Below, in pieces: positions 1-64,000 of a stretch of DNA of 64,000 nucleotides. The notes under the pieces were generated by a model. That model ran no database searches and was not told the DNA's origin. It was given only the letters and a program-made list of their open reading frames with translations. This DNA is from an uncultured Clostridiaceae bacterium (lineage in GTDB: Bacteria > Bacillota > Clostridia > TANB77 > CAG-508). A program made the translations under genes and the position numbers. How positions within the stretch are numbered: the first letter of the stretch is position 1; the number at the start of each line of letters is the position of its first letter. The stretch lies in contig CAKNOI010000003.1 in assembly GCA_930990125.1 (NCBI GenBank), forward strand, positions 972-64,971, written 5' to 3'.

Positions 1-1100
1 TAAAATCAGAATAAAAATATAAAAAGAAAAAAGAAATAAAATGACAAATAAAATAGTAAATAAAAAAATCGAAGAGGATAAAATATAAAATTTATAAAAA
101 AGAAGTGAATTCAGAAAGTAAAAAAATTTAGTTAAAAAAATTTTTGTAGATAATAAAATTAAAGTTATAAAGAAAAAATCTTTATAAAATAAAAATAAAT
201 ATATTTGTGAAAAAAATTAATTTATTAAAAAAGTGCATTAAAAAAATAATAAGAAAATACAAAAGAAAATTGTATACAAAGTGATAAAAAATAAAAGTAA
301 TCTTCTAAAGCGATAAAAAAAATTGTCAAAAACAAGAAATTAGAAACAAAATTATGTATACAATACAAAAGTAAAATATTTGTCAACAAGGATAGAATAA
401 AAAGCTGAAAAAAAGAGACAAAAAACAATCAAAAAAGGAGATAGAAAGAAAGCAATAGAAAAAAACGAGTAAAAGATGTCAAAAATGAGAGAAAAAAGCT
501 TGGGGAATAAGCAAATTCCAAAAATTCAAAAACACGACAAGAGAGGGTAACATAAAGCAGAAGAAAGCCATATTCTTAACCAAAAGAAACCGAAACAATA
601 AGTAATAAAAAAACATAGAAAAGGAAACGTAAAAGAGTATGGTTGCGAATAAGACAAATGCAAACAAAATAAAATTCAATCAAAAAGATAGAAAGATTGC
701 TCAAAGAATAGAGAAAAATATATCATTTAAAAAAGAGAATGTTATATAAGAAAAAAATAAAAATAAAACAAAAAATAGCGTGATATAAAATCTAAAAATT
801 AGAATGATAATATCAATAAAGTTAAAGCAAAAATAAAAAATAGAACTATCATGAAAATAAAACTAAAAATAATTTAATAAATAAAACTAAAAATAAAAAT
901 ATAAAATAATAAATGTAAAAAATAAAATATTAAAATAAAAACAAAATTATAAAAAAGAAAAATAATACATAAAAAATAATGTTATTTAAGATATTAAATT
1001 TAAAATAAAGTAATAATAACTTACATTAAATCAAAAATAACAAAAAGGAAAAATTTATATTTAATTATAGAATAATAGTAATATTATTAAACAGGAATTA
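1..1100. repeat. A-rich low-complexity tract (~1.1 kb, strong A>>T strand skew, almost no G/C, dense stop codons in all + frames)
   Basis: Visible composition; the only ORFs are poly-Phe artefacts on the minus strand. Confidence 0.6.
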
Positions 1101-1164
1101 AAAAATTAATATAAAGAGGATATAAATAGAATATAGGATATAAAATGATAGCAAAAAAATTGAA

Positions 1165-1389
1165 ATGGATTTTATGATAAGAGATAAGAATTCTTTAATA
1201 CCAGTAGAAGTAAAAGCAAATAATAATGCTACCATTTCTCTTAATAATTTAATAAATAGTAATTTATATAAAGATATTAATTATGGAATAAAATTATGCA
1301 ATAAAAATATTGGATTTAATAATAAATTTTATACATTTCCTTATTTCTTAACATTTTTATTAAAAAAATATTTAAAAGAGAAAAAATAA
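1165..1389 (+). pseudogene. C-terminal remnant of a DUF4143/AAA+ ATPase-family gene (the motif MDFMI....IPVEVK resembles the conserved C-terminal EIDFV...IPIEVK region)
   Basis: Short ORF with no N-terminal ATPase domain, preceded by the junk-like A-rich tract. Confidence 0.35.
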
Positions 1390-1480
1390 TAAAAGTAAAA
1401 TAAATAAAAAAGAAATATATGTTAGGAAAATTCTATTTCAAACTATTGCAAGGTCCTTCTAATAATTGATATAATAAAAC

Positions 1481-1966
1481 ATGAAGGAAGTGGAAAAATT
1501 GAAAATAATGTTTATTTGTACAGGAAATACATGTAGAAGTGCAATGGCAGAGGCAATAATGAGAAAAAAAATACAAGAAGAAAAACTTTCGATAGAGGTG
1601 TTTTCTTGTGGTATTTATGCAATGGATGGTGATACTGCGACTGGACTTGCTATAGATGCTATGAAAAAAAGAGGAATTGATTTAAGCAATCATAGAGCGA
1701 CTAATATAAAACAGAGTGATATTTTACAAATGGATTTTATTTTATGTGCAACAGAAGAGCATAAAAAAATAGTAGAACTGTTATATCCAGAGAAAAAAGA
1801 ACAAATATATACAATAAAAGAATATGCTTATGGAACGAATATAATAAATAAAAATATAAAAGACCCATGGGGATATTCAATGGATACGTACGAATCTGTA
1901 GCAGAAGAATTAGAAGATTGTATTAACAAAATAATAGAAAAAATAAAGAATCAACAACAGAAATAA
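1481..1966 (+). CDS. Low-molecular-weight protein tyrosine/arginine phosphatase (YwlE-like); true start probably 1497-1508
   Basis: CTGNTCRS P-loop (C-X5-R) near the N-terminus; ~160 aa. Confidence 0.8.
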   Translation: MKEVEKLKIMFICTGNTCRSAMAEAIMRKKIQEEKLSIEVFSCGIYAMDGDTATGLAIDAMKKRGIDLSNHRATNIKQSDILQMDFILCATEEHKKIVELLYPEKKEQIYTIKEYAYGTNIINKNIKDPWGYSMDTYESVAEELEDCINKIIEKIKNQQQK

Positions 1967-2087
1967 AAAAGAAAAATAAAAGAAAAAAATAATAATAAAT
2001 AAAAATAATAAATAAAAAGCATTGCAAAAAGGAAGAAAATAAATTATAATTATACAAACATAAATTCGTAAAAGGAAGGAAGTAAAA

Positions 2088-4382
2088 ATGATAGATTTAA
2101 TAGAAGGTTTAAACGACAAACAAAAAGAAGCTGTATTACAAACAGAGGGACCATGCCTTATTATTGCAGGAGCTGGTAGTGGTAAAACAAAGGTATTAAC
2201 ACATAAAATAGCCTATTTAGTAGGAGAAAAAAATGTAGCTCCTTGGAGTATTTTAGCTATTACATTTACCAATAAAGCAGCAAATGAAATGAAAGAAAGA
2301 GTAGAAAAATTAGTAGGAGATATTGCACAAGATATGTGGCTTGGTACCTTTCATTCTATTTGTGTTCGTATTTTAAGAAGATATATAGATAGAATTGGGT
2401 TTGAAAATTCTTTTGTTATTTTTGATACAACAGATCAAAAAAGCATGATAAAAGCTTGCCTAAAAGAATTACAAATAGACGATAAGCTTTTTAATGACCG
2501 TGCTGTCCTTTCCGAAATAAGTAATGCAAAAAATGAAATGCTAGAACCAGAACAGTATATAGCAAGACATGTAGGAGATTATAGAAAAGAAACTATTGGA
2601 AAAGTATATACCTTATATCAAAAACGTTTAAAAGAAAATAATGCTATTGATTTTGATGATATTATTAATTTTGCAATAAAAATTCTATTAGAAAATCCAG
2701 ATGTATTAGATTATTATTCCGGTAAATTTCATTATGTATTAGTAGATGAATACCAAGATACTAATAAAGCACAATTTACTCTTATTACTATTTTAGCTTC
2801 ACGTTATGGAAATATTACTGTTGTGGGAGATAATGACCAGGGTATTTATAGTTTTAGAGGAGCAGATATTAGTAATATTTTAAATTTTGAGAAAGATTTT
2901 CCGGGAACTAAAATAATTAAATTAGAACAAAATTATCGCTGTACAGGAAATATATTAAAAGCTGCTAATGCTGTTATTAAGCATAATGAAAATAAATACG
3001 AAAAGAAATTATGGACAGAAAACGAAGAAGGGTGTAAACCAGAAGTATATTCTGCAGATAATGAATATGATGAAGCAATGTATATTGTAACACAAATGAA
3101 TCATTTAAAAAGAGAAGAATATTACAAGAATTCTGATTTTACAATCCTATACCGTATGAATACACAATCCAGAGCGATTGAAGATATTTTCCGAAGAGAA
3201 GATATTCCTTATAAAATTATTGGTGGTTTAAAATTCTACGAAAGAAAAGAAATAAAAGATATTATTGCTTACTTACGTTTAATTCAAAATCCATCTGACA
3301 ACTTAAGTTTAAGAAGAATTATTAATGAACCAAAACGTGGAGTAGGTAATACAAGCTTAGATAAAATTGCAGCTATTTCCGAACAAACAGGAAAGTCTAT
3401 GTACGAAATTATTAAACATGCAGAAGAGTATGAACTAAATCGTATTTTCTTAAATACACGAGAGTTTATTCAAACGATGGAAGAACTAATGGCAAAAAAA
3501 GAAAGTTTAACAATTTCCGAGTTGATAAAAGAGACATTAAAGAAAACAGGTTATACAGCTGCTTTAGAAAAAGAAGAAACGCAAGAAGCGGAAAATAGGA
3601 TAGAAAACTTAGAAGAATTTTTAACGGTAGCCATTGAATTTGAAGAAGAATCTGCAGATAACACTTTGGCAGAATTTTTAGAAGGTATTACGCTTTCTAG
3701 TGATATTGATTCTTTAGAAGATAGCGAAGATAGTGTTACGATGATGACACTTCATAGTGCAAAAGGACTAGAATTTCCTGTAGTTTTCTTAGTAGGAATG
3801 GAAGAAGGAATTTTTCCTGGATACCGTGCAATTGGAGAGCAAAAAGAATTAGAAGAAGAAAGGAGACTTTGCTACGTTGGTATTACTAGAGCAAAAGAGC
3901 ATTTATTTTTAACTTGTGCAAAACAAAGGACAATGTTTGGCTCTACTTCTTGTAATAGTCCATCTCGTTTCTTAAAAGAAATTCCAGAGGACTTACTAGA
4001 AGGCTATGCAGAAGCATTAGGAAATACAAGCAAGAAAATTTCTTTTGAAGATACTAATACGAATTGGACATATGGAAATAATAAAGAGAATAGGCAACAT
4101 TCTTCTCCTTTAGAGAGAATAAAAATAGGAAGTAAAGTAGATTCTCCAGCCTTTTCTTTCCGAACAGCAGAAAGCTTCTTAAATAGCTTAAACAAAAAAG
4201 AGCAAGAGGTAGATTTATCGATGTACAAAGAAGGAGAAAGAGTATATCATAAAAAATTTGGAGAAGGAACCATTAATAAGGTAGAACAAGAAGGAGAAGA
4301 CTTAAAAGTAGACATTTCTTTTGATAAGGCAGGACATAAAAGATTGATGGCTAAATTTGCAGGATTAGAAATTATAGAATAG
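2088..4382 (+). CDS. pcrA: ATP-dependent DNA helicase PcrA (UvrD family)
   Basis: GAGSGKT Walker A, UvrD-type helicase motifs, 764 aa; RBS AAGGAAG upstream. Confidence 0.9.
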   Translation: MIDLIEGLNDKQKEAVLQTEGPCLIIAGAGSGKTKVLTHKIAYLVGEKNVAPWSILAITFTNKAANEMKERVEKLVGDIAQDMWLGTFHSICVRILRRYIDRIGFENSFVIFDTTDQKSMIKACLKELQIDDKLFNDRAVLSEISNAKNEMLEPEQYIARHVGDYRKETIGKVYTLYQKRLKENNAIDFDDIINFAIKILLENPDVLDYYSGKFHYVLVDEYQDTNKAQFTLITILASRYGNITVVGDNDQGIYSFRGADISNILNFEKDFPGTKIIKLEQNYRCTGNILKAANAVIKHNENKYEKKLWTENEEGCKPEVYSADNEYDEAMYIVTQMNHLKREEYYKNSDFTILYRMNTQSRAIEDIFRREDIPYKIIGGLKFYERKEIKDIIAYLRLIQNPSDNLSLRRIINEPKRGVGNTSLDKIAAISEQTGKSMYEIIKHAEEYELNRIFLNTREFIQTMEELMAKKESLTISELIKETLKKTGYTAALEKEETQEAENRIENLEEFLTVAIEFEEESADNTLAEFLEGITLSSDIDSLEDSEDSVTMMTLHSAKGLEFPVVFLVGMEEGIFPGYRAIGEQKELEEERRLCYVGITRAKEHLFLTCAKQRTMFGSTSCNSPSRFLKEIPEDLLEGYAEALGNTSKKISFEDTNTNWTYGNNKENRQHSSPLERIKIGSKVDSPAFSFRTAESFLNSLNKKEQEVDLSMYKEGERVYHKKFGEGTINKVEQEGEDLKVDISFDKAGHKRLMAKFAGLEIIE

Positions 4383-4490
4383 AAAGAAATTGCTAAAAAA
4401 AGGAAAAAAGTCGCTAACATTTTACTGGTATAAAACTTTCAAAAACGAACAATACTAACAATAGGAAATTAAAGAAAGGAAGATGAAAAA

Positions 4491-4679
4491 ATGCCAGAAT
4501 TAAATCAAGTAGAACTTCAAAATTTAAGACATCTTATTGGAGCACACGAAACTTCTTATCAAAAATTAAACAATTATGCTTCTACCTGTGTAGACCCACA
4601 AATTAAGCAAATGTTTAGTAAATCTGCACAAGATGCCTTAAATACAAAACAAAAATTAATGTCATTTTTAAATAATTAA
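4491..4679 (+). CDS. Small spore-coat protein F-like (Coat_F domain) protein
   Basis: ...CVDPQIKQMF..AQDA... pattern typical of CotF-like proteins; RBS AAGGAAG. Confidence 0.45.
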   Translation: MPELNQVELQNLRHLIGAHETSYQKLNNYASTCVDPQIKQMFSKSAQDALNTKQKLMSFLNN

Positions 4680-4689
4680 GGAGGATATC

Positions 4690-4935
4690 ATGGACGAAAA
4701 AACAATGGTAAACGATATTTTAGATGGCGTAAAAGGCGACTTAAACACCTATCAAACAGCTATATCAGAATGTGCCAATATGCAATTAAGACAAACTTTG
4801 CAACAAATTCGTAACAATGACGAAAGCTTTCAATATGAATTGTTTAAAGTAGCACAAGCAAAGGGATATTATAAACCAGCAGCAGCAGCTACTGTTACAG
4901 AAATTCAAACTGTGAAAAATGAATTACAACAATAA
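4690..4935 (+). CDS. Second CotF-like small protein; operon partner of 4491-4679
   Basis: Contiguous, RBS AAGGAGG; similar helical Q-rich composition. Confidence 0.45.
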   Translation: MDEKTMVNDILDGVKGDLNTYQTAISECANMQLRQTLQQIRNNDESFQYELFKVAQAKGYYKPAAAATVTEIQTVKNELQQ

Positions 4936-5162
4936 AAAAGAAGAAAAAAAGAGAAGGATATTTGTATTCCTTCTCTTTTTGAAAGGAAAGAAGGATAAGT
5001 TTGAAAATAGAAGAAATTACAAAAAAATGAGAAATAATCCAAGAAAAATCTTACGGAAATAAGATTAACAAAAAAATTTAAGTGGATTTCGTAATTGTAA
5101 GAATGAAAAATGTAAGATAAAATAAAAACAATAAAATCACAAAAAGAAAAAGGGTAAAGGAG

Positions 5163-6182
5163 TTGTTTAAGATTAGTACAAAGATAAAAAAAGTAGTAGC
5201 ACATATTCGTACATCCGTAAAGCTTATTCTTCTAATATTACTTTCTTTATTTATTATTATGGGACTTGTGACACTGTTTTATAGACCAATGTATCGTGTC
5301 ACTCTAAAAGGAGAGACAATTGGTTATACAGAAAACAGAGAAGAACTACAAAAAAGAATTAGCGATTATATCAATCATGGGGATACAAGCATTGCAAATG
5401 CAGCATTTGCACAAATAGAAGAATCTCCAAATTTTAGCATGTGCCTCTTAAAAAAAGGAATTGTAACCAATGACGAAGAGATATACCAAAAAGTGATAGA
5501 AGGTAGTACAATGTATTATCACTTTTATGCTGTAACAGAAAATGGAGAAGAAAAATACTACACATCTACCTTTGAAGAGGCAGAACAAGCAGTAAAAGAA
5601 TTGAAAGAGAAAAATAGTACCAATAAAGAGAATTTAGCAATTGCAGAAAAATATGCGAAAGAATTAAAAACCTTAGATACGAAAGATACTATTGTATCAA
5701 AACTATATGTAGAACCAGTAAAAGAAACACCAAAGGTAACTGTAGCAACAACAGGAACAACAAGCAGTTTAAAAGGAAATAATACTTCTAAGAAAAAAGT
5801 TTCTTTAGGAATTAGTTTAATAAGACCTGTATCTGGAACCATTTCTTCACGTTATGGAAGAAGAAGTAGTGGAATGCACACTGGACTTGACATCGCGGCA
5901 CCAAATGGAACCACAATTAAAGCTGCAGCATCTGGAACAGTAACTTTTTCAGGAGGAAATCCTAATAGAAGCTATGGATACTATATTATTATATCCCATG
6001 GAAATGGAGTACAAACCTACTATTGCCATTGCAGTAAATTATTAGTATCTGCAGGAACAAAAGTAACACAAGGTCAACCAATTGCCAAAGTAGGAAAAAC
6101 AGGAAATGCAACAGGTAATCATCTACACTTAGAAATTCGAGTAAATGGAGTAACACAAAATCCACAAAATTACATATATTAA
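5163..6182 (+). CDS. Membrane-anchored M23 family metallopeptidase (LytM-like; TTG start)
   Basis: C-terminal GLDIAAP..G..I.A...G.V......GYGYYIII.H......Y.H........G..V..G..I...G.TG..TG.HLHLE motif set; N-terminal TM segment. Confidence 0.8.
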   Translation: MFKISTKIKKVVAHIRTSVKLILLILLSLFIIMGLVTLFYRPMYRVTLKGETIGYTENREELQKRISDYINHGDTSIANAAFAQIEESPNFSMCLLKKGIVTNDEEIYQKVIEGSTMYYHFYAVTENGEEKYYTSTFEEAEQAVKELKEKNSTNKENLAIAEKYAKELKTLDTKDTIVSKLYVEPVKETPKVTVATTGTTSSLKGNNTSKKKVSLGISLIRPVSGTISSRYGRRSSGMHTGLDIAAPNGTTIKAAASGTVTFSGGNPNRSYGYYIIISHGNGVQTYYCHCSKLLVSAGTKVTQGQPIAKVGKTGNATGNHLHLEIRVNGVTQNPQNYIY

Positions 6183-6209
6183 AATAAAACACTTCTGTTT
6201 AAGAAGTGT

Positions 6210-6839
6210 TTATTTTTTACTAAAAAATTGTTTCCCTGTTTTTAAAGCATTATGCTTCATAATTAATTTTCCATGTTCTTGCAATTTTCTTTGGAATAGC
6301 TTCCCATTATGTATGTTGGAAGCGAATTCACTAATGCAAGAATGAAACTGGATTAAACTCTTAGGAGGAATATGTATATCAGAAAGCACTAAATAATAAT
6401 TTTCATGGTATTCATATAATAAAATCTTTTTTGCAATTTTCGGAACAAATAAAAAAGAATCAGTATCTAAGAAATTACAAAACTCACAAAAATCATCAAA
6501 AGAAGCAAATAGATAAATGGCAGTTGTAGCACTTAAATTGTAAGTTTTTCTCTTGGTACGCACTTTCCTATTTTTATAAGTTTTCTTCTCTCTACCCGCA
6601 GGACACATTCTAGTTACGGTAAAAACAAAATCACCCTCCATGGTAGCAAGTGCCTCTATACGAATTTGATAGTTCTTGGTAATAAAACCAACCTCTTCCT
6701 CTGCTTGCTCTAGCAAATTTAGAAACAAATCCTGTGTTTCTAACGAATTTGCCATAAAAGAATGAATATCAATATGTTTTTCATCTAAATCCTGTTTATT
6801 TAATGTAATTCTTATCTTATCTTCACCGAAGTTTTTCAA
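6210..6839 (-). CDS. mecA: MecA-like adaptor protein (ClpC adaptor / negative regulator of competence family)
   Basis: N-terminal MK..G.DKIRITL..QDL pattern and central ...IRIEALATMEGDFVFTVTR segment resemble MecA; ~209 aa. Confidence 0.55.
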   Translation of the reverse strand: MKNFGEDKIRITLNKQDLDEKHIDIHSFMANSLETQDLFLNLLEQAEEEVGFITKNYQIRIEALATMEGDFVFTVTRMCPAGREKKTYKNRKVRTKRKTYNLSATTAIYLFASFDDFCEFCNFLDTDSFLFVPKIAKKILLYEYHENYYLVLSDIHIPPKSLIQFHSCISEFASNIHNGKLFQRKLQEHGKLIMKHNALKTGKQFFSKK

Positions 6840-7198
6840 ATCTCACCTTTACACTACCCCCAAAATGATTCTATTATCATTATACTACGAAAATCCATTT
6901 TTTAAAAGAACGAAAAAAATGGTAATTTCTAAAGCTACTCTATTATATGTGGTATCCTTAAAAAAGGTACTTCATACTATATCATAAGAATAGGAAAAAG
7001 AAAAGGAAAATTAATTATTTTTATAAGAATTTTACAAGAACAAATTAAAAATAGAGCACTAAAAATTAGGGTAAAATGTACTAAAAATGCATTTTAGGAA
7101 AAAATTGTATATATTACTTGAAAAAAAAGAGGATTCCTTATATAATAAGTAGGAAAACAAAAGAATTTAATTTCCGTAAGAAGAATGGAGGAATAAAA

Positions 7199-7456
7199 GT
7201 GGCAACAAGAGAAAAAAATATATGGATATTACTCGTATTTTTATTATCTGGTTTAGTAATTGGAGGATTATTAGGAGAATTAGCATCACATGTAGATTTT
7301 TTGTGGTGGCTATCTTATGGGGAGTCATTTGGACTTGCAAGTCCTATTACACTAGACTTAAATATTGTAGAACTTACCTTTGGACTTATGTTTAAAATTA
7401 ATGTAGCAAGCATTATTGGAATGGTAATTGCTATTTTTATTTATCGAAAGGTATAA
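7199..7456 (+). CDS. Small two-TM membrane protein (DUF4321-like) upstream of radC-mreB; start assigned to the GTG at 7199 behind a GGAGG RBS
   Basis: RBS GGAGG 8 nt before the GTG; hydrophobic helices. Confidence 0.5.
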   Translation: MATREKNIWILLVFLLSGLVIGGLLGELASHVDFLWWLSYGESFGLASPITLDLNIVELTFGLMFKINVASIIGMVIAIFIYRKV

Positions 7457-7522
7457 GCAAGAAAAAAAGAACAATACTATATATAGGGGAATGGGGGTAT
7501 AAAGAAAGGTGTGGTAAAAACC

Positions 7523-9250
<1,728 letters not shown>

Positions 9251-9282
9251 ATTCCGAAAAGAAAGGGAGAAGAAAAACATAC

Positions 9283-10095
9283 ATGTACAAAAATAAGAAA
9301 AGCGGAATAATTGGAATTATTGTAACAATTGTAATACTCATTGTTATCGTATTTTTATCCAATGTAGAAGTAGGACAGCTATCCGATGCCCAAAATGTAT
9401 TTACCAGTTTGATTATGCCAGTACAAAATGGATTAACCTATCTAAAAAATAAATTATCGGGAAATGATAGCTTTTTCACAGACATCAATCGTTTGCAAGA
9501 AGAAAACGAAGAATTAAAACAAAAAAACAAAGAATTAGAAGAAAGTTTAAGAGAATTAGAAATTACAAAAAACGAAAATGAACGTTTGACAGAATTACTA
9601 GGATTAACAGAAAAATATTCTAACTATACAACCATACCAGCCTATGTCATTAATCGAGATATGAATAATTATAGCAACATGATTGTAATAGATGTAGGAG
9701 CCAAAGACGGTATTAAAGAGAATATGGTTGTAATAGCCGACAAAGGTTTAGTAGGACATGTTGTTTCTGTATCAGACACCACTGCAAAAGTACAAACTAT
9801 TATTGACCCTTCAAGCACCGTAAGTAGTACTCTTACAACAACAAGAGATAATATTATTGTAAGAGGAAGTATAGAAGGAGAAAGTAGATTAAAAGGAACC
9901 TATATCCAACCAGATGTCTTAATAGCAGAAGGAGATAGCATCGAAACATCCGGAATTGGAGGAATTTACCCAAAAGGAATTCATATAGGAGTGGTAAAAC
10001 AAGTAATCCCTACCAAAAATACGACAGACCGATATGTATGGATTGAAACAGCAGTAGACTTTACCAAACTAGAAACAGTTTTAGTAATAGAATAA
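9283..10095 (+). CDS. mreC: Rod shape-determining protein MreC
   Basis: N-terminal TM, coiled-coil, then beta domain; position after mreB. Confidence 0.85.
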   Translation: MYKNKKSGIIGIIVTIVILIVIVFLSNVEVGQLSDAQNVFTSLIMPVQNGLTYLKNKLSGNDSFFTDINRLQEENEELKQKNKELEESLRELEITKNENERLTELLGLTEKYSNYTTIPAYVINRDMNNYSNMIVIDVGAKDGIKENMVVIADKGLVGHVVSVSDTTAKVQTIIDPSSTVSSTLTTTRDNIIVRGSIEGESRLKGTYIQPDVLIAEGDSIETSGIGGIYPKGIHIGVVKQVIPTKNTTDRYVWIETAVDFTKLETVLVIE

Positions 10096-10109
10096 AAAGA
10101 GGTGAAATA

Positions 10110-10643
10110 TTGAAAAAAGTAGGTATTATTATTGCATTTTTTGCTGTTTTCCTATGTTTATATTTTTTACAAGCCAATTTCTTTACATGGTTTACGATAG
10201 CAGATGTAATGCCAAACCTTTTTATTATCTTTTTATTATTTATTGGATTATTTGCAGGAAAAAAAGTAGGAGCCATTTGCGGGTTAGTATTTGGTATTAT
10301 TTTAGATTTTTGCATTGGAAAATCCGTGTTCATGTATGGCGTTATGTTAATGGTAGTAGGTTTCCTAGGAGGATTACTAGATAAAAATTTCTCCAAAGAC
10401 AGTAGAATAACTATTATGTTAATGGTAATAGGAATGACCTGCATTTTTGAAATAGGAATATACCTTATTTCTGTCCTGTTGCTATCTGCTAACCTTGAGA
10501 TAGTGGCTTTTTTAAGAACATTGCTAATAGAAATAATTTATAATGTATTATTAACCATTATCGTTTATCCTTTATTTCCAGCATTAGGTTATCCAATAGA
10601 AGAAAAATTTAAAGGGAAAACAATTCTAACAAAGTATTTTTAA
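10110..10643 (+). CDS. mreD: Rod shape-determining protein MreD
   Basis: Polytopic ~177 aa membrane protein immediately after mreC. Confidence 0.8.
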   Translation: MKKVGIIIAFFAVFLCLYFLQANFFTWFTIADVMPNLFIIFLLFIGLFAGKKVGAICGLVFGIILDFCIGKSVFMYGVMLMVVGFLGGLLDKNFSKDSRITIMLMVIGMTCIFEIGIYLISVLLLSANLEIVAFLRTLLIEIIYNVLLTIIVYPLFPALGYPIEEKFKGKTILTKYF

Positions 10644-10657
10644 AAGAAGGTGAAACA

Positions 10658-12736
10658 TTGGAACGAAAAAATGATACAGCAAGTACAAGATTAAGATTTA
10701 ATATATTAGGAACAATTATTTATTTAATAGGCATTGTTCTATTATTACAATTATTTAACCTTCAAATAGTGCATGGTGAAGAATATAGAGGGGAATCCAA
10801 TACAAGACTTACCAAAGAAACGGTATTAGAAGCGGCAAGAGGTAAAATAGTAGATAGAACGGGAATAGAACTTGCCAGTACGCAAATTGTAAATAGTTTA
10901 GAATTATATAAAACCAAAATCTCAAACGAAGAATTAAATACCATGTTATTAGAAGTAGCAACAGTATTAGAACAAAATGGGGATTCGTATACCGATAATC
11001 TACCTTTAAGCATTAACCCAATCGGATTTACCATGGAAACAGAGGAAGAACAAAAAAAATGGAAAAAAGAAATGGAGATAGACGAAAACGCTACGGCAGA
11101 ACAGGTTTTTGGGAAATTAAAAGAAAAATATGAAATCACTAATGAAAATATAGAAGAAGTAAGGAAGATAATGACATTACGTTATGAAATTAACATACAA
11201 GGATATAGTAGTACCAGTGCTATCGAAATAGCGGAAAATATTTCAGAAACAAGCCTTGCTATTTTTAACGAACAAAATGCAAAATTCCCGGGACTTTCTA
11301 TCACACAAAAGCCACAAAGAACATACCTTAAAGGAAATCTAGCCTCTCACGTATTAGGATATATGGGAAGAATAGAAACAGAAGAATACGAAAAGAACAA
11401 AGATGTTTATGATATGAACGATGTAGTAGGAACCAGTGGCGTAGAATATGTATTGGAAAAGTTCTTAAGAGGAACAGATGGTACCAAACAAATTGATATG
11501 TCTGTTGATGGAACTGTTACAGATGAATACATTACCAAAGAAGCAGTAGCAGGAAACAATGTCGTAATTACTATAGATGCAAAATTACAACAAGTAGTAC
11601 AAGATGCTCTAAAAACGAATATAGAAAAAATTCGAAACGGAGGTTTTTCTCAACAATCTGATACAGCAGGTGGTGCTTGTATTGTCATGAATGTAAAAAC
11701 AGGAGAAGTATTAGCTTTAGCAAGTTATCCAGATTTTGAACCACAAGCATTTATTGGGGGAATTTCCAGTGAAAAATGGAATGAATATACTACTAATTTA
11801 ATGCCATTAAAAAATAGAGCTATTCAAGAAGCAAATGCACCAGGTTCTATTTTCAAAATGATTACAGCAATAGCAGCATTAGAATCTGGAGTTACCAATA
11901 CTACAGAACAAGTATATGACTCTGGCGTATATCGTTACTATAATCAAAAATTACCATGTTGGTATTATACAGACTACGGAGTAGGTCATAGATGGCAAAA
12001 TGTATCTGCAGCAATAAAAAACTCTTGTAACTATTATTTTTGTGAAATGGGACAACGCTTAGGAATTGATAAATTAGTAGAATACGCATCAGGATTTGGA
12101 CTAGGTAAAAAGACAGGAATAGAACTACTAGGAGAAACAGCAGGAACTTTAGCTACTAGTTTAAATAATGAGCCAGGAAATATTTTAAACCTATCTATTG
12201 GTCAAGGAGCAAATAGTTTTAGTGTCATACAAATGGCTAAATACATTAGTATGGTGGCCAATGGAGGAAAAGACTTAGATGTTACCATTATCAAAAGTGT
12301 GATAGATGAAAACGGAAACGAAATACCAAAAGAGCAAGTAGAAGAAGTAGTAAATGAAAGACTAGGACTAGAAAAGACAGAATTAAAAGATATGAATATC
12401 AAACAAGAAAATTTACAAGCAGTACTAGAAGGAATGAAATCCGTAACAACAGAATCAGGTGGTACAGCTAATAGTTTCTTTAGAGGATTTGATATAGAAG
12501 TAGGAGGAAAAACAGGTTCCGCCGAAGTAGGAAATGGAAAAGTAAATGCATGGTTTGCAGGCTTTGCACCATACGAAGACCCAGAAATTGCAGTAGTAGT
12601 AATGGTGGAAAACGGAAAACACGGAAGCTACACAGCAGAGCCAGTAAGAGACATCATTGCAGAATACTTTGGAATGAACCTACAAGAAGCACAAGAAAGC
12701 ATGGAAGCTATCCCAACCGTTCAAGTACAAAGATAA
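10658..12736 (+). CDS. mrdA: Penicillin-binding protein 2 (class B PBP, elongasome transpeptidase); TTG start
   Basis: SxxK (GSIFK), SxN (SCN) and KTG motifs; N-terminal TM; PBP dimerisation domain. Confidence 0.85.
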   Translation: MERKNDTASTRLRFNILGTIIYLIGIVLLLQLFNLQIVHGEEYRGESNTRLTKETVLEAARGKIVDRTGIELASTQIVNSLELYKTKISNEELNTMLLEVATVLEQNGDSYTDNLPLSINPIGFTMETEEEQKKWKKEMEIDENATAEQVFGKLKEKYEITNENIEEVRKIMTLRYEINIQGYSSTSAIEIAENISETSLAIFNEQNAKFPGLSITQKPQRTYLKGNLASHVLGYMGRIETEEYEKNKDVYDMNDVVGTSGVEYVLEKFLRGTDGTKQIDMSVDGTVTDEYITKEAVAGNNVVITIDAKLQQVVQDALKTNIEKIRNGGFSQQSDTAGGACIVMNVKTGEVLALASYPDFEPQAFIGGISSEKWNEYTTNLMPLKNRAIQEANAPGSIFKMITAIAALESGVTNTTEQVYDSGVYRYYNQKLPCWYYTDYGVGHRWQNVSAAIKNSCNYYFCEMGQRLGIDKLVEYASGFGLGKKTGIELLGETAGTLATSLNNEPGNILNLSIGQGANSFSVIQMAKYISMVANGGKDLDVTIIKSVIDENGNEIPKEQVEEVVNERLGLEKTELKDMNIKQENLQAVLEGMKSVTTESGGTANSFFRGFDIEVGGKTGSAEVGNGKVNAWFAGFAPYEDPEIAVVVMVENGKHGSYTAEPVRDIIAEYFGMNLQEAQESMEAIPTVQVQR

Positions 12737-12752
12737 GAAAGGAAACAAAAAT

Positions 12753-13367
12753 ATGTTAAAAAATTGTATACAAATTCATTTAAAAAAAGACGAAATAGAA
12801 ATAAAAATACAAGAAGATGCATCCCATGAAGACATCATGCAGGAACTAGAAAAAAAGATAAACGAACTAAAAAAATTATATCAAGAAGATACAACACCTA
12901 TTTTTGTTACAGGGAAAATATTAAAAAACACAGAAATGGATGAAATTCAAGAACTAATTCATAAACATATACCAGTAAAATTAAACTTTGAAAGTCCAAA
13001 AACATTGGGATTACACGGTATCAAAAAAACATATCATAAACCAATAGAAATTTCAGAAACCAAATACTATAAAGGTTCTTTACGCTCTGGTCAAAAAGTA
13101 GAATTTGACGGAAGTCTAATCATACTAGGAGATGTCAATGCAGGAGCAGAAATTATAGCAACAGGAAACATTGTAGTATTAGGAATTTTAAGAGGATTAG
13201 CCCACGCAGGAGCCAAAGGAAACGAAGAAGCAATGATAGCCGCATCCCTCATCGACACTACCCAACTACGCATCGCCAACATCATAAAAGAAATAGAAAA
13301 AGACGAAGAAGGCAAAAGAGGCGTGCACTATGCATACGTACAAGAAGGAGAAATACAGTTTGAATAA
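12753..13367 (+). CDS. minC: Septum site-determining protein MinC
   Basis: C-terminal beta-helix region GDVNAGAEIIATGNIVVLG..RG...AG; no minD/minE follow it. Confidence 0.8.
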   Translation: MLKNCIQIHLKKDEIEIKIQEDASHEDIMQELEKKINELKKLYQEDTTPIFVTGKILKNTEMDEIQELIHKHIPVKLNFESPKTLGLHGIKKTYHKPIEISETKYYKGSLRSGQKVEFDGSLIILGDVNAGAEIIATGNIVVLGILRGLAHAGAKGNEEAMIAASLIDTTQLRIANIIKEIEKDEEGKRGVHYAYVQEGEIQFE

Positions 13368-13445
13368 AGTTTGACATTTTATCAAAATTGCGATAAAATG
13401 TAAATAGATATGAAGGGTTAGACAAAAGAAAAAGGGGGAGTGTAT

Positions 13446-14117
13446 ATGAAAGAGAAAAAAATTAAAATATGGAAAATAGTGTTAGGTGTTATAGTACTCA
13501 TATTCTTTTTATTTGTAATTTTTCTAACAAGAAAAATGATAATTCTATCTTCTCTAGAAAATAAATTAGCGGGATACCAAGAAAAAAATAATATCTATGT
13601 AAAAACAGAAATTACAGATTCAGAGAATAATACAACTTTTGAAAAATATTATAAAGATGGAATAGAAAAAGATGTGTTAAGTATTCCAAACAGAGAAGAA
13701 AAAATAACACAATATCTTTATGATAACGAAAGAAAATTATACGTAGAAAAGGGAGACAAAAAGACAGTAACAACAACAGAAAAGCCAGAAGAAATTGTAG
13801 CGTCAGTACTAGTTAGCTATACATCTTATGAAAATTTTTGGCAGTTATTATTTAATAGCATAACCTCTAGTATTACAACGGCTCAATTAGATGGCAAAGA
13901 ATGTTATGTAATAAGTAGTAGTTATAATCTAAACTTTATCTATGAAGGAGACTCTGACACTGTAAAAGTATATATTGATAAAGAAACAGGTCTAGCACTT
14001 AAATGCGAAGAGGTAAACAATAATAGAATAACAAAATATCAATACTCTTTTGATACGGTACAAGATGAAGACTTAAAAGAACCAGATATGGAACAATATA
14101 CTAAGGAAAATGTATAA
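13446..14117 (+). CDS. Hypothetical N-terminally membrane-anchored protein
   Basis: RBS GGGGGAG; single N-terminal TM; followed by an intrinsic terminator. Confidence 0.5.
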   Translation: MKEKKIKIWKIVLGVIVLIFFLFVIFLTRKMIILSSLENKLAGYQEKNNIYVKTEITDSENNTTFEKYYKDGIEKDVLSIPNREEKITQYLYDNERKLYVEKGDKKTVTTTEKPEEIVASVLVSYTSYENFWQLLFNSITSSITTAQLDGKECYVISSSYNLNFIYEGDSDTVKVYIDKETGLALKCEEVNNNRITKYQYSFDTVQDEDLKEPDMEQYTKENV

Positions 14118-14122
14118 AAATA

Positions 14123-14160
14123 AAAACACTAGAAATATTAACTTCTAGTGTTTTTATTTT
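14123..14160 (+). terminator. Rho-independent terminator (AAAACACTAGAA...TTCTAGTGTTTT + T-run)
   Basis: Perfect 12-bp stem followed by a T-tract. Confidence 0.7.
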
Positions 14161-14193
14161 GACATACAAGTAATAAAATACCACAAATTTTCT

Positions 14194-14523
14194 CTAATTC
14201 ATCAAAAGCAATATCAGAACCAAAAACAAAGAAGTATCTTTTACACCTTCTTGATACAAGAAAAAGATTAAACAAAGAAGTAAAATATCGTCAAAATGCA
14301 AAGTGAGTCCAAAAATATCTAAAAAAAAGCCTTCTTGAGAACTAGGAGTGGTTGATTTTTTTTCCTTATCATTATTTCCTTGTTTTTTATTTTCTGCATA
14401 TTTTTTAGAAGAACTTGTAGTATTTTGCTTGCTTGGTTGCTTATTCCTACTAGGAGAAAAACCACTTGGGGGATACGGATAACGATATCTAGGGGTAAAA
14501 AAAGGTGGATACGGAAACATCAT
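14194..14523 (-). CDS. Hypothetical Pro/Tyr-rich protein with a hydrophobic C-terminus (possible coat/envelope protein)
   Basis: Start overlaps the stop of the upstream gene (translational coupling); N-terminal PYPP repeats. Confidence 0.35.
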   Translation of the reverse strand: MMFPYPPFFTPRYRYPYPPSGFSPSRNKQPSKQNTTSSSKKYAENKKQGNNDKEKKSTTPSSQEGFFLDIFGLTLHFDDILLLCLIFFLYQEGVKDTSLFLVLILLLMN

Positions 14524-14972
14524 TTTTTCTTTTCACCACCTAAAGGACCTAAAACCTCTAACATTTTTTCCATTTTTAAAAACTGAACATATTGGTCTAC
14601 CTTGTGTTTTCTGCTTTCTTTTAAATAAGGTTTTAAAGAAAGCAGTAAATTGGCTCTTGGGTCATCTCCGCTAGAATTCATTTTTTCCATAATGTTTTTT
14701 AATTTTAAAATGGTTTCAAAATCTAACGAAAAACCATTATCTGAGCCACTGTTTTTTTCATCCTGCTTTTTTTCTGAGTTTAAAAAAGTTTGAAACAGAT
14801 TTGCCATTTCTGGAGGAATTGTATTCGAAGAATTTTCCGTAGTACCCGAATTTTTTTGTTTGTCAGAAGGATTTGTTAAATTTTCTAGTATTCCCTTAAC
14901 ATCCTCTGGAATTTCTTTTCCATTTAACATACTACTTAAGTTTTTCATTAAATCAGACATATCTTCTGCCAT
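14520..14972 (-). CDS. Hypothetical acidic protein (150 aa)
   Basis: RBS AGGAGG 9 nt upstream on the minus strand; middle gene of a 3-gene minus-strand operon. Confidence 0.5.
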   Translation of the reverse strand: MAEDMSDLMKNLSSMLNGKEIPEDVKGILENLTNPSDKQKNSGTTENSSNTIPPEMANLFQTFLNSEKKQDEKNSGSDNGFSLDFETILKLKNIMEKMNSSGDDPRANLLLSLKPYLKESRKHKVDQYVQFLKMEKMLEVLGPLGGEKKK

Positions 14973-14990
14973 ACAAAATCCTCCTTTCTA

Positions 14991-15167
14991 TTAATGATTT
15001 TTCTTGTTATCTAAAGCATTTTTCAGTTCCCCTACAATTTTATCTTTATCTTTAGAATTTAAAATAGCATTTGCCTGCTCTAAACCTTGTTTTAATTTAT
15101 CTTTGTCCATAGTAGCAAGCATAGACATGAGTTTTGCCATATCCATGTTATTTGGGGTATTGTTCAT
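14991..15167 (-). CDS. Unlisted small ORF, 58 aa (MNNTPNNMDMAKLMSML...), first gene of the minus-strand operon
   Basis: Perfect AGGAGG RBS 7 nt upstream of the ATG; lies below the 60-aa ORF-track cutoff. Confidence 0.45.
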   Translation of the reverse strand: MNNTPNNMDMAKLMSMLATMDKDKLKQGLEQANAILNSKDKDKIVGELKNALDNKKNH

Positions 15168-15457
15168 AAACGAATCCTCCTTTTTAATAGATAATAAATA
15201 ACTTTATTATTACTATATGAAAAAAAGCAAAAAAAGTTCCTAAAAATAAGGATTGTTTTTCGGGTTAGTATTGTAATTTTCCCTATTTTACGATAAAATA
15301 AGGAATACAAAAGAGAAAAGTAAAAAGAAAAGTAAAAAAATATATCACAAAAAGTAAAAAACTTTTTCTTTACGGCTCCTTGGATTCTACAAAAAATTTA
15401 AAAAGCATGTATTACAATAGGAACATAGCAAAAGAAAAAGTTTATGAGGTGGTAAGG

Positions 15458-17944
15458 ATGTTTCAAAATATAGCAAATGAATTTCAAGAGAATTTCAAAG
15501 AGGATGTTGAACCAAAAGGGAAAAAGAAAAAAGAATGGAAAAAAGAGTACCTAAAAAAAATGTTTTCTATTCCCAATATTATTTTATATGTTATATCATT
15601 TATGATTTCAACAGTAGGATTTGGAGAATTTAATCCTTTTGGACTAAGTATACTTGCAGCTCTATGTAGCAATGGCTTTCCTATTGGACCTATTTACATT
15701 ATTGCAGGAATAGGAACATTAGTAGGTTTTGGAGCCAGTCGTTTTTTAGAATACTTAGTAACAGGATTATTTTTCTTTGTACTACAATTAATAATAAGAC
15801 CTAAAATTAGTAAACAAGATGTGAACGAAAAAAGACAGGTAGGATTACATATCGTTTTAGCAACTTTTTTCGTGCAAATGGTACAAATGCTATGGAAAGA
15901 CTTTTTACTATATGATGGAATGGTAGCCATTTTAAGCTGTATCTTAGTGTATTTGTTTTATAAAATATTTACGAACTCCATTTCTGTTATCAAAGATTAT
16001 CCTGTAAAAAAAGCCTTTTCCATTGAAGAAGTAATGGGAGCAAGTTTACTACTAGCTATTAGTGCAGCAAGTTTACGCGAGTTTTCTATTTTGGGATATA
16101 GTATTCGTAACATTCTTAGCATTTTGTTAGTTTTAATATTAGGATTTAAAAATGGTATCTTAGTAGGAGCAACAGGCGGAATTACCATAGGAGTAGTACT
16201 TGGCATCATTGGAAACAATGAACCTATTGTAGTTGCATCCTACGCAATATCAGGAATGATAGCAGGAATTTTTAACAAATTAGGAAAAATAGGAGTTATT
16301 GTAGGATTTATTCTAGGAAATATTGTATTAACTTATGTAGCAAATGGTGCTACTGTTCCTGTTATTGTATTTCAAGAAATTCTAATTGCTTCTTTAGGGC
16401 TACTAGCTGTACCTAAAAATGCAATTATAGATATAGAAGACTTATTTGGAAAAACAAAATTATTAGCATCAGGACCGGAAAAAACGTTAGAACAAAACCA
16501 AAATACAATATATAAATTAAACAATATGTCAGAAGCAATTTCTGAAATGGCAAAAACCTATTCAGAAGTTGCGGCAACAGCAGTAGAGGAAATCACACCA
16601 GAAGAAGTAAACGAGAAAGAAAAAAATACCTTTATTCAAGAATTAAGAGAAAACATACAAGGCTTAGAAGATAATATTGTTTATGACGATATTGCCTATG
16701 AAGAAAACGGCATAGTTTCTGATATATACCATTACGTAAAAACAAATGGCGAAATGCAAGAACAAGATTTAATATCTATTTTTGAGAAACATAATAATTA
16801 TATTGTGGGATTTGAAAATAACACGGTTAACCAGAAAATACTAGCAGATGTTACCCAAATGGTAAAGGCGATTAATTATACCTATAAAATTAGTAAAATA
16901 AATTTTGTATGGAAAAAAAAGATGGAAGACAGTAAAAACAATATGGCAGCACAATTAGAAGGTGTTTCCAAAGCAATAGAAAACTTAGCCGAAGAAATAA
17001 CACCAAGAGAGAAATATGCTAAAAAGAAAGAGGAAATAACACTTCTATTACAACAAAAAGGCATTTTGGTACAAGATATATCTTTCCAAAAAGAAGAAAA
17101 CGGCAAAACGACCATAGAGTTATACACAAATTCTTGTGAAGATGTGGAAAACGGAAGCTGTAGTGCCACGAAAATAGGAAAACTATTAAGCAAAATAGCA
17201 GGAGAAAAACTAGTTTTAAAAATGCAAAAATGTGCCATCAAAACAGAAGAGGACACTTGTAAATTTACCTTTGCCTCTGAAGATAAATTTACCGTACAAA
17301 TAGGAATAGCAAAAGCAACCAAAACAAGGTCCGATATATCAGGAGATTCAAGTTTGCAAACAAAATTAGAAGATGGTAAATACCTAGTAGCAATTAGTGA
17401 TGGAATGGGTTCTGGAAAAGAAGCTAAAAAAAGTAGTAGTATTGCTATCAAAATGCTAGAAAAAATGCTAACCTCTGGATTTGATAGAGACAACTCTATT
17501 CACATGATTAATTCTATTTTAAAAGCAAATACAGAAGAAGACATGTATGCTACATTGGATATTGCGGTATTAGACCTATATCTTGGAAATATCGAATTTA
17601 TTAAAAATGGAGCCTGTCCAACCTATTTAAAAACTGGAAAAAATGTGCAACTAATTAAATCACTATCTCTACCAACAGGAATCTTAGAAAATATAGACCT
17701 AAGTGTATATGATAAAGATATTCAAGATGGAGATATACTAGTAATGTGTAGTGACGGTATTATTGAATCCAATGGAGAATATGCAAACAAAGAATTATGG
17801 GTAAAATACCTGTTAGAGGACATACAAACAGAGCAAGCACAAAAAATAGCAGACATTATATTAGGAGAAGCTATTGATAACAATTATGGAATGGCAAAAG
17901 ATGATATGACAGTTATTGTAATGCGACTTACCAAAAACAACTAA
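15458..17944 (+). CDS. spoIIE: Stage II sporulation protein E (SpoIIE, PP2C phosphatase); ORF opens at TTG 15380 but ATG 15458 has a GAGGTGG RBS
   Basis: Ten-TM N-terminal domain, central regulatory region, C-terminal PP2C domain (AISDGMGSG, DG..E motifs). Confidence 0.85.
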   Translation: MFQNIANEFQENFKEDVEPKGKKKKEWKKEYLKKMFSIPNIILYVISFMISTVGFGEFNPFGLSILAALCSNGFPIGPIYIIAGIGTLVGFGASRFLEYLVTGLFFFVLQLIIRPKISKQDVNEKRQVGLHIVLATFFVQMVQMLWKDFLLYDGMVAILSCILVYLFYKIFTNSISVIKDYPVKKAFSIEEVMGASLLLAISAASLREFSILGYSIRNILSILLVLILGFKNGILVGATGGITIGVVLGIIGNNEPIVVASYAISGMIAGIFNKLGKIGVIVGFILGNIVLTYVANGATVPVIVFQEILIASLGLLAVPKNAIIDIEDLFGKTKLLASGPEKTLEQNQNTIYKLNNMSEAISEMAKTYSEVAATAVEEITPEEVNEKEKNTFIQELRENIQGLEDNIVYDDIAYEENGIVSDIYHYVKTNGEMQEQDLISIFEKHNNYIVGFENNTVNQKILADVTQMVKAINYTYKISKINFVWKKKMEDSKNNMAAQLEGVSKAIENLAEEITPREKYAKKKEEITLLLQQKGILVQDISFQKEENGKTTIELYTNSCEDVENGSCSATKIGKLLSKIAGEKLVLKMQKCAIKTEEDTCKFTFASEDKFTVQIGIAKATKTRSDISGDSSLQTKLEDGKYLVAISDGMGSGKEAKKSSSIAIKMLEKMLTSGFDRDNSIHMINSILKANTEEDMYATLDIAVLDLYLGNIEFIKNGACPTYLKTGKNVQLIKSLSLPTGILENIDLSVYDKDIQDGDILVMCSDGIIESNGEYANKELWVKYLLEDIQTEQAQKIADIILGEAIDNNYGMAKDDMTVIVMRLTKNN

Positions 17945-18002
17945 AAAATACCGTAAATAGTGTAAAATACTTAAAAGTGTTACACCTATTTACGGTATTT
18001 TT
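17944..18002. terminator. Bidirectional intrinsic terminator (AAAAATACCGTAAATAG ... CTATTTACGGTATTTTT)
   Basis: Long perfect inverted repeat between convergent genes, A-run before and T-run after. Confidence 0.75.
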
Positions 18003-18011
18003 GGTTCTTCT

Positions 18012-18740
18012 TTATCTTTTTAAATAAATAATAGCATGTAATGCTGTCAAATCAGTAGATTTAATTGTGACAATATAAAAATCATCACTTTCCTTTTTTA
18101 CGAGTACAGCATAATCTTCGCCTAATACGGTAGAATTTTTATACATAATTTCTATACCACTAAAATCGTTAGGAAAAATAGTTTCTTCTGGCAATACTTC
18201 ATAAGCAAATTTCAAATAAGAAATGTTATTTACATGATGGTTGGTATCAATATCACGTCTAAAAACAGGAAAATCCTTACGGAAATCGTAAGAGTCCGGT
18301 TCTTTTAGTTTTTCTTCTATAGAAGGAAAAACGGAGACTTGTTCTAAGCTATACAGATCTATAAAACGTTCTAAATTTCTTTCCATACGATTGGTACGGA
18401 TATTAAATAAAATCCACTTAGAAGTAGCCTGTGCAAGTAACTGATGATTTTCATCATATACCTCAAAATCACGAAATGTATGAATTTTTTCTACTCTACT
18501 ACACCATGTTTTTACAGAAATAGTGCTATTCCAAGCAGGTCTTGCAAATACTTCAAGTTTCCAATTTATTAAAATCCAAGTAAAACCAGTATTAGCAGTA
18601 TCATGAAAGCCCATATGAACAGCATCAGAGTGGAGAGCTCCTGCCTCTTGTAAATACTTAAGTATAGCACTATTGGTAAAATTACCATTAGCATCAAAAT
18701 CTGTTAATTCTGTACGAAATGTATAATTCATAAAAGCCAT
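18012..18740 (-). CDS. Acyl-ACP thioesterase (FatA/B-like)
   Basis: Double hot-dog fold; DTNHHVNN motif; ~242 aa. Confidence 0.75.
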   Translation of the reverse strand: MAFMNYTFRTELTDFDANGNFTNSAILKYLQEAGALHSDAVHMGFHDTANTGFTWILINWKLEVFARPAWNSTISVKTWCSRVEKIHTFRDFEVYDENHQLLAQATSKWILFNIRTNRMERNLERFIDLYSLEQVSVFPSIEEKLKEPDSYDFRKDFPVFRRDIDTNHHVNNISYLKFAYEVLPEETIFPNDFSGIEIMYKNSTVLGEDYAVLVKKESDDFYIVTIKSTDLTALHAIIYLKR

Positions 18741-18895
18741 ATTTTTAACCTTCTTTCTCTAACTATGTAGTTTACTATAATTTTTGAGGTTTGTAAAGTA
18801 AAAAATTGGAATTCATAAATTAAGCCAAGCATCTTGTAATTTAGTAGTAAAATATGGTATAGTAAGTAGGAATAGAAAACCACTGGGAGGTAAAA

Positions 18896-20416
18896 ATGAG
18901 TAGAGGAAAAAGATATGATGGGGAGAAAAAACTAAACCTAAAAAAAGTTTTTGCAGTTATATTAGTTTTCATAGTTCTCATTATGTTTGTTATTGTCATC
19001 CAAAAATTATTAACAGCAAAACCAGCAGCCACTTCTGACAAAGTTTCAGAGCTTAATTATTATGCTGTGTACACAAAAGATAAATGGGGTGTAATTGATG
19101 GAAGCGGAAAAACCATCATAGAACCAACTTACGAAGAAATGATTGTGATTCCAGATAGTACAAAACCAGTCTTTTTATGCACAGAACAAGTAGACTATCA
19201 AGCAGGAACCTACCATACTAAAGTATTAAATGAAAAAAATGAAGAAATTATAAACGGATACGACCAAGTAGAAAGTATTCAAAATTACGATGCAAGTAAT
19301 AACATGTGGTACGAAAAAAACGTGCTACGTGTCAAAAAAGGAGATAAATACGGACTAGTTGATTTTACCGGAAAAACTCTTCTTGCCTACGAATACGATT
19401 TTATAGAAGCACTAAAAGGAACATCCAATAGTTTACTAACACAAAAGGATGGAAAATATGGATTAGTAGATAATACTGGAAAGGTAATTATACCAAATGA
19501 ATACAAGCAAATACTAGCCATAAGCGATAAATATGAAAATGGCTATATTGTAGTAAATGATGAAAACAAATATGGTATTATTGGATATAACACTAAAACA
19601 GTAATAGAACCACGATATGACGAAATTAAACCAATCTATGGAAATAATTTATATGTAGTAAAAGAAGGAGATACTTGGAAAATTGCAAATGCAGAAAATC
19701 CATTATTTGATTTAGGACAAAACGAAGTACAAGAAATAAACAGCGGAAATATCATTATTTCTAATACAGACGGATATGGTATTATCAATTCCTCAGGAGA
19801 AGAAGTAATTCCAGCAACATATCAAGACTTAAGCTACGCATTTGGAGAATACTATATTGCAAAAAAAGACGATAAATATGGAATAATCAACCTAAAAAAA
19901 GAAACCAAAGTAGACTTTACTTATACTAGTCTAGTATATCGTAAAGACGAAGACTTCTTAGAAGGATCTAAAGATGATATAACATCAGATTTATTAAACC
20001 ATGACTTTGAAATAAAAGTAACAGGTATTTTATCTGAGGTAAACACAGAAAGAGGATATTTAAAAGTACGAGTAGGAGACGAATACCAATACTATAACTT
20101 CAAATTTGAACCAAAACAAAGTACAGAAGTTTATCCAGAAAACACATTATTCCTAAGCAAAAAAGACGGGAAATATGGCTATGTAGATAAAAATGGAGTT
20201 GTAGTAGTAAACTATATTTACGAAGATGCCATGGAACAAAACAAATACGGCTTTGCTGCAGTAAAAAAAGACGGAAAATGGGGAGCAATTGACAAAGAAG
20301 GAAAAGAAGTAGCACCACTTACCCACTCCATGGAAAACAATCTCATCATAGACTTTATTGGAAAATACCATTTAGCAGAAGACATTAACGCAAATTATTA
20401 TACCGATGCGGAATAA
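18896..20416 (+). CDS. Membrane-anchored WG-repeat (KWG-type) protein
   Basis: Repeated (K)YG(L/I)(V/I)D..GK..I.P.Y units about 10 times; N-terminal TM. Confidence 0.7.
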   Translation: MSRGKRYDGEKKLNLKKVFAVILVFIVLIMFVIVIQKLLTAKPAATSDKVSELNYYAVYTKDKWGVIDGSGKTIIEPTYEEMIVIPDSTKPVFLCTEQVDYQAGTYHTKVLNEKNEEIINGYDQVESIQNYDASNNMWYEKNVLRVKKGDKYGLVDFTGKTLLAYEYDFIEALKGTSNSLLTQKDGKYGLVDNTGKVIIPNEYKQILAISDKYENGYIVVNDENKYGIIGYNTKTVIEPRYDEIKPIYGNNLYVVKEGDTWKIANAENPLFDLGQNEVQEINSGNIIISNTDGYGIINSSGEEVIPATYQDLSYAFGEYYIAKKDDKYGIINLKKETKVDFTYTSLVYRKDEDFLEGSKDDITSDLLNHDFEIKVTGILSEVNTERGYLKVRVGDEYQYYNFKFEPKQSTEVYPENTLFLSKKDGKYGYVDKNGVVVVNYIYEDAMEQNKYGFAAVKKDGKWGAIDKEGKEVAPLTHSMENNLIIDFIGKYHLAEDINANYYTDAE

Positions 20417-20579
20417 AAAATAGAAAAAATAGGAACCAATGTAGGGTTCTTATTTTTTAAATTAGATGAGGAAATATAGTAAAATTGTACATATATTTCC
20501 TGTGCAATAAGATTGACAAAACCAAGAAAAACGACTTTAATAATATTAAATATTAAAATGGTCGAAAGAAGGCAAAAAG

Positions 20580-20711
20580 ATGAAATATATAAAAAGACAT
20601 GCCGAAGAAGTAATACAAAAAGAAGAAAAAATGTTTAAAGCTAGAAAAATTTTATCAGAACTATTGGCAGAAAAAAAGATACGTGATACAATACAAAAAG
20701 AAAAACAATAG
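20580..20711 (+). CDS. Possible small charged helical protein, 43 aa
   Basis: GAAGG RBS 8 nt upstream; no recognisable homology. Confidence 0.25.
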   Translation: MKYIKRHAEEVIQKEEKMFKARKILSELLAEKKIRDTIQKEKQ

Positions 20712-20729
20712 AAAAAAGAGGAATGAAAC

Positions 20730-21965
20730 ATGGAACTAAAGATTAGGTATCAATATACGAACTTTGTTTATCCCTATGTAATACAAGGAAAAAGTATTAC
20801 TGGGTATTTAGAAAAACTATTAACTAACCCAAAGTGTAAAATTCGTTTTTTTGAAAAAGAAAAAGATTATGAGCTGTATTCGTATTTTCTTCCTGTGGTA
20901 AGAGAATACCTTTTTTGGACTTTTTCTTTTAACAGCAGTAAAAGAAAAGAGTTTGAAGCACTAGATAATAAAATGAAAGCCGTTATTTTAGCAAAACATC
21001 CTTGCACGATTTTTGAATATGAAGTTGGAAATAAAATGCAAGGAAAATTAGGAGAAAAAAATGGCATTTTCTTTCATATACAAAAAATAGAAATTATCTG
21101 TTTCTCTACAGGAATTTGCTTTTTAACCTTCAAAACCAATGTAGAAGAAACAAGCGACTTTGCCGATGTTCTTAATTTTAACTATAAATTTCGAGATATT
21201 CACTCCGAGCTTACGGCACTAAAAGAATATGAAAATATCAATATTCAAACGGATGCTTTTCAAGACAGAAAAGAACTGCAAGAATTTATTTACGATATTT
21301 GCGGAGAAAATAAAAGTGCAAAAGATTTAAACATAGATGTAGATAGATTTTTAACCTATACCTATACTTGTCTAGAACCAGAAAATTGGAACGAAAAAAA
21401 TAACTTTGAAGAAATACGTTATCCTTTCTTAAAATATACTCATGTACTGCCAAACCAGTACCAAACCGATTTTAACGTAGCAAGCATGCAAAGAAATTAT
21501 CAAGAATTGGATTCTTTTAAGTATCTAAGGATTGGTTTTACCAAAGTGGGAACGGCTCTGCTTACTTCTGCAATGGATACAAACAATTACACGAAATTGC
21601 CATTTGCCTATGAAAATGAGTATTTCTACACCTATATCTTGCTATTATACAAAAAATTATATTTAAAAAAATTAAATTTAGATTTTCAAACAGAAAAATG
21701 GATAGAAAGGCCAAGACAAAACTTTGTATCCTTTACACAAGAAATCTGGATTCAAGAGATTACCAATGATGAATTTGGCTCTAGCATGCAAAAAAAATGG
21801 GAGGATGTGTTAGAACTAGAAAATCATTACAAAGAAGTAAAAAATAAATATGATATTGTCTATAAAGATTCCAATGTAAACAAGACAAGTAAGACAAATA
21901 TTATTGTAACGATAGTTCTTCTCTTATTACTTATTTTAAATATTATTCATTTCCTAGGATTATAA
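20730..21965 (+). CDS. Hypothetical protein with a C-terminal TM tail anchor
   Basis: RBS AGAGGAA; 411 aa with no recognisable domain. Confidence 0.5.
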   Translation: MELKIRYQYTNFVYPYVIQGKSITGYLEKLLTNPKCKIRFFEKEKDYELYSYFLPVVREYLFWTFSFNSSKRKEFEALDNKMKAVILAKHPCTIFEYEVGNKMQGKLGEKNGIFFHIQKIEIICFSTGICFLTFKTNVEETSDFADVLNFNYKFRDIHSELTALKEYENINIQTDAFQDRKELQEFIYDICGENKSAKDLNIDVDRFLTYTYTCLEPENWNEKNNFEEIRYPFLKYTHVLPNQYQTDFNVASMQRNYQELDSFKYLRIGFTKVGTALLTSAMDTNNYTKLPFAYENEYFYTYILLLYKKLYLKKLNLDFQTEKWIERPRQNFVSFTQEIWIQEITNDEFGSSMQKKWEDVLELENHYKEVKNKYDIVYKDSNVNKTSKTNIIVTIVLLLLLILNIIHFLGL

Positions 21966-21981
21966 TAGGGAGGAAAGAAAA

Positions 21982-22356
21982 ATGAAAATTTTTTGTGGTA
22001 CCGATATTATTGAAGTAGAAAGAATACAAGAAGCTATAGAAGGAGAAAAAGAAAAATTTCTAGAACGTGTTTTTACAGCATCAGAAATAGAATATTGTGA
22101 AAAAAAGAAGGCAGTAAAATATCAGCACTATGCAGGAAGATTTGCAGCAAAAGAAGCGGTTTTTAAAGCAATTTCGCCATGCCTTGAACATAAATATGAT
22201 ATTAGCTGGAAAAACATTGAAATAAAAAATGATTCTGAAGGAAGACCTTTTGTTAACTTAATAGGAACTTTTGCTCAAAACATAGAGAGTATTGATGTTA
22301 GTATTTCTCATGTTAAACAAATGGCAACAGCAAGTTGTATTATTTGCGTAAAATAG
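21982..22356 (+). CDS. acpS: Holo-[acyl-carrier-protein] synthase
   Basis: GTDIIEVERI N-terminus, ~124 aa; RBS GGGAGGAAAG. Confidence 0.85.
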   Translation: MKIFCGTDIIEVERIQEAIEGEKEKFLERVFTASEIEYCEKKKAVKYQHYAGRFAAKEAVFKAISPCLEHKYDISWKNIEIKNDSEGRPFVNLIGTFAQNIESIDVSISHVKQMATASCIICVK

Positions 22357-22364
22357 GAGGAAGT

Positions 22365-23138
22365 ATGGAATTTTTTGATTCACACTCACACTATAATGAT
22401 GAAAAATTTGACCAAGATAGAGAAGCAATTATTGAGGAAACCTATCAAGCAGGAATTACTAAATGGATTTGTGCAGGTTACAATATTTCTTCTTCCCAAA
22501 AAGCAGTAGAGCTTGCAACAAACTATCCTTTTATTTATGCTATTGCAGGAATATCTCCCAATGATATTACCCAAAAAGAAAAGATAGAAAAAGAAATAGA
22601 AAAAATAGAGGAAATAGCAAAACATCCTAAAGTAGTAGCCATTGGAGAAATAGGACTAGACTATTACTGGAACAAAGACAATAAAGATTTGCAAAAAGAA
22701 TATTTTCGTAAACAAATAGAGCTAGCAAATAAAATGGACCTGCCAATTGTTATTCATTCCCGAGATGCTTCCATAGACACCATAGCCATGTTAAAAGAAA
22801 ATCCTCCAAAGAAAAAAGGAGTTCTTCATTGTGTACAACTAAACCAAGAATTAATTAAACAAGCGATAAACTTGGGATTTTACCTATCCTTTGCAGGACC
22901 AATTACTTTTAAAAATGCAAAAAATGTATCAGAAATACTAAAACTAGTTCCACTAGAAAAGATACTAATTGAAACGGATAGCCCATATCTTACACCAGAG
23001 CCCAATAGAGGTAAACGAAATGATAGTAGAAATGTAATCTATGTGGCACAAAAAATTGCAGAGGTAAAACAAAAAAGTTTAGAAGAAATCGCTACAAGCA
23101 CTTACCAGAACGCAAAGAAAATATTTGCAATAAAATAG
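22365..23138 (+). CDS. tatD: TatD-family metal-dependent DNase/hydrolase
   Basis: FDSHSH(Y) N-terminal motif and TIM-barrel hydrolase layout; RBS AGGAGG before ATG 22365. Confidence 0.85.
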   Translation: MEFFDSHSHYNDEKFDQDREAIIEETYQAGITKWICAGYNISSSQKAVELATNYPFIYAIAGISPNDITQKEKIEKEIEKIEEIAKHPKVVAIGEIGLDYYWNKDNKDLQKEYFRKQIELANKMDLPIVIHSRDASIDTIAMLKENPPKKKGVLHCVQLNQELIKQAINLGFYLSFAGPITFKNAKNVSEILKLVPLEKILIETDSPYLTPEPNRGKRNDSRNVIYVAQKIAEVKQKSLEEIATSTYQNAKKIFAIK

Positions 23139-23201
23139 TCATATTTTTAGTACAAGCCGAATATACATATATAAAGAGCTTCGGGGCATTTAGAGCAAAA
23201 T

Positions 23202-23230
23202 TTGACAGATGTCCCAAAAAATAGTATAAT
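23202..23230 (+). promoter_or_regulatory. Consensus sigma-A promoter: TTGACA, 17 nt, TATAAT
   Basis: Exact -35 and -10 hexamers with a 17-bp spacer, ~35 nt upstream of the 23266 ATG. Confidence 0.7.
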
Positions 23231-23265
23231 AGTATTGTTGCTTTTATAAGGAGGAATTAAAAAGT

Positions 23266-24267
23266 ATGAAAAAAGATGGCAAGGCGTCGATTTCACTTAT
23301 TAAATTCGTTGTTATTAGTATTATTCTATTTATAGTATTCTCCGGAATTGGAGTAATGGCAGTAAACACCAGTTTAAGCAATGTAAAAATTGTACTAGCC
23401 AATGGCTATGAAATGGATACCGTAACAGCAAAAACAAAAGTAGCAGACATTTTAAATGATGCCCATATCACCTTAACAGAAGAAGAAAAAGTTGTACCAG
23501 GCTTAGAGGAAGAAATATCAGATAATAAAACAATTAAAATTACGAAACAAGAAGAAATCCTTCCAGAAGAAGTACAGCCAGCAGAAGAAAATACAGTTAG
23601 CATGGATGAACTTTTAAAAGAATATGCACCAATCACAGAAAAAATTATTACCGAACAAATAGAAATACCTTTTGAAACAATTACAAAAGATATTTCCGAT
23701 GGTGGGAATAAACAAAATAAAGTAATTCAAGAAGGTCAAAACGGATTAAAAGAAGTAACCTATCAAGTAAAATATCAAAATGATGTAGAAATAGAAAGAA
23801 TAGAGTTGTCTTCTACTGTAATAAAAGAACCGGTAAATAAAATTGTACAAATACAAACACAGGTAACATCAAGAGCAAGTACAGCGGTTTCCTATGGAAA
23901 TGGTAGATGGAGTTACTCTGCAAAAGAGTTAGACTTATTATGTGCTATTACCGCACAAGAATGTAGTTCTAGTTACGAAGGTGCACTAGCTGTTATAACC
24001 TGTGCATGTAACAGAGCAGAAAGTAGTAAATGGAGAAGCAAAGGTACCGATCCATTAAGTCAATATAAAGCAAAAGGACAATTTTGTTATTCTATCGATA
24101 GTAACTGGAAAAAACGATTAAATGGTAATTACACAGCAGCAGTAAAACAAGCAGTATTAGACGCTTTAAACGGAAAAAGAAACCATAATTACTTATCTTT
24201 CCGTTCTGCAAGAAGCTATTCTGGTGGAGTAAATATCGGAGGAAATGCTTATTTTAATCCAATGTAA
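23266..24267 (+). CDS. Membrane-anchored G5-domain protein with a C-terminal SleB/CwlJ-type cell-wall hydrolase domain (YabE/RpfB-like architecture)
   Basis: G5-like beta segment (YQVKYQNDVEIERIEL..); C-terminal ...ITAQECSSSYEGALAVITCACNR... Hydrolase_2 motif. Confidence 0.65.
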   Translation: MKKDGKASISLIKFVVISIILFIVFSGIGVMAVNTSLSNVKIVLANGYEMDTVTAKTKVADILNDAHITLTEEEKVVPGLEEEISDNKTIKITKQEEILPEEVQPAEENTVSMDELLKEYAPITEKIITEQIEIPFETITKDISDGGNKQNKVIQEGQNGLKEVTYQVKYQNDVEIERIELSSTVIKEPVNKIVQIQTQVTSRASTAVSYGNGRWSYSAKELDLLCAITAQECSSSYEGALAVITCACNRAESSKWRSKGTDPLSQYKAKGQFCYSIDSNWKKRLNGNYTAAVKQAVLDALNGKRNHNYLSFRSARSYSGGVNIGGNAYFNPM

Positions 24268-24283
24268 CAAAAAATAAAGTAAC

Positions 24284-24316
24284 AGCGTCCCTTAAAAAAG
24301 GGGACGCTTTCTTCAA
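24284..24316 (+). terminator. Intrinsic terminator (AGCGTCCC ... GGGACGCT + TTCTTC)
   Basis: 8-bp GC-rich stem with a T-rich tail. Confidence 0.6.
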
Positions 24317-24339
24317 AAATAGGAAAAGGAGCAACAAAA

Positions 24340-25095
24340 ATGAAACTAATATCATGGAATGTAAACGGAATACGAGCAGCAATAGGAAAAGGATTTGCTA
24401 GTTTTTTTGAACAGGTAAATGCCGATATTTTTTGTATTCAAGAAACCAAAATGCAAGAAGGACAAATAGACTTAAATTACGCAGGCTATACCACTTACTT
24501 AAATAGTGCCATCAAAAAAGGATATTCTGGAACAGCAATTTTTACCAAAGAAAAACCACTTTCTGTTACATATGGAATAGGAAAAGAAGAACACGATCAA
24601 GAGGGAAGAGTGATTACTGCAGAATACAAAGAATTTTACTTAGTAAATTGCTATACCCCAAATTCCAAAAGAAAATTAGAACGTTTAGACTACCGTATGG
24701 TATGGGAAGACGAAATGCGAAATTATTTAAAAAAACTAGATACCACAAAACCAGTAATACTATGTGGAGACTTAAATGTAGCACATGAAGAAATAGATAT
24801 TAAAAACCCAAAAACCAATCACCACAATGCAGGCTTTACCGACGAAGAAAGAAACAAGATGACAGAACTATTAACTGCAGGCTTTACCGACTCATTCCGT
24901 CATTTATACCCTACCAAAACAGATTCTTATACTTGGTGGTCCTATATGCGTGATGCAAGAAGTAAAAATGTTGGTTGGAGAATTGACTATTTTATTGTGT
25001 CCAACCGTATCGCCCAAAATATACAAGAAGCCACTATCTATTCCGAAATTATGGGAAGTGACCACTGCCCAGTAGGATTAGAAATACAATTTTAG
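24340..25095 (+). CDS. xth: Exodeoxyribonuclease III (AP endonuclease Xth/ExoA)
   Basis: MKLISWNVNG(I)R start; EEP-fold motifs; 251 aa. Confidence 0.9.
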   Translation: MKLISWNVNGIRAAIGKGFASFFEQVNADIFCIQETKMQEGQIDLNYAGYTTYLNSAIKKGYSGTAIFTKEKPLSVTYGIGKEEHDQEGRVITAEYKEFYLVNCYTPNSKRKLERLDYRMVWEDEMRNYLKKLDTTKPVILCGDLNVAHEEIDIKNPKTNHHNAGFTDEERNKMTELLTAGFTDSFRHLYPTKTDSYTWWSYMRDARSKNVGWRIDYFIVSNRIAQNIQEATIYSEIMGSDHCPVGLEIQF

Positions 25096-25106
25096 GAGGA
25101 GCAAGA

Positions 25107-26243
25107 GTGAAAAAGGAAAATAAATGGACCAAATGGTTATACTATTTTTCGCTTGCAGTATGTGTAGTAGTAGTATATAAAACACTGGATAGTTTTCCTG
25201 CAATATTAGGATGGTTTCGTACTTTATTAGATGTATTAATGCCGTTTATCCTAGGTGTTTTAATAGCCTATTTATTCTATCTACCATGTAAAACACTAGA
25301 AACATGGTATCAAAAAAGAAAAGCAAAGCTATTGCAAAAAAAAGCAAGAATATTTTCTATTATAACTGTATATGTAATTGCAATTATAGCCATTATTTTA
25401 GTATGTAATTTTGTATTACCAGCCGTAATGCAAAGTATTGTAGACCTAGCTAATCAATTACCAGGCTATTACCAATCTGCAATAGATGCTTTGCAAAACC
25501 TACCAGAAGATAATATATTACATAAATTAGATATTGCATCTATTTTAGATGAGGTAGAAGGAATGGACTTAAAACAATTTTTCCGCATAGAAACCATTAC
25601 CGGTTATTTAAAAAGTGCAGTAGATTTTGTTTCTGGAATATTTGGATTATTTGTGGCCATTGTAACTTCTATTTATTTACTATATGAAAGAAATCAAATA
25701 TTACAATTTGCAAAAAAAGTATGCCATGCTATTTTTAAAACAGCAACCTACCAAAGAATAGGAAAATATTTTTCTAAAACCAACGAAATCTTTTTACGTT
25801 TTATTTCTAGTCAATTTTTAGATGCTATTATTATAGGAATATTAGTATCTATTGCAATGCTACTGTTAAACGTAAAATACGCCGTATTACTTGGTTTTTT
25901 AATAGGACTATCCAACATGATACCATATTGGGGAGCAATAATTGGAGTAGGAATTTCTATTATTATTACCATCTTTACAGGAGGAATTGGTCAGGCAATA
26001 TGGATGGGAATTATCGTAATTATTTTACAACAAATAGATGCCAATATTATTAATCCAAAGATAGTAGGAAGTTCCTTAAAAATTAGTCCACTCCTTGTTA
26101 TCTTTGCTGTAACAGTAGGAGGAGCCTACTTTGGAATACTAGGAATGTTTTTAGCAGTACCAGTATTTACAGTAATAAAAATATTAGTAAGCGATTATGT
26201 AGAATATAAAAACAAAGAAAAAAGCAAAAAGGAACCAATTTAA
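25107..26243 (+). CDS. AI-2E family transporter (UPF0118/PerM-like); GTG start
   Basis: 8 TMs; conserved IPYWG / IINPKIVG region. Confidence 0.75.
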   Translation: MKKENKWTKWLYYFSLAVCVVVVYKTLDSFPAILGWFRTLLDVLMPFILGVLIAYLFYLPCKTLETWYQKRKAKLLQKKARIFSIITVYVIAIIAIILVCNFVLPAVMQSIVDLANQLPGYYQSAIDALQNLPEDNILHKLDIASILDEVEGMDLKQFFRIETITGYLKSAVDFVSGIFGLFVAIVTSIYLLYERNQILQFAKKVCHAIFKTATYQRIGKYFSKTNEIFLRFISSQFLDAIIIGILVSIAMLLLNVKYAVLLGFLIGLSNMIPYWGAIIGVGISIIITIFTGGIGQAIWMGIIVIILQQIDANIINPKIVGSSLKISPLLVIFAVTVGGAYFGILGMFLAVPVFTVIKILVSDYVEYKNKEKSKKEPI

Positions 26244-26361
26244 GAAAATCTTAATGGTTTCTTTTCTTTTTTCTTAATAAATCTATGGTAAAAATAAGTA
26301 GGAAAAAAAGGGAAAAACATGATATAATAAAAAAAGAAAACAAATAAAAGGAGTAAAACTT

Positions 26362-27063
26362 ATGTATACCATATTAGTATGTGATGATGATAAAGAAATT
26401 GTAAAAGCTATCGAGATATATCTTACCAAGGAAGGATATCACGTAGTAAAGGCCTATAACGGAAGAGAAGCATTAGATATTATTAATAAAGAAGAAGTAC
26501 ATCTTGTACTACTAGATATTATGATGCCAGAAATGGACGGCATGACAGCAGCAGCAAGAATACGAAAAGATAAGACAGTTCCTATTATTATGCTATCTGC
26601 CAAATCTGAAGACTATGACAAAATTATGGGATTAAACAATGGAGCAGACGATTATGTTACTAAACCATTTAACCCACTAGAATTAATAGCAAGAGTAAAT
26701 TCACAAATCCGTAGATATACTTCTCTTGGCTCTATTCATCAAGAAAAAGAAAACGAAGAAAATGTTTATATAACAGGAGATTTAAAAATTAATGACAATA
26801 CCAAACAAGTAACAGTAGAAGGAAAAGAAGTAAAACTGACACCAACGGAATATAACATTTTAAAATTCCTAACAAAAAATAAAGGAATTGTCTTTTCCAT
26901 AGAGCAAATCTATGAAAACGTATGGGAAGACGAAGCCTATGGAGCAGAAAATATTATTGCTGTTCACATTAGACATATTAGAGAAAAAATAGAAATTAAT
27001 CCAAGAGAACCAAAATACTTAAAAGTAATATGGGGCATTGGATATAAAATAGAAAAATTATAG
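26362..27063 (+). CDS. OmpR-family response regulator (TCS-1)
   Basis: DDD...D phospho-acceptor pocket, K105-equivalent, winged-helix C-terminus. Confidence 0.9.
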   Translation: MYTILVCDDDKEIVKAIEIYLTKEGYHVVKAYNGREALDIINKEEVHLVLLDIMMPEMDGMTAAARIRKDKTVPIIMLSAKSEDYDKIMGLNNGADDYVTKPFNPLELIARVNSQIRRYTSLGSIHQEKENEENVYITGDLKINDNTKQVTVEGKEVKLTPTEYNILKFLTKNKGIVFSIEQIYENVWEDEAYGAENIIAVHIRHIREKIEINPREPKYLKVIWGIGYKIEKL

Positions 27064-27080
27064 GAGGATTGATTCCATTC

Positions 27081-29180
27081 ATGGAAAAAAGAATAGAAAA
27101 TTCTGCCATACTTAAGATAATAGCCTATATCTTATTATTTGTTTTTGTTATTTTAACAGGATATAGTGCATTAGGATATATTGCTTACAAAGAAATGCCA
27201 GAAATAGCTACTAATAAACCATATTACGAAACACAAGCCTTTGCAGATACCTTTGAAACACATATTGCTATCAATATGAGTAGGTTAGATAGTTTTATAC
27301 AAAATTACCAAGATTACCAAGAAGAAGTGCAAGCAGTAGACCAAGAAACTGTAAGCGAAAGTTCTGTATTAGAAGATTATACCTACTTTCATTCCCAAGA
27401 ACAATCCTACTTAGAAAAAATACAAAATGGTGAAATTTTATACGAATCTCTATATTCTAACATGGGAGCAAGCTTTCGCTATCTCATTATTAAAGACAAT
27501 TTAAAAATAACCAATATTGTGCAAACAGGAGATACCGACACAGTAGAAAAACTAATACAAACCATTAGGAAAGACAGCTATCATTGGAGCTATGTCAAAG
27601 GAGAAGTAGGAACTAATATTGCAAATTTAGAAAAAGACAAGGTTATTTATGACCCGCAAATAGAAGATATTATAGAAGGAGACTACGAAGTTTATTTCTC
27701 TTACCAACCAAATACAACAGAATATACAGCTTTTGAGAGAAATAATGCCATCTATGAGCTGATACAAAAACATTATATTGGCTACGAAATGCTTCCTTTA
27801 TATGCTTTTTTAAGTATTATTCTTTTCGTTTACCTTACTGTTAGTATGGGACATTCTAGAAAAAAGGAAGAAATATATTGTAACTTTATAGACCGAATCC
27901 CATTAGAAATACTTCTTTTCCTTAGTGGAATGGCTGTTTCGTTTGAAGTACTAGGTTTATATGTTATGTTTATTGATATTTCACAAATCATGTACGAAAG
28001 AATAACTATACCATTTATTAGCATTTTATCTATCATTGCCATGATTTACATTACTATCATGATTACCTATTCTAGTATGATACGTAGAATAAAAGCAAAA
28101 ATATTCTGGAAAAACACAATAGTATATAAATGTTGGGCTTTCTTAAAAAGAGTAATATGGGGCAATATAACCAAATTTATGGGTAGATTATCTGCTAATT
28201 GGAGACTAAGTATTTACTATTTTGGATTTTGCATTATATCTGTTATTTTATTCTTACTAGCACTAGATAATGGATTTTGCGTATTTCTACTCCTAGTATG
28301 GGGTATATGGGTATTTATGAAGATAACAGACCACTTAAAACAATTAAAAAAAATACGCGACATGATTAACCATATCTACGACGGCAAAACAGACTTCTTG
28401 TTAAACGAAGAGGAATTTAAAGGAAACCTAAGAAATGTTGCAAAATACTTAAATGACATTGCAGGCGGATTCTCCAATGCCATAGAAGAAAACCTAAAAA
28501 GTGAAAGAATGAAAACAGAATTAATAACCAATGTATCCCATGACTTAAAAACACCACTTACTTCTATTATCAATTACGTAGACTTATTAAAAGCAGAAAA
28601 TATAGAAAACGAAAAAGCAAAAGAATATATAGAAGTATTAGATAACAAATCACAAAGACTAAAAAAACTAACCGAAGACTTAGTAGAAGCTTCTAAAGCA
28701 TCTTCTGGAAATATTAAACTGACCATGGAAAAACTAAAAGTAAAAGAACTCATTCATCAAGTAACAGGAGAGTTTGAAGATAAATTTGAAGCAAGAAAAT
28801 TAGAAACCATTTTAAGTTACCCAGAAGAAAACGTACTCATTTTAGCCGATAGTAGATACCTATATCGTGTATTAGAAAATATATACTCCAATATCGCAAA
28901 ATACGCAAAAGAAGATACACGCGTATATGTAGACATTGTAAAAAATAACAAAAAAGTATTAATCGCCATCAAAAACATCTCCAAAGAGCAATTAAACATC
29001 TCAGCAGACGAACTAATGCAACGATTTGTAAGAGGAGATAGCTCCAGAAACACAGAAGGAAGCGGACTAGGCCTATCCATAGCCAAAAGCCTAACAGAAC
29101 TGCAAGGAGGAAGCTTCGACATCTACCTAGACGGCGACCTATTTAAAGTAGTAATCGAATTCCCTATTGTGGAAGAATAA
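27081..29180 (+). CDS. Sensor histidine kinase (TCS-1) with a large ~230-aa extracytoplasmic domain and multiple TMs
   Basis: H-box HDLKTPLTSI; N, G1 and G2 boxes in the C-terminus. Confidence 0.85.
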   Translation: MEKRIENSAILKIIAYILLFVFVILTGYSALGYIAYKEMPEIATNKPYYETQAFADTFETHIAINMSRLDSFIQNYQDYQEEVQAVDQETVSESSVLEDYTYFHSQEQSYLEKIQNGEILYESLYSNMGASFRYLIIKDNLKITNIVQTGDTDTVEKLIQTIRKDSYHWSYVKGEVGTNIANLEKDKVIYDPQIEDIIEGDYEVYFSYQPNTTEYTAFERNNAIYELIQKHYIGYEMLPLYAFLSIILFVYLTVSMGHSRKKEEIYCNFIDRIPLEILLFLSGMAVSFEVLGLYVMFIDISQIMYERITIPFISILSIIAMIYITIMITYSSMIRRIKAKIFWKNTIVYKCWAFLKRVIWGNITKFMGRLSANWRLSIYYFGFCIISVILFLLALDNGFCVFLLLVWGIWVFMKITDHLKQLKKIRDMINHIYDGKTDFLLNEEEFKGNLRNVAKYLNDIAGGFSNAIEENLKSERMKTELITNVSHDLKTPLTSIINYVDLLKAENIENEKAKEYIEVLDNKSQRLKKLTEDLVEASKASSGNIKLTMEKLKVKELIHQVTGEFEDKFEARKLETILSYPEENVLILADSRYLYRVLENIYSNIAKYAKEDTRVYVDIVKNNKKVLIAIKNISKEQLNISADELMQRFVRGDSSRNTEGSGLGLSIAKSLTELQGGSFDIYLDGDLFKVVIEFPIVEE

Positions 29181-29185
29181 CACAA

Positions 29186-29210
29186 AAGGGACGGGGAATT
29201 TTGGCAGAAA
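29186..29210 (+). repeat. GC-rich box AAGGGACGGGGAATTTTGGCAGAAA (copy 1 of 3) directly after the HK stop codon
   Basis: Identical 22-mer recurs inverted at 33193-33214 and direct (21/22) at 33147-33168. Confidence 0.7.
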
Positions 29211-29250
29211 GAAAGAGGAAAACCATAATAATAGTTTTCCTCTTTCTTTT
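29207..29250 (+). terminator. Intrinsic terminator (AAAGAGGAAAAC ... GTTTTCCTCTTT + T-run)
   Basis: 12-bp perfect stem with a T-tract. Confidence 0.7.
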
Positions 29251-29545
29251 AACGTTTAATCGACTTCCTTTTTGCGGGAGTATTTGTACTGCCCAACGCA
29301 CTTCCGTCCATTCCTCATGATACTCTCTCTGATAGATGAAGTTTTACTAGTAGTCATAAACAACGTCCTTTCTTTCACTAAAGATGTAAAAATAATGAGT
29401 CCTAAGACATCACGTCCAGTATAACATAAAATAGCAAGAAAAGTCAATGCATTATGTGAATTTGACAGTGCTTTGTCTTTTACAATTTACAAACAAAATA
29501 AATCCATACACATTAGCCCCATAATCTACCCAAAAACCACAAAAT

Positions 29546-29556
29546 ATGCTATAATA
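29546..29556 (+). promoter_or_regulatory. Extended -10 promoter TGCTATAAT
   Basis: TGnTATAAT ~40 nt upstream of the small ORF at 29599. Confidence 0.5.
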
Positions 29557-29598
29557 TTTCTAGCAGTACATACTGTAATTCTATCAAGGAGTGGTCTT

Positions 29599-29715
29599 AT
29601 GAACAAGCAGTCTACCGTATATTCTACTCTACCTTCTCACAATGTGTATGTAAAAGCATATGTACAAATGCGAGAAAAACAGCGGAGAATAAAGGAGGCA
29701 AGAGAAAGCAAGTAA
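29599..29715 (+). CDS. Small ORF, 38 aa (MNKQSTVYSTLPSHNVYVKAYVQMREKQRRIKEARESK)
   Basis: AAGGAG RBS 8 nt upstream; its own extended -10 promoter; followed by a strong terminator. Confidence 0.4.
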   Translation: MNKQSTVYSTLPSHNVYVKAYVQMREKQRRIKEARESK

Positions 29716-29723
29716 AAAGACCC

Positions 29724-29762
29724 AAAAAAGGCCCTAGGGAGAAATTCCTTAGGCCTTTTTCC
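29724..29762. terminator. Bidirectional intrinsic terminator (AAAAAAGGCCCTAGGGA ... TCCTTAGGCCTTTTTCC)
   Basis: Long GC-containing hairpin flanked by A-run and T-run. Confidence 0.65.
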
Positions 29763-29776
29763 ATGAAAATGAAAAA

Positions 29777-29809
29777 AGTCACTGGATAGTCACTTTATCA
29801 CCATATAAT
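29777..29809 (+). promoter_or_regulatory. Candidate response-regulator site (direct repeat AGTCACT-GGAT-AGTCACT at 29777-29794) 9 nt upstream of the -10 TATAAT (29804-29809) of the bceA-like promoter
   Basis: Two identical heptamers 11 bp apart overlapping the -35 position; RBS AGGAGGG and ATG 29831 follow. Confidence 0.45.
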
Positions 29810-29830
29810 CTATACCAGGAGGGAAAGAGA

Positions 29831-30511
29831 ATGGAAATTTTAAGAGTAGAAGATTTATGCAAAACATATGGAAAGGGAGAAACAGAGGTAAAAGCACTAA
29901 ATCATGTTTCCTTTTCCGTAGAAAAGGGAGAGTTTGTAGCAATTATTGGGGCTTCTGGTTCTGGAAAGTCTACCTTGCTTCATATTTTAGGGGGAGTAGA
30001 TAGACCAAATTCTGGTAAAGTATATATTGATGGAACAGATATCTATTCGCTAAATAACGACGAGTTAGCCATTTTTAGAAGAAGGCAAATTGGCCTTATT
30101 TATCAGTTTTATAACTTAATTCCTATTTTAAACGTAGAAGAAAACATCTCACTTCCAGTATTGCTAGATGGAAAAGAAGTGGATGCTGGACGTTTAAATG
30201 AAATTGTAGATACTTTAGGGCTAAGAGATAGGGTAAAACATTTGCCAAACCAATTATCGGGAGGGCAACAACAGCGTGTGTCTATTGGTAGAAGTTTAAT
30301 GAATACCCCTGCTATTATTTTAGCAGATGAGCCAACAGGAAATTTGGATAGTAAAAATTCTAAAGAAATCTTAGAGCTACTTAAATTTTCCAACAAAAAA
30401 TATAATCAGACCATTATTATGATTACCCATGACCAAGAGTTAGCATTAGAAGCGGATAGAATTCTTACCATTGATGATGGCTGTATTGTAAAAAATGAGA
30501 AAATAAGATAG
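29831..30511 (+). CDS. ABC transporter ATP-binding protein, BceA/VraD-type (peptide-antibiotic resistance)
   Basis: Walker A GASGSGKST, LSGGQQQR, ILADEPTGNLD; MacB/LolD-like, paired with an FtsX permease. Confidence 0.85.
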   Translation: MEILRVEDLCKTYGKGETEVKALNHVSFSVEKGEFVAIIGASGSGKSTLLHILGGVDRPNSGKVYIDGTDIYSLNNDELAIFRRRQIGLIYQFYNLIPILNVEENISLPVLLDGKEVDAGRLNEIVDTLGLRDRVKHLPNQLSGGQQQRVSIGRSLMNTPAIILADEPTGNLDSKNSKEILELLKFSNKKYNQTIIMITHDQELALEADRILTIDDGCIVKNEKIR

Positions 30512-30522
30512 TAGGTGAGACC

Positions 30523-33128
30523 ATGAATATTTTAAAAAAGTTAACCTTAAAGTATTTAAAGCAAAATAAAAAAAGAACCATTGTAACCATTATTGGTATT
30601 ATTCTATCTGGTGCCATGATATCTGCAGTTGCAACACTAGCGGTAAGTTTTCAGCAGTTTATGCTAAAAGTAGAAATTGCAAACTCTGGAAATTGGGAAG
30701 CAATGTATGAAAATGTAGAGCAAGATAAAGTAAAGTATTTAGAAGATAATGTTAAGTTTTCCGAAGTAATGAAAATGCTACAAATAGGCATGGCACAAAA
30801 CCCTTATTCGGATGAACATTTTTTATATATCAAAGCCTATGATGAAAAAGCTTTAGAAAACATGGCACTTACCGTAGAAAGAGGAAGACTGCCACAAAAT
30901 AACAAAGAAATATGCATAAGTGCTAGCTTTTTTGACGGAAACGATAACGAACCCAAAATAGGAGATACTATTACCTTATCAATGGGAAATAGAATAAGTA
31001 GTGATGGCTATGAACTAATTTCTGCTCCAGAAGAAGAAGGGGAAACATTTAACGTAACAGGACAAAAGACTTACACAATATGTGGAATTATTTCAAGACC
31101 AGATTTTGAAAAATCCTCTGATCCATTTAATGGAGGAGTAACCCTGCTAGATAGCAGTGACATTTCCGAAAATAGTAAATGGGATGTAGCAGTAAATGTA
31201 AAAAGGGTACATAGCATCTATGAAGATAGCGAAGAAATAGCCGAAAATTTAGGGTTATATCCTGACACAAATGCAGAAGAAAACGTATATCCTATTACCT
31301 ATAATACTTCTGTATTATTGTACAAAGGAGTAAATGGAACCAATGGTTTTAATGAAATGTTATATTCTGTATGTGGTATTTTAATTCTTATTATCATGGT
31401 AGGTTCTATTATGGTAATTTATAATAGTTTTGCTATATCGGTACAAGAAAGAAAAAAACAATTTGGAATGCTTTCTTCCGTAGGAGCAACCAAAAAACAA
31501 ATACAAAAATCAGTACTATATGAAGGATTTGTCCTTGGCTGTATCGGAATTCCTATTGGTATTCTAGCCGGAATAGGTGGAATTGGAATTACAATTCGTA
31601 TTGTAGGAGAATTACTAAAATCCATTATTAACCAAGGCAACTGGACACTAGAATTAGTAATATCTTGGCCTACTATTGTTATTGCTATTATTCTAATGGC
31701 ACTTACCATCTACTTTTCTGTACGCTTGCCAGCAAAACGAGCAAGTAAAATTACGCCAATAGAAGCGATTAGACAAACAGACGACATTAAAGAAGTAAAT
31801 CGTAAAAAAATACAAACACCAAAATGGATTCGAAAAGTGTTTGGCATAGAAGGAGAACTAGCCCTTAAAAATCTAAAAAGAAGCAGAAAACGTTATCGTA
31901 CAACCGTTATTTCTTTAATTATTAGTATTGTCCTTTATGTCTCTGTAAGCGGATTTGTAGGCTACTTATTTACCGGATTTAACAGTATGTACGTAAATCC
32001 AGAATATGACTATATTATTCCATACAGTTTATATTCCGATGCCGATACCGTAGAAAAAGAACAAATCCAAAATTTTGAACAAGAAATAAAGCAAACAGAG
32101 CGAATAGAAAAAATAAGCTATTTATATAAATACATTACAACTGCTACCATACCAAAAGAAAAAATAGACCCACGTTTACAAGAAGAATTTTCTAATGATG
32201 CAAATTTCTTTTCTCCACCCAAAATGAAGACGGTTCTTATCAAATATCTATTAATATCATAGGATTAAACCAAGAAGAATGGAGTCAATACCAAAAAGAA
32301 ATAGGTGCAGAAGACATAAAAGAGGAAGAATTTATTTTGCCAAATTATCGTAACTTCCTTACAATTTTAAACATGGAAACAGACTTAACCACCTATCAAG
32401 AAGGAGAAAGTATTCTTACCAATAATTTTGCAGATGGACACGAGGAACAAATGAAAATTGGAAAAGTGACAGAAAAAATGCCATGGGCAATATCCGATAT
32501 GCAAACAAACCTAGTTCTTATTACAACACAAGAAAATCTGCTTAGGATGGTACAAACAGAAGAAGTACTTTCTAGACAAATCTATGTAAAAATGGAAGAA
32601 GAGGCATTAGAAAATAGAGTGATAGAAGAAAAAGTAGAAGAAGCAAAAGCAAACTATTCTGATATAGATATTTCTGTAGTAAATCTTGCAGAAGATGCTA
32701 TAGCAAACCGTAATTTATCTACCATCTTTAACATCTTCCTATATGGATTTATTGTACTCATTTCCCTAATTGGAATTGCCAACATCTTTAACACCATTTC
32801 TACCAACATCAACCTAAGAAGAAGAGAATTTGCAAACTTAAAATCCATCGGAATGACAGACAAAAGCTTCCGAAGAATGTTAAACCTAGAATGTTTCTTT
32901 TATGGAACAAAAGCACTTTTATACGGTGTACCAATAGGAGTCTTCCTATGTTTCCTAATTAACCAAGGATTTGGAAATATGATAGAATTTATCTTTACAC
33001 TCCCATGGCAAAGTATCCTAATTTCCACTATTGCCGTATACACCGTAGTATTTGTAACCATGTTATATGCAAGTAGTAAAGTCAAAAAAGAAAACATAAT
33101 AGATGTCTTAAGAAACGACAATATTTAA
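30523..33128 (+). CDS. BceB-type FtsX-family permease, interrupted by an apparent 1-nt deletion near 32221-32224 (ORFs 30523-32262 and 32337-33128 are one gene)
   Basis: The frame of the second ORF stays open back to 32199, overlapping the first ORF; TM-loop-3TM FtsX units in both parts. Confidence 0.75.
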
Positions 33129-33143
33129 AACAACAAAACAACA

Positions 33144-33217
33144 CAAGGGACGGGGGATTTTGGCAGAAACCATAACAAATACAACAAAAATTCTGCCAAA
33201 ATTCCCCGTCCCTCTTG
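33144..33217. repeat. Near-perfect 25-bp-arm palindrome (CAAGGGACGGGGGATTTTGGCAGAA ... TTCTGCCAAAATTCCCCGTCCCTCTTG) = copies 2 and 3 of the GC-rich box
   Basis: Inverted repeat with a 22-nt loop directly after the permease stop; no T-tract follows. Confidence 0.7.
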
Positions 33218-33219
33218 TA

Positions 33220-33248
33220 TTGACGAGGTTTGGTAGTTATAGTATACT
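33220..33248 (+). promoter_or_regulatory. Sigma-A promoter TTGACG, 17 nt, TATACT for the RR-HK operon
   Basis: Hexamers at 33220-33225 and 33243-33248. Confidence 0.55.
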
Positions 33249-33269
33249 AAACCCAAAAGGAGAAAAAGC

Positions 33270-33950
33270 ATGATAAATCTATTGTTAGTAGAAGATAATG
33301 AAACCATTATCACAGGATTAACCTATGCACTTTCACAGGAAAGTTTTGAGGTGGATGTTGCTAGGACTGCCTATGAGACGAGGCAAAAGTTGCAAAGGCA
33401 ATCTTATGACTTACTTATTTTAGATGTTTCGCTTCCAGATGGGGATGGTTTTGAAATATGCAAAGAAGTAAAGAAAAAGGATATAGAACTTCCTATTATT
33501 TTTTTAACAGCAAAGGACGAGGAAAAAGATGTGGTATTAGGCCTAGAAATAGGAGCAGATGATTATGTTATTAAACCATTTCGTACCAAAGAACTTATTT
33601 CTAGAATTCGTACAGTGTTAAGAAGGTATCATAAAAAGGAAGAAAAAAGCACTATACAAATAAAAGATGTTACCATAGACCTTGCAAAAGCAGAAGTATA
33701 CAAAGGAAAGAGTCAAGTGATTCTAACAGCATTGGAATATAAAATATTGGTAATGCTCTTCCAAAATCAAAATCGACTCATTACAAGAGAACAACTATTA
33801 GATAAAATATGGGATGTTGCCGGAAATTTTGTAAATGATAATACGTTAACAGTATATATTAAAAGGATTCGTGAAAAAATAGAAAACAACCCTGCAGAGC
33901 CAGAAATTATTAAAACTATTCGAGGAATAGGATATAAGGTGGGCGAGTAA
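33270..33950 (+). CDS. OmpR-family response regulator (TCS-2, BceR-like)
   Basis: Receiver plus winged-helix domains; adjacent to the Bce-type transporter. Confidence 0.9.
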   Translation: MINLLLVEDNETIITGLTYALSQESFEVDVARTAYETRQKLQRQSYDLLILDVSLPDGDGFEICKEVKKKDIELPIIFLTAKDEEKDVVLGLEIGADDYVIKPFRTKELISRIRTVLRRYHKKEEKSTIQIKDVTIDLAKAEVYKGKSQVILTALEYKILVMLFQNQNRLITREQLLDKIWDVAGNFVNDNTLTVYIKRIREKIENNPAEPEIIKTIRGIGYKVGE

Positions 33951-33951
33951 A

Positions 33952-35190
33952 ATGAAGCTATTGGCGCAAGAAAAAATAAGAAAGCTACTGCTGGTATGTA
34001 GTATTTTAGTAGGAACAGTAGTAATACTAGTTATGATTTCCTTACAACTGCAAAGTAAAGAATTCCATAGAGAAACAAACAAGATTCTTGCAGGTATAGT
34101 AGGAAGTCTGATAGAAAAATATCCAGAAGCGGAGCAAGATATCATAAAACAGTTATCCACCATACAAGAACAAACTGTGGAAGATGGGATGCAAATTTTG
34201 CAAAAATATGGAATAAATGTCGAAGAAATAGTACCTGCTACAAATTTAGAGCAAGTACATCAAAAAAGTATGCGAATAATGCTTTTATGGATTGTCCTTT
34301 TAGGTATTTTGCTAATTAGTTGTTTTGCTATTTATTTGTATCGTAGAGAGAAAAAAATAAGAGCCATTACCGAATATTTAAAAGAAATAGAAAAACAGCA
34401 ATACTCCTTAAAAATTCAAGAAAACGAAGAAGGAGAATTAAGCTATCTGCAAAACGAAATCTACAAAATTACAGTAATGTTAAAAGAAAGTGCACAAAAG
34501 CTTTCACAAGATAAAAAATACTTATCCAATGCACTTTCCGATATTTCCCATCAAATTAAAACACCACTGACTTCTATTTCTGTTTTACTAGATATTTTAA
34601 AAGAAAACACCAATCTTCCAGAAGAAAAAAGACAAGAATTTTTATTTGAAATATCCAGACAAATAGAATGGATTCATTGGCTAGTAATTTCTCTTTTGAA
34701 ATTATCCAAATTTGATGCAGGAACAGTAGAACTAAAAAAGGAAACAATTTTGATTCAAAACCTAATAAAAGAAGTAATACAAAACTTGAGTATTCCATTA
34801 GAAATAAAAAATCAAACCATCCAAATGCAAGGAGACCCAAGCTCAAGTTTTATAGGTGATTTTCATTGGACAGCAGAGGCTATTATTAATATTATCAAAA
34901 ATTGTATGGAGCATACCGAAGAAGGAAAAACCATACAAGTAAGTTTTAAAGAAAATGCACTGTTTACCCAAATAATTATAAAAGACTCTGGAGAAGGAAT
35001 AGCAAAAGAAGATTTACCCTATATTTTTCAGCGCTTTTATAAAGGAAAAAACGCAGGTAAAGATAGTTTTGGAATAGGATTAGCACTAGCAAAAGCCATT
35101 ATTCAAAATCAAGGAGGAGACATCAGTGTAAAAAGCAAAAAAGGAGAAGGTACCACCTTTTTTGTTACCATTTATAAAGGGATTCATTAA
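33952..35190 (+). CDS. Sensor histidine kinase (TCS-2), two TMs with a very short external loop (intramembrane-sensing type)
   Basis: H-box HQIKTPLTSI and HATPase motifs; start overlaps the RR stop. Confidence 0.85.
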   Translation: MKLLAQEKIRKLLLVCSILVGTVVILVMISLQLQSKEFHRETNKILAGIVGSLIEKYPEAEQDIIKQLSTIQEQTVEDGMQILQKYGINVEEIVPATNLEQVHQKSMRIMLLWIVLLGILLISCFAIYLYRREKKIRAITEYLKEIEKQQYSLKIQENEEGELSYLQNEIYKITVMLKESAQKLSQDKKYLSNALSDISHQIKTPLTSISVLLDILKENTNLPEEKRQEFLFEISRQIEWIHWLVISLLKLSKFDAGTVELKKETILIQNLIKEVIQNLSIPLEIKNQTIQMQGDPSSSFIGDFHWTAEAIINIIKNCMEHTEEGKTIQVSFKENALFTQIIIKDSGEGIAKEDLPYIFQRFYKGKNAGKDSFGIGLALAKAIIQNQGGDISVKSKKGEGTTFFVTIYKGIH

Positions 35191-35198
35191 AAACAAAA

Positions 35199-35233
35199 AC
35201 GAGTAGAAATTTTCTTTCTACTCATTTTTCTTT
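35199..35233. terminator. Bidirectional terminator (GAGTAGAAA ... TTTCTACTC + T-run)
   Basis: Hairpin between convergent genes. Confidence 0.6.
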
Positions 35234-35944
35234 TTACTCCACAATAGGGCTTGGTGTATTCAATGCTTCATCTGCCTCTTCTTGAGAAATATAGTTATAT
35301 TTTACCATAGAGCTTAATACTTTTTGTTGCCTTTTGGTAGCTAAATCTATGTTAGACCTTGGAGAATAATAATAAGGAGAATTTGGCACACCTGCAAGTA
35401 AGCTAGCGTCATACAAAGTCATTTCCATTGGGTCTTTTCCTAAGTAACCATTGCATGCTTCTTTAATTCCGGTATATCCATACCCAAAGTAACTATTATT
35501 CACATAAATTTCTAAAATCTCATCCTTATCATACATACTTTCTAGTTTAAATGCCATAAAAATTTCTGCTATTTTACGTACCATACTTTCATCTTGTGTA
35601 AAGAAAATATTTTTTGCAATTTGCTGTGTAATAGTACTTCCACCTTCCACAAAATCAAAATTTTTAATATTGGTTACAATAGCTCTTCCAATAGCAATAA
35701 TATCAATAGCACCGTGGTTATAAAAACGATGGTCTTCTACTGCAACAACAGCATTTAAATAACTTTGTGGAAGTTCTTCCAATGTCACATAATTTTCGGA
35801 CTCCTGAATTTCTTTAATTTTTGCTGTAATATTCTCATCAGATGATTGCTCTCTATAGAACAAATATCCTTGAACGGTGAAAACAATACCAGTTACTAGG
35901 ATAATGGCAAGGACAATCAAAACTATTCTTTTAAACCATTTCAT
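35234..35944 (-). CDS. Monofunctional peptidoglycan glycosyltransferase (GT51, MtgA-like)
   Basis: EDHRFY.H.G.D and GGSTITQQ motifs; N-terminal TM. Confidence 0.85.
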   Translation of the reverse strand: MKWFKRIVLIVLAIILVTGIVFTVQGYLFYREQSSDENITAKIKEIQESENYVTLEELPQSYLNAVVAVEDHRFYNHGAIDIIAIGRAIVTNIKNFDFVEGGSTITQQIAKNIFFTQDESMVRKIAEIFMAFKLESMYDKDEILEIYVNNSYFGYGYTGIKEACNGYLGKDPMEMTLYDASLLAGVPNSPYYYSPRSNIDLATKRQQKVLSSMVKYNYISQEEADEALNTPSPIVE

Positions 35945-36109
35945 ATATTTTACCTCTCTTATACTATTTATTGTACACTATAATTCTAATTTTGAAAAGT
36001 GACTTATACGTGACTTTAATAATTTCTTAAGAGAAAAGTAAAAAATATTTTGTTTGCGAAAAAGAAAAGGATGTGGTATGATAACAAAAATAAAAAGGAG
36101 ACAAAGAAA

Positions 36110-36970
36110 ATGGAAATTGTAATAGGAAAAACCTCCGGATTTTGTTTTGGAGTAAAAAACGCAGTAAGCAAAACCATACAAGAATTAGAAACCACACCAA
36201 ACCTATATTGTTTAGGAGAATTAATTCATAACAAAGAAGTAACAGATAAGTTAGAGCAAAAAGGGCTAACAATAGTAAACACAATAGAAGAAGTACCAGA
36301 AGGCGCAAGTTGTGTGATTCGTGCACATGGTATTACCAAACAGGAATATGAGGTGGCAAAAGAAAAGAAAATTTCTGTCATAGACTTAACCTGCCCTAAA
36401 GTGCTTTTAATACATCAAAAAATAGAACAATATGCGAAAAAAGGCTATACTATTTTGTTATACGGTAAAAAAGAACATCCAGAAACCAAAGGAAATGCAA
36501 GCTTTGGAGGAGAAAACTGCTATGTATTAGAAAAAAAAGAAGATGTAGACCAAGCCGTAAAACAAATACAAGAAAAAGGAAGTAAAAAAATTGCCATCTT
36601 ATCACAAACAACCTTTGGTGTAGAAGAATTTCATACCTTCACAAACGAAATTCAAACCCAAATGCCAGATTCAGAAATTCTAGTAGAAAACACAATTTGT
36701 AATAGTACCAAACTAAGACAAAAAGAAGCAGAAGAAATAGCAAAAACAGTAGACACAATGCTTGTAATAGGAGGAAAACATAGTTCCAACACAAAGGAAT
36801 TATACGAAGTAGCTAAAAAACAAAACACCAATACCATCCATATAGAAACAGCAGAAGAACTAAAAGATAAAGTATTTCCAAAAGAAAAAATAGGAATTAT
36901 TGCAGGAGCCTCAACGCCACAATCTGCTATTAACAAAGTGGTAGAATGGTTACAAAACGGAACAGAATAA
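36110..36970 (+). CDS. ispH: 4-hydroxy-3-methylbut-2-enyl diphosphate reductase IspH/LytB
   Basis: GFCFGV, AHG and conserved Cys positions; 286 aa from the RBS-supported ATG. Confidence 0.9.
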   Translation: MEIVIGKTSGFCFGVKNAVSKTIQELETTPNLYCLGELIHNKEVTDKLEQKGLTIVNTIEEVPEGASCVIRAHGITKQEYEVAKEKKISVIDLTCPKVLLIHQKIEQYAKKGYTILLYGKKEHPETKGNASFGGENCYVLEKKEDVDQAVKQIQEKGSKKIAILSQTTFGVEEFHTFTNEIQTQMPDSEILVENTICNSTKLRQKEAEEIAKTVDTMLVIGGKHSSNTKELYEVAKKQNTNTIHIETAEELKDKVFPKEKIGIIAGASTPQSAINKVVEWLQNGTE

Positions 36971-37018
36971 AATTATGGTAAACAAAACGAATAAACAATA
37001 GACTTCTTTGGCAAAATA

Positions 37019-37027
37019 TGATATAAT
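37019..37027 (+). promoter_or_regulatory. Extended -10 promoter TGATATAAT for the small ORF-fic operon
   Basis: TGnTATAAT ~30 nt upstream of ATG 37060. Confidence 0.45.
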
Positions 37028-37059
37028 AGATATGTAGTGTTGTTAAAAGGAGAAAAACA

Positions 37060-37230
37060 ATGTTAGATGAAAAAAAATTTGAATTTGATATAGCAAGTAT
37101 AAAAAGAGAGCTAGAAATAGAAGATATGCATATTACAGAAGAGGATGTTAATTTATTAAAACGTTACATGGATGATGAAATTAACATGCCAGAATTAATT
37201 GAAATTATCAAAAATCAGCCAATAGGATAA
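37060..37230 (+). CDS. Unlisted 56-aa acidic ORF upstream of fic; candidate FicA/VbhA-like antitoxin
   Basis: AAAGGAG RBS 7 nt upstream; position immediately 5' of a class-I-like Fic toxin. Confidence 0.5.
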   Translation: MLDEKKFEFDIASIKRELEIEDMHITEEDVNLLKRYMDDEINMPELIEIIKNQPIG

Positions 37231-37288
37231 ATCGCTTTCTAAAAGCTGATTTTTTTCACATACCCAAAAGAAGAAAGGGGGAAAAAGA

Positions 37289-37876
37289 ATGGATGAATTA
37301 TACGAGGCAAGAAATTCCATTTATTGCTACCCAGGTACAGAAGTATTAAAAAACAAATTAAATATTCATAAAAGAGAAGATTTACTATTTTACGAAACCA
37401 AAATTACAGCAGCAAAATTATTAAGCCTTCGTAGAAAAGGGGTTACTGGTGATTTTTCTGTAAAACATTTAAAACAAATTCACTATACCCTTTTTGAAGA
37501 TATTTACCCTTTTGCAGGAGAATTCCGAACAGAAAACATAGCAAAAGGCAGTTTCCGTTTTGCAGAATGGGAATATATTGAAGAGCAATGTAACATTTTA
37601 TTAGAAAGACTGCAAAAAGAAAATACCTTGCAAGGTCTAAATAAAAGAGCTTTTGTAGGAAGGCTTAGTTTTTATATGGCAGAACTAAATGTATTGCATC
37701 CATTCCGTGAAGGTAATGGAAGAACCATTCGCGAATTTATTAGGCAATTGGCATTAAAAAATGGCTATACGCTAAACCTAACAAAAGTAGATGCCAAAAC
37801 TATTTTAGAAGCATGCATGATATCTGTTGTAGATTTAAACCCACTAGAAGATTTACTAGAATATTGTATGGAATAA
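37289..37876 (+). CDS. fic: Fic-domain protein (FicT/VbhT-like AMP-transferase toxin)
   Basis: HPFREGNGRTIREF active-site motif; N-terminal YCYPGTEVLKNKLNI block; 195 aa. Confidence 0.8.
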   Translation: MDELYEARNSIYCYPGTEVLKNKLNIHKREDLLFYETKITAAKLLSLRRKGVTGDFSVKHLKQIHYTLFEDIYPFAGEFRTENIAKGSFRFAEWEYIEEQCNILLERLQKENTLQGLNKRAFVGRLSFYMAELNVLHPFREGNGRTIREFIRQLALKNGYTLNLTKVDAKTILEACMISVVDLNPLEDLLEYCME

Positions 37877-37991
37877 AAGGAAACTATACCCCCTTAAAGT
37901 AGACACAAAATAAAAAAATGTGTATACTTTAAGGGGGATTTTGATGACAAAAAGTGATACCATACCAAAAACAAAGAAAGAAGGAAAAACA

Positions 37992-38474
37992 ATGCCAGAA
38001 ACATTACAAATAAAAACAAAAATAGGAAACATAAGAATTGTAGCACAGGAAGGTAATATTATAGAAGTATCTTTTCTTCCAGAAGATACCATACTTTCCA
38101 AAACAGAAACGCAAAATCCAGTTTTACAAGAAGCAAAAAAACAGTTAATAGAATATATAGAAGGAAAAAGACAAGAATTTGATTTACCCCTGCATCCTGT
38201 AGGAACAGCCTTTAGACAAAAAGTGTGGAAGGAGTTACAAAAAATTCCGTATGGCGAAGTGCGTACCTACCAGCAAATAGCAATAGCCATAGGAAATCCA
38301 AAAGCCTGCAGAGCAGTAGGAATGGCAAACCACTGTAATAAAATTGGAATTATTATCCCATGCCATCGTGTAATAGGAAAAGATGGAACTTTAACCGGAT
38401 ATGCAGGAGGATTAGATAAAAAAGAGGTACTATTACAATTAGAAAAACAATATAAAGAAACCAGGAAAGAATAG
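37992..38474 (+). CDS. ogt: Methylated-DNA--protein-cysteine methyltransferase (Ogt/MGMT)
   Basis: PCHRV active site; YGEV(R)TYQQIA helix; RBS GAAGGA before ATG 37992. Confidence 0.9.
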   Translation: MPETLQIKTKIGNIRIVAQEGNIIEVSFLPEDTILSKTETQNPVLQEAKKQLIEYIEGKRQEFDLPLHPVGTAFRQKVWKELQKIPYGEVRTYQQIAIAIGNPKACRAVGMANHCNKIGIIIPCHRVIGKDGTLTGYAGGLDKKEVLLQLEKQYKETRKE

Positions 38475-38557
38475 TAGGATATATGGTCAGTTTTTCTTGT
38501 ATCTATCCTTATGATATAGTATAATAGCACTATCTTAAAGAAAGAGAGGAAAAATAA

Positions 38558-39448
38558 ATGGGGTTAGTTGTAAAAAATGTAAGCAAATTTTTTGGCGAAA
38601 AAACAGCAGTAGATAATATCTCCTTTGAAATTACAAAACCAGGAGTATTTGGACTGCTTGGTACCAATGGCGCCGGAAAAACGACTACCATTCGTATGAT
38701 GCTAGGAATTATTAAAAAGTCCAAAGGAAGCATTACATGGAATGGAAAAGAAGTAGAGCAAAAAAATGTAAGATTTGGCTATTTGCCAGAAGAAAGAGGA
38801 TTATATCCTAAAACCAAAATTTATGACCAATTGTTTTATTTTGCTACCTTAAAAGGAATGTCCAAACAAGAAGCCAATACAGCAATTGATTATTGGTTAA
38901 AACGACTAGAAGCAGAAGAATACAAAAATATGCTAGCAGAAAAACTTTCCAAAGGTAATCAACAAAAAATACAGTTTATTGCTTCTATTATTAACGAACC
39001 AGAACTTATTGTGCTAGATGAACCATTTAGTGGTTTAGACCCAGTAAACACCAAGCTATTAAAAGACGTTATCTTAGAACTAGTACAAAAAGGAAAGTAC
39101 ATCGTAATGTCTAGCCATCAAATGAGTTCGATAGAAGAATTTTGCACCGATTTAGTTATTTTAAACAGAGGTAAGACTGTTTTGCAAGGTAACTTAGAAG
39201 AAATAAAAAATTCTTACCAAGCAACTAGTGTAGATTTAACAACCAAACAAGAAGTAACAGAAATTATTAAACAAGTAAATTTACCAGTTTTATTTCAAAA
39301 AGACCATACCTATCAAATTCAAATTACAAGCGAGCAAGACGGATACCGCTTATTAGAAGCACTGCAACGAGCAAATGTTCCAATAACAAAATTTGAAATT
39401 AAAAAACCAAGTTTAAATGATATTTTTATTGAAAAGGTAGGTAAGTAA
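38558..39448 (+). CDS. ABC-2 type transporter ATP-binding protein (NatA/YhaQ-like) with a C-terminal accessory domain
   Basis: Walker A GTNGAGKTT, signature LSKGNQQK, Walker B LDEPFSGLD. Confidence 0.85.
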   Translation: MGLVVKNVSKFFGEKTAVDNISFEITKPGVFGLLGTNGAGKTTTIRMMLGIIKKSKGSITWNGKEVEQKNVRFGYLPEERGLYPKTKIYDQLFYFATLKGMSKQEANTAIDYWLKRLEAEEYKNMLAEKLSKGNQQKIQFIASIINEPELIVLDEPFSGLDPVNTKLLKDVILELVQKGKYIVMSSHQMSSIEEFCTDLVILNRGKTVLQGNLEEIKNSYQATSVDLTTKQEVTEIIKQVNLPVLFQKDHTYQIQITSEQDGYRLLEALQRANVPITKFEIKKPSLNDIFIEKVGK

Positions 39449-39449
39449 C

Positions 39450-40688
39450 ATGAAAGATATTATAACAGTTGCAAAATTTACAATAAAAGATATGATTACC
39501 AGAAAATCTTTTATTGTATCTAGTATTATTATACTAGCATTAATTGTAATAGGATTTAATATTCCTAATATTTTAAATTCCTTTGGAACAGAAGAAAGCA
39601 CATTAAATAAAATGCTAATAGTAGATTCCGAAAATATTTTTAAAGGAAACTTAGAAGCATTAAACCAAATGCAATTAGGCTATGAATTTCAAATTCAAAC
39701 ACAAGAAATAACAGAAGAAGAAATAAAACAAAAAATTGCATCCGAAGAAGTAAATTCTGCTATTGTTCTATCTGCAGAAGGAGATAAATTACAAGCAGAA
39801 TATATAGTAAAAGAATTAGGAATGGGTTCTACAATTCCTACTACCTGTGAAGAAGCACTATCTAGCATTTATCAAACCATGCAATTACAAGAATTAGGAC
39901 TATCCCAAGCACAAATTCAAAGTCTGCATCCTAATTTTGAATGGGAAATAAAACAAGTAGAAAATAAAGAAGTAAAAGGTAATATTGTAGTAACCATGTT
40001 ACTTTCTATTGTACTATTCTATGCAATTTACTTCTGCGCATACCAAGTATCTAGTTCTATTACGACAGAAAAAACATCTAAGATTATAGAAACATTAGTT
40101 ACAACGACCAAACCAAGAACCATTATCTTAGGAAAAACCATAGGAATTGGTATTGTTGGTTTAATCCAAGTATGTGTTATCGTATTAGTAGCACTTGTAA
40201 GTGCAAAACTATTTTTACCAGAGGGAATGTTAGAGTCTGTATTAGATTTATCACAAATTACAGTAGGACTAGGCATTATTACTATTGTATACTTCTTATT
40301 AGGATATGGTGTATATTCTCTTTTATATGCTGTTACTGGCTCTACGGTAAGCAAACCAGAAGATATACAATCTGCCAATACACCAGTTGCTATTTTAGCA
40401 GTAATTGGATTTTACCTAGCTTACTTTACCATGATGAATCCAACAAGTAACTTAAATGTATTTGCTTCTATTTTCCCATTTTCATCACCATTTTGTATGC
40501 CATTTCGTGTGATGATGGGAGTAGCTATGCCATGGGAAATAGTAACTTCTATTATTGTACTTATTGTTTCTATGTTAATCATAGCAAAAATATCTATCAA
40601 AATATACTCTTCTGCTATTTTAAATACAGGAAGTAGAATTTCTTGGAAAGAGATGGTAAAAATTTATAAACAAAAAGATAATGACTAA
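39450..40688 (+). CDS. ABC-2 family permease (NatB-like)
   Basis: N-terminal TM, large extracytoplasmic loop, then 5 TMs; translationally coupled to the ATPase. Confidence 0.75.
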   Translation: MKDIITVAKFTIKDMITRKSFIVSSIIILALIVIGFNIPNILNSFGTEESTLNKMLIVDSENIFKGNLEALNQMQLGYEFQIQTQEITEEEIKQKIASEEVNSAIVLSAEGDKLQAEYIVKELGMGSTIPTTCEEALSSIYQTMQLQELGLSQAQIQSLHPNFEWEIKQVENKEVKGNIVVTMLLSIVLFYAIYFCAYQVSSSITTEKTSKIIETLVTTTKPRTIILGKTIGIGIVGLIQVCVIVLVALVSAKLFLPEGMLESVLDLSQITVGLGIITIVYFLLGYGVYSLLYAVTGSTVSKPEDIQSANTPVAILAVIGFYLAYFTMMNPTSNLNVFASIFPFSSPFCMPFRVMMGVAMPWEIVTSIIVLIVSMLIIAKISIKIYSSAILNTGSRISWKEMVKIYKQKDND

Positions 40689-40735
40689 AAACAAAAAAAT
40701 AGTAGTGTTTCTACAAAAAAATAGTAGAAACACTA

Positions 40736-41149
40736 CTATTTTTTTGTAACATATTTTTCAAAAGTTTCGTACATTTCTGGACGATATTTTTTTAGAGAAA
40801 CAGGTCTCATAGTAGTATCTGTAAAACAATGCGTGGTCTCTCCCGTAAGCACTAATTCACCAGTATCTTTTTTGGTAATGCGATACGCAATTTTCATACG
40901 AACCCCATTGCACTCTACAATAGAAACTTCCACACAAATAATTTCCTCAAACTTAGCAGGAGACTTATACTGCACATTTACTCCCAAAACAGGAATCATG
41001 ACACCTTGTTGTTCAATATAAGAATAAGGTAGTCCAATTTTTTCTAAATAAAAAATACGGGCCTCTTCCAAAAAGCGAATATAATTAGAATGATGCACAA
41101 TTTGCATACCATCCAACTCATAATAGTTTACTTTTCTTTCATATACCAT
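40736..41149 (-). CDS. Acyl-CoA thioesterase (4HBT/YbgC hot-dog fold); the ORF-track N-terminal extension is spurious
   Basis: GGAGG RBS 8 nt before ATG 41149; hot-dog motifs (HHSNY.RFLEEAR). Confidence 0.75.
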   Translation of the reverse strand: MVYERKVNYYELDGMQIVHHSNYIRFLEEARIFYLEKIGLPYSYIEQQGVMIPVLGVNVQYKSPAKFEEIICVEVSIVECNGVRMKIAYRITKKDTGELVLTGETTHCFTDTTMRPVSLKKYRPEMYETFEKYVTKK

Positions 41150-41294
41150 AAAAAAACCTCCTCGTACATACAACAGATAAAAGTATATCACAATTTTTTC
41201 CTTTTTACTACAAAAAAGTGATAGTTTAAACAGTAACCAAAAATTATGTAACCTGCATATAGTATAGTAAGACTGAAAAAAGGAGGAGAAAAGA

Positions 41295-42062
41295 ATGTCC
41301 GAAATGTTAAGAGTAGAAAACATAACAAAAAAGTATCAGGCAAAAAATGGAGAAATAGAAGCATTAAAACCTATTCATTTTGCAATACAAGAAGGAGAAT
41401 TTGTAAGTCTCATTGGTCCTAGTGGATGTGGTAAATCCACGCTTCTTTCTATTATAGCAGGATTAGAACCTAAAAATTCAGGAGAAATATTTATTGGGGG
41501 AGAAAAGGTACAAGGCATATCTCCTAAAATTGGGTATATGCTCCAAAAAGATAGTTTATTAGAATGGAGAACTATTTGGAATAATGTTACCTTTGGACTG
41601 GAAATAAGAGGGATTAAAACAAAGGAAAACGAAGCTTATGTAGAAGAATTGTTAAAAAAATATAAAATTAGTGAATTTAAAGATAAATATCCATCCCAGT
41701 TATCCGGAGGAATGAGGCAAAGAGTAGCATTAATTCGAACCTTAGCGGTAAAACCTAACATCCTACTCCTTGATGAAGCTTTTTCTGCATTAGATTATCA
41801 AACAAGAATTATGGTTACAAAAGATATTTATCACATCTTAAAAAATGAAAATAAGACCGTTTTAATGGTAACACATGATATTTCAGAAGCTATTAGTATG
41901 TCCGATAGAATTATTGTTTTAACGTCTAGACCAGCAAGTGTTAAAAAAATTCACACTATTGATTTTAAAATGCAAGACAGGGACCCACTAAACTGCAGAC
42001 AAAGCCCATTATTTTCTGAATACTTTAATACCTTATGGAAGGAGCTGGAAGTACATGAATAA
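41295..42062 (+). CDS. ABC transporter ATP-binding protein (SsuB/TauB/NrtD aliphatic-sulfonate/nitrate type)
   Basis: GPSGCGKST, LSGGMRQR, LLLDEAFSALD. Confidence 0.85.
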   Translation: MSEMLRVENITKKYQAKNGEIEALKPIHFAIQEGEFVSLIGPSGCGKSTLLSIIAGLEPKNSGEIFIGGEKVQGISPKIGYMLQKDSLLEWRTIWNNVTFGLEIRGIKTKENEAYVEELLKKYKISEFKDKYPSQLSGGMRQRVALIRTLAVKPNILLLDEAFSALDYQTRIMVTKDIYHILKNENKTVLMVTHDISEAISMSDRIIVLTSRPASVKKIHTIDFKMQDRDPLNCRQSPLFSEYFNTLWKELEVHE

Positions 42063-42858
42063 AGAAAATGTATCACAAGAAAGAAAAACTTACTTAAGAA
42101 AAATAAAAAATAGAAAAAGAAAAATTTTGTTAACACAAATAGCTATTGTAATTCTTTTTATCGCCCTTTGGGAAATATTAGCAGACTATGGAATTATTGA
42201 TAGTTTTATTATGAGTCAGCCAAGTAGAATTTGGCATACCCTATTAGATTTATCTTCCAATGATTTACTAAGACACCTTGGCATAACTTGTTTAGAAACC
42301 ATTATTGGATTTTTATCTGGAACCATTTTAGGAATTTTAATTGCCATTTTATTATGGTGGTCCGATTTTTTATCCAAGGTATCCGAACCTTTTTTAGTAG
42401 TTTTAAATAGCCTTCCTAAAGTAGCTCTAGGTCCAGTTATTATTATCTGGGTAGGCGCAGGAATGCCTGCTATTATTGTAATGGCACTATCTATTTCTCT
42501 TATTGTAACCATCTTAGAAAACCTAAACGGCTTTTTAGGAACCGATAAAGAAAAAATAAAAATGGCAAAGACATTTGGAGCTAGCAAATTTCAAATATTA
42601 ACCAAAATTGTTATTCCATCTAATATTTCTACTTTTATCAATTCCTTAAAAGTAAACATAGGCTTATCCTTAGTAGGTGTTATCTCTGGAGAATTCTTAG
42701 TATCCAAAGGAGGACTTGGCTATTTAATTGTCTATGGAGGTCAAGTATTCCAATTAGATTTAGTAATGACAAGTGTTCTTATTTTAGGTATAGTAGCTGC
42801 TATTATGTATGAAAGCGTAGTATTGTTAGAAAAAAGAATACTAAAAAAGATAAAATAA
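42055..42858 (+). CDS. ABC transporter permease (SsuC/TauC type)
   Basis: 6 TMs with an EAA-like loop; overlaps the ATPase stop. Confidence 0.8.
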   Translation: MNKENVSQERKTYLRKIKNRKRKILLTQIAIVILFIALWEILADYGIIDSFIMSQPSRIWHTLLDLSSNDLLRHLGITCLETIIGFLSGTILGILIAILLWWSDFLSKVSEPFLVVLNSLPKVALGPVIIIWVGAGMPAIIVMALSISLIVTILENLNGFLGTDKEKIKMAKTFGASKFQILTKIVIPSNISTFINSLKVNIGLSLVGVISGEFLVSKGGLGYLIVYGGQVFQLDLVMTSVLILGIVAAIMYESVVLLEKRILKKIK

Positions 42859-42920
42859 AAGGAACCAAATAACAACAAAAAGAATAGGTTATGTTAAGAA
42901 AAAAGAAAGGAGAATGCAAG

Positions 42921-43937
42921 ATGAAAAAATACGTTATTCTTGTAATTTGTATTCTTGTGGTTGTAGTACTAGGATTTTTTGGCTACCAAATGGTAAAACC
43001 AGAAACAACCGATACACAGCTTACAAAAGTAAGAGTCAATGAGGTAACACGCTCTATATTTTATGCACCACAATATGTTGCCTTAAACAAAGGATTTTTT
43101 AAAGAAGAAGGGTTAGATATTGAGTTTACAACAGCAGAAGGCTCTGACAAAGTTATGACTGCTATTCTATCTGGGCAAGCAGATATTGGCCTTGCAGGAC
43201 CAGAAACCTCTATTTATGTATCCAACGAAGGAAAAGAAGATTACACACAAGTATTTGCCCAACTTACCAAAAGAGATGGTTCTTTTTTAGTAAGTAAGAC
43301 AAAACAAGATAATTTTAGTTGGCAAAACCTAAAAGGAACCACTGTAATCCCAGGAAGAAAAGGTGGAGCACCATATATGACATTTGAGTATGTAGTAAAG
43401 AAAAACGGATTAGTTCCACAAAAAGATGTTATCTTAGATGATAGTATTAAATTTGACCTGATGGCAGGAGCATTTGCCGGAGGAGATGCAGAATATGTTA
43501 CTTTATTTGAACCAACAGCAACCATGACAGAACAAGCAGGAAAAGGATACATTGTAGCATCTGTAGGAGAAGCAGCAGGAGAAATGCCTTTTACAGGTTA
43601 TACCGCAAAGAAAAGTTATATAGAAAGTCATGAAGATATTATCCAAAAATTTACCAATGCCATCTATAAAGGACAGCAATATGTACAAGAACATACTGCA
43701 AGGGAAATTGCAGAATCTATTCAAGACTATTTCCCAAGTACAGACTTGGACCTACTTGAAACAGTTATTCAAAGATATAAAGATATTGATGTATGGAATG
43801 ACACACCAATATTAAAAAAAGAAGCTTTTGATTTATTACAAAACGTTATGCAAGAAGCAGGCGAGTTAGAGCAAAGAGCTCCTTATGAAAAAGTAGTTAA
43901 CAACAAATATGCAGAAAAAGCTGTACAAGAAAACTAA
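42921..43937 (+). CDS. ABC substrate-binding lipoprotein or secreted protein (NMT1/SsuA-like)
   Basis: Signal or anchor sequence; periplasmic-binding-protein type 2 layout; RBS AAAGGAG. Confidence 0.75.
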   Translation: MKKYVILVICILVVVVLGFFGYQMVKPETTDTQLTKVRVNEVTRSIFYAPQYVALNKGFFKEEGLDIEFTTAEGSDKVMTAILSGQADIGLAGPETSIYVSNEGKEDYTQVFAQLTKRDGSFLVSKTKQDNFSWQNLKGTTVIPGRKGGAPYMTFEYVVKKNGLVPQKDVILDDSIKFDLMAGAFAGGDAEYVTLFEPTATMTEQAGKGYIVASVGEAAGEMPFTGYTAKKSYIESHEDIIQKFTNAIYKGQQYVQEHTAREIAESIQDYFPSTDLDLLETVIQRYKDIDVWNDTPILKKEAFDLLQNVMQEAGELEQRAPYEKVVNNKYAEKAVQEN

Positions 43938-43943
43938 ACACAA

Positions 43944-43979
43944 AAAAGCTATCGACAAAAATAACGTCGATAGCTTTTG
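43944..43979 (+). terminator. Intrinsic terminator (AAAAGCTATCGAC ... GTCGATAGCTTTT)
   Basis: 13-bp perfect stem. Confidence 0.75.
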
Positions 43980-44048
43980 CTAGTATGGTATGCCTGTAAA
44001 TACTAGTGTTAGAAGATTTTGTTAGTATAGGATAATAGAAGATAGCGT

Positions 44049-44092
44049 TGTAATATAATTGTAATATAAATGTAACAATACTGCAATACAAA
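44049..44092 (+). repeat. Four tandem 11-bp direct repeats: TGTAATATAAT, TGTAATATAAA, TGTAACAATAC, TGCAATACAAA
   Basis: Helical-period iteration ~300 nt upstream of nrdD. Confidence 0.6.
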
Positions 44093-44387
44093 ATCAAAAA
44101 AGCTACTAGTTTCAAGGGATACAGAAAGAAAAAAAAACAAAAATACAATAACTGGAATTCGTATAAAAAATAGTTTTAATAAGAATGGCAACAGTTTGAA
44201 GCATGTCTTTACATAAGTACTAAAGATTTGACATTACTTTTGGGGTGGGATAGGATAAGTTTGCAGTAAGGAAAACGGAGCAAACTTACTTGTCCGTAAG
44301 TAAATTAAGACTTTAAAAAAAGCCTAAAAAACCGCAGTATCCTTACAAAATCGCAAAAGTAAATTTAAAAATAGGGGGAATTAAAAC

Positions 44388-46682
44388 ATGCAAGTTATTA
44401 AAAGAGATGGTAGGGTGACAGAGTTCAACCCAGAAAGAATAGTAAAGGCAGTTAGTTTAGCAATGTCTCATACACCAGGGGGAGTAGACATTGAGCTTGC
44501 CAACAAAATTGCATTAAACGTACAAAAACAATTAGAAGACAAAATGCAAACAACAGTATACGAAATCCAAGATTTAGTAGAAAAAAGATTAATGGCTTCT
44601 TCTAGAAAAGAAGTAGCACAAGAATATATTACCTATCGCTATAACAGAGATGTAGCAAGAAAATCCAAAACAAAGGAAATGTTCCTAGAAATTATCGAAG
44701 CAAAAGCAAACGATGTAACAAGAGAAAATGCCAATATGAATACCGATACACCAGCTGGTATGATGATGAAATTTGCTTCTGAAACAACCAAACCATTTGT
44801 AGACGACTTTTTACTATCACCAGAAGCAAGAGAAGCATATCAACAAGGATATATTCATATTCATGACAAAGATTATTATCCAACCAAAAGTTTAACATGC
44901 TTGCAACACCCATTAGATAAAATATTAAAAAACGGATTTAGAGCAGGACATGGTGCCTCTAGACCTGCAAAAAGAATAGAAACAGCTTCTATTATTGGAT
45001 GTATTTCTATGGAAACCGTACAAAACGAAATGCACGGTGGACAAGCTATTCCAGCATTTGATTTTTACCTAGCACCATATGTAAAACTAACCTTTATCGA
45101 AGAAATCAAAAAAATAGAAGAATTCTTAGGAAAAGACTTATCTAAATTATATGATTACCAACCAAAAGATTATCTAAAAAAAGAATTAGGAAACTTAGAA
45201 GGAGAAGAAAGATACATTCAAACAGCTATCAATAGCACAGTAGGAAGAGTACATCAAGCAATGGAAGCATTTATTCATAACATGAATACTATTCATTCTA
45301 GAGGAGGGAATCAAGTAGTATTTAGTTCTATCAACTATGGTACCGATACTTCCCCAGAAGGAAGATGTATTATAAGAGAAGTACTACTTTCTACCGAAAG
45401 AGGAGTAGGAAATGGCGAAACTCCAATTTTCCCAATTCAAATTTGGAAAAAGAAAAGAGGAGTAAACTACTTACCAGAAGATCCAAACTATGACCTATAC
45501 AAATTAGCATGTAAAGTAACAGCAAAAAGATTTTTCCCAAACTTTATCAACTTAGATGCAAGCTTTAATAAACACGAAAAATGGAGAGCAGATGATCCAA
45601 ATAGATACATGTACGAATGTGCAACAATGGGATGCAGAACCAGAGTATTTTCTAACAGACACGGAGAAAAAACATCTGTAGGAAGAGGAAACCTATCCTT
45701 TACTACGGTAAACATTGTACGTATTGCTATTGAATCTGCTTTAGAAGCACAAGAGCAATGTGATTTACACTTTGAACTTGGTCGTGGTAGCGAAGAAAAA
45801 ATGACAGAAAAATACAAAAAGACCGTAAAAAATATCTTTAAGAAAAAACTAGAAAAATATACAGACATTGCAGCAAGACAATTATACGATAGATACAAAT
45901 TCCAATGTACTGCTGTTGCAAAACAATTCCCAATGTTAATGTCTGGACTATGGCAAGGTAGCGAAGAATTAGGACCAAACGATACAGTAGAAAAAGTATT
46001 AAAACAAGGAACATTAGCTTTAGGATTTATTGGACTTGCAGAATGTTTAACAGTACTTACAGGAAAACATCATGGAGAATCTGAAGAAGCACAAAAACTA
46101 GGACTAGAAATAGTAGGACAAATTGATGAAGCATGTAAAAACTATTCTGAACGTTATGACCTAAATTATTCTTGCTTTGCAACTCCAGCAGAAGGATTAT
46201 CAGGAAGATTTACGAAAATGGACCGTAAAAAATACGGTATTATCCTAGGAGTAACCGATAGAGATTATTATACAAACAGTAACCATGTTCCTGTATGGTA
46301 CAAATGTACTGCAGAACACAAAGCAAAAATAGAAGCACCATATCATGCATTAACAGGAGCAGGACACATCTTCTATATCGAATTAGACGGAGATGCAACA
46401 CATAACCCAGACACCATTGAAGCAGTTGTAGATTTAATGGATAAATACGACATGGGCTATGGTTCTGTAAACCATACAAGATCTAGATGTTTAGATTGTG
46501 GATTTGAAAATGCAGATGCAGACTTAAAAGAATGTCCAATGTGTGGAGGAACAAACATTGATACTATCCAAAGAATTACCGGTTACTTAGTAGGAACTAC
46601 ATCTCGTTGGAATAAAGGAAAACTAGCAGAACTACACGACAGAGTAACCCATAGTGGACTTGGAGAAATGAGTGAAAAATAA
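44388..46682 (+). CDS. nrdD: Anaerobic ribonucleoside-triphosphate reductase (class III)
   Basis: ATP-cone N-terminus (VIKRDG..E.F...I); C-terminal Zn ribbon CLDCG...CPMCGG; glycyl-radical motif RITGYLVG. Confidence 0.9.
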   Translation: MQVIKRDGRVTEFNPERIVKAVSLAMSHTPGGVDIELANKIALNVQKQLEDKMQTTVYEIQDLVEKRLMASSRKEVAQEYITYRYNRDVARKSKTKEMFLEIIEAKANDVTRENANMNTDTPAGMMMKFASETTKPFVDDFLLSPEAREAYQQGYIHIHDKDYYPTKSLTCLQHPLDKILKNGFRAGHGASRPAKRIETASIIGCISMETVQNEMHGGQAIPAFDFYLAPYVKLTFIEEIKKIEEFLGKDLSKLYDYQPKDYLKKELGNLEGEERYIQTAINSTVGRVHQAMEAFIHNMNTIHSRGGNQVVFSSINYGTDTSPEGRCIIREVLLSTERGVGNGETPIFPIQIWKKKRGVNYLPEDPNYDLYKLACKVTAKRFFPNFINLDASFNKHEKWRADDPNRYMYECATMGCRTRVFSNRHGEKTSVGRGNLSFTTVNIVRIAIESALEAQEQCDLHFELGRGSEEKMTEKYKKTVKNIFKKKLEKYTDIAARQLYDRYKFQCTAVAKQFPMLMSGLWQGSEELGPNDTVEKVLKQGTLALGFIGLAECLTVLTGKHHGESEEAQKLGLEIVGQIDEACKNYSERYDLNYSCFATPAEGLSGRFTKMDRKKYGIILGVTDRDYYTNSNHVPVWYKCTAEHKAKIEAPYHALTGAGHIFYIELDGDATHNPDTIEAVVDLMDKYDMGYGSVNHTRSRCLDCGFENADADLKECPMCGGTNIDTIQRITGYLVGTTSRWNKGKLAELHDRVTHSGLGEMSEK

Positions 46683-46695
46683 GAGGTGATAAAAC

Positions 46696-47199
46696 ATGAA
46701 AATGGCAGGATTTTATGATGAAAGTATTTCCAATGGACTAGGTTGGAGAGCAGTACTATTTGTAAGTGGATGTCCACATAACTGCCCAGGATGTCATAAC
46801 AAAGAAGCACAAAACTTTAATTATGGAGAAGAATTTCACAAAGATGAAATCATCCAAAGAATAAAAGAAAACTCTATTTTAAAAGGAGTTACTATTAGTG
46901 GAGGAGAACCACTTTGCAAACAAAATATAGGAGAGGTACTAGACTTTATCCAAACAGTAAAAAAAGAAAAACCAGGATTTAATATTTGGTGTTATTCTGG
47001 CTATACCCTAGAAGAACTAGAAGCAAGAAACGATGCAGTAACCAACGAAGTATTAAAAGAAATTGATGTACTAGTAGATGGAGAATTTGTAGAAGCCAAA
47101 AAAGTTCCAGGACTAAAATTTAGAGGCTCTGCTAACCAAAGAATATTGGACATGCCAAAATGCATTCGTGAAAATAAAATAGTAGAAGTACCAGTTTAA
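46696..47199 (+). CDS. nrdG: Anaerobic RNR activating protein (radical SAM)
   Basis: CPHNCPGC cluster motif; 167 aa; immediately after nrdD. Confidence 0.9.
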   Translation: MKMAGFYDESISNGLGWRAVLFVSGCPHNCPGCHNKEAQNFNYGEEFHKDEIIQRIKENSILKGVTISGGEPLCKQNIGEVLDFIQTVKKEKPGFNIWCYSGYTLEELEARNDAVTNEVLKEIDVLVDGEFVEAKKVPGLKFRGSANQRILDMPKCIRENKIVEVPV

Positions 47200-47231
47200 A
47201 AAAAAGGATTCCCATAACGGGAATCCTTTTT
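47200..47231. terminator. Bidirectional terminator (GGATTCCC ... GGGAATCC + TTTTT)
   Basis: Hairpin with a T-run between convergent genes. Confidence 0.75.
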
Positions 47232-47246
47232 AGATAGATACGTATG

Positions 47247-47750
47247 TTACTTGGAAAAAAAGATAGCTAAAAGGATAATAAGAACAATCATAATAACAAT
47301 AGAATAATAAATAGCACAAACAGCTAATAATAAAGCAAGCCCTCCTGCAATACCAAGGGTGGTATCAATAAGAAGTGTTCTCCACATTAGCTTTTTGTCA
47401 GAGGAAATACAAAGCAAAATTCCAATAAAGGAAAATAGCAAGAAAAATCCTCCAAATGTATACGCATGTTTTTCAAAACCGCCATCTAAAAATCTCCGAA
47501 ATAGGTCCATTTTAAAAGAACCTAGCGTACCATGTGAAAGCAAAAGTTCTAAAGAACAAAATACATCCATTAGCACTGCTCCGGAAAAGAATACACAAGG
47601 AGACATTCTTACAACATATCTTCGGAATGCATATACTCCTCCATAAATCCAAAAGATTAAAGCTAAAGATAGCATGCTTGGTAAAACCAGAGAAAATGCG
47701 TTTTCTGCTTCTAAATAAGATTTCAGTAAAAAGTATAACATGAAATTCAT
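47247..47750 (-). CDS. Hypothetical polytopic membrane protein (5 TM)
   Basis: Hydrophobicity pattern only. Confidence 0.45.
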   Translation of the reverse strand: MNFMLYFLLKSYLEAENAFSLVLPSMLSLALIFWIYGGVYAFRRYVVRMSPCVFFSGAVLMDVFCSLELLLSHGTLGSFKMDLFRRFLDGGFEKHAYTFGGFFLLFSFIGILLCISSDKKLMWRTLLIDTTLGIAGGLALLLAVCAIYYSIVIMIVLIILLAIFFSK

Positions 47751-47871
47751 CCTCTCTTTTTGCTTACTCCCACTATCCTAAATCTCCTTTTTTCCATCTA
47801 TCTATAGTATTATCAATAGCCATATTATACCATAAAAAAAGCAAGAAAGCAAAACTAAAGAATAATACAAT

Positions 47872-47900
47872 TTGACAAATAAATATAAATAATATATATT
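47872..47900 (+). promoter_or_regulatory. Sigma-A-like promoter TTGACA, 17 nt, TATATT
   Basis: Immediately upstream of the tiny ORF at 47939. Confidence 0.45.
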
Positions 47901-47938
47901 AAATATGCCTTTCGCCAGAAGGTAGAAAGGAGGTCATT

Positions 47939-48007
47939 ATGAAAGACTTGTTTTATGTGCTAGAACTTTTATTGATTTATTACATAATAAAGCAATCAAG
48001 TAAATAG
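47939..48007 (+). CDS. Tiny ORF, 22 aa, hydrophobic (MKDLFYVLELLLIYYIIKQSSK)
   Basis: AAGGAGG RBS 5 nt upstream; own promoter; a terminator at 48012-48057 directly after. Confidence 0.35.
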   Translation: MKDLFYVLELLLIYYIIKQSSK

Positions 48008-48011
48008 CATG

Positions 48012-48057
48012 AAAAAAGACTAGGAAAAATGTTTAGCGACATTCCTAGTCTTTTTTA
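48012..48057 (+). terminator. Intrinsic terminator (GACTAGGAA ... TTCCTAGTC + TTTTTT)
   Basis: 9-bp stem with a T-run. Confidence 0.65.
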
Positions 48058-48176
48058 TGCCATTATTACTTGACTTGTTTTGCAATTGCTAAATATATTG
48101 TAGCATTTATCTTAATATATGTCAAATCATATTTTGAAACGAGTAACAAAATTTTTACACAATTGCTTACCAAGTA

Positions 48177-48206
48177 TTGACAATACCAGTAAAATTAATG
48201 TATAAT
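48177..48206 (+). promoter_or_regulatory. Sigma-A promoter TTGACA, 18 nt, TG-TATAAT for rpsU
   Basis: Consensus hexamers; extended -10. Confidence 0.6.
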
Positions 48207-48292
48207 GGAAAACGAAGTCGGATTAAACTTAAAAAATAATCCAATGAATCATCCCACACGAAGAGAGTGTAATACCGGAAGGAGGGGAAATT

Positions 48293-48463
48293 ATGTCAGA
48301 AGTTAAAGTAAAAGATGGTAATATAGAAGATGCTTTAAAAAGATTTAAAAGACAATGTGCAAGAAATGGAGTACTTCAAGAAGTACGTAAAAGAGAACAC
48401 TATGAAAAGCCAAGTGTAAAAAGAAAGAAAAAGTCAGAGGCTGCAAGAAAAAGAAAATTTTAA
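48293..48463 (+). CDS. rpsU: 30S ribosomal protein S21 (missing from the ORF track because <60 aa)
   Basis: [47 protein letters not shown]...; GGAGGGG RBS. Confidence 0.9.
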
Positions 48464-48471
48464 TTTGTATA

Positions 48472-48515
48472 AAGGGGGCGTTTCCAAATAAAAAAGGAAA
48501 GCGCCTTTTTGTTTT
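48472..48515 (+). terminator. Probable terminator after rpsU (GGGGCGTTTCC ... GGAAAGCGCC + T-run)
   Basis: Imperfect GC-rich hairpin with a T-tract. Confidence 0.45.
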
Positions 48516-48530
48516 ATAGGAGGGATTTTT

Positions 48531-48971
48531 ATGTTAAAAGAAACATTATTAGAAGACTTAAAAAGTGCAATGAAAGAAAAGGATACTGTTACCAAAAATA
48601 CCATACAAATGGCAAGAGCTGCTATTTTACAAGTAGAAAAAGACAAACAAATAACATTAGAAGATAACGATATCTTAACAATTCTAGCAAAAGAAGTAAA
48701 AAAGAGAAAAGACTCTTTAGTAGATTACGAAAAAGGTGGAAGAGAGGACTTAGTAGAGCAAATAAAAAAAGAAATACAAGTATTAGAAAAATATTTGCCA
48801 AAACCACTTTCTAGAGAAGAACTAGAAAAAGAAATAAAGCAAATTGTACAAGAACAAAATGCTACTAGTATGAAAGATATGGGAAAAGTAATGAAAGTGG
48901 CAAAAGAGAAAATAGGCACAAGGGCGGACGGAAAAGAGATAAATGAAATCGTAAAAAGTTTACTACAATAA
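48531..48971 (+). CDS. GatB/YqeY-domain protein
   Basis: Typical partner of rpsU; N-terminal L..L...M.A.K..D pattern. Confidence 0.8.
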   Translation: MLKETLLEDLKSAMKEKDTVTKNTIQMARAAILQVEKDKQITLEDNDILTILAKEVKKRKDSLVDYEKGGREDLVEQIKKEIQVLEKYLPKPLSREELEKEIKQIVQEQNATSMKDMGKVMKVAKEKIGTRADGKEINEIVKSLLQ

Positions 48972-48986
48972 AATTATGTAAAACGA

Positions 48987-49015
48987 TTGACGAAAAAGAC
49001 AAAATTTGGTACAAT
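48987..49015 (+). promoter_or_regulatory. Sigma-A promoter TTGACG, 17 nt, TACAAT
   Basis: Drives the Cys-rich small ORF at 49046. Confidence 0.55.
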
Positions 49016-49045
49016 AGAACTAGAGTTTTTAAGGAGGTGTTGTAA

Positions 49046-49168
49046 GTGGCTAAAAGATGTGGAGATTGTGAATATTATAGTAATGGAAGATGCACCTATG
49101 ATGGATATAGAACAGAAGGAGCAAACGACACAGAAGCACCTTACGATTGCGGACACTATAGTGCATAA
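49046..49168 (+). CDS. Unlisted 40-aa Cys-rich small protein (V/MAKRCGDCEYYSNGRCTYDGYRTEGANDTEAPYDCGHYSA); GTG start
   Basis: AAGGAGG RBS 8 nt upstream; promoter and terminator flank it; the overlapping 62-aa ORF in another frame lacks an RBS. Confidence 0.5.
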   Translation: MAKRCGDCEYYSNGRCTYDGYRTEGANDTEAPYDCGHYSA

Positions 49169-49169
49169 A

Positions 49170-49198
49170 AAATAGACCTAAAGAAGGTCTATTTTTTA
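49170..49198 (+). terminator. Intrinsic terminator (TAGACCT ... AGGTCTA + TTTTTT)
   Basis: Perfect hairpin with a T-run. Confidence 0.7.
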
Positions 49199-49227
49199 AC
49201 CAGAAAGAAATAAAAAATGGGGGAAAT

Positions 49228-51129
49228 ATGGAAAAGAAAAAGCCAATTTACACAAAAGAAAAAGGTAGTATTTTACCAAATGTGAGTAAATGGCTGATAA
49301 AGCAAAGAACTAAAAAACAAGAAGAAAAGAGAATTATTAAAAAAGTAACAGCAGGAAAATTTAAAAATCAGGAACTAAAATATCTAGCAAATGGATTAGA
49401 TATTTTAAGATTACTCTACTTTCATGGTGTAGATATTTTAGAATGGGACTTGTTAAGTTCAGATAAAGAGCGCTCTAAGAAAGAAAACATTATAAAAGCA
49501 TTAATGGTATTTACTAGAAGAAATGTAGATATTATTTTATCACAAGTATCTGGAAAAATGTGGAGCAGTTATTACGAGCAAAAAAAATTAGCGGACTTTG
49601 AAAAAAATATGGAAATTTTAGCAAAGACCAATGGTATTATTACTACAATGCAAACTAAGACAGAAATAATAGATGGAAAAGAAACAGAAATACAAAGAGA
49701 AAGAGTTTATTCGCAAAAAGAAATATATGATATATTGAACTTTTTCCAATTACAAAAAGAAGGAATAGAAGACCATGGTATAGAAGAACTAGTAAATGTA
49801 GGGTTATCTATTGCAACATTTCTAGGCACAGTAACAGAAAATATTAAACAAAGTGATAAACCAATGTTAACTGGTACTCTTTTAGCAAGTGGTATAGCAG
49901 GAGGAATTGGCAACTTTGTGTATAAACAAAAACTGCAAGACAAAGAAGAAAATAAAGTAAGAGAAAAAAGAAGAAATGTAAGGTTTTACGAGCAAGAAAT
50001 GATAGAAACAGAACCGGTAAGCCAAGAAGATGAACGTTACATGCGAGAAAAAACAAAACAAAGTATGGAAGACTATCAAAAAGCAAAACAAAAACTATAT
50101 GGAAGACTAGATAGTGCAGATACAGGACTAAGCCTTGCTATTTCTTTAATGGTAGGGGCATTAACTATCAATCAAGTAGTAAAAGAAGGAAAGTTTACGG
50201 TTTCTTCTATTCCTAAAATATTGGCTCAATTTGGAGCAAATACAAGGGTTATATCTGGTCTAGGTCTTACCATGGGACAAATAAAAAGATTTCAAGAAAG
50301 AAGAATGGACTACAAAGAAGTGTTAGAAGAAGTACAAAACATTGTAAAACAAATAGAAGAAAAAGCAGAAAAACTAACAGAAGTAACACATCCTTTTACC
50401 CGTTTAAGTTTGCAGGATGTAACATTAAATTTTTATCAGACAGAAAATGAACAAGGAGGAGAAAAATACGGAAAAACATTAACAATACCTGAATTTCACG
50501 CCGATACCGGAGAAATAGTATTAGTAACAGGAAAATCAGGAAATGGAAAAAGTACATTACTAAAGCACTTAAAAAATGGAGATATACATAACCCAAAAAC
50601 AATTGCAATAGACGGAACAGAAAAAGTAGATAAAATAGGTAAAAAAGCAGTTATGTTTTCTTCAAGAATGCGATTAAGTGACATGACAAATATCCTAGGA
50701 CAAATAACAAGAAAAGAAAGACTAGAAGAATTAACTGCAGAAGAAAGACAAAAATTTGTTGCTATTCTAAAAGACTTAGAACTTTACCGAGAAGGAAAAA
50801 ATATGAAAGATATTATTTCTAAACGATATAGCGAATTTTCTAGCGGACAAAAAAACCGTATTGCCCTTGCAAAAGTATTGTACATGCTAGATGATAGTAA
50901 ACAAGTATTACTCCTAGACGAACCAACTAATTTCGTAGAAAAAGAATTAAGAAGAAAAACTTTCCATACCATTCAAAAATACTGCAAACAAGGAAAACCA
51001 AAAACCATTATTATAGCAACACATGATATTGAAATAGCAGAAGAAGTAGCAAATAGAAGATACAATATAACAGAAGAAGGATTAGTAGAAGAAGTACCAA
51101 TACAAAAAAATAAAGAAGAAAGATGCTAA
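49228..51129 (+). CDS. Atypical ABC-type ATPase fusion: ~400-aa N-terminal domain of unknown function (about 3 weak hydrophobic segments, coiled-coil) plus a C-terminal ABC nucleotide-binding domain
   Basis: Walker A GKSGNGKST, signature FSSGQKNRIALAKVL, Walker B LLLDEPTN, H-loop ATHD; no canonical 6-TM exporter domain. Confidence 0.7.
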   Translation: MEKKKPIYTKEKGSILPNVSKWLIKQRTKKQEEKRIIKKVTAGKFKNQELKYLANGLDILRLLYFHGVDILEWDLLSSDKERSKKENIIKALMVFTRRNVDIILSQVSGKMWSSYYEQKKLADFEKNMEILAKTNGIITTMQTKTEIIDGKETEIQRERVYSQKEIYDILNFFQLQKEGIEDHGIEELVNVGLSIATFLGTVTENIKQSDKPMLTGTLLASGIAGGIGNFVYKQKLQDKEENKVREKRRNVRFYEQEMIETEPVSQEDERYMREKTKQSMEDYQKAKQKLYGRLDSADTGLSLAISLMVGALTINQVVKEGKFTVSSIPKILAQFGANTRVISGLGLTMGQIKRFQERRMDYKEVLEEVQNIVKQIEEKAEKLTEVTHPFTRLSLQDVTLNFYQTENEQGGEKYGKTLTIPEFHADTGEIVLVTGKSGNGKSTLLKHLKNGDIHNPKTIAIDGTEKVDKIGKKAVMFSSRMRLSDMTNILGQITRKERLEELTAEERQKFVAILKDLELYREGKNMKDIISKRYSEFSSGQKNRIALAKVLYMLDDSKQVLLLDEPTNFVEKELRRKTFHTIQKYCKQGKPKTIIIATHDIEIAEEVANRRYNITEEGLVEEVPIQKNKEERC

Positions 51130-51240
51130 AAAAATAGCATCTTTTAAATTTTAATACAAAAAGCTTGTATAAATTTTCCAAAATGTATTATACTATCTAT
51201 AAAGAGAAAAAAACGCTTGAAAAAGAAAGGAAAGAAAAGA

Positions 51241-52515
51241 ATGAAAGAAAAGAAAATACAAATAAAAGAGGGAATTACTTTGCATTATATTCCAACCAAT
51301 AAATTTAAAAACAACATGCTTGCTGTTTTTTTAACGACACCGCTAGATAGAAAAACTGTTACTTGGAATAGTTTGCTAACAGCCGTATTAAGAAGAGGAA
51401 CGAAAACCATGCCAAGTCAAGAAAAAATTAGCGAAAATTTAGAAAAAATGTATGGAGCTTCTTTTGACTGTGGAGTAGAAAAAACAGGAGATAACCAAGT
51501 ATTAAAATTTTACATGGAGTCTCTTAATAATGAATTCTTACCAGAAAAAGAAAATTTGTTACAAGAAAGTATAGATATTTTATTAGAGGTAGTATGGAAT
51601 CCCTACTTAGAAAATGGAGCTTTTTCTAGGGAATATGTAGAAGGAGAAAAACATACTATAAAGCAATTAATAAAAGGAAAAATAGACGATAAAGCCAAAT
51701 ATGCAGTAGAACGTACTACAGAATTAATGTACCCAAATAAGCCATATGGATTATATAAATTTGGATATTTAGAGGATTTAGAAAGCATAACACCAGAAAA
51801 TTTATATACCCATTACCAAAAGCTTTTACAAGAATGTAAAATAGATATATTTGCTTCTGGAGATATAGACAAAGAAGAATTGGTCTCCATGTTGATGCAA
51901 AATGAGCAAATCCAAAAACTACAAGATAGAAAACCAAACTTTATCTGCCATGCGGATGCTTCCGAATTAGAAATACCAAAAACTCCAAACAAAGTAACAG
52001 AAAGCATGAACGTTTCCCAAGGGAAACTTATTTTGGGAATGTATGTGGATAGTAAAAAACCGGACGATAAATACGTGGCACTACTCTATAATGCTATTTT
52101 AGGAGGAAACGCGAATTCAAAATTATTTCAAAATGTAAGAGAAAAAGCAAGCCTTGCCTATACAGCAAGTTCTTCCTATATTAGACCTAAAAATATTATT
52201 TTTATTAAATGTGGCATAGAAATAGAAAACGAAGCAAAAACATTAGACATTATTGAAAAACAACTTCAAGACATAAAAAAGGGAGAATTCTCAGAAGAAG
52301 AAATAGAAATTTGTAAAAAACAAATAATATCTGCAATTAAAGGAATACCAGAGGGACAAGATACCGAAATTATTTACTATTATGGACAAGAAATTGCTGG
52401 CGAAAATGTTAGCTTAGAAGAATATATACAAAAGGTAAATGCAGTAACAAAGCAAGATATTATTGCACTTGCTCAAATGATAAATGTGCACACAGTTTAT
52501 TTCTTAAAAGATTAG
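51241..52515 (+). CDS. M16 family peptidase, non-catalytic subunit (no HxxEH); probable start at ATG 51241
   Basis: Insulinase-like fold length and C-terminal patterns; lacks the zinc-binding HxxEH. Confidence 0.7.
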   Translation: MKEKKIQIKEGITLHYIPTNKFKNNMLAVFLTTPLDRKTVTWNSLLTAVLRRGTKTMPSQEKISENLEKMYGASFDCGVEKTGDNQVLKFYMESLNNEFLPEKENLLQESIDILLEVVWNPYLENGAFSREYVEGEKHTIKQLIKGKIDDKAKYAVERTTELMYPNKPYGLYKFGYLEDLESITPENLYTHYQKLLQECKIDIFASGDIDKEELVSMLMQNEQIQKLQDRKPNFICHADASELEIPKTPNKVTESMNVSQGKLILGMYVDSKKPDDKYVALLYNAILGGNANSKLFQNVREKASLAYTASSSYIRPKNIIFIKCGIEIENEAKTLDIIEKQLQDIKKGEFSEEEIEICKKQIISAIKGIPEGQDTEIIYYYGQEIAGENVSLEEYIQKVNAVTKQDIIALAQMINVHTVYFLKD

Positions 52516-52528
52516 GAGGAAAATCAAC

Positions 52529-53821
52529 ATGCAGGTAATTGAAAATTTAAAAGTAAAAGAAAAAGTATATATAGAGACCTTAGAAAATGGATTAACGGTT
52601 CTTATTATTCCTAAAAAAGAAACAGAGAAAAAATTTATTATATGGGGAACTAATTTTGGATCTATTGATAGTAAATTTATAGCACCAGGAGAAAACGAAA
52701 TCACAACAGTTCCAGATGGAGTAGCCCACTTTTTGGAACATAAGTTATTTGAGCAAAAAAATGGAACCAATAGCCTAGATACATTAACTGCGATAGGAGT
52801 GGATGCCAATGCCTATACGACAACAGACCACACAGCATATTTATACGAATGTAACGATAAATTTTACGAAGCATTAGACGAGTTTATGGATTATGTACAA
52901 AATCCATACTTTACCAAAGAAAATGTAGAAAAAGAGAAAGGAATTATAGGACAAGAAATCCGCATGTACGATGACCACCCAGGTTGGCAGGTTTATATAA
53001 ATGCCATGCAGTGTTTATATCAAAATAATCCTGTTCGCATTGATATAGCAGGAAGCATTGAAAGTATTTCTAACATTGATAAAGATATTTTATACAAATC
53101 TTACAATACATTTTATCATCCATCTAATATGTGCTTAGTAGTATGCGGAAATTTTGAAGCAGAAGCTATTTTAGAAGAAATAAAAAAACGATTACTTCCA
53201 AAAGAAATAATAGGAGAAATACAAAGAATTTATCCAGAAGAACCAGAAAAGGTTGCAAACAAAGAATGTAAGAAACAAATGGAAGTAAGTACCCCAATTT
53301 TTGTAATAGGCATCAAAGATAAAGTAAGCAAGGAAAATATGGTAAAAAAACATATTGCTATTGAAGTTCTATTAAATATGATAATAGGAAAAAGTTCTAA
53401 ATTATATCAAACACTATATAAACAAGGATTATTGTTAGAAGAACCAGATATGCAATATGAGTGGTCCAAAGAGTATGCCCATATTACTATTTCAGCACAA
53501 AGTAAAGATCCTAAAAAAGTCTACCAAGGAATAGCAGATACCATACAAGAATATAAGAAACACGGCCTAGAACTAGAACATTTTGACAGAATAAAAAGAA
53601 AAATTTATGGCGATTATGTAAAAGAATTTGACGATGTGGCAGATATTGCAAGAATGTTTTTAGCAGACTGGATGAAAGGGGTAAATAGTTTTTCTTACTT
53701 AGAGCAATATAATGCTGTTACCAAATCTTATGCAGAAGAAATCCTAAAAGAAGTATTTCTAGAAGACAAAACCATCCTATCTGTTGTTGAACCTAATAGT
53801 AGTAGTAAGGAAGAAAAATAG
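52529..53821 (+). CDS. M16 family zinc peptidase, catalytic subunit
   Basis: HFLEH inverzincin motif and downstream E; RBS GGAGG. Confidence 0.8.
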   Translation: MQVIENLKVKEKVYIETLENGLTVLIIPKKETEKKFIIWGTNFGSIDSKFIAPGENEITTVPDGVAHFLEHKLFEQKNGTNSLDTLTAIGVDANAYTTTDHTAYLYECNDKFYEALDEFMDYVQNPYFTKENVEKEKGIIGQEIRMYDDHPGWQVYINAMQCLYQNNPVRIDIAGSIESISNIDKDILYKSYNTFYHPSNMCLVVCGNFEAEAILEEIKKRLLPKEIIGEIQRIYPEEPEKVANKECKKQMEVSTPIFVIGIKDKVSKENMVKKHIAIEVLLNMIIGKSSKLYQTLYKQGLLLEEPDMQYEWSKEYAHITISAQSKDPKKVYQGIADTIQEYKKHGLELEHFDRIKRKIYGDYVKEFDDVADIARMFLADWMKGVNSFSYLEQYNAVTKSYAEEILKEVFLEDKTILSVVEPNSSSKEEK

Positions 53822-54652
53822 ATGACAATTACGATTCCGCTTTTTTCTATCACCATAGCAATTCCTAAGATAGCATGCACTATCTTAGGAATCCAAATTT
53901 ATTGGTATGGAATTATTATTGCAATAGCAATGGCAGTTGCTGTTATTTTATACTATAAAAAAAGTGGTACTTATGGAATATCTTTTGACACTATTCTTAG
54001 TGCATTTTTATGGGTTATTCCATTTGCATTTTTGGGTGCTAGACTTTATTATGTCATATTCCGATGGGACTATTATAGTAGTAATCCTAGCCAAATACTA
54101 CAAATTAAAAACGGAGGACTAGCCATTTATGGAGGTTTGTTCGTAGGAGTGGCTATCTTATGTTTTTACTGCAAAAAAAATAAAATATGCATCCGAGACA
54201 TGCTAGACTATGTGGTACCAGAAATAGCAATAGCACAATCGATAGGAAGATGGGGAAATTTTTTTAATGTAGAAGCCTATGGAGTAGAAACCACCCTGCC
54301 ATGGAAAATGGGAATTGAAGCACAGGGAACGAACTCATACGTACATCCCACTTTTTTGTATGAATCTATTTGCACATTAGGAATCTATCTTTTACTACAC
54401 AAAATAGAAAAAAACAGAAAATGGAAAGGTCAGATAACTTGCTTATATATCACACTTTATTCTTTTGCTAGAATGTGGATAGAAGGCTTAAGAACAGACA
54501 GTCTATATCTAGGAAATATTCGTATTTCGCAATTAGTATCCATTATCCTTTTTGTCGTTTTTGGTAGTATTTTGTTTTATTTTGCATACCACAATAGAAA
54601 AATGTCAAAAAAAGAAGAAAAAAATAAAAAAGTGACATACAAAAATGCCTGA
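53822..54652 (+). CDS. lgt: Prolipoprotein diacylglyceryl transferase
   Basis: Polytopic; G..R.GNFFN.E..G signature region (GRWGNFFNVEAYG). Confidence 0.85.
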   Translation: MTITIPLFSITIAIPKIACTILGIQIYWYGIIIAIAMAVAVILYYKKSGTYGISFDTILSAFLWVIPFAFLGARLYYVIFRWDYYSSNPSQILQIKNGGLAIYGGLFVGVAILCFYCKKNKICIRDMLDYVVPEIAIAQSIGRWGNFFNVEAYGVETTLPWKMGIEAQGTNSYVHPTFLYESICTLGIYLLLHKIEKNRKWKGQITCLYITLYSFARMWIEGLRTDSLYLGNIRISQLVSIILFVVFGSILFYFAYHNRKMSKKEEKNKKVTYKNA

Positions 54653-54750
54653 AACCTAGACAAAATAAGAGAAAATATATTGACGAAGATGTAAAAATAT
54701 GGTATTTTATATATAGATAATTAAAAAAATGCAAAAAGGAGAGAAGTAAT

Positions 54751-54954
54751 ATGTTAAATGATGAGATTTGTAAATTACGTGAAAAATTAAATAATAGCAT
54801 AATAAGTGGACAAGACTATAGCATAACTTATCAGTTAAGCGTGGAACTTGATGACCTTATTGCACAATATTATAAAGAATTTCAAGAAAAGAGGGCTCCA
54901 AAGAAAGAAAAAGTGGGCAAAAACGCCAGAACAAAAACTTTTTCCAGTATTTAA
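54751..54954 (+). CDS. Spo0E-family sporulation regulatory protein (aspartyl-phosphate phosphatase-like)
   Basis: I..LR..L.........ITYQLS.ELD.LI..Y helix-hairpin pattern, 67 aa. Confidence 0.65.
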   Translation: MLNDEICKLREKLNNSIISGQDYSITYQLSVELDDLIAQYYKEFQEKRAPKKEKVGKNARTKTFSSI

Positions 54955-54992
54955 AAGAGTTCTTTTCCTGTGGAAGTAAGGGCTCTTTTTTG
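54953..54992 (+). terminator. Probable intrinsic terminator after the spo0E-like gene
   Basis: AAAAGAG...CTCTTTTTT hairpin with an internal TTCC/GGAA stem. Confidence 0.45.
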
Positions 54993-55042
54993 TCCCTACC
55001 ATGAAAAAAAGACAAAAAAATTAAGAAATAATCAAATAATTC

Positions 55043-55071
55043 TTGCTTTTTCCTTCAAAATAGTCTATAAT
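55043..55071 (+). promoter_or_regulatory. Sigma-A promoter TTGCTT, 17 nt, TATAAT heading the T4SS-like gene cluster
   Basis: Hexamers at 55043-55048 and 55066-55071. Confidence 0.55.
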
Positions 55072-55129
55072 AAAAAACAAGAGAATGAAAAAAATATGAA
55101 AAAATAAAGAAAGTTAAGGAGGATTACGC

Positions 55130-55513
55130 ATGAAAAACAAAACAGTAAAAATAATTTCTGCAATAATGTTAGTAATGATGGTATTATTTTCAATGTCTAA
55201 TTTAGTACTTGCAGCTACAACTGGAGATCCATTAGACCCAAGTAAAATACAAGGACAACCATCTAAGGCTTCTGACAAAGTTAATGAGGCGGCAAATATT
55301 ATTTTAGGAATTGTTCAAGTAGTAGCTGTTGCAGTAGCGGTTATTATGCTTATTGTGTTAGCAGTTAAATATATATCCGCATCTCCAGAAGGAAAAGCGG
55401 ATATTAAAAAATCTGCAACAATGTACATTGTAGGAGCTATCTTACTATTTGCATCTACAGGTATTCTAGAAATACTAAAACAATTTGCAACAAGTACATT
55501 TGGAGGAGAATAA
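55130..55513 (+). CDS. Pilin-like small membrane protein (VirB2/TrbC-like; signal peptide + 2 TM), paralog 1
   Basis: Signal peptide ...VLAA; ILGIVQVVAVAVAVIML..AVKYISASPEGKADIK..ATMYIVGAILLFA. Confidence 0.6.
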   Translation: MKNKTVKIISAIMLVMMVLFSMSNLVLAATTGDPLDPSKIQGQPSKASDKVNEAANIILGIVQVVAVAVAVIMLIVLAVKYISASPEGKADIKKSATMYIVGAILLFASTGILEILKQFATSTFGGE

Positions 55514-55594
55514 TTTTTCATACCTATAAGCAAGAAAAATCAGGAGATGGTAAATACAATTTACCATCTTTTTTCAAAAAAGGTGGTGGATGTT

Positions 55595-55951
55595 ATGACA
55601 AGAAAAAAAATAGTAAGAATTATTGGTATTTTAATACTAGCAATGTTGTTAGGCTCAACGTTTGTTTTTGCAGATGACATTAATACAGGAGGCTATACAG
55701 GAATCTATCATGGGGGATCCCAAAGCATACGAAATGCAGGAAGCCTTATCCTAGGAGTAGTACAAGTAGTAGGAACAAGTATAGCGGTTATTATGCTAGT
55801 AATTATAGCTATTCGTTACTTTACTGCTGCACCAGAGGCAAAGGCAGATATTAAAAGCCAGCTTATCCCTTATGTAATAGGAGCTGTATTGCTATTTGCA
55901 GCAAGCAACCTAGTAAGTATTGTAGCAACAGCAGCACAGGAGATTTTTTAA
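55595..55951 (+). CDS. Pilin-like small membrane protein, paralog 2
   Basis: ILGVVQVVGTSIAVIMLVIIAIRYFTAAPEAKADIK...PYVIGAVLLFAA matches paralog 1; RBS AGGTGGTGG. Confidence 0.6.
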   Translation: MTRKKIVRIIGILILAMLLGSTFVFADDINTGGYTGIYHGGSQSIRNAGSLILGVVQVVGTSIAVIMLVIIAIRYFTAAPEAKADIKSQLIPYVIGAVLLFAASNLVSIVATAAQEIF

Positions 55952-56194
55952 AATTGCTTACGGACAAAGGCAAAAGGAGCGAACACTTACAAACAAAAGT
56001 AAAACATAAGACAAAAAGAAAAAAGAGTCAAAATAGAACGCAAAAAACAGGTCTATTTTGGCTCTTTTATTGCAACAATATTACAGTTATATGAAAAGTT
56101 CATAATAATGACGAATATAACCTATAAATGTTGAAAAATACAGGGAAATGAAGTATAATAATAAGTAATAGAGTGTAAAAGTGGGGTGAAAGAA

Positions 56195-56734
56195 ATGAAA
56201 GGAAAAACAATGAAAAAAATAATTTACAGTATCCTGTTACTTCTATTAACAATAAGCCTAATACTTCCAAGCACAGTACAAGGATATACACAAGATATAG
56301 TCTTAGCTGACGCAGACGGTGGAGATACTGTTACTGGTGGTGGAGGAAGCGCAGATGGGTTTACTTTGGATAGTATTAAAGAACAAGCAGATACCTGGCT
56401 AAATGGGGGAAAAGGACAAGACCATATTAATGACCAACAGCTACAAAACATTATCATTCCTATTGGACAAATGTTAGTAGCAATAGGAAGTGTGGTACTG
56501 GTTATTGTTACTACTATCATGGGTATTAAATACATCATGGGTGGACCAGATAAAAGAGCACAATTAAAACAACAATTAGTAGGTTTGGTAGTAGCAACTA
56601 TTGTTATTTTCGCTGCACAAGCAATATGGGCACTCGTATATAATTTTATGACAGACTTAACAGTAAGTAAAAAAGTAGAAAGAACCCCAATGAAACAAGA
56701 AATACAATTACCAGAAGAAATCTGGAAAGGATAA
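56195..56734 (+). CDS. Pilin-like small membrane protein, paralog 3 (longer, Gly/Asp-rich N-terminal extension)
   Basis: IPIGQMLVAIGSVVLVIVTTIMGIKYIMGGPDKRAQLKQQLVGLVVATIVIFAA has the same two-helix layout. Confidence 0.55.
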   Translation: MKGKTMKKIIYSILLLLLTISLILPSTVQGYTQDIVLADADGGDTVTGGGGSADGFTLDSIKEQADTWLNGGKGQDHINDQQLQNIIIPIGQMLVAIGSVVLVIVTTIMGIKYIMGGPDKRAQLKQQLVGLVVATIVIFAAQAIWALVYNFMTDLTVSKKVERTPMKQEIQLPEEIWKG

Positions 56735-56750
56735 CAAAGGAGGAAAAATA

Positions 56751-57089
56751 ATGGGTACATATTATATTCCTAGAAATGTAAAAGGAGAAACAAGATTATT
56801 AAATATCTTTACCGTAAAATCTCTTATCACAACCGTTGCAGGAACAATCATTGGTTCTGTATTTTATCTTATTTTTGGACTACTTCTGGGACTAAAACCA
56901 GTAGGAATTGGAATAATGGTTTTCTTTGCTGTAGTAGGATTTGGAGTAGGAGCCATTAAAATACCAACACTAGGAGGAATTCCTTTTACCCAAAAAATTG
57001 GTGGAGAATCCTTAGACGAAATCATAAGAAGATACATCAAATTTAAAATGAACCGAAAAGTGTACACTTATACAAAGGAGGAAAAATAG
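56751..57089 (+). CDS. VirB3/PrgI-like small two-TM T4SS protein
   Basis: 112 aa, two adjacent TMs, directly upstream of the VirB4 region; RBS AAAGGAGG. Confidence 0.55.
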   Translation: MGTYYIPRNVKGETRLLNIFTVKSLITTVAGTIIGSVFYLIFGLLLGLKPVGIGIMVFFAVVGFGVGAIKIPTLGGIPFTQKIGGESLDEIIRRYIKFKMNRKVYTYTKEEK

Positions 57090-57092
57090 AAC

Positions 57093-58277
57093 ATGGATAT
57101 CATTGTTATACTGAACTTAGTTTTAATTATAGCTGTTATACTAATTGCTATTTTTGCTGGACTGTTCTTCTGGTTTTGGATGCGCTCTAAAAAGAAACAA
57201 GAAGAAGAGCTATTAGATGGACAAGCACCAAAAGAACAATCCACTTTTCATGGCATACCAAGAGAGTCTATTTATAAATTTTTAGAGTTTGACGAAATAA
57301 AAGATAATATGATTATCCGAAAAAATAGACAACAATATGTTATGGTAATCCAATGCCAAGGAGTTAACTATGACTTATTATCCGAAGAAGAAAAAGTAGC
57401 GGTAGAAGAAGGATTTGTCCAATTCTTAAACACGCTTCGTTTTCCAATTCAATTATATATTCAAACAAGAAGTCTAAATTTAAGAGAAATTGTAGATGAA
57501 TACAAAGAACGCGTAAAGAAAATGCAAGAAGAACTAGATGCACTAAATGTAAGAATAAGAGATGCAGAAAGACGTGGCAATCAAAAAGAAATAGATAAAT
57601 TAAATTATGAAAGAAGAAGAAAAGAAAACGTATTAGAATATGGAGCTGACATTGCAGATTATGTAGGAAGACTAAGTTTAAATAAAAATGTATTGCAACA
57701 AAGAAATTATGTTGTTGTTTCTTACTACGCATCCGAATTTAGTGGAGGAGATAAGTATTCAAAAGAAGAAATAGACAATATCTGTTTTGGAGAACTATAT
57801 ACAAGATGTCAATCCATTATTCGTTCTTTATCTTCTTCTAGCGTTCTAGGAAAGGTATTAACATCAGAAGAATTAGGAGAGCTACTTTATATTGCTTATA
57901 ACAGAGATGAATCTGAAATTATGCAATTATCCAAAGCTCTAGATGCACAATACGATGCTCTATATAGCACTGCAAAAGATGTATTACAGAAAAAGCAAGC
58001 ACAAATAGAAGAACAGCTTGAAGTAGAAGCAGTAAACCTAGCAACAGAAAGTATTTTAGAAGCAGACAGAATTCGTAAAAAAGAATTAAGTAATGAAGAT
58101 AAGAAAAAGAAAATAAAAGAAAAAGCATTACAAATGATAGAAGAATATAAAGATCAAATGGATGCTGACCTTTACGAAGAAACTAAAAAGGAAATTGTAA
58201 GACAAGCAGAAAATTTAGAAGAGAAAACAGAAAAGAAGAAACAAACAAGTAGAACAAAAGCAAAGAAAGGAGAATAA
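57093..58277 (+). CDS. T4SS-associated membrane protein: N-terminal TM then a long charged coiled-coil (394 aa)
   Basis: RBS AAAGGAGG; operonic with virB4. Confidence 0.5.
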   Translation: MDIIVILNLVLIIAVILIAIFAGLFFWFWMRSKKKQEEELLDGQAPKEQSTFHGIPRESIYKFLEFDEIKDNMIIRKNRQQYVMVIQCQGVNYDLLSEEEKVAVEEGFVQFLNTLRFPIQLYIQTRSLNLREIVDEYKERVKKMQEELDALNVRIRDAERRGNQKEIDKLNYERRRKENVLEYGADIADYVGRLSLNKNVLQQRNYVVVSYYASEFSGGDKYSKEEIDNICFGELYTRCQSIIRSLSSSSVLGKVLTSEELGELLYIAYNRDESEIMQLSKALDAQYDALYSTAKDVLQKKQAQIEEQLEVEAVNLATESILEADRIRKKELSNEDKKKKIKEKALQMIEEYKDQMDADLYEETKKEIVRQAENLEEKTEKKKQTSRTKAKKGE

Positions 58278-58283
58278 TCGGAT

Positions 58284-60251
58284 ATGAGAAAAAACAAAAA
58301 GATTGAACAAGAACAAGCTATACAAAGTGAAAATATGCAAGGTGTATTAAATAAAAATGCAAAGACCATAAAAGATTTAATTGCACCTGCTGGAATAGAT
58401 GCAAGCAACACCAATCACTTGGAAATTGTATCTAATCGTTCTAGGTTTGCAAGAAGTATGGTTGTTTCTACTATTCCAAGGATGTGTACCTTCCCAGAGT
58501 TTTTAAGAAGCATGTACACATTTGGGGATGCAAACATTTCCGTATTTATTAATCCTATCAGTGAAAGTACCTCACAAACAGACTTAAATAGAACCATTAA
58601 TGAGCTAGAATCAGAAAGAATTGTAGCAATGGACAAAGGAGATATTAACCGTGAAAGAATTCTAGCACAAAAAAGATTAGAAGCAGAAGAACTAAGAGAC
58701 CAAATTGCAGCAGGGTTTAATAAAATATTTGAATCTTCTATTATATGTACGTTATTTGCCTATAACCTAGAAGATTTAAACAAACAAACAGAATTCTTAG
58801 CATCAGAAATGTCCAAAACATTAATAGGAGTAAAACCAGCATGGGCAATGCAAGAAGAAGCATTTAAATCCAATATGCCATATTGTGATAATAAAATAAA
58901 TAAAGCCCATTCTTTTGACCGTAGAAGTATGGCAACAGTATTCCCATTCTTTACTTCTGACGTAGGACATGAAAAAGGAATACCACTAGGATTTAACAGA
59001 CAAACAGGATTACCTATTTTATTTGATAACTTTAGCCCAAAACTAACCAATTACAACATGATTATTTTTGGTAAATCTGGTGCTGGTAAAGGTGTAACCA
59101 TCAAAACGTTAACAGCACGTTCTGCTGTATTAATGGGAATTGAAAGTTTAGCACTAGATGCCGAAGGTGAGTATGGAGTAGTGGCAGAATCTTTAGGAGG
59201 AATTAATGTTACCATTAGTCCAAACTCTAATACAATTATTAACCTATTTGACTTAGAACCAGAAATTGTACGTGATGAGATTACCGGAAGAGAAAGAACA
59301 GTATTAAATATAGAAAATAAAGTAGAAGACGTAACACAGGCTCTACTTACCATGGCAAGAGGAAGTACAAGAAGTACAGAGGTAAACGAGCTTACCAAAC
59401 AAATTATAGCAGAAGCAGTAGCCGAGGAATATGCAGGACTTGGTATTACCAATAGTTTAGAAAGTCTTTACACAGACGAAACACCAGCATTTCGTAAAAA
59501 CTATTTAGGAAGAACCAAAAAAGAAATGCCAACCATTGGTTCTTGGTATAAAAGAATTTTGCAAAATGCAAGTAAAAATGATAACCCAGACTATCGTTTC
59601 CACTATAGTTATTTAGCAAAAGTAATGAGACAATATGTAAGAGAATACGATGGACAAATGGCATACTTTGACGGACAATCTACTTTTGAATTATTAGATA
59701 GTGTACCATTTATTAACCTAGATATTTCCCAACTAGAAGAGAGATTTGCAAGACCACTTGCACAACAAATTCTACTTTCTTGGATTTGGGAAAAATATGT
59801 TAAGAAAAACAGTGAAGATAGAACCAAAGCAACCAAAAAAAGAGTACTAGTAGACGAGGCATGGATGTTACTACCATATCCAGAAGCAGTAGACTTCTTA
59901 AATACAATGGCAAGACGTGCCAGAAAAAGAAATGTATCCCTTGCCGTAGTATCACAAAAATTCCAAGACTTTTATGAAAAACAAGAAGCACAAGCAGTTT
60001 TAACATCATCTGATACAAAATTATTCTTAGCACAAGATAAATCTGAAATTGAATATATAAAAGAAGTATTTAAACTAAGCGAAGGAGAAGCAGCATTTTT
60101 AACAACCTGCAGTAGAGGAGAAGGACTATTAAAAGTAGGAGAAGATACAGCAATTATTGCAATTAAACCAACACAAAAAGAATTCGAATTCGTAGAAACA
60201 AACGTAAACGAAATTGTAAGACATAATAGAAGAAAAACAGACCCAAAATAA
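58284..60251 (+). CDS. VirB4/TraE/ConE-family conjugation ATPase
   Basis: Walker A IIFGKSGAGKGVTIKT, Walker B VLVDEAWMLL, N-terminal VirB4 domain (NHLEIVSNRSRFARSMVVSTIPRMCTFPEFL). Confidence 0.85.
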   Translation: MRKNKKIEQEQAIQSENMQGVLNKNAKTIKDLIAPAGIDASNTNHLEIVSNRSRFARSMVVSTIPRMCTFPEFLRSMYTFGDANISVFINPISESTSQTDLNRTINELESERIVAMDKGDINRERILAQKRLEAEELRDQIAAGFNKIFESSIICTLFAYNLEDLNKQTEFLASEMSKTLIGVKPAWAMQEEAFKSNMPYCDNKINKAHSFDRRSMATVFPFFTSDVGHEKGIPLGFNRQTGLPILFDNFSPKLTNYNMIIFGKSGAGKGVTIKTLTARSAVLMGIESLALDAEGEYGVVAESLGGINVTISPNSNTIINLFDLEPEIVRDEITGRERTVLNIENKVEDVTQALLTMARGSTRSTEVNELTKQIIAEAVAEEYAGLGITNSLESLYTDETPAFRKNYLGRTKKEMPTIGSWYKRILQNASKNDNPDYRFHYSYLAKVMRQYVREYDGQMAYFDGQSTFELLDSVPFINLDISQLEERFARPLAQQILLSWIWEKYVKKNSEDRTKATKKRVLVDEAWMLLPYPEAVDFLNTMARRARKRNVSLAVVSQKFQDFYEKQEAQAVLTSSDTKLFLAQDKSEIEYIKEVFKLSEGEAAFLTTCSRGEGLLKVGEDTAIIAIKPTQKEFEFVETNVNEIVRHNRRKTDPK

Positions 60252-60287
60252 AAGAAAAAAAGAAATGATAAAGAAAGGAGATAGGAA

Positions 60288-61490
60288 ATGAAAAAACTAC
60301 TTACCAGTATGCTAATAATTATGGTTTTATTTCAGACCGTACTATCTCCAAAAACTATTTTTGCTGCAGAAGTAGCAGAGGATACTGCTACAGATACAGT
60401 ATCAGAAGAAGCACCATATACCCAGGAAGATATTGATAAATTGTTACACAATGGAACAGGAAACAAGGGAGATAAAGAGGATGTTACCATTGATAGAGAT
60501 TTGGGGGATGGACAAAGCATTTATGATATGAACTCTAATACAACAAAAAGTATTTTTACTATGTTATTTGGAGTATTAAATATGATTCCATTAACCATAA
60601 GTACTATTCTTTCACTAGCAGTAACAGATTTTGTTGTCCCAGATAAACAAGTACCTAATTTTCTAACAATAGAGGATTTAGTATTTGGCAAAATTTCCAT
60701 GTTAGATATTAATTTTTTAAGTAATCAGAATATGGGAACTACACAAAATGGAGTAGAAATTAATGCTCAAATTAAAGAGCAGGTAGCTATATGGTATTAT
60801 GCTGTAAGAAATATTGCCATTGTTTTATCTTTAATTGTTCTACTATATGTAGGGATTCGAATGGCAATTTCAACCGTGGCTGCTGAAAGAGCTAAATATA
60901 AAGAAATGTTAAAAAATTGGCTTATTTCCTTTGTGTTACTATTTACACTACAATATATTATATCTGCTATATTTTTGTTTTACTCTCTATGTATTCAAGT
61001 AACTTCACATTTGTATAGCAATGAAGCAGGATTTGAACAAGAAATTATTAATAATGTAATGCTAGATTTAGATAAAGAAGTGGGAATAGATGTAGTTTTA
61101 TCTTCTATTACTTACTGGATATTAGTCTTTTACCAAGTACGATTTTTACTAATATATGTAAAAAGATTTATTGTAACAGGATTTTTAATAGCAATTGCAC
61201 CAGCAATTACGGTAACTTATACCATAGATAAAATGGCAGATAAAAGAGCACAAGCATTTGAAACATGGAAAAGAGAGTTAATTATTAACATTCTAATTCA
61301 GCCATTACATATTTTAATATATACTGTATTCCTTGTGGCTGCAGGAGCAATAGTAGAAACAGCACCAATACTATCCATACTTTTCTTTACATCTTTATCA
61401 AGAGTAGAGAAAATTGTAAAGGGAGTATTTAGAATGAGAGGAGCTAAATCAATTCATTCTATGTCAGAAACACTAAGATTAAAAAAATAG
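60288..61490 (+). CDS. VirB6/TrbL-like polytopic T4SS channel protein (paralog A, with an N-terminal secreted domain)
   Basis: Signal peptide, ~170-aa external domain, then 6-7 TMs starting IWYYAVRNIAIVLSLIVLLYVGIRMAIST. Confidence 0.65.
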   Translation: MKKLLTSMLIIMVLFQTVLSPKTIFAAEVAEDTATDTVSEEAPYTQEDIDKLLHNGTGNKGDKEDVTIDRDLGDGQSIYDMNSNTTKSIFTMLFGVLNMIPLTISTILSLAVTDFVVPDKQVPNFLTIEDLVFGKISMLDINFLSNQNMGTTQNGVEINAQIKEQVAIWYYAVRNIAIVLSLIVLLYVGIRMAISTVAAERAKYKEMLKNWLISFVLLFTLQYIISAIFLFYSLCIQVTSHLYSNEAGFEQEIINNVMLDLDKEVGIDVVLSSITYWILVFYQVRFLLIYVKRFIVTGFLIAIAPAITVTYTIDKMADKRAQAFETWKRELIINILIQPLHILIYTVFLVAAGAIVETAPILSILFFTSLSRVEKIVKGVFRMRGAKSIHSMSETLRLKK

Positions 61491-61509
61491 TAAAGAAAGG
61501 ATGGTAATA

Positions 61510-62715
61510 ATGAGCAAAAAGAAAAAAATTCTAATTGGTATATTGGTTTTGTTGATTATCGTGTTACTTATCTATCTTACCATCCGTTATTTACAAGGAC
61601 TTACCTATGATCCAGAAAAGCCATACCAAACAATAAAAGAAGCGGTAGAAGCCTTAGGACATACTTACCTAAAAGAAGAAACATCTACGGAAGAAAGATT
61701 TTCCGAAGATATTTACCTAAATTTTTCGGTGGACTTATACACAGAAGAAAACAGTAATGAAAAAATATATAATGACCTTATTTATACAATTGCAAGAGTA
61801 GAAAAATACAAAAGTTTTCGCTTAATAGACCCAGAAAAAGAAACAGTAATTGCAGTACTTGCCAATGAACAAGAAAAAAAGTTAGTTAGAATTTATATTA
61901 ACGGAGACGATAACTACTTTGGAAGACATAGGTCTATGGAAACGATAGAAGAATATACAGAAACACCGGTTACAGACTTTATCATAGAATCGCCTATTCT
62001 TCAAGATAGTATAAGAACAAATTGGAGTACCAATATTTATCTAGGAACCGAAGATGAAAAAAGAGAAGATTATAGAATTTATTCAGATGAGGGGCTAGAA
62101 GTAAAAAAAGTAGATAATAAATTATTTAACATTGTTTTTACACAAAATTATAACAACACCATAGTAAATGGCATAAAAGTAGGAGAAACAATAGATGCTA
62201 TTATTCCTATACTAGGAACTCCAACCTTTGGAAGCAAACAGGAAGGCTTAATAGGATACAAAGGAGAACAATTCTATATTTTCTTTATGGAAAAAGAAAT
62301 TTCTGTTTATCCAGTACTTAAAAATTATGACACAACAGAATTTGTGCAATTAGTTACAACTTATACGGAAGAAGGAAATGCAAGCGATTTTGTAAAAAAA
62401 ATAACAGGCTTATGGAGTGATTATGATCTTTATGAACATGACACAAACTATGTAAAATTACGATATACCTTAAAAGGAGTAGAAATACAATTTAATATTA
62501 CTCCAAACCATGGTATTACCTATTACCAAAATTATCAAGGAGAAATAAAAGAAGGAATTAATTTTAGTAATCTAAAGGAAAAAGAAGGAGAACTATCCAA
62601 TTATATTTATTTTCAGCTAGATACAAACTTAGTATATAAAACAGAACAAGAAAGATTTCATGCATTTCTTTTAAGAGAAAAGGCAAAAGAAACATTAAAT
62701 CCATATGATGAGTAA
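61510..62715 (+). CDS. Bitopic T4SS protein (TcpC/VirB8-like topology: N-terminal TM + ~370-aa external domain)
   Basis: RBS AAAGGA 8 nt before ATG 61510; single TM. Confidence 0.5.
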   Translation: MSKKKKILIGILVLLIIVLLIYLTIRYLQGLTYDPEKPYQTIKEAVEALGHTYLKEETSTEERFSEDIYLNFSVDLYTEENSNEKIYNDLIYTIARVEKYKSFRLIDPEKETVIAVLANEQEKKLVRIYINGDDNYFGRHRSMETIEEYTETPVTDFIIESPILQDSIRTNWSTNIYLGTEDEKREDYRIYSDEGLEVKKVDNKLFNIVFTQNYNNTIVNGIKVGETIDAIIPILGTPTFGSKQEGLIGYKGEQFYIFFMEKEISVYPVLKNYDTTEFVQLVTTYTEEGNASDFVKKITGLWSDYDLYEHDTNYVKLRYTLKGVEIQFNITPNHGITYYQNYQGEIKEGINFSNLKEKEGELSNYIYFQLDTNLVYKTEQERFHAFLLREKAKETLNPYDE

Positions 62716-62749
62716 AAATAAGAAGTAGATAAGAAAGGAGGGAAAAACA

Positions 62750-64000: not shown

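What the first reader, a model, noticed from the sequence alone, without database searches (positions are those of the whole stretch)
55130..56734. Three tandem paralogous pilin-like genes with a conserved AP/SPE-[GA]-KADIK inter-helix motif
The three proteins share the same layout: a signal peptide, then helix 1 (ILG[IV]VQVV...IML), a short charged loop (SPEGKADIK, APEAKADIK or GPDKRAQLK), and helix 2. This is the VirB2/TrbC pilin topology. Tandem triplication with a divergent third copy carrying a Gly/Asp-rich extension suggests heteromeric or phase-variable pilus subunits. Nothing like this is characterised for Firmicutes T4SS.
Basis: seen in the sequence. Interest (0 to 1): 0.6.

Follow-up and report, generated by a model that had tools for sequence, protein, structure and literature searches.

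The report
Three VirB2-like pilin genes in Clostridia
Three neighbouring small genes encode related pilin-type subunits of a type IV secretion machine that sits in the chromosome of an uncultured gut Clostridia bacterium with no DNA-transfer genes found nearby; Gram-positive secretion machines of this type were long said to lack such pilins.

Summary
Three tandem genes (55130-55513, 55595-55951, 56210-56734) are paralogs (BLASTP 2e-26 to 1e-9). Each has a Sec-type signal peptide, a variable exposed segment, and two hydrophobic helices joined by a P-[ED]-x-[KR]-A-x-[IL]-K loop. All three score above Pfam's threshold for T4SS_pilin (PF18895), and the first also for TrbC/VirB2.

They lead a type IV secretion operon: PrgI/VirB3-like, a split VirB4 ATPase, three VirB6/TrbL-like paralogs and wall hydrolases. 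The locus is chromosomal. I found no coupling protein, relaxase or integrase in it or in about 55 kb upstream.

The same locus, with 3 or 5 pilin genes, recurs in at least nine related uncultured Clostridia lineages. Four of them share the window's neighbouring genes. The three pilins form separate orthologous groups, so the triplication is old. That favours specialised subunits over phase variation.

VirB4 is 76-84% identical between species whose neighbouring housekeeping genes are 47-63% identical. Pilin 1 is a within-species allelic hot spot (dS about 0.67 against 0.03 in neighbouring genes).

The family is already in Pfam. Similar arrays are described for Patescibacteria. A 2025 preprint reports VirB2-like proteins in Gram-positive plasmids. 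Verdict: new member of a known kind, in an unusual setting.

The parts
54751..54954 (+). Spo0E-like small gene immediately upstream. It is linked to the pilin array in several species. Its membership of the system is uncertain.
   Evidence: Pfam SpoOE-like, 36 bits. It lies next to the array in the window, L017 and L020, and inside the array in L011 and L013.
55043..55071 (+). Possible promoter of pilin 1 (TTGCTT-17-TATAAT).
   Evidence: Perfect -10 hexamer at 55066-55071, read from the sequence. The -35 is weak and the consensus scan did not flag the site. Inference only.
55130..55513 (+). Pilin 1: 127-aa prepilin with predicted cleavage after VLA28. Candidate major subunit, variable between strains.
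   Evidence: PF18895 41.1 bits and PF04956 32.9 bits, both above threshold. Strong RBS AAGGAGG. AF2 hairpin. Alleles are 78-80% identical where neighbouring T4SS genes (VirB4, TraC-like, TM400, p404) are 99-100%.
55545..55575 (+). Hairpin plus U-run between pilin 1 and pilin 2; a likely weak terminator or attenuator.
   Evidence: 12-bp stem followed by UUUUUU; region z-score -3.0.
55595..55951 (+). Pilin 2: 118-aa prepilin with cleavage after VFA25. The mechanical ORF starts at 55547.
   Evidence: PF18895 31.6 bits, above threshold; PF04956 27.1, just below. RBS and hairpin argue for the start at 55595. The mature part is nearly invariant between strains.
56021..56072 (+). Strong intrinsic terminator after pilin 2.
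   Evidence: 17-nt arms, 94% complementary, followed by UUUUAUU; z-score -5.2, and 0 of 200 shuffles fold as well.
56131..56159 (+). Promoter-like site for pilin 3 and the T4SS core operon.
   Evidence: TTGAAA-17-TATAAT, 11 of 12 matches, the best site in the region.
56210..56734 (+). Pilin 3: 174-aa prepilin (ORF from GTG 56186; alternative ATG 56195). It has a Gly/Asp-rich exposed extension and a C-terminal tail. Candidate minor subunit, co-transcribed with the machine.
   Evidence: PF18895 38.9 bits, above threshold. AF2 hairpin 75-110/113-155 with disordered 19-53. Its orthologs share a 3-residue insertion in helix 1.
56751..57089 (+). PrgI/VirB3-like small membrane protein.
   Evidence: Pfam PrgI 26.1 bits, just below the threshold of 27. 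Conserved position before VirB4 in all relatives.
57093..58277 (+). 394-aa protein with an N-terminal hydrophobic (likely TM) segment and a TraC-like (VirB4 N-terminal-type) domain; the first half of a split VirB4.
   Evidence: Precomputed PF26593 TraC-like. Weak match to positions 99-220 of NF045975 VirB4_plasma. The same split occurs in relatives and in C. botulinum and C. beijerinckii plasmids.
58284..60251 (+). VirB4-family ATPase, 655 aa.
   Evidence: P-loop_TraG 58.3 bits, AAA_10, DUF87. conju_CD1110 E=1e-62, VirB4_plasma E=1.5e-58, both below the NCBIfam equivalog cut-offs. 76-84% identical in other species.
60288..61490 (+). VirB6/TrbL-like polytopic membrane protein 1 (400 aa; gene callers start at 60309). 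It contains a pilin-like hairpin module.
   Evidence: PF18895 27.9 bits at residues 161-227. Weak MMCAP2_0566 and Mbov_0396 matches. Paralog of the TrbL-689 protein, whose ortholog carries PF19590 TrbL_3.
61501..62715 (+). 404-aa protein with an N-terminal hydrophobic (likely membrane-anchor) segment, function unknown. The position and topology would suit a VirB8-type component; this was not tested.
   Evidence: No significant family match. Identical in sequence in all six same-species metagenome loci fetched (L003-L008) and matched at 35-59% identity in six related loci.
62750..64000 (+). Start of a 1085-aa protein: NlpC/P60-type hydrolase fused to VirB6/TrbL-like module 2. It runs off the window.
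   Evidence: Translation. Full gene in L003 11250-14507 has weak NLPC_P60 and T4SS_pilin matches. 33-37% identical to the other two VirB6-like paralogs.

Best explanation
The three genes encode prepilins of the VirB2/TrbC superfamily (Pfam T4SS_pilin). They are structural subunits of a type IV secretion apparatus that is part of the chromosome, not of a mobile element.

**Proposed mechanism.**
1. Each precursor is inserted by Sec, and signal peptidase I cuts after an AXA motif. Inferred from sequence.
2. This leaves a two-helix hairpin in the membrane, N- and C-termini outside and the Lys-rich loop inside. Inferred from sequence and AF2.
3. The VirB4 ATPase (here split in two) and VirB3-like PrgI extract hairpins and stack them on a platform of VirB6/TrbL-like proteins. 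Three VirB6-like paralogs in this locus each carry a pilin-like hairpin. Inferred by analogy with the R388 and pCF10 models.
4. The product is a tube or short pilus that crosses the thick wall, helped by the NlpC/P60 and glucosaminidase enzymes of the operon. Inferred.

**Proposed roles.**
- Pilin 1 has its own promoter-like site, a strong RBS and a terminator-like hairpin, and it varies strongly between strains. It is the likely major, exposed subunit.
- Pilin 2 would be reached by read-through of that hairpin.
- Pilin 3 is co-transcribed with the machine. It is the likely low-copy subunit (initiator, adaptor or tip).

**Function of the whole system.** No coupling protein, relaxase or integrase is found in or near the locus. 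It is syntenic across species, and its ATPase is more conserved than neighbouring housekeeping genes. The apparatus therefore probably serves a host function other than self-transfer: DNA uptake or exchange, or contact with other cells. Which one is unknown.
For: **Family membership**
- PF18895 is above threshold for all three, and PF04956 for pilin 1.
- Homologs are named TrbC/VirB2 family protein and VirB2 pilin.
- The family has 6646 representatives at E<=1e-3.

**Anatomy**
- Signal peptide, two TM helices and a positive loop; invariant P, A and K in the loop.
- AF2 hairpins.

**T4SS context**
- PrgI, TraC-like protein and VirB4.
- The ortholog of the 689-aa protein carries TrbL_3.
- Three VirB6-like paralogs with a pilin-like hairpin.
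- NlpC/P60 and glucosaminidase domains.

**Old triplication and specialisation**
- Arrays of 3 genes in 7 lineages and of 5 genes in 2 lineages.
- Same-position pilins are usually more alike between species than different positions are: clearly for p3 (33-40% against 14-31%) and for most p1 pairs (39-46% against 21-39%), only marginally for p2 (25-43% against 20-39%). A p3-specific insertion is shared across species.

**Transcription units**.

**Chromosomal and not mobile**
- The neighbourhood carries pcrA, mreBC, PBP2, minC, spoIIE, nrdDG, yqeY, M16 peptidases and lgt.
- Downstream in a relative come a CAP/SH3 protein, a D-Ala-D-Ala carboxypeptidase and tRNAs.
- No T4CP, relaxase or integrase domain in any gene tested.
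- GC content equals that of the flanks.
- The same neighbouring genes flank the locus in L011, L013, L017 and L020.

**Constraint and exposure**
- VirB4 is 76-84% identical between species. Flanking M16, Lgt and YqeY are 47-63%, and the pilins 32-48%.
- Pilin 1 alleles have dS 0.66-0.68 against 0.02-0.04 in virB4, traC-like and lgt. Amino-acid changes concentrate in the mature N-terminal segment.

**Literature model**: VirB2-like proteins assemble on VirB6 in Gram-positive systems (10.64898/2025.12.18.695078).
Against: - There are no experimental data. The organisms are uncultured.
- A family profile finds no solved pilin by sequence.
- hhalign against Agrobacterium VirB2 and against PrgF is not significant.
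- The TrbC model is below threshold for pilins 2 and 3.
- No family match points to a VirB5-like tip protein or a TraF-like maturation peptidase in the locus; neither was specifically searched for.
- A coupling protein or relaxase could lie elsewhere in the genome. Only about 55 kb upstream and about 25 kb downstream were examined, the last part only in a 71%-identical relative (L009).
- The signal-peptide call rests on heuristics.
- Roles of major and minor subunits are inferred from gene layout alone.
- The pil1 polymorphism rests on seven sequences. It could reflect imported DNA and not balancing selection.
Confidence: 0.7

Rival explanations
1. The locus is the mating-pair-formation module of a conjugative or mobilising element. 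The three pilins serve ordinary conjugative DNA transfer, and the coupling protein, relaxase and oriT lie elsewhere.
For: - The VirB4 is of the conjugative CD1110 / Mycoplasma-ICE type.
- A related operon (VirB4 41% identical, same gene order) sits on C. botulinum and C. beijerinckii plasmids.
- In L015 and L025 the locus occupies other chromosomal positions, so it has moved at least occasionally.
Against: - No T4CP, relaxase or integrase in or around the locus.
- The same neighbouring genes flank it in four other lineages.
- VirB4 is more conserved than the flanking housekeeping genes while adjacent T4SS genes are not. That argues against recent transfer of the block.
- GC content is not deviant.
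- PLSDB types even the related plasmids as non-mobilizable.
Confidence: 0.12
2. The three proteins are T4SS components that stay in the membrane as part of the channel or stator. They never polymerise into an extracellular filament.
For: - No conjugative pilus has been seen on any Gram-positive cell (10.64898/2025.12.18.695078).
- The same hairpin module is built into three polytopic VirB6-like proteins, so it can act as a membrane-embedded element.
- The monomer models and fold searches say nothing about polymerisation.
Against: - Cleavable signal peptides and a variable exposed N-terminal segment are typical of exported, surface-exposed subunits.
- The pil1 allelic hot spot is hard to explain for a buried protein.
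- pil1 and pil2 have their own transcription unit, which suggests a higher stoichiometry than the machine.
Confidence: 0.15
3. They are unrelated small membrane proteins (holins, bacteriocin immunity proteins or similar) that happen to lie next to a T4SS operon.
For: Small two-TM proteins are common, and the fold is uninformative.
Against: - Pfam pilin models score above threshold.
- Every other Pfam match for the three pilins is below its family's threshold; none is a holin or immunity family.
- Linkage to PrgI and VirB4 holds in eight of the nine lineages. In L023 the array stands apart from any T4SS gene in the stretch seen.
- No match in phage records.
Confidence: 0.02

Closest known systems
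VirB2-like pilin arrays of the Patescibacteria (CPR) T4SS (PMC12102498; reviewed in PMC12857230)
   Same: - Monoderm host and a VirB4 of the MPF-FATA type.
- Pilins detected with the same Pfam models (PF18895, PF04956).
- Tandem arrays of divergent paralogs: 2-11 genes, mean 25% identity there; 3-5 genes, 22-39% here.
- Usually no relaxase nearby.
- Some loci lie next to the replication origin, as in L015/L016 here.
   Different: - The host here is a Clostridia bacterium with sporulation-associated genes (spoIIE, Spo0E-like) and normal wall and rod-shape genes, not an ultrasmall epibiont.
- The array is a conserved triad of three orthologous groups.
- Whether the two VirB4 lineages are specifically related was not tested.
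- Essentiality is shown for one Patescibacterium and is unknown here.
TrbC (RP4) and VirB2 (Ti plasmid) pilins of Gram-negative T4SS, Pfam PF04956
   Same: - Prepilin with a signal peptide, two hydrophobic helices and a short basic loop.
- The gene lies just before virB3 and virB4.
- Pilin 1 passes the PF04956 threshold.
   Different: - The signal peptide is an ordinary 25-28 residues. From my own knowledge, not tested here: the Gram-negative leaders are longer, and those pilins mature by TraF-type cyclisation.
- No family match suggests a TraF-like peptidase or VirB5 in the locus (neither was specifically searched for), and there is no outer-membrane complex.
- The direct profile comparison with Agrobacterium VirB2 is not significant.
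- The system is chromosomal, with no T4CP or relaxase found.
PrgF of pCF10 and the predicted VirB2-like proteins of Gram-positive conjugative plasmids (bioRxiv 10.64898/2025.12.18.695078)
   Same: - Small two-helix hairpin with a charged loop, encoded near VirB6, VirB3 and VirB4 genes of a Gram-positive T4SS.
- Proposed to stack on a VirB6 pentamer and form the conduit through the wall.
   Different: - The 75-aa PrgF sequence begins directly with its first hydrophobic helix, leaving no room for a signal peptide.
- It shows no detectable sequence similarity: hhalign probability 1.1%, and no PF18895 or PF04956 match.
- It is a single gene on a conjugative plasmid that has a T4CP and relaxase.
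- tblastn with pilin 1 finds no match in PLSDB plasmids.
Bartonella Trw T4SS with tandem trwL (VirB2) copies (as summarised in PMC12857230 and PMC12102498)
   Same: A T4SS without a coupling protein that carries several sequence-variable tandem pilin genes. It is thought to build variable adhesive pili, not to transfer DNA.
   Different: - It is a Gram-negative, host-cell-adhesion system that also amplifies VirB5.
- There the copies are read as antigenic or host-range variants. Here the three copies are old, conserved orthologous groups.
Archaeal Ced/Ted DNA-import system with VirB2-like pilin CedA1 (PMC9905601; only the title and abstract were seen)
   Same: A chromosomal, domesticated T4SS-like machine in a cell without an outer membrane. 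It uses a VirB2-like pilin and a VirB4-family ATPase for a host function (DNA import). The VirB4 here has weak NCBIfam matches to CedB and CedD.
   Different: The host is archaeal. Similarity is only distant and was not tested at the pilin level. There is no evidence here for DNA import.
Mycoplasma ICE proteins: Mbov_0395 pilin-like, Mbov_0396 TM protein, Mbov_0397 VirB4 (NCBIfam NF045849, NF045889, NF045975)
   Same: The same three kinds of gene occur together. The pilins, TM400 and VirB4 here each give their NCBIfam matches to these models.
   Different: All matches are below the equivalog cut-offs (for example 22-26 bits against 40). The Mycoplasma genes belong to mobile ICEs, and the 80-position profile points to a shorter protein.

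Membership tests
Pfam PF18895 T4SS_pilin | Score at or above the curated gathering threshold (26.6 bits) | tested here: met
   41.1, 31.6 and 38.9 bits for pilins 1, 2 and 3. The p3 orthologs in L015 and L011 score 30.0 and 31.1.
Pfam PF04956 TrbC/VirB2 pilin | Score at or above the gathering threshold (27.9 bits) | tested here: inconclusive
   Pilin 1 scores 32.9 (met), pilin 2 scores 27.1 (just below) and pilin 3 scores 22.9 (below).
VirB2/TrbC-type T4SS pilin | Small prepilin with a cleavable N-terminal signal peptide | tested here: met
   K-rich n-region, h-region and AXA motif in all three and in all orthologs. This is heuristic; SignalP was not available.
VirB2/TrbC-type T4SS pilin | Two hydrophobic helices joined by a short, positively charged loop | tested here: met
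   Hydropathy segments. AF2 hairpins 46-83/86-124 and 75-110/113-155. Loop net charge +1 to +3.
VirB2/TrbC-type T4SS pilin | Gene linked to virB3 and virB4 of a T4SS | tested here: met
   PrgI-like, TraC-like and VirB4 genes lie directly downstream. The same holds in eight of the nine related lineages. In L023 the array stands apart from T4SS genes in the stretch seen.
VirB2/TrbC-type T4SS pilin | Structural similarity of the monomer to solved pilins | tested here: inconclusive
VirB2/TrbC-type T4SS pilin | Polymerises into a helical pilus or tube, with lipid in most solved cases | not testable with these tools
   No multimer modelling or experiment was available.
VirB2/TrbC-type T4SS pilin | Maturation by a TraF-type peptidase or cyclisation (RP4, Ti) | not tested
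   No family match points to a TraF-like gene among the locus proteins scanned. Cyclisation cannot be inferred from sequence, and not all VirB2 pilins undergo it.
PrgF-type VirB2-like proteins of Gram-positive plasmids | Sequence relatedness to PrgF | tested here: not met
   hhalign probability 1.1%, E=0.048. PrgF has no PF18895 or PF04956 match.
Patescibacteria-type pilin array T4SS | Tandem array of divergent PF18895/PF04956 pilins near an MPF-FATA-like virB4, without a relaxase | tested here: met
   Arrays of 3-5 genes. The VirB4 matches the CD1110 and VirB4_plasma models. No relaxase or T4CP domain in the locus or flanks.
Patescibacteria-type pilin array T4SS | VirB4 falls in or next to the Patescibacteria VirB4 clade | not tested
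Self-transmissible conjugative element (ICE or plasmid) | Coupling protein (VirD4/TcpA type), relaxase, and an integrase or replicon with the T4SS | tested here: not met
   None was found in about 55 kb upstream, in the 14-gene locus, or downstream as far as dacB and tRNAs in a relative. The rest of the genome was not seen.

The most novel reading that the evidence does not exclude
A whole clade of uncultured gut Clostridia with sporulation-associated genes carries a vertically inherited T4SS with no coupling protein or relaxase. It would build a heteromeric filament from three ancient VirB2-family pilins, perhaps paired with three VirB6-like paralogs. Its ATPase is under stronger constraint than neighbouring housekeeping genes, and its major pilin is kept polymorphic within species. 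On this reading the machine is a domesticated host organelle for DNA uptake or exchange, or for contact with other cells, and is not a conjugation device. It would be the Firmicutes counterpart, or source, of the essential Patescibacteria T4SS. It would also show that sequence-recognisable VirB2 pilins do exist in MPF-FATA-type systems of classical Gram-positive bacteria, contrary to current reviews.
Probability: 0.35. Interest if true: 0.8.

Novelty: new member of a known kind. Interest (0 to 1): 0.55.

Why it matters
A 2025 review (PMC12857230) and the Patescibacteria study (PMC12102498) state that Gram-positive T4SSs lack VirB2 pilins, with Patescibacteria as the one exception. A December 2025 preprint challenges this, using PrgF-type proteins that are unrelated in sequence.

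This locus shows bona fide TrbC/VirB2-family prepilins, with signal peptides and in conserved triads, in Firmicutes. It gives a sequence-level bridge between Gram-negative pilins, the Patescibacteria arrays and Gram-positive machines.

The setting suggests a T4SS recruited for a host function in abundant but uncultured gut bacteria:
- it is chromosomal and shares neighbouring genes across several species;
- no transfer genes were found;
- the ATPase is very highly conserved;
- one pilin is an allelic hot spot.

If that is right, it bears on how material crosses a thick cell wall and on what T4SSs do besides conjugation. The practical limit is that the hosts are uncultured. The nearest cultured handles are the related operons on C. 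botulinum and C. beijerinckii plasmids.

Tried and rejected
2. **Family profile against PDB sequences.** Only designed helical proteins matched.
3. **hhalign of the family against PrgF and against Agrobacterium VirB2.** Neither was significant, although the VirB2 alignment was in register. My recalled VirB2 sequence was checked and is 100% identical to annotated virB2.
4. **tblastn of pilin 1 against PLSDB plasmids and INPHARED phages.** No match.
5. **Phase variation.** Only short, chance-level inverted repeats, no recombinase gene in the locus or upstream, and no repeat tract in the pilin region.
6. **TANB77 lead.** The Nat Commun 2024 'conserved pilin' paper concerns a Tad-type pilus cluster, a different system. 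I could not place the window's taxon beyond 'uncultured Clostridia'.
7. **Rfam and tRNA scans of the window.** Nothing found.
8. **Genome-contig scan with a downstream protein.** It returned only one related MAG, so the end of the locus is known only from that 71%-identical relative.
9. **The cst conjugation locus of pCS1-1 and pCLL (PMC5770547).** The paper mentions no pilin, and I did not test its relation to this locus.
Full report
**1. Observation**

Three ORFs lie on the + strand at 55130-55513, 55547-55951 and 56186-56734. They are clearly paralogous: BLASTP gives p1-p2 37% identity (E=2e-26), p1-p3 29% (E=6e-10) and p2-p3 28% (E=1e-9).

Each protein has the same layout:
- a Lys-rich n-region, a hydrophobic core and an AXA-type cleavage motif (VLA|A, VFA|D, VQG|Y);
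- a variable segment;
- a long hydrophobic helix;
- the loop K-Y-x-x-[AG]-x-P-[ED]-x-[KR]-A-x-[IL]-K;
- a second hydrophobic helix.

The loops carry net charges of +1 to +3. In a 50-sequence family alignment, P86, A90 and K93 are invariant.

AlphaFold2 gives these models:
- Pilin 1: signal-peptide helix, a low-confidence linker, and a hairpin at 46-83/86-124 (mean pLDDT 79.5).
- Pilin 3: a disordered Gly/Asp-rich stretch at 19-53, a hairpin at 75-110/113-155 and a disordered tail.

Two gene starts need correction:
- Pilin 2 most likely begins at ATG 55595. The upstream start lies inside a hairpin, and 55595 has a good RBS.
- Pilin 3 most likely begins at ATG 56210 or 56195.

**2. Family**

All three proteins score above Pfam's gathering threshold for PF18895 T4SS_pilin: 41.1, 31.6 and 38.9 bits against 26.6. 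Pilin 1 also passes for PF04956 TrbC/VirB2 (32.9 against 27.9), while pilins 2 and 3 fall just below and below. NCBIfam gives sub-threshold matches to the Mycoplasma ICE 'pilin-like conjugal transfer protein'.

The few homologs that carry a name are called TrbC/VirB2 family protein or VirB2 pilin. The family is large, with 6646 50%-identity representatives at E<=1e-3.

Structure-based and pairwise profile tests were uninformative or negative. That is expected for a simple hairpin.

**3. Context**

Downstream genes, in order:
- a PrgI/VirB3-like gene;
- a 394-aa membrane protein with a TraC-like domain;
- a 655-aa VirB4 ATPase (CD1110 and VirB4_plasma type);
- a 400-aa polytopic protein with an internal T4SS_pilin match;
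- a 404-aa protein with an N-terminal membrane anchor;
- the start of a 1085-aa NlpC/P60 fusion.

Identical metagenome contigs continue the operon. Next come a 689-aa protein, a 965-aa protein ending in a glucosaminidase domain, and three unknowns. The ortholog of the 689-aa protein carries the TrbL_3 domain.

The 400-, 1085- and 689-aa proteins are paralogs: 33-37% identical over about 300 residues, with E between 1e-43 and 1e-54. Each begins with a hairpin that aligns with the pilin core. The locus therefore holds three pilins and three VirB6-like proteins.

Transcription signals split the array:
- a hairpin plus U-run after pilin 1;
- a strong terminator after pilin 2 (z=-5.2);
- an 11-of-12 promoter match before pilin 3.

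**4. Not a mobile element, as far as can be seen**

The 55 kb upstream encode pcrA, radC, mreBC, PBP2, minC, spoIIE, two-component systems, ABC transporters, ispH, nrdDG, yqeY, two M16 peptidases, lgt and a Spo0E-like protein. In a related MAG the operon is followed by a CAP/SH3 protein, a D-Ala-D-Ala carboxypeptidase and two tRNAs.

No coupling protein, relaxase or integrase domain appears in any gene tested. GC content is uniform across the locus and its flanks. The rest of the genome was not visible.

**5. Comparative evidence**

The same locus occurs in the same neighbourhood (nrdDG, S21, yqeY, M16, M16, lgt, spo0E) in several other species-level lineages. In one lineage it follows the origin-proximal genes rnpA-yidC-jag-trmE-gidAB-parAB.

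A family HMM finds three pilin genes in seven lineages and five in two. Same-position pilins are usually more alike between species than different positions are. This is clear for p3 and for most p1 pairs, and marginal for p2. A 3-residue insertion in helix 1 marks all p3 orthologs. The triplication is therefore ancient and the copies are individually maintained.

VirB4 is 76-84% identical across these species. The syntenic flanking proteins are 47-63% identical, PrgI and the TraC-like protein 49-63%, and the pilins 32-48%. More than 100 90%-identity clusters of VirB4 are at least 80% identical to the query. Recent transfer of the whole block would not produce this pattern.

**6. Within-species variation**

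Among six contigs of the same species, the neighbouring T4SS genes (VirB4, TraC-like, TM400, p404) are 99-100% identical, but pilin 1 is only 78-80% identical. Nucleotide identity drops to 77% over a stretch of about 750 bp centred on pil1.

Synonymous divergence between pil1 alleles is 0.66-0.68, against 0.02-0.04 in virB4, the traC-like gene and lgt. Amino-acid changes and an indel concentrate in the mature N-terminal segment, while the helices stay under purifying selection (dN/dS about 0.1).

This looks like old alleles kept or exchanged at a surface-exposed subunit. The sample is small.

**7. Interpretation**

The best reading is that these are VirB2/TrbC-family prepilins. After signal-peptide cleavage they would be stacked by the VirB3/VirB4 motor on VirB6-like platforms to form a conduit or short pilus through the wall. 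Pilin 1 would be the abundant, exposed, variable subunit. Pilin 3 would be a low-copy subunit made together with the machine.

The assembly steps are inferred from the R388 and pCF10 models. They are not shown here.

No transfer genes were found, the locus is syntenic across species and the ATPase is strongly conserved. Together these point to a host function other than self-transfer. Known parallels are the Patescibacteria T4SS, Bartonella Trw, H. pylori ComB and archaeal Ced. Which function applies here is unknown.

**8. Comparison and novelty**

Patescibacteria have arrays of 2-11 VirB2-like genes, detected with the same Pfam models near an MPF-FATA-type virB4 and mostly without a relaxase (PMC12102498). 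That paper and a 2025 review state that Gram-positive T4SS classes otherwise lack VirB2.

The ter Beek preprint shows that PrgF is a functional VirB2-like protein and predicts such proteins on most Gram-positive conjugative plasmids. However, the PrgF sequence starts directly with a hydrophobic helix, so it has no room for a signal peptide, and it has no detectable similarity to the present family. Pilin 1 has no tblastn match in PLSDB.

A related operon on C. botulinum and C. beijerinckii plasmids carries a single small gene with only a weak pilin match.

The genes are thus new members of a known family and of a known kind of arrangement. They occur in a phylum and a genomic setting where I found no published description.

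**9. Verdict**

- The pilin interpretation is supported.
- Phase variation is not supported.
- The claim of no precedent is outdated.
- Interest is moderate, and would be higher if the domesticated-organelle reading holds.

Noticed in passing
window 58284-60251 (VirB4) compared with 51217-54652 (M16 peptidases, lgt) and 48531-48971 (yqeY): The VirB4 ATPase is 76-84% identical to its orthologs in species whose syntenic flanking housekeeping proteins are only 47-63% identical. In the sister MAG L009 lineage VirB4 is 96% identical while other T4SS proteins are 55-72%. This is unusually strong constraint for a T4SS gene.
   Followed up: partly
window 54980-55730 (L003 3482-4230): There is an allelic hot spot centred on pilin 1. 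Nucleotide identity between strains drops to about 77% while flanks stay at 97-100%. dS between alleles is 0.66-0.68 against 0.02-0.04 in neighbouring genes. At least three allele classes occur among seven sequences.
   Followed up: partly
window 60288-61490; 62750-64000 (continues off the window); L003 14491-16560: Three paralogous VirB6/TrbL-like polytopic proteins are present, one of them fused to an NlpC/P60 hydrolase. Each begins with a pilin-like hairpin (WYYxxRN ... GIRMA[IL]STV ... [KR]AxYKxML) that aligns with the pilin core. Three pilins and three platforms may be matched pairs.
   Followed up: partly
window 57093-58277 and 58284-60251: VirB4 is split into a 394-aa membrane protein with a TraC-like N-terminal-type domain and a 655-aa ATPase. 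The split is conserved in all relatives and in the C. botulinum and C. beijerinckii plasmid operons, so it is not a pseudogene.
   Followed up: partly
window 54751-54954: A Spo0E-like small gene lies next to the pilin array in five lineages. In L011 and L013 it sits inside the array, between an inverted pilin 1 and pilin 2. This hints at a regulatory link with Spo0A signalling.
   Followed up: no
L015 and L016, 1-10000: In one related lineage the whole T4SS locus follows the origin-proximal gene set rpmH-rnpA-yidC-jag-trmE-gidA-gidB-parA-parB. The same origin-proximal placement is reported for some Patescibacteria T4SS loci (PMC12102498).
   Followed up: no
L022 160-2505; L023 990-3094: Some relatives have five tandem pilin genes. 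In L023 the array stands apart from any T4SS gene in the stretch seen and lies next to sortase and FctA-type (sortase-dependent pilus) genes.
   Followed up: no
proteins P0328-P0332, P0435, P0439, P0449: Some family members are single polypeptides of 265-457 aa containing 3-5 consecutive pilin units. These are either fused 'polypilins' or merged gene calls.
   Followed up: no
L001 (C. botulinum p12/29) and L002 (C. beijerinckii plasmid): A related operon is present: small gene, PrgI-like, TraC-like, VirB4 (41% identical), a large TM protein with a pilin-like module, and a C39-type peptidase. It sits on 134-169 kb plasmids that PLSDB types as non-mobilizable. The small gene matches T4SS_pilin only weakly (18 bits).
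   Followed up: partly
window 1-1480: This A-rich stretch has very low complexity (GC 19.6% over the first 2 kb) and many degenerate short tandem repeats. It has no long ORF. A 74-aa ORF at 1165-1389 is the longest there and has no assigned function.
   Followed up: no
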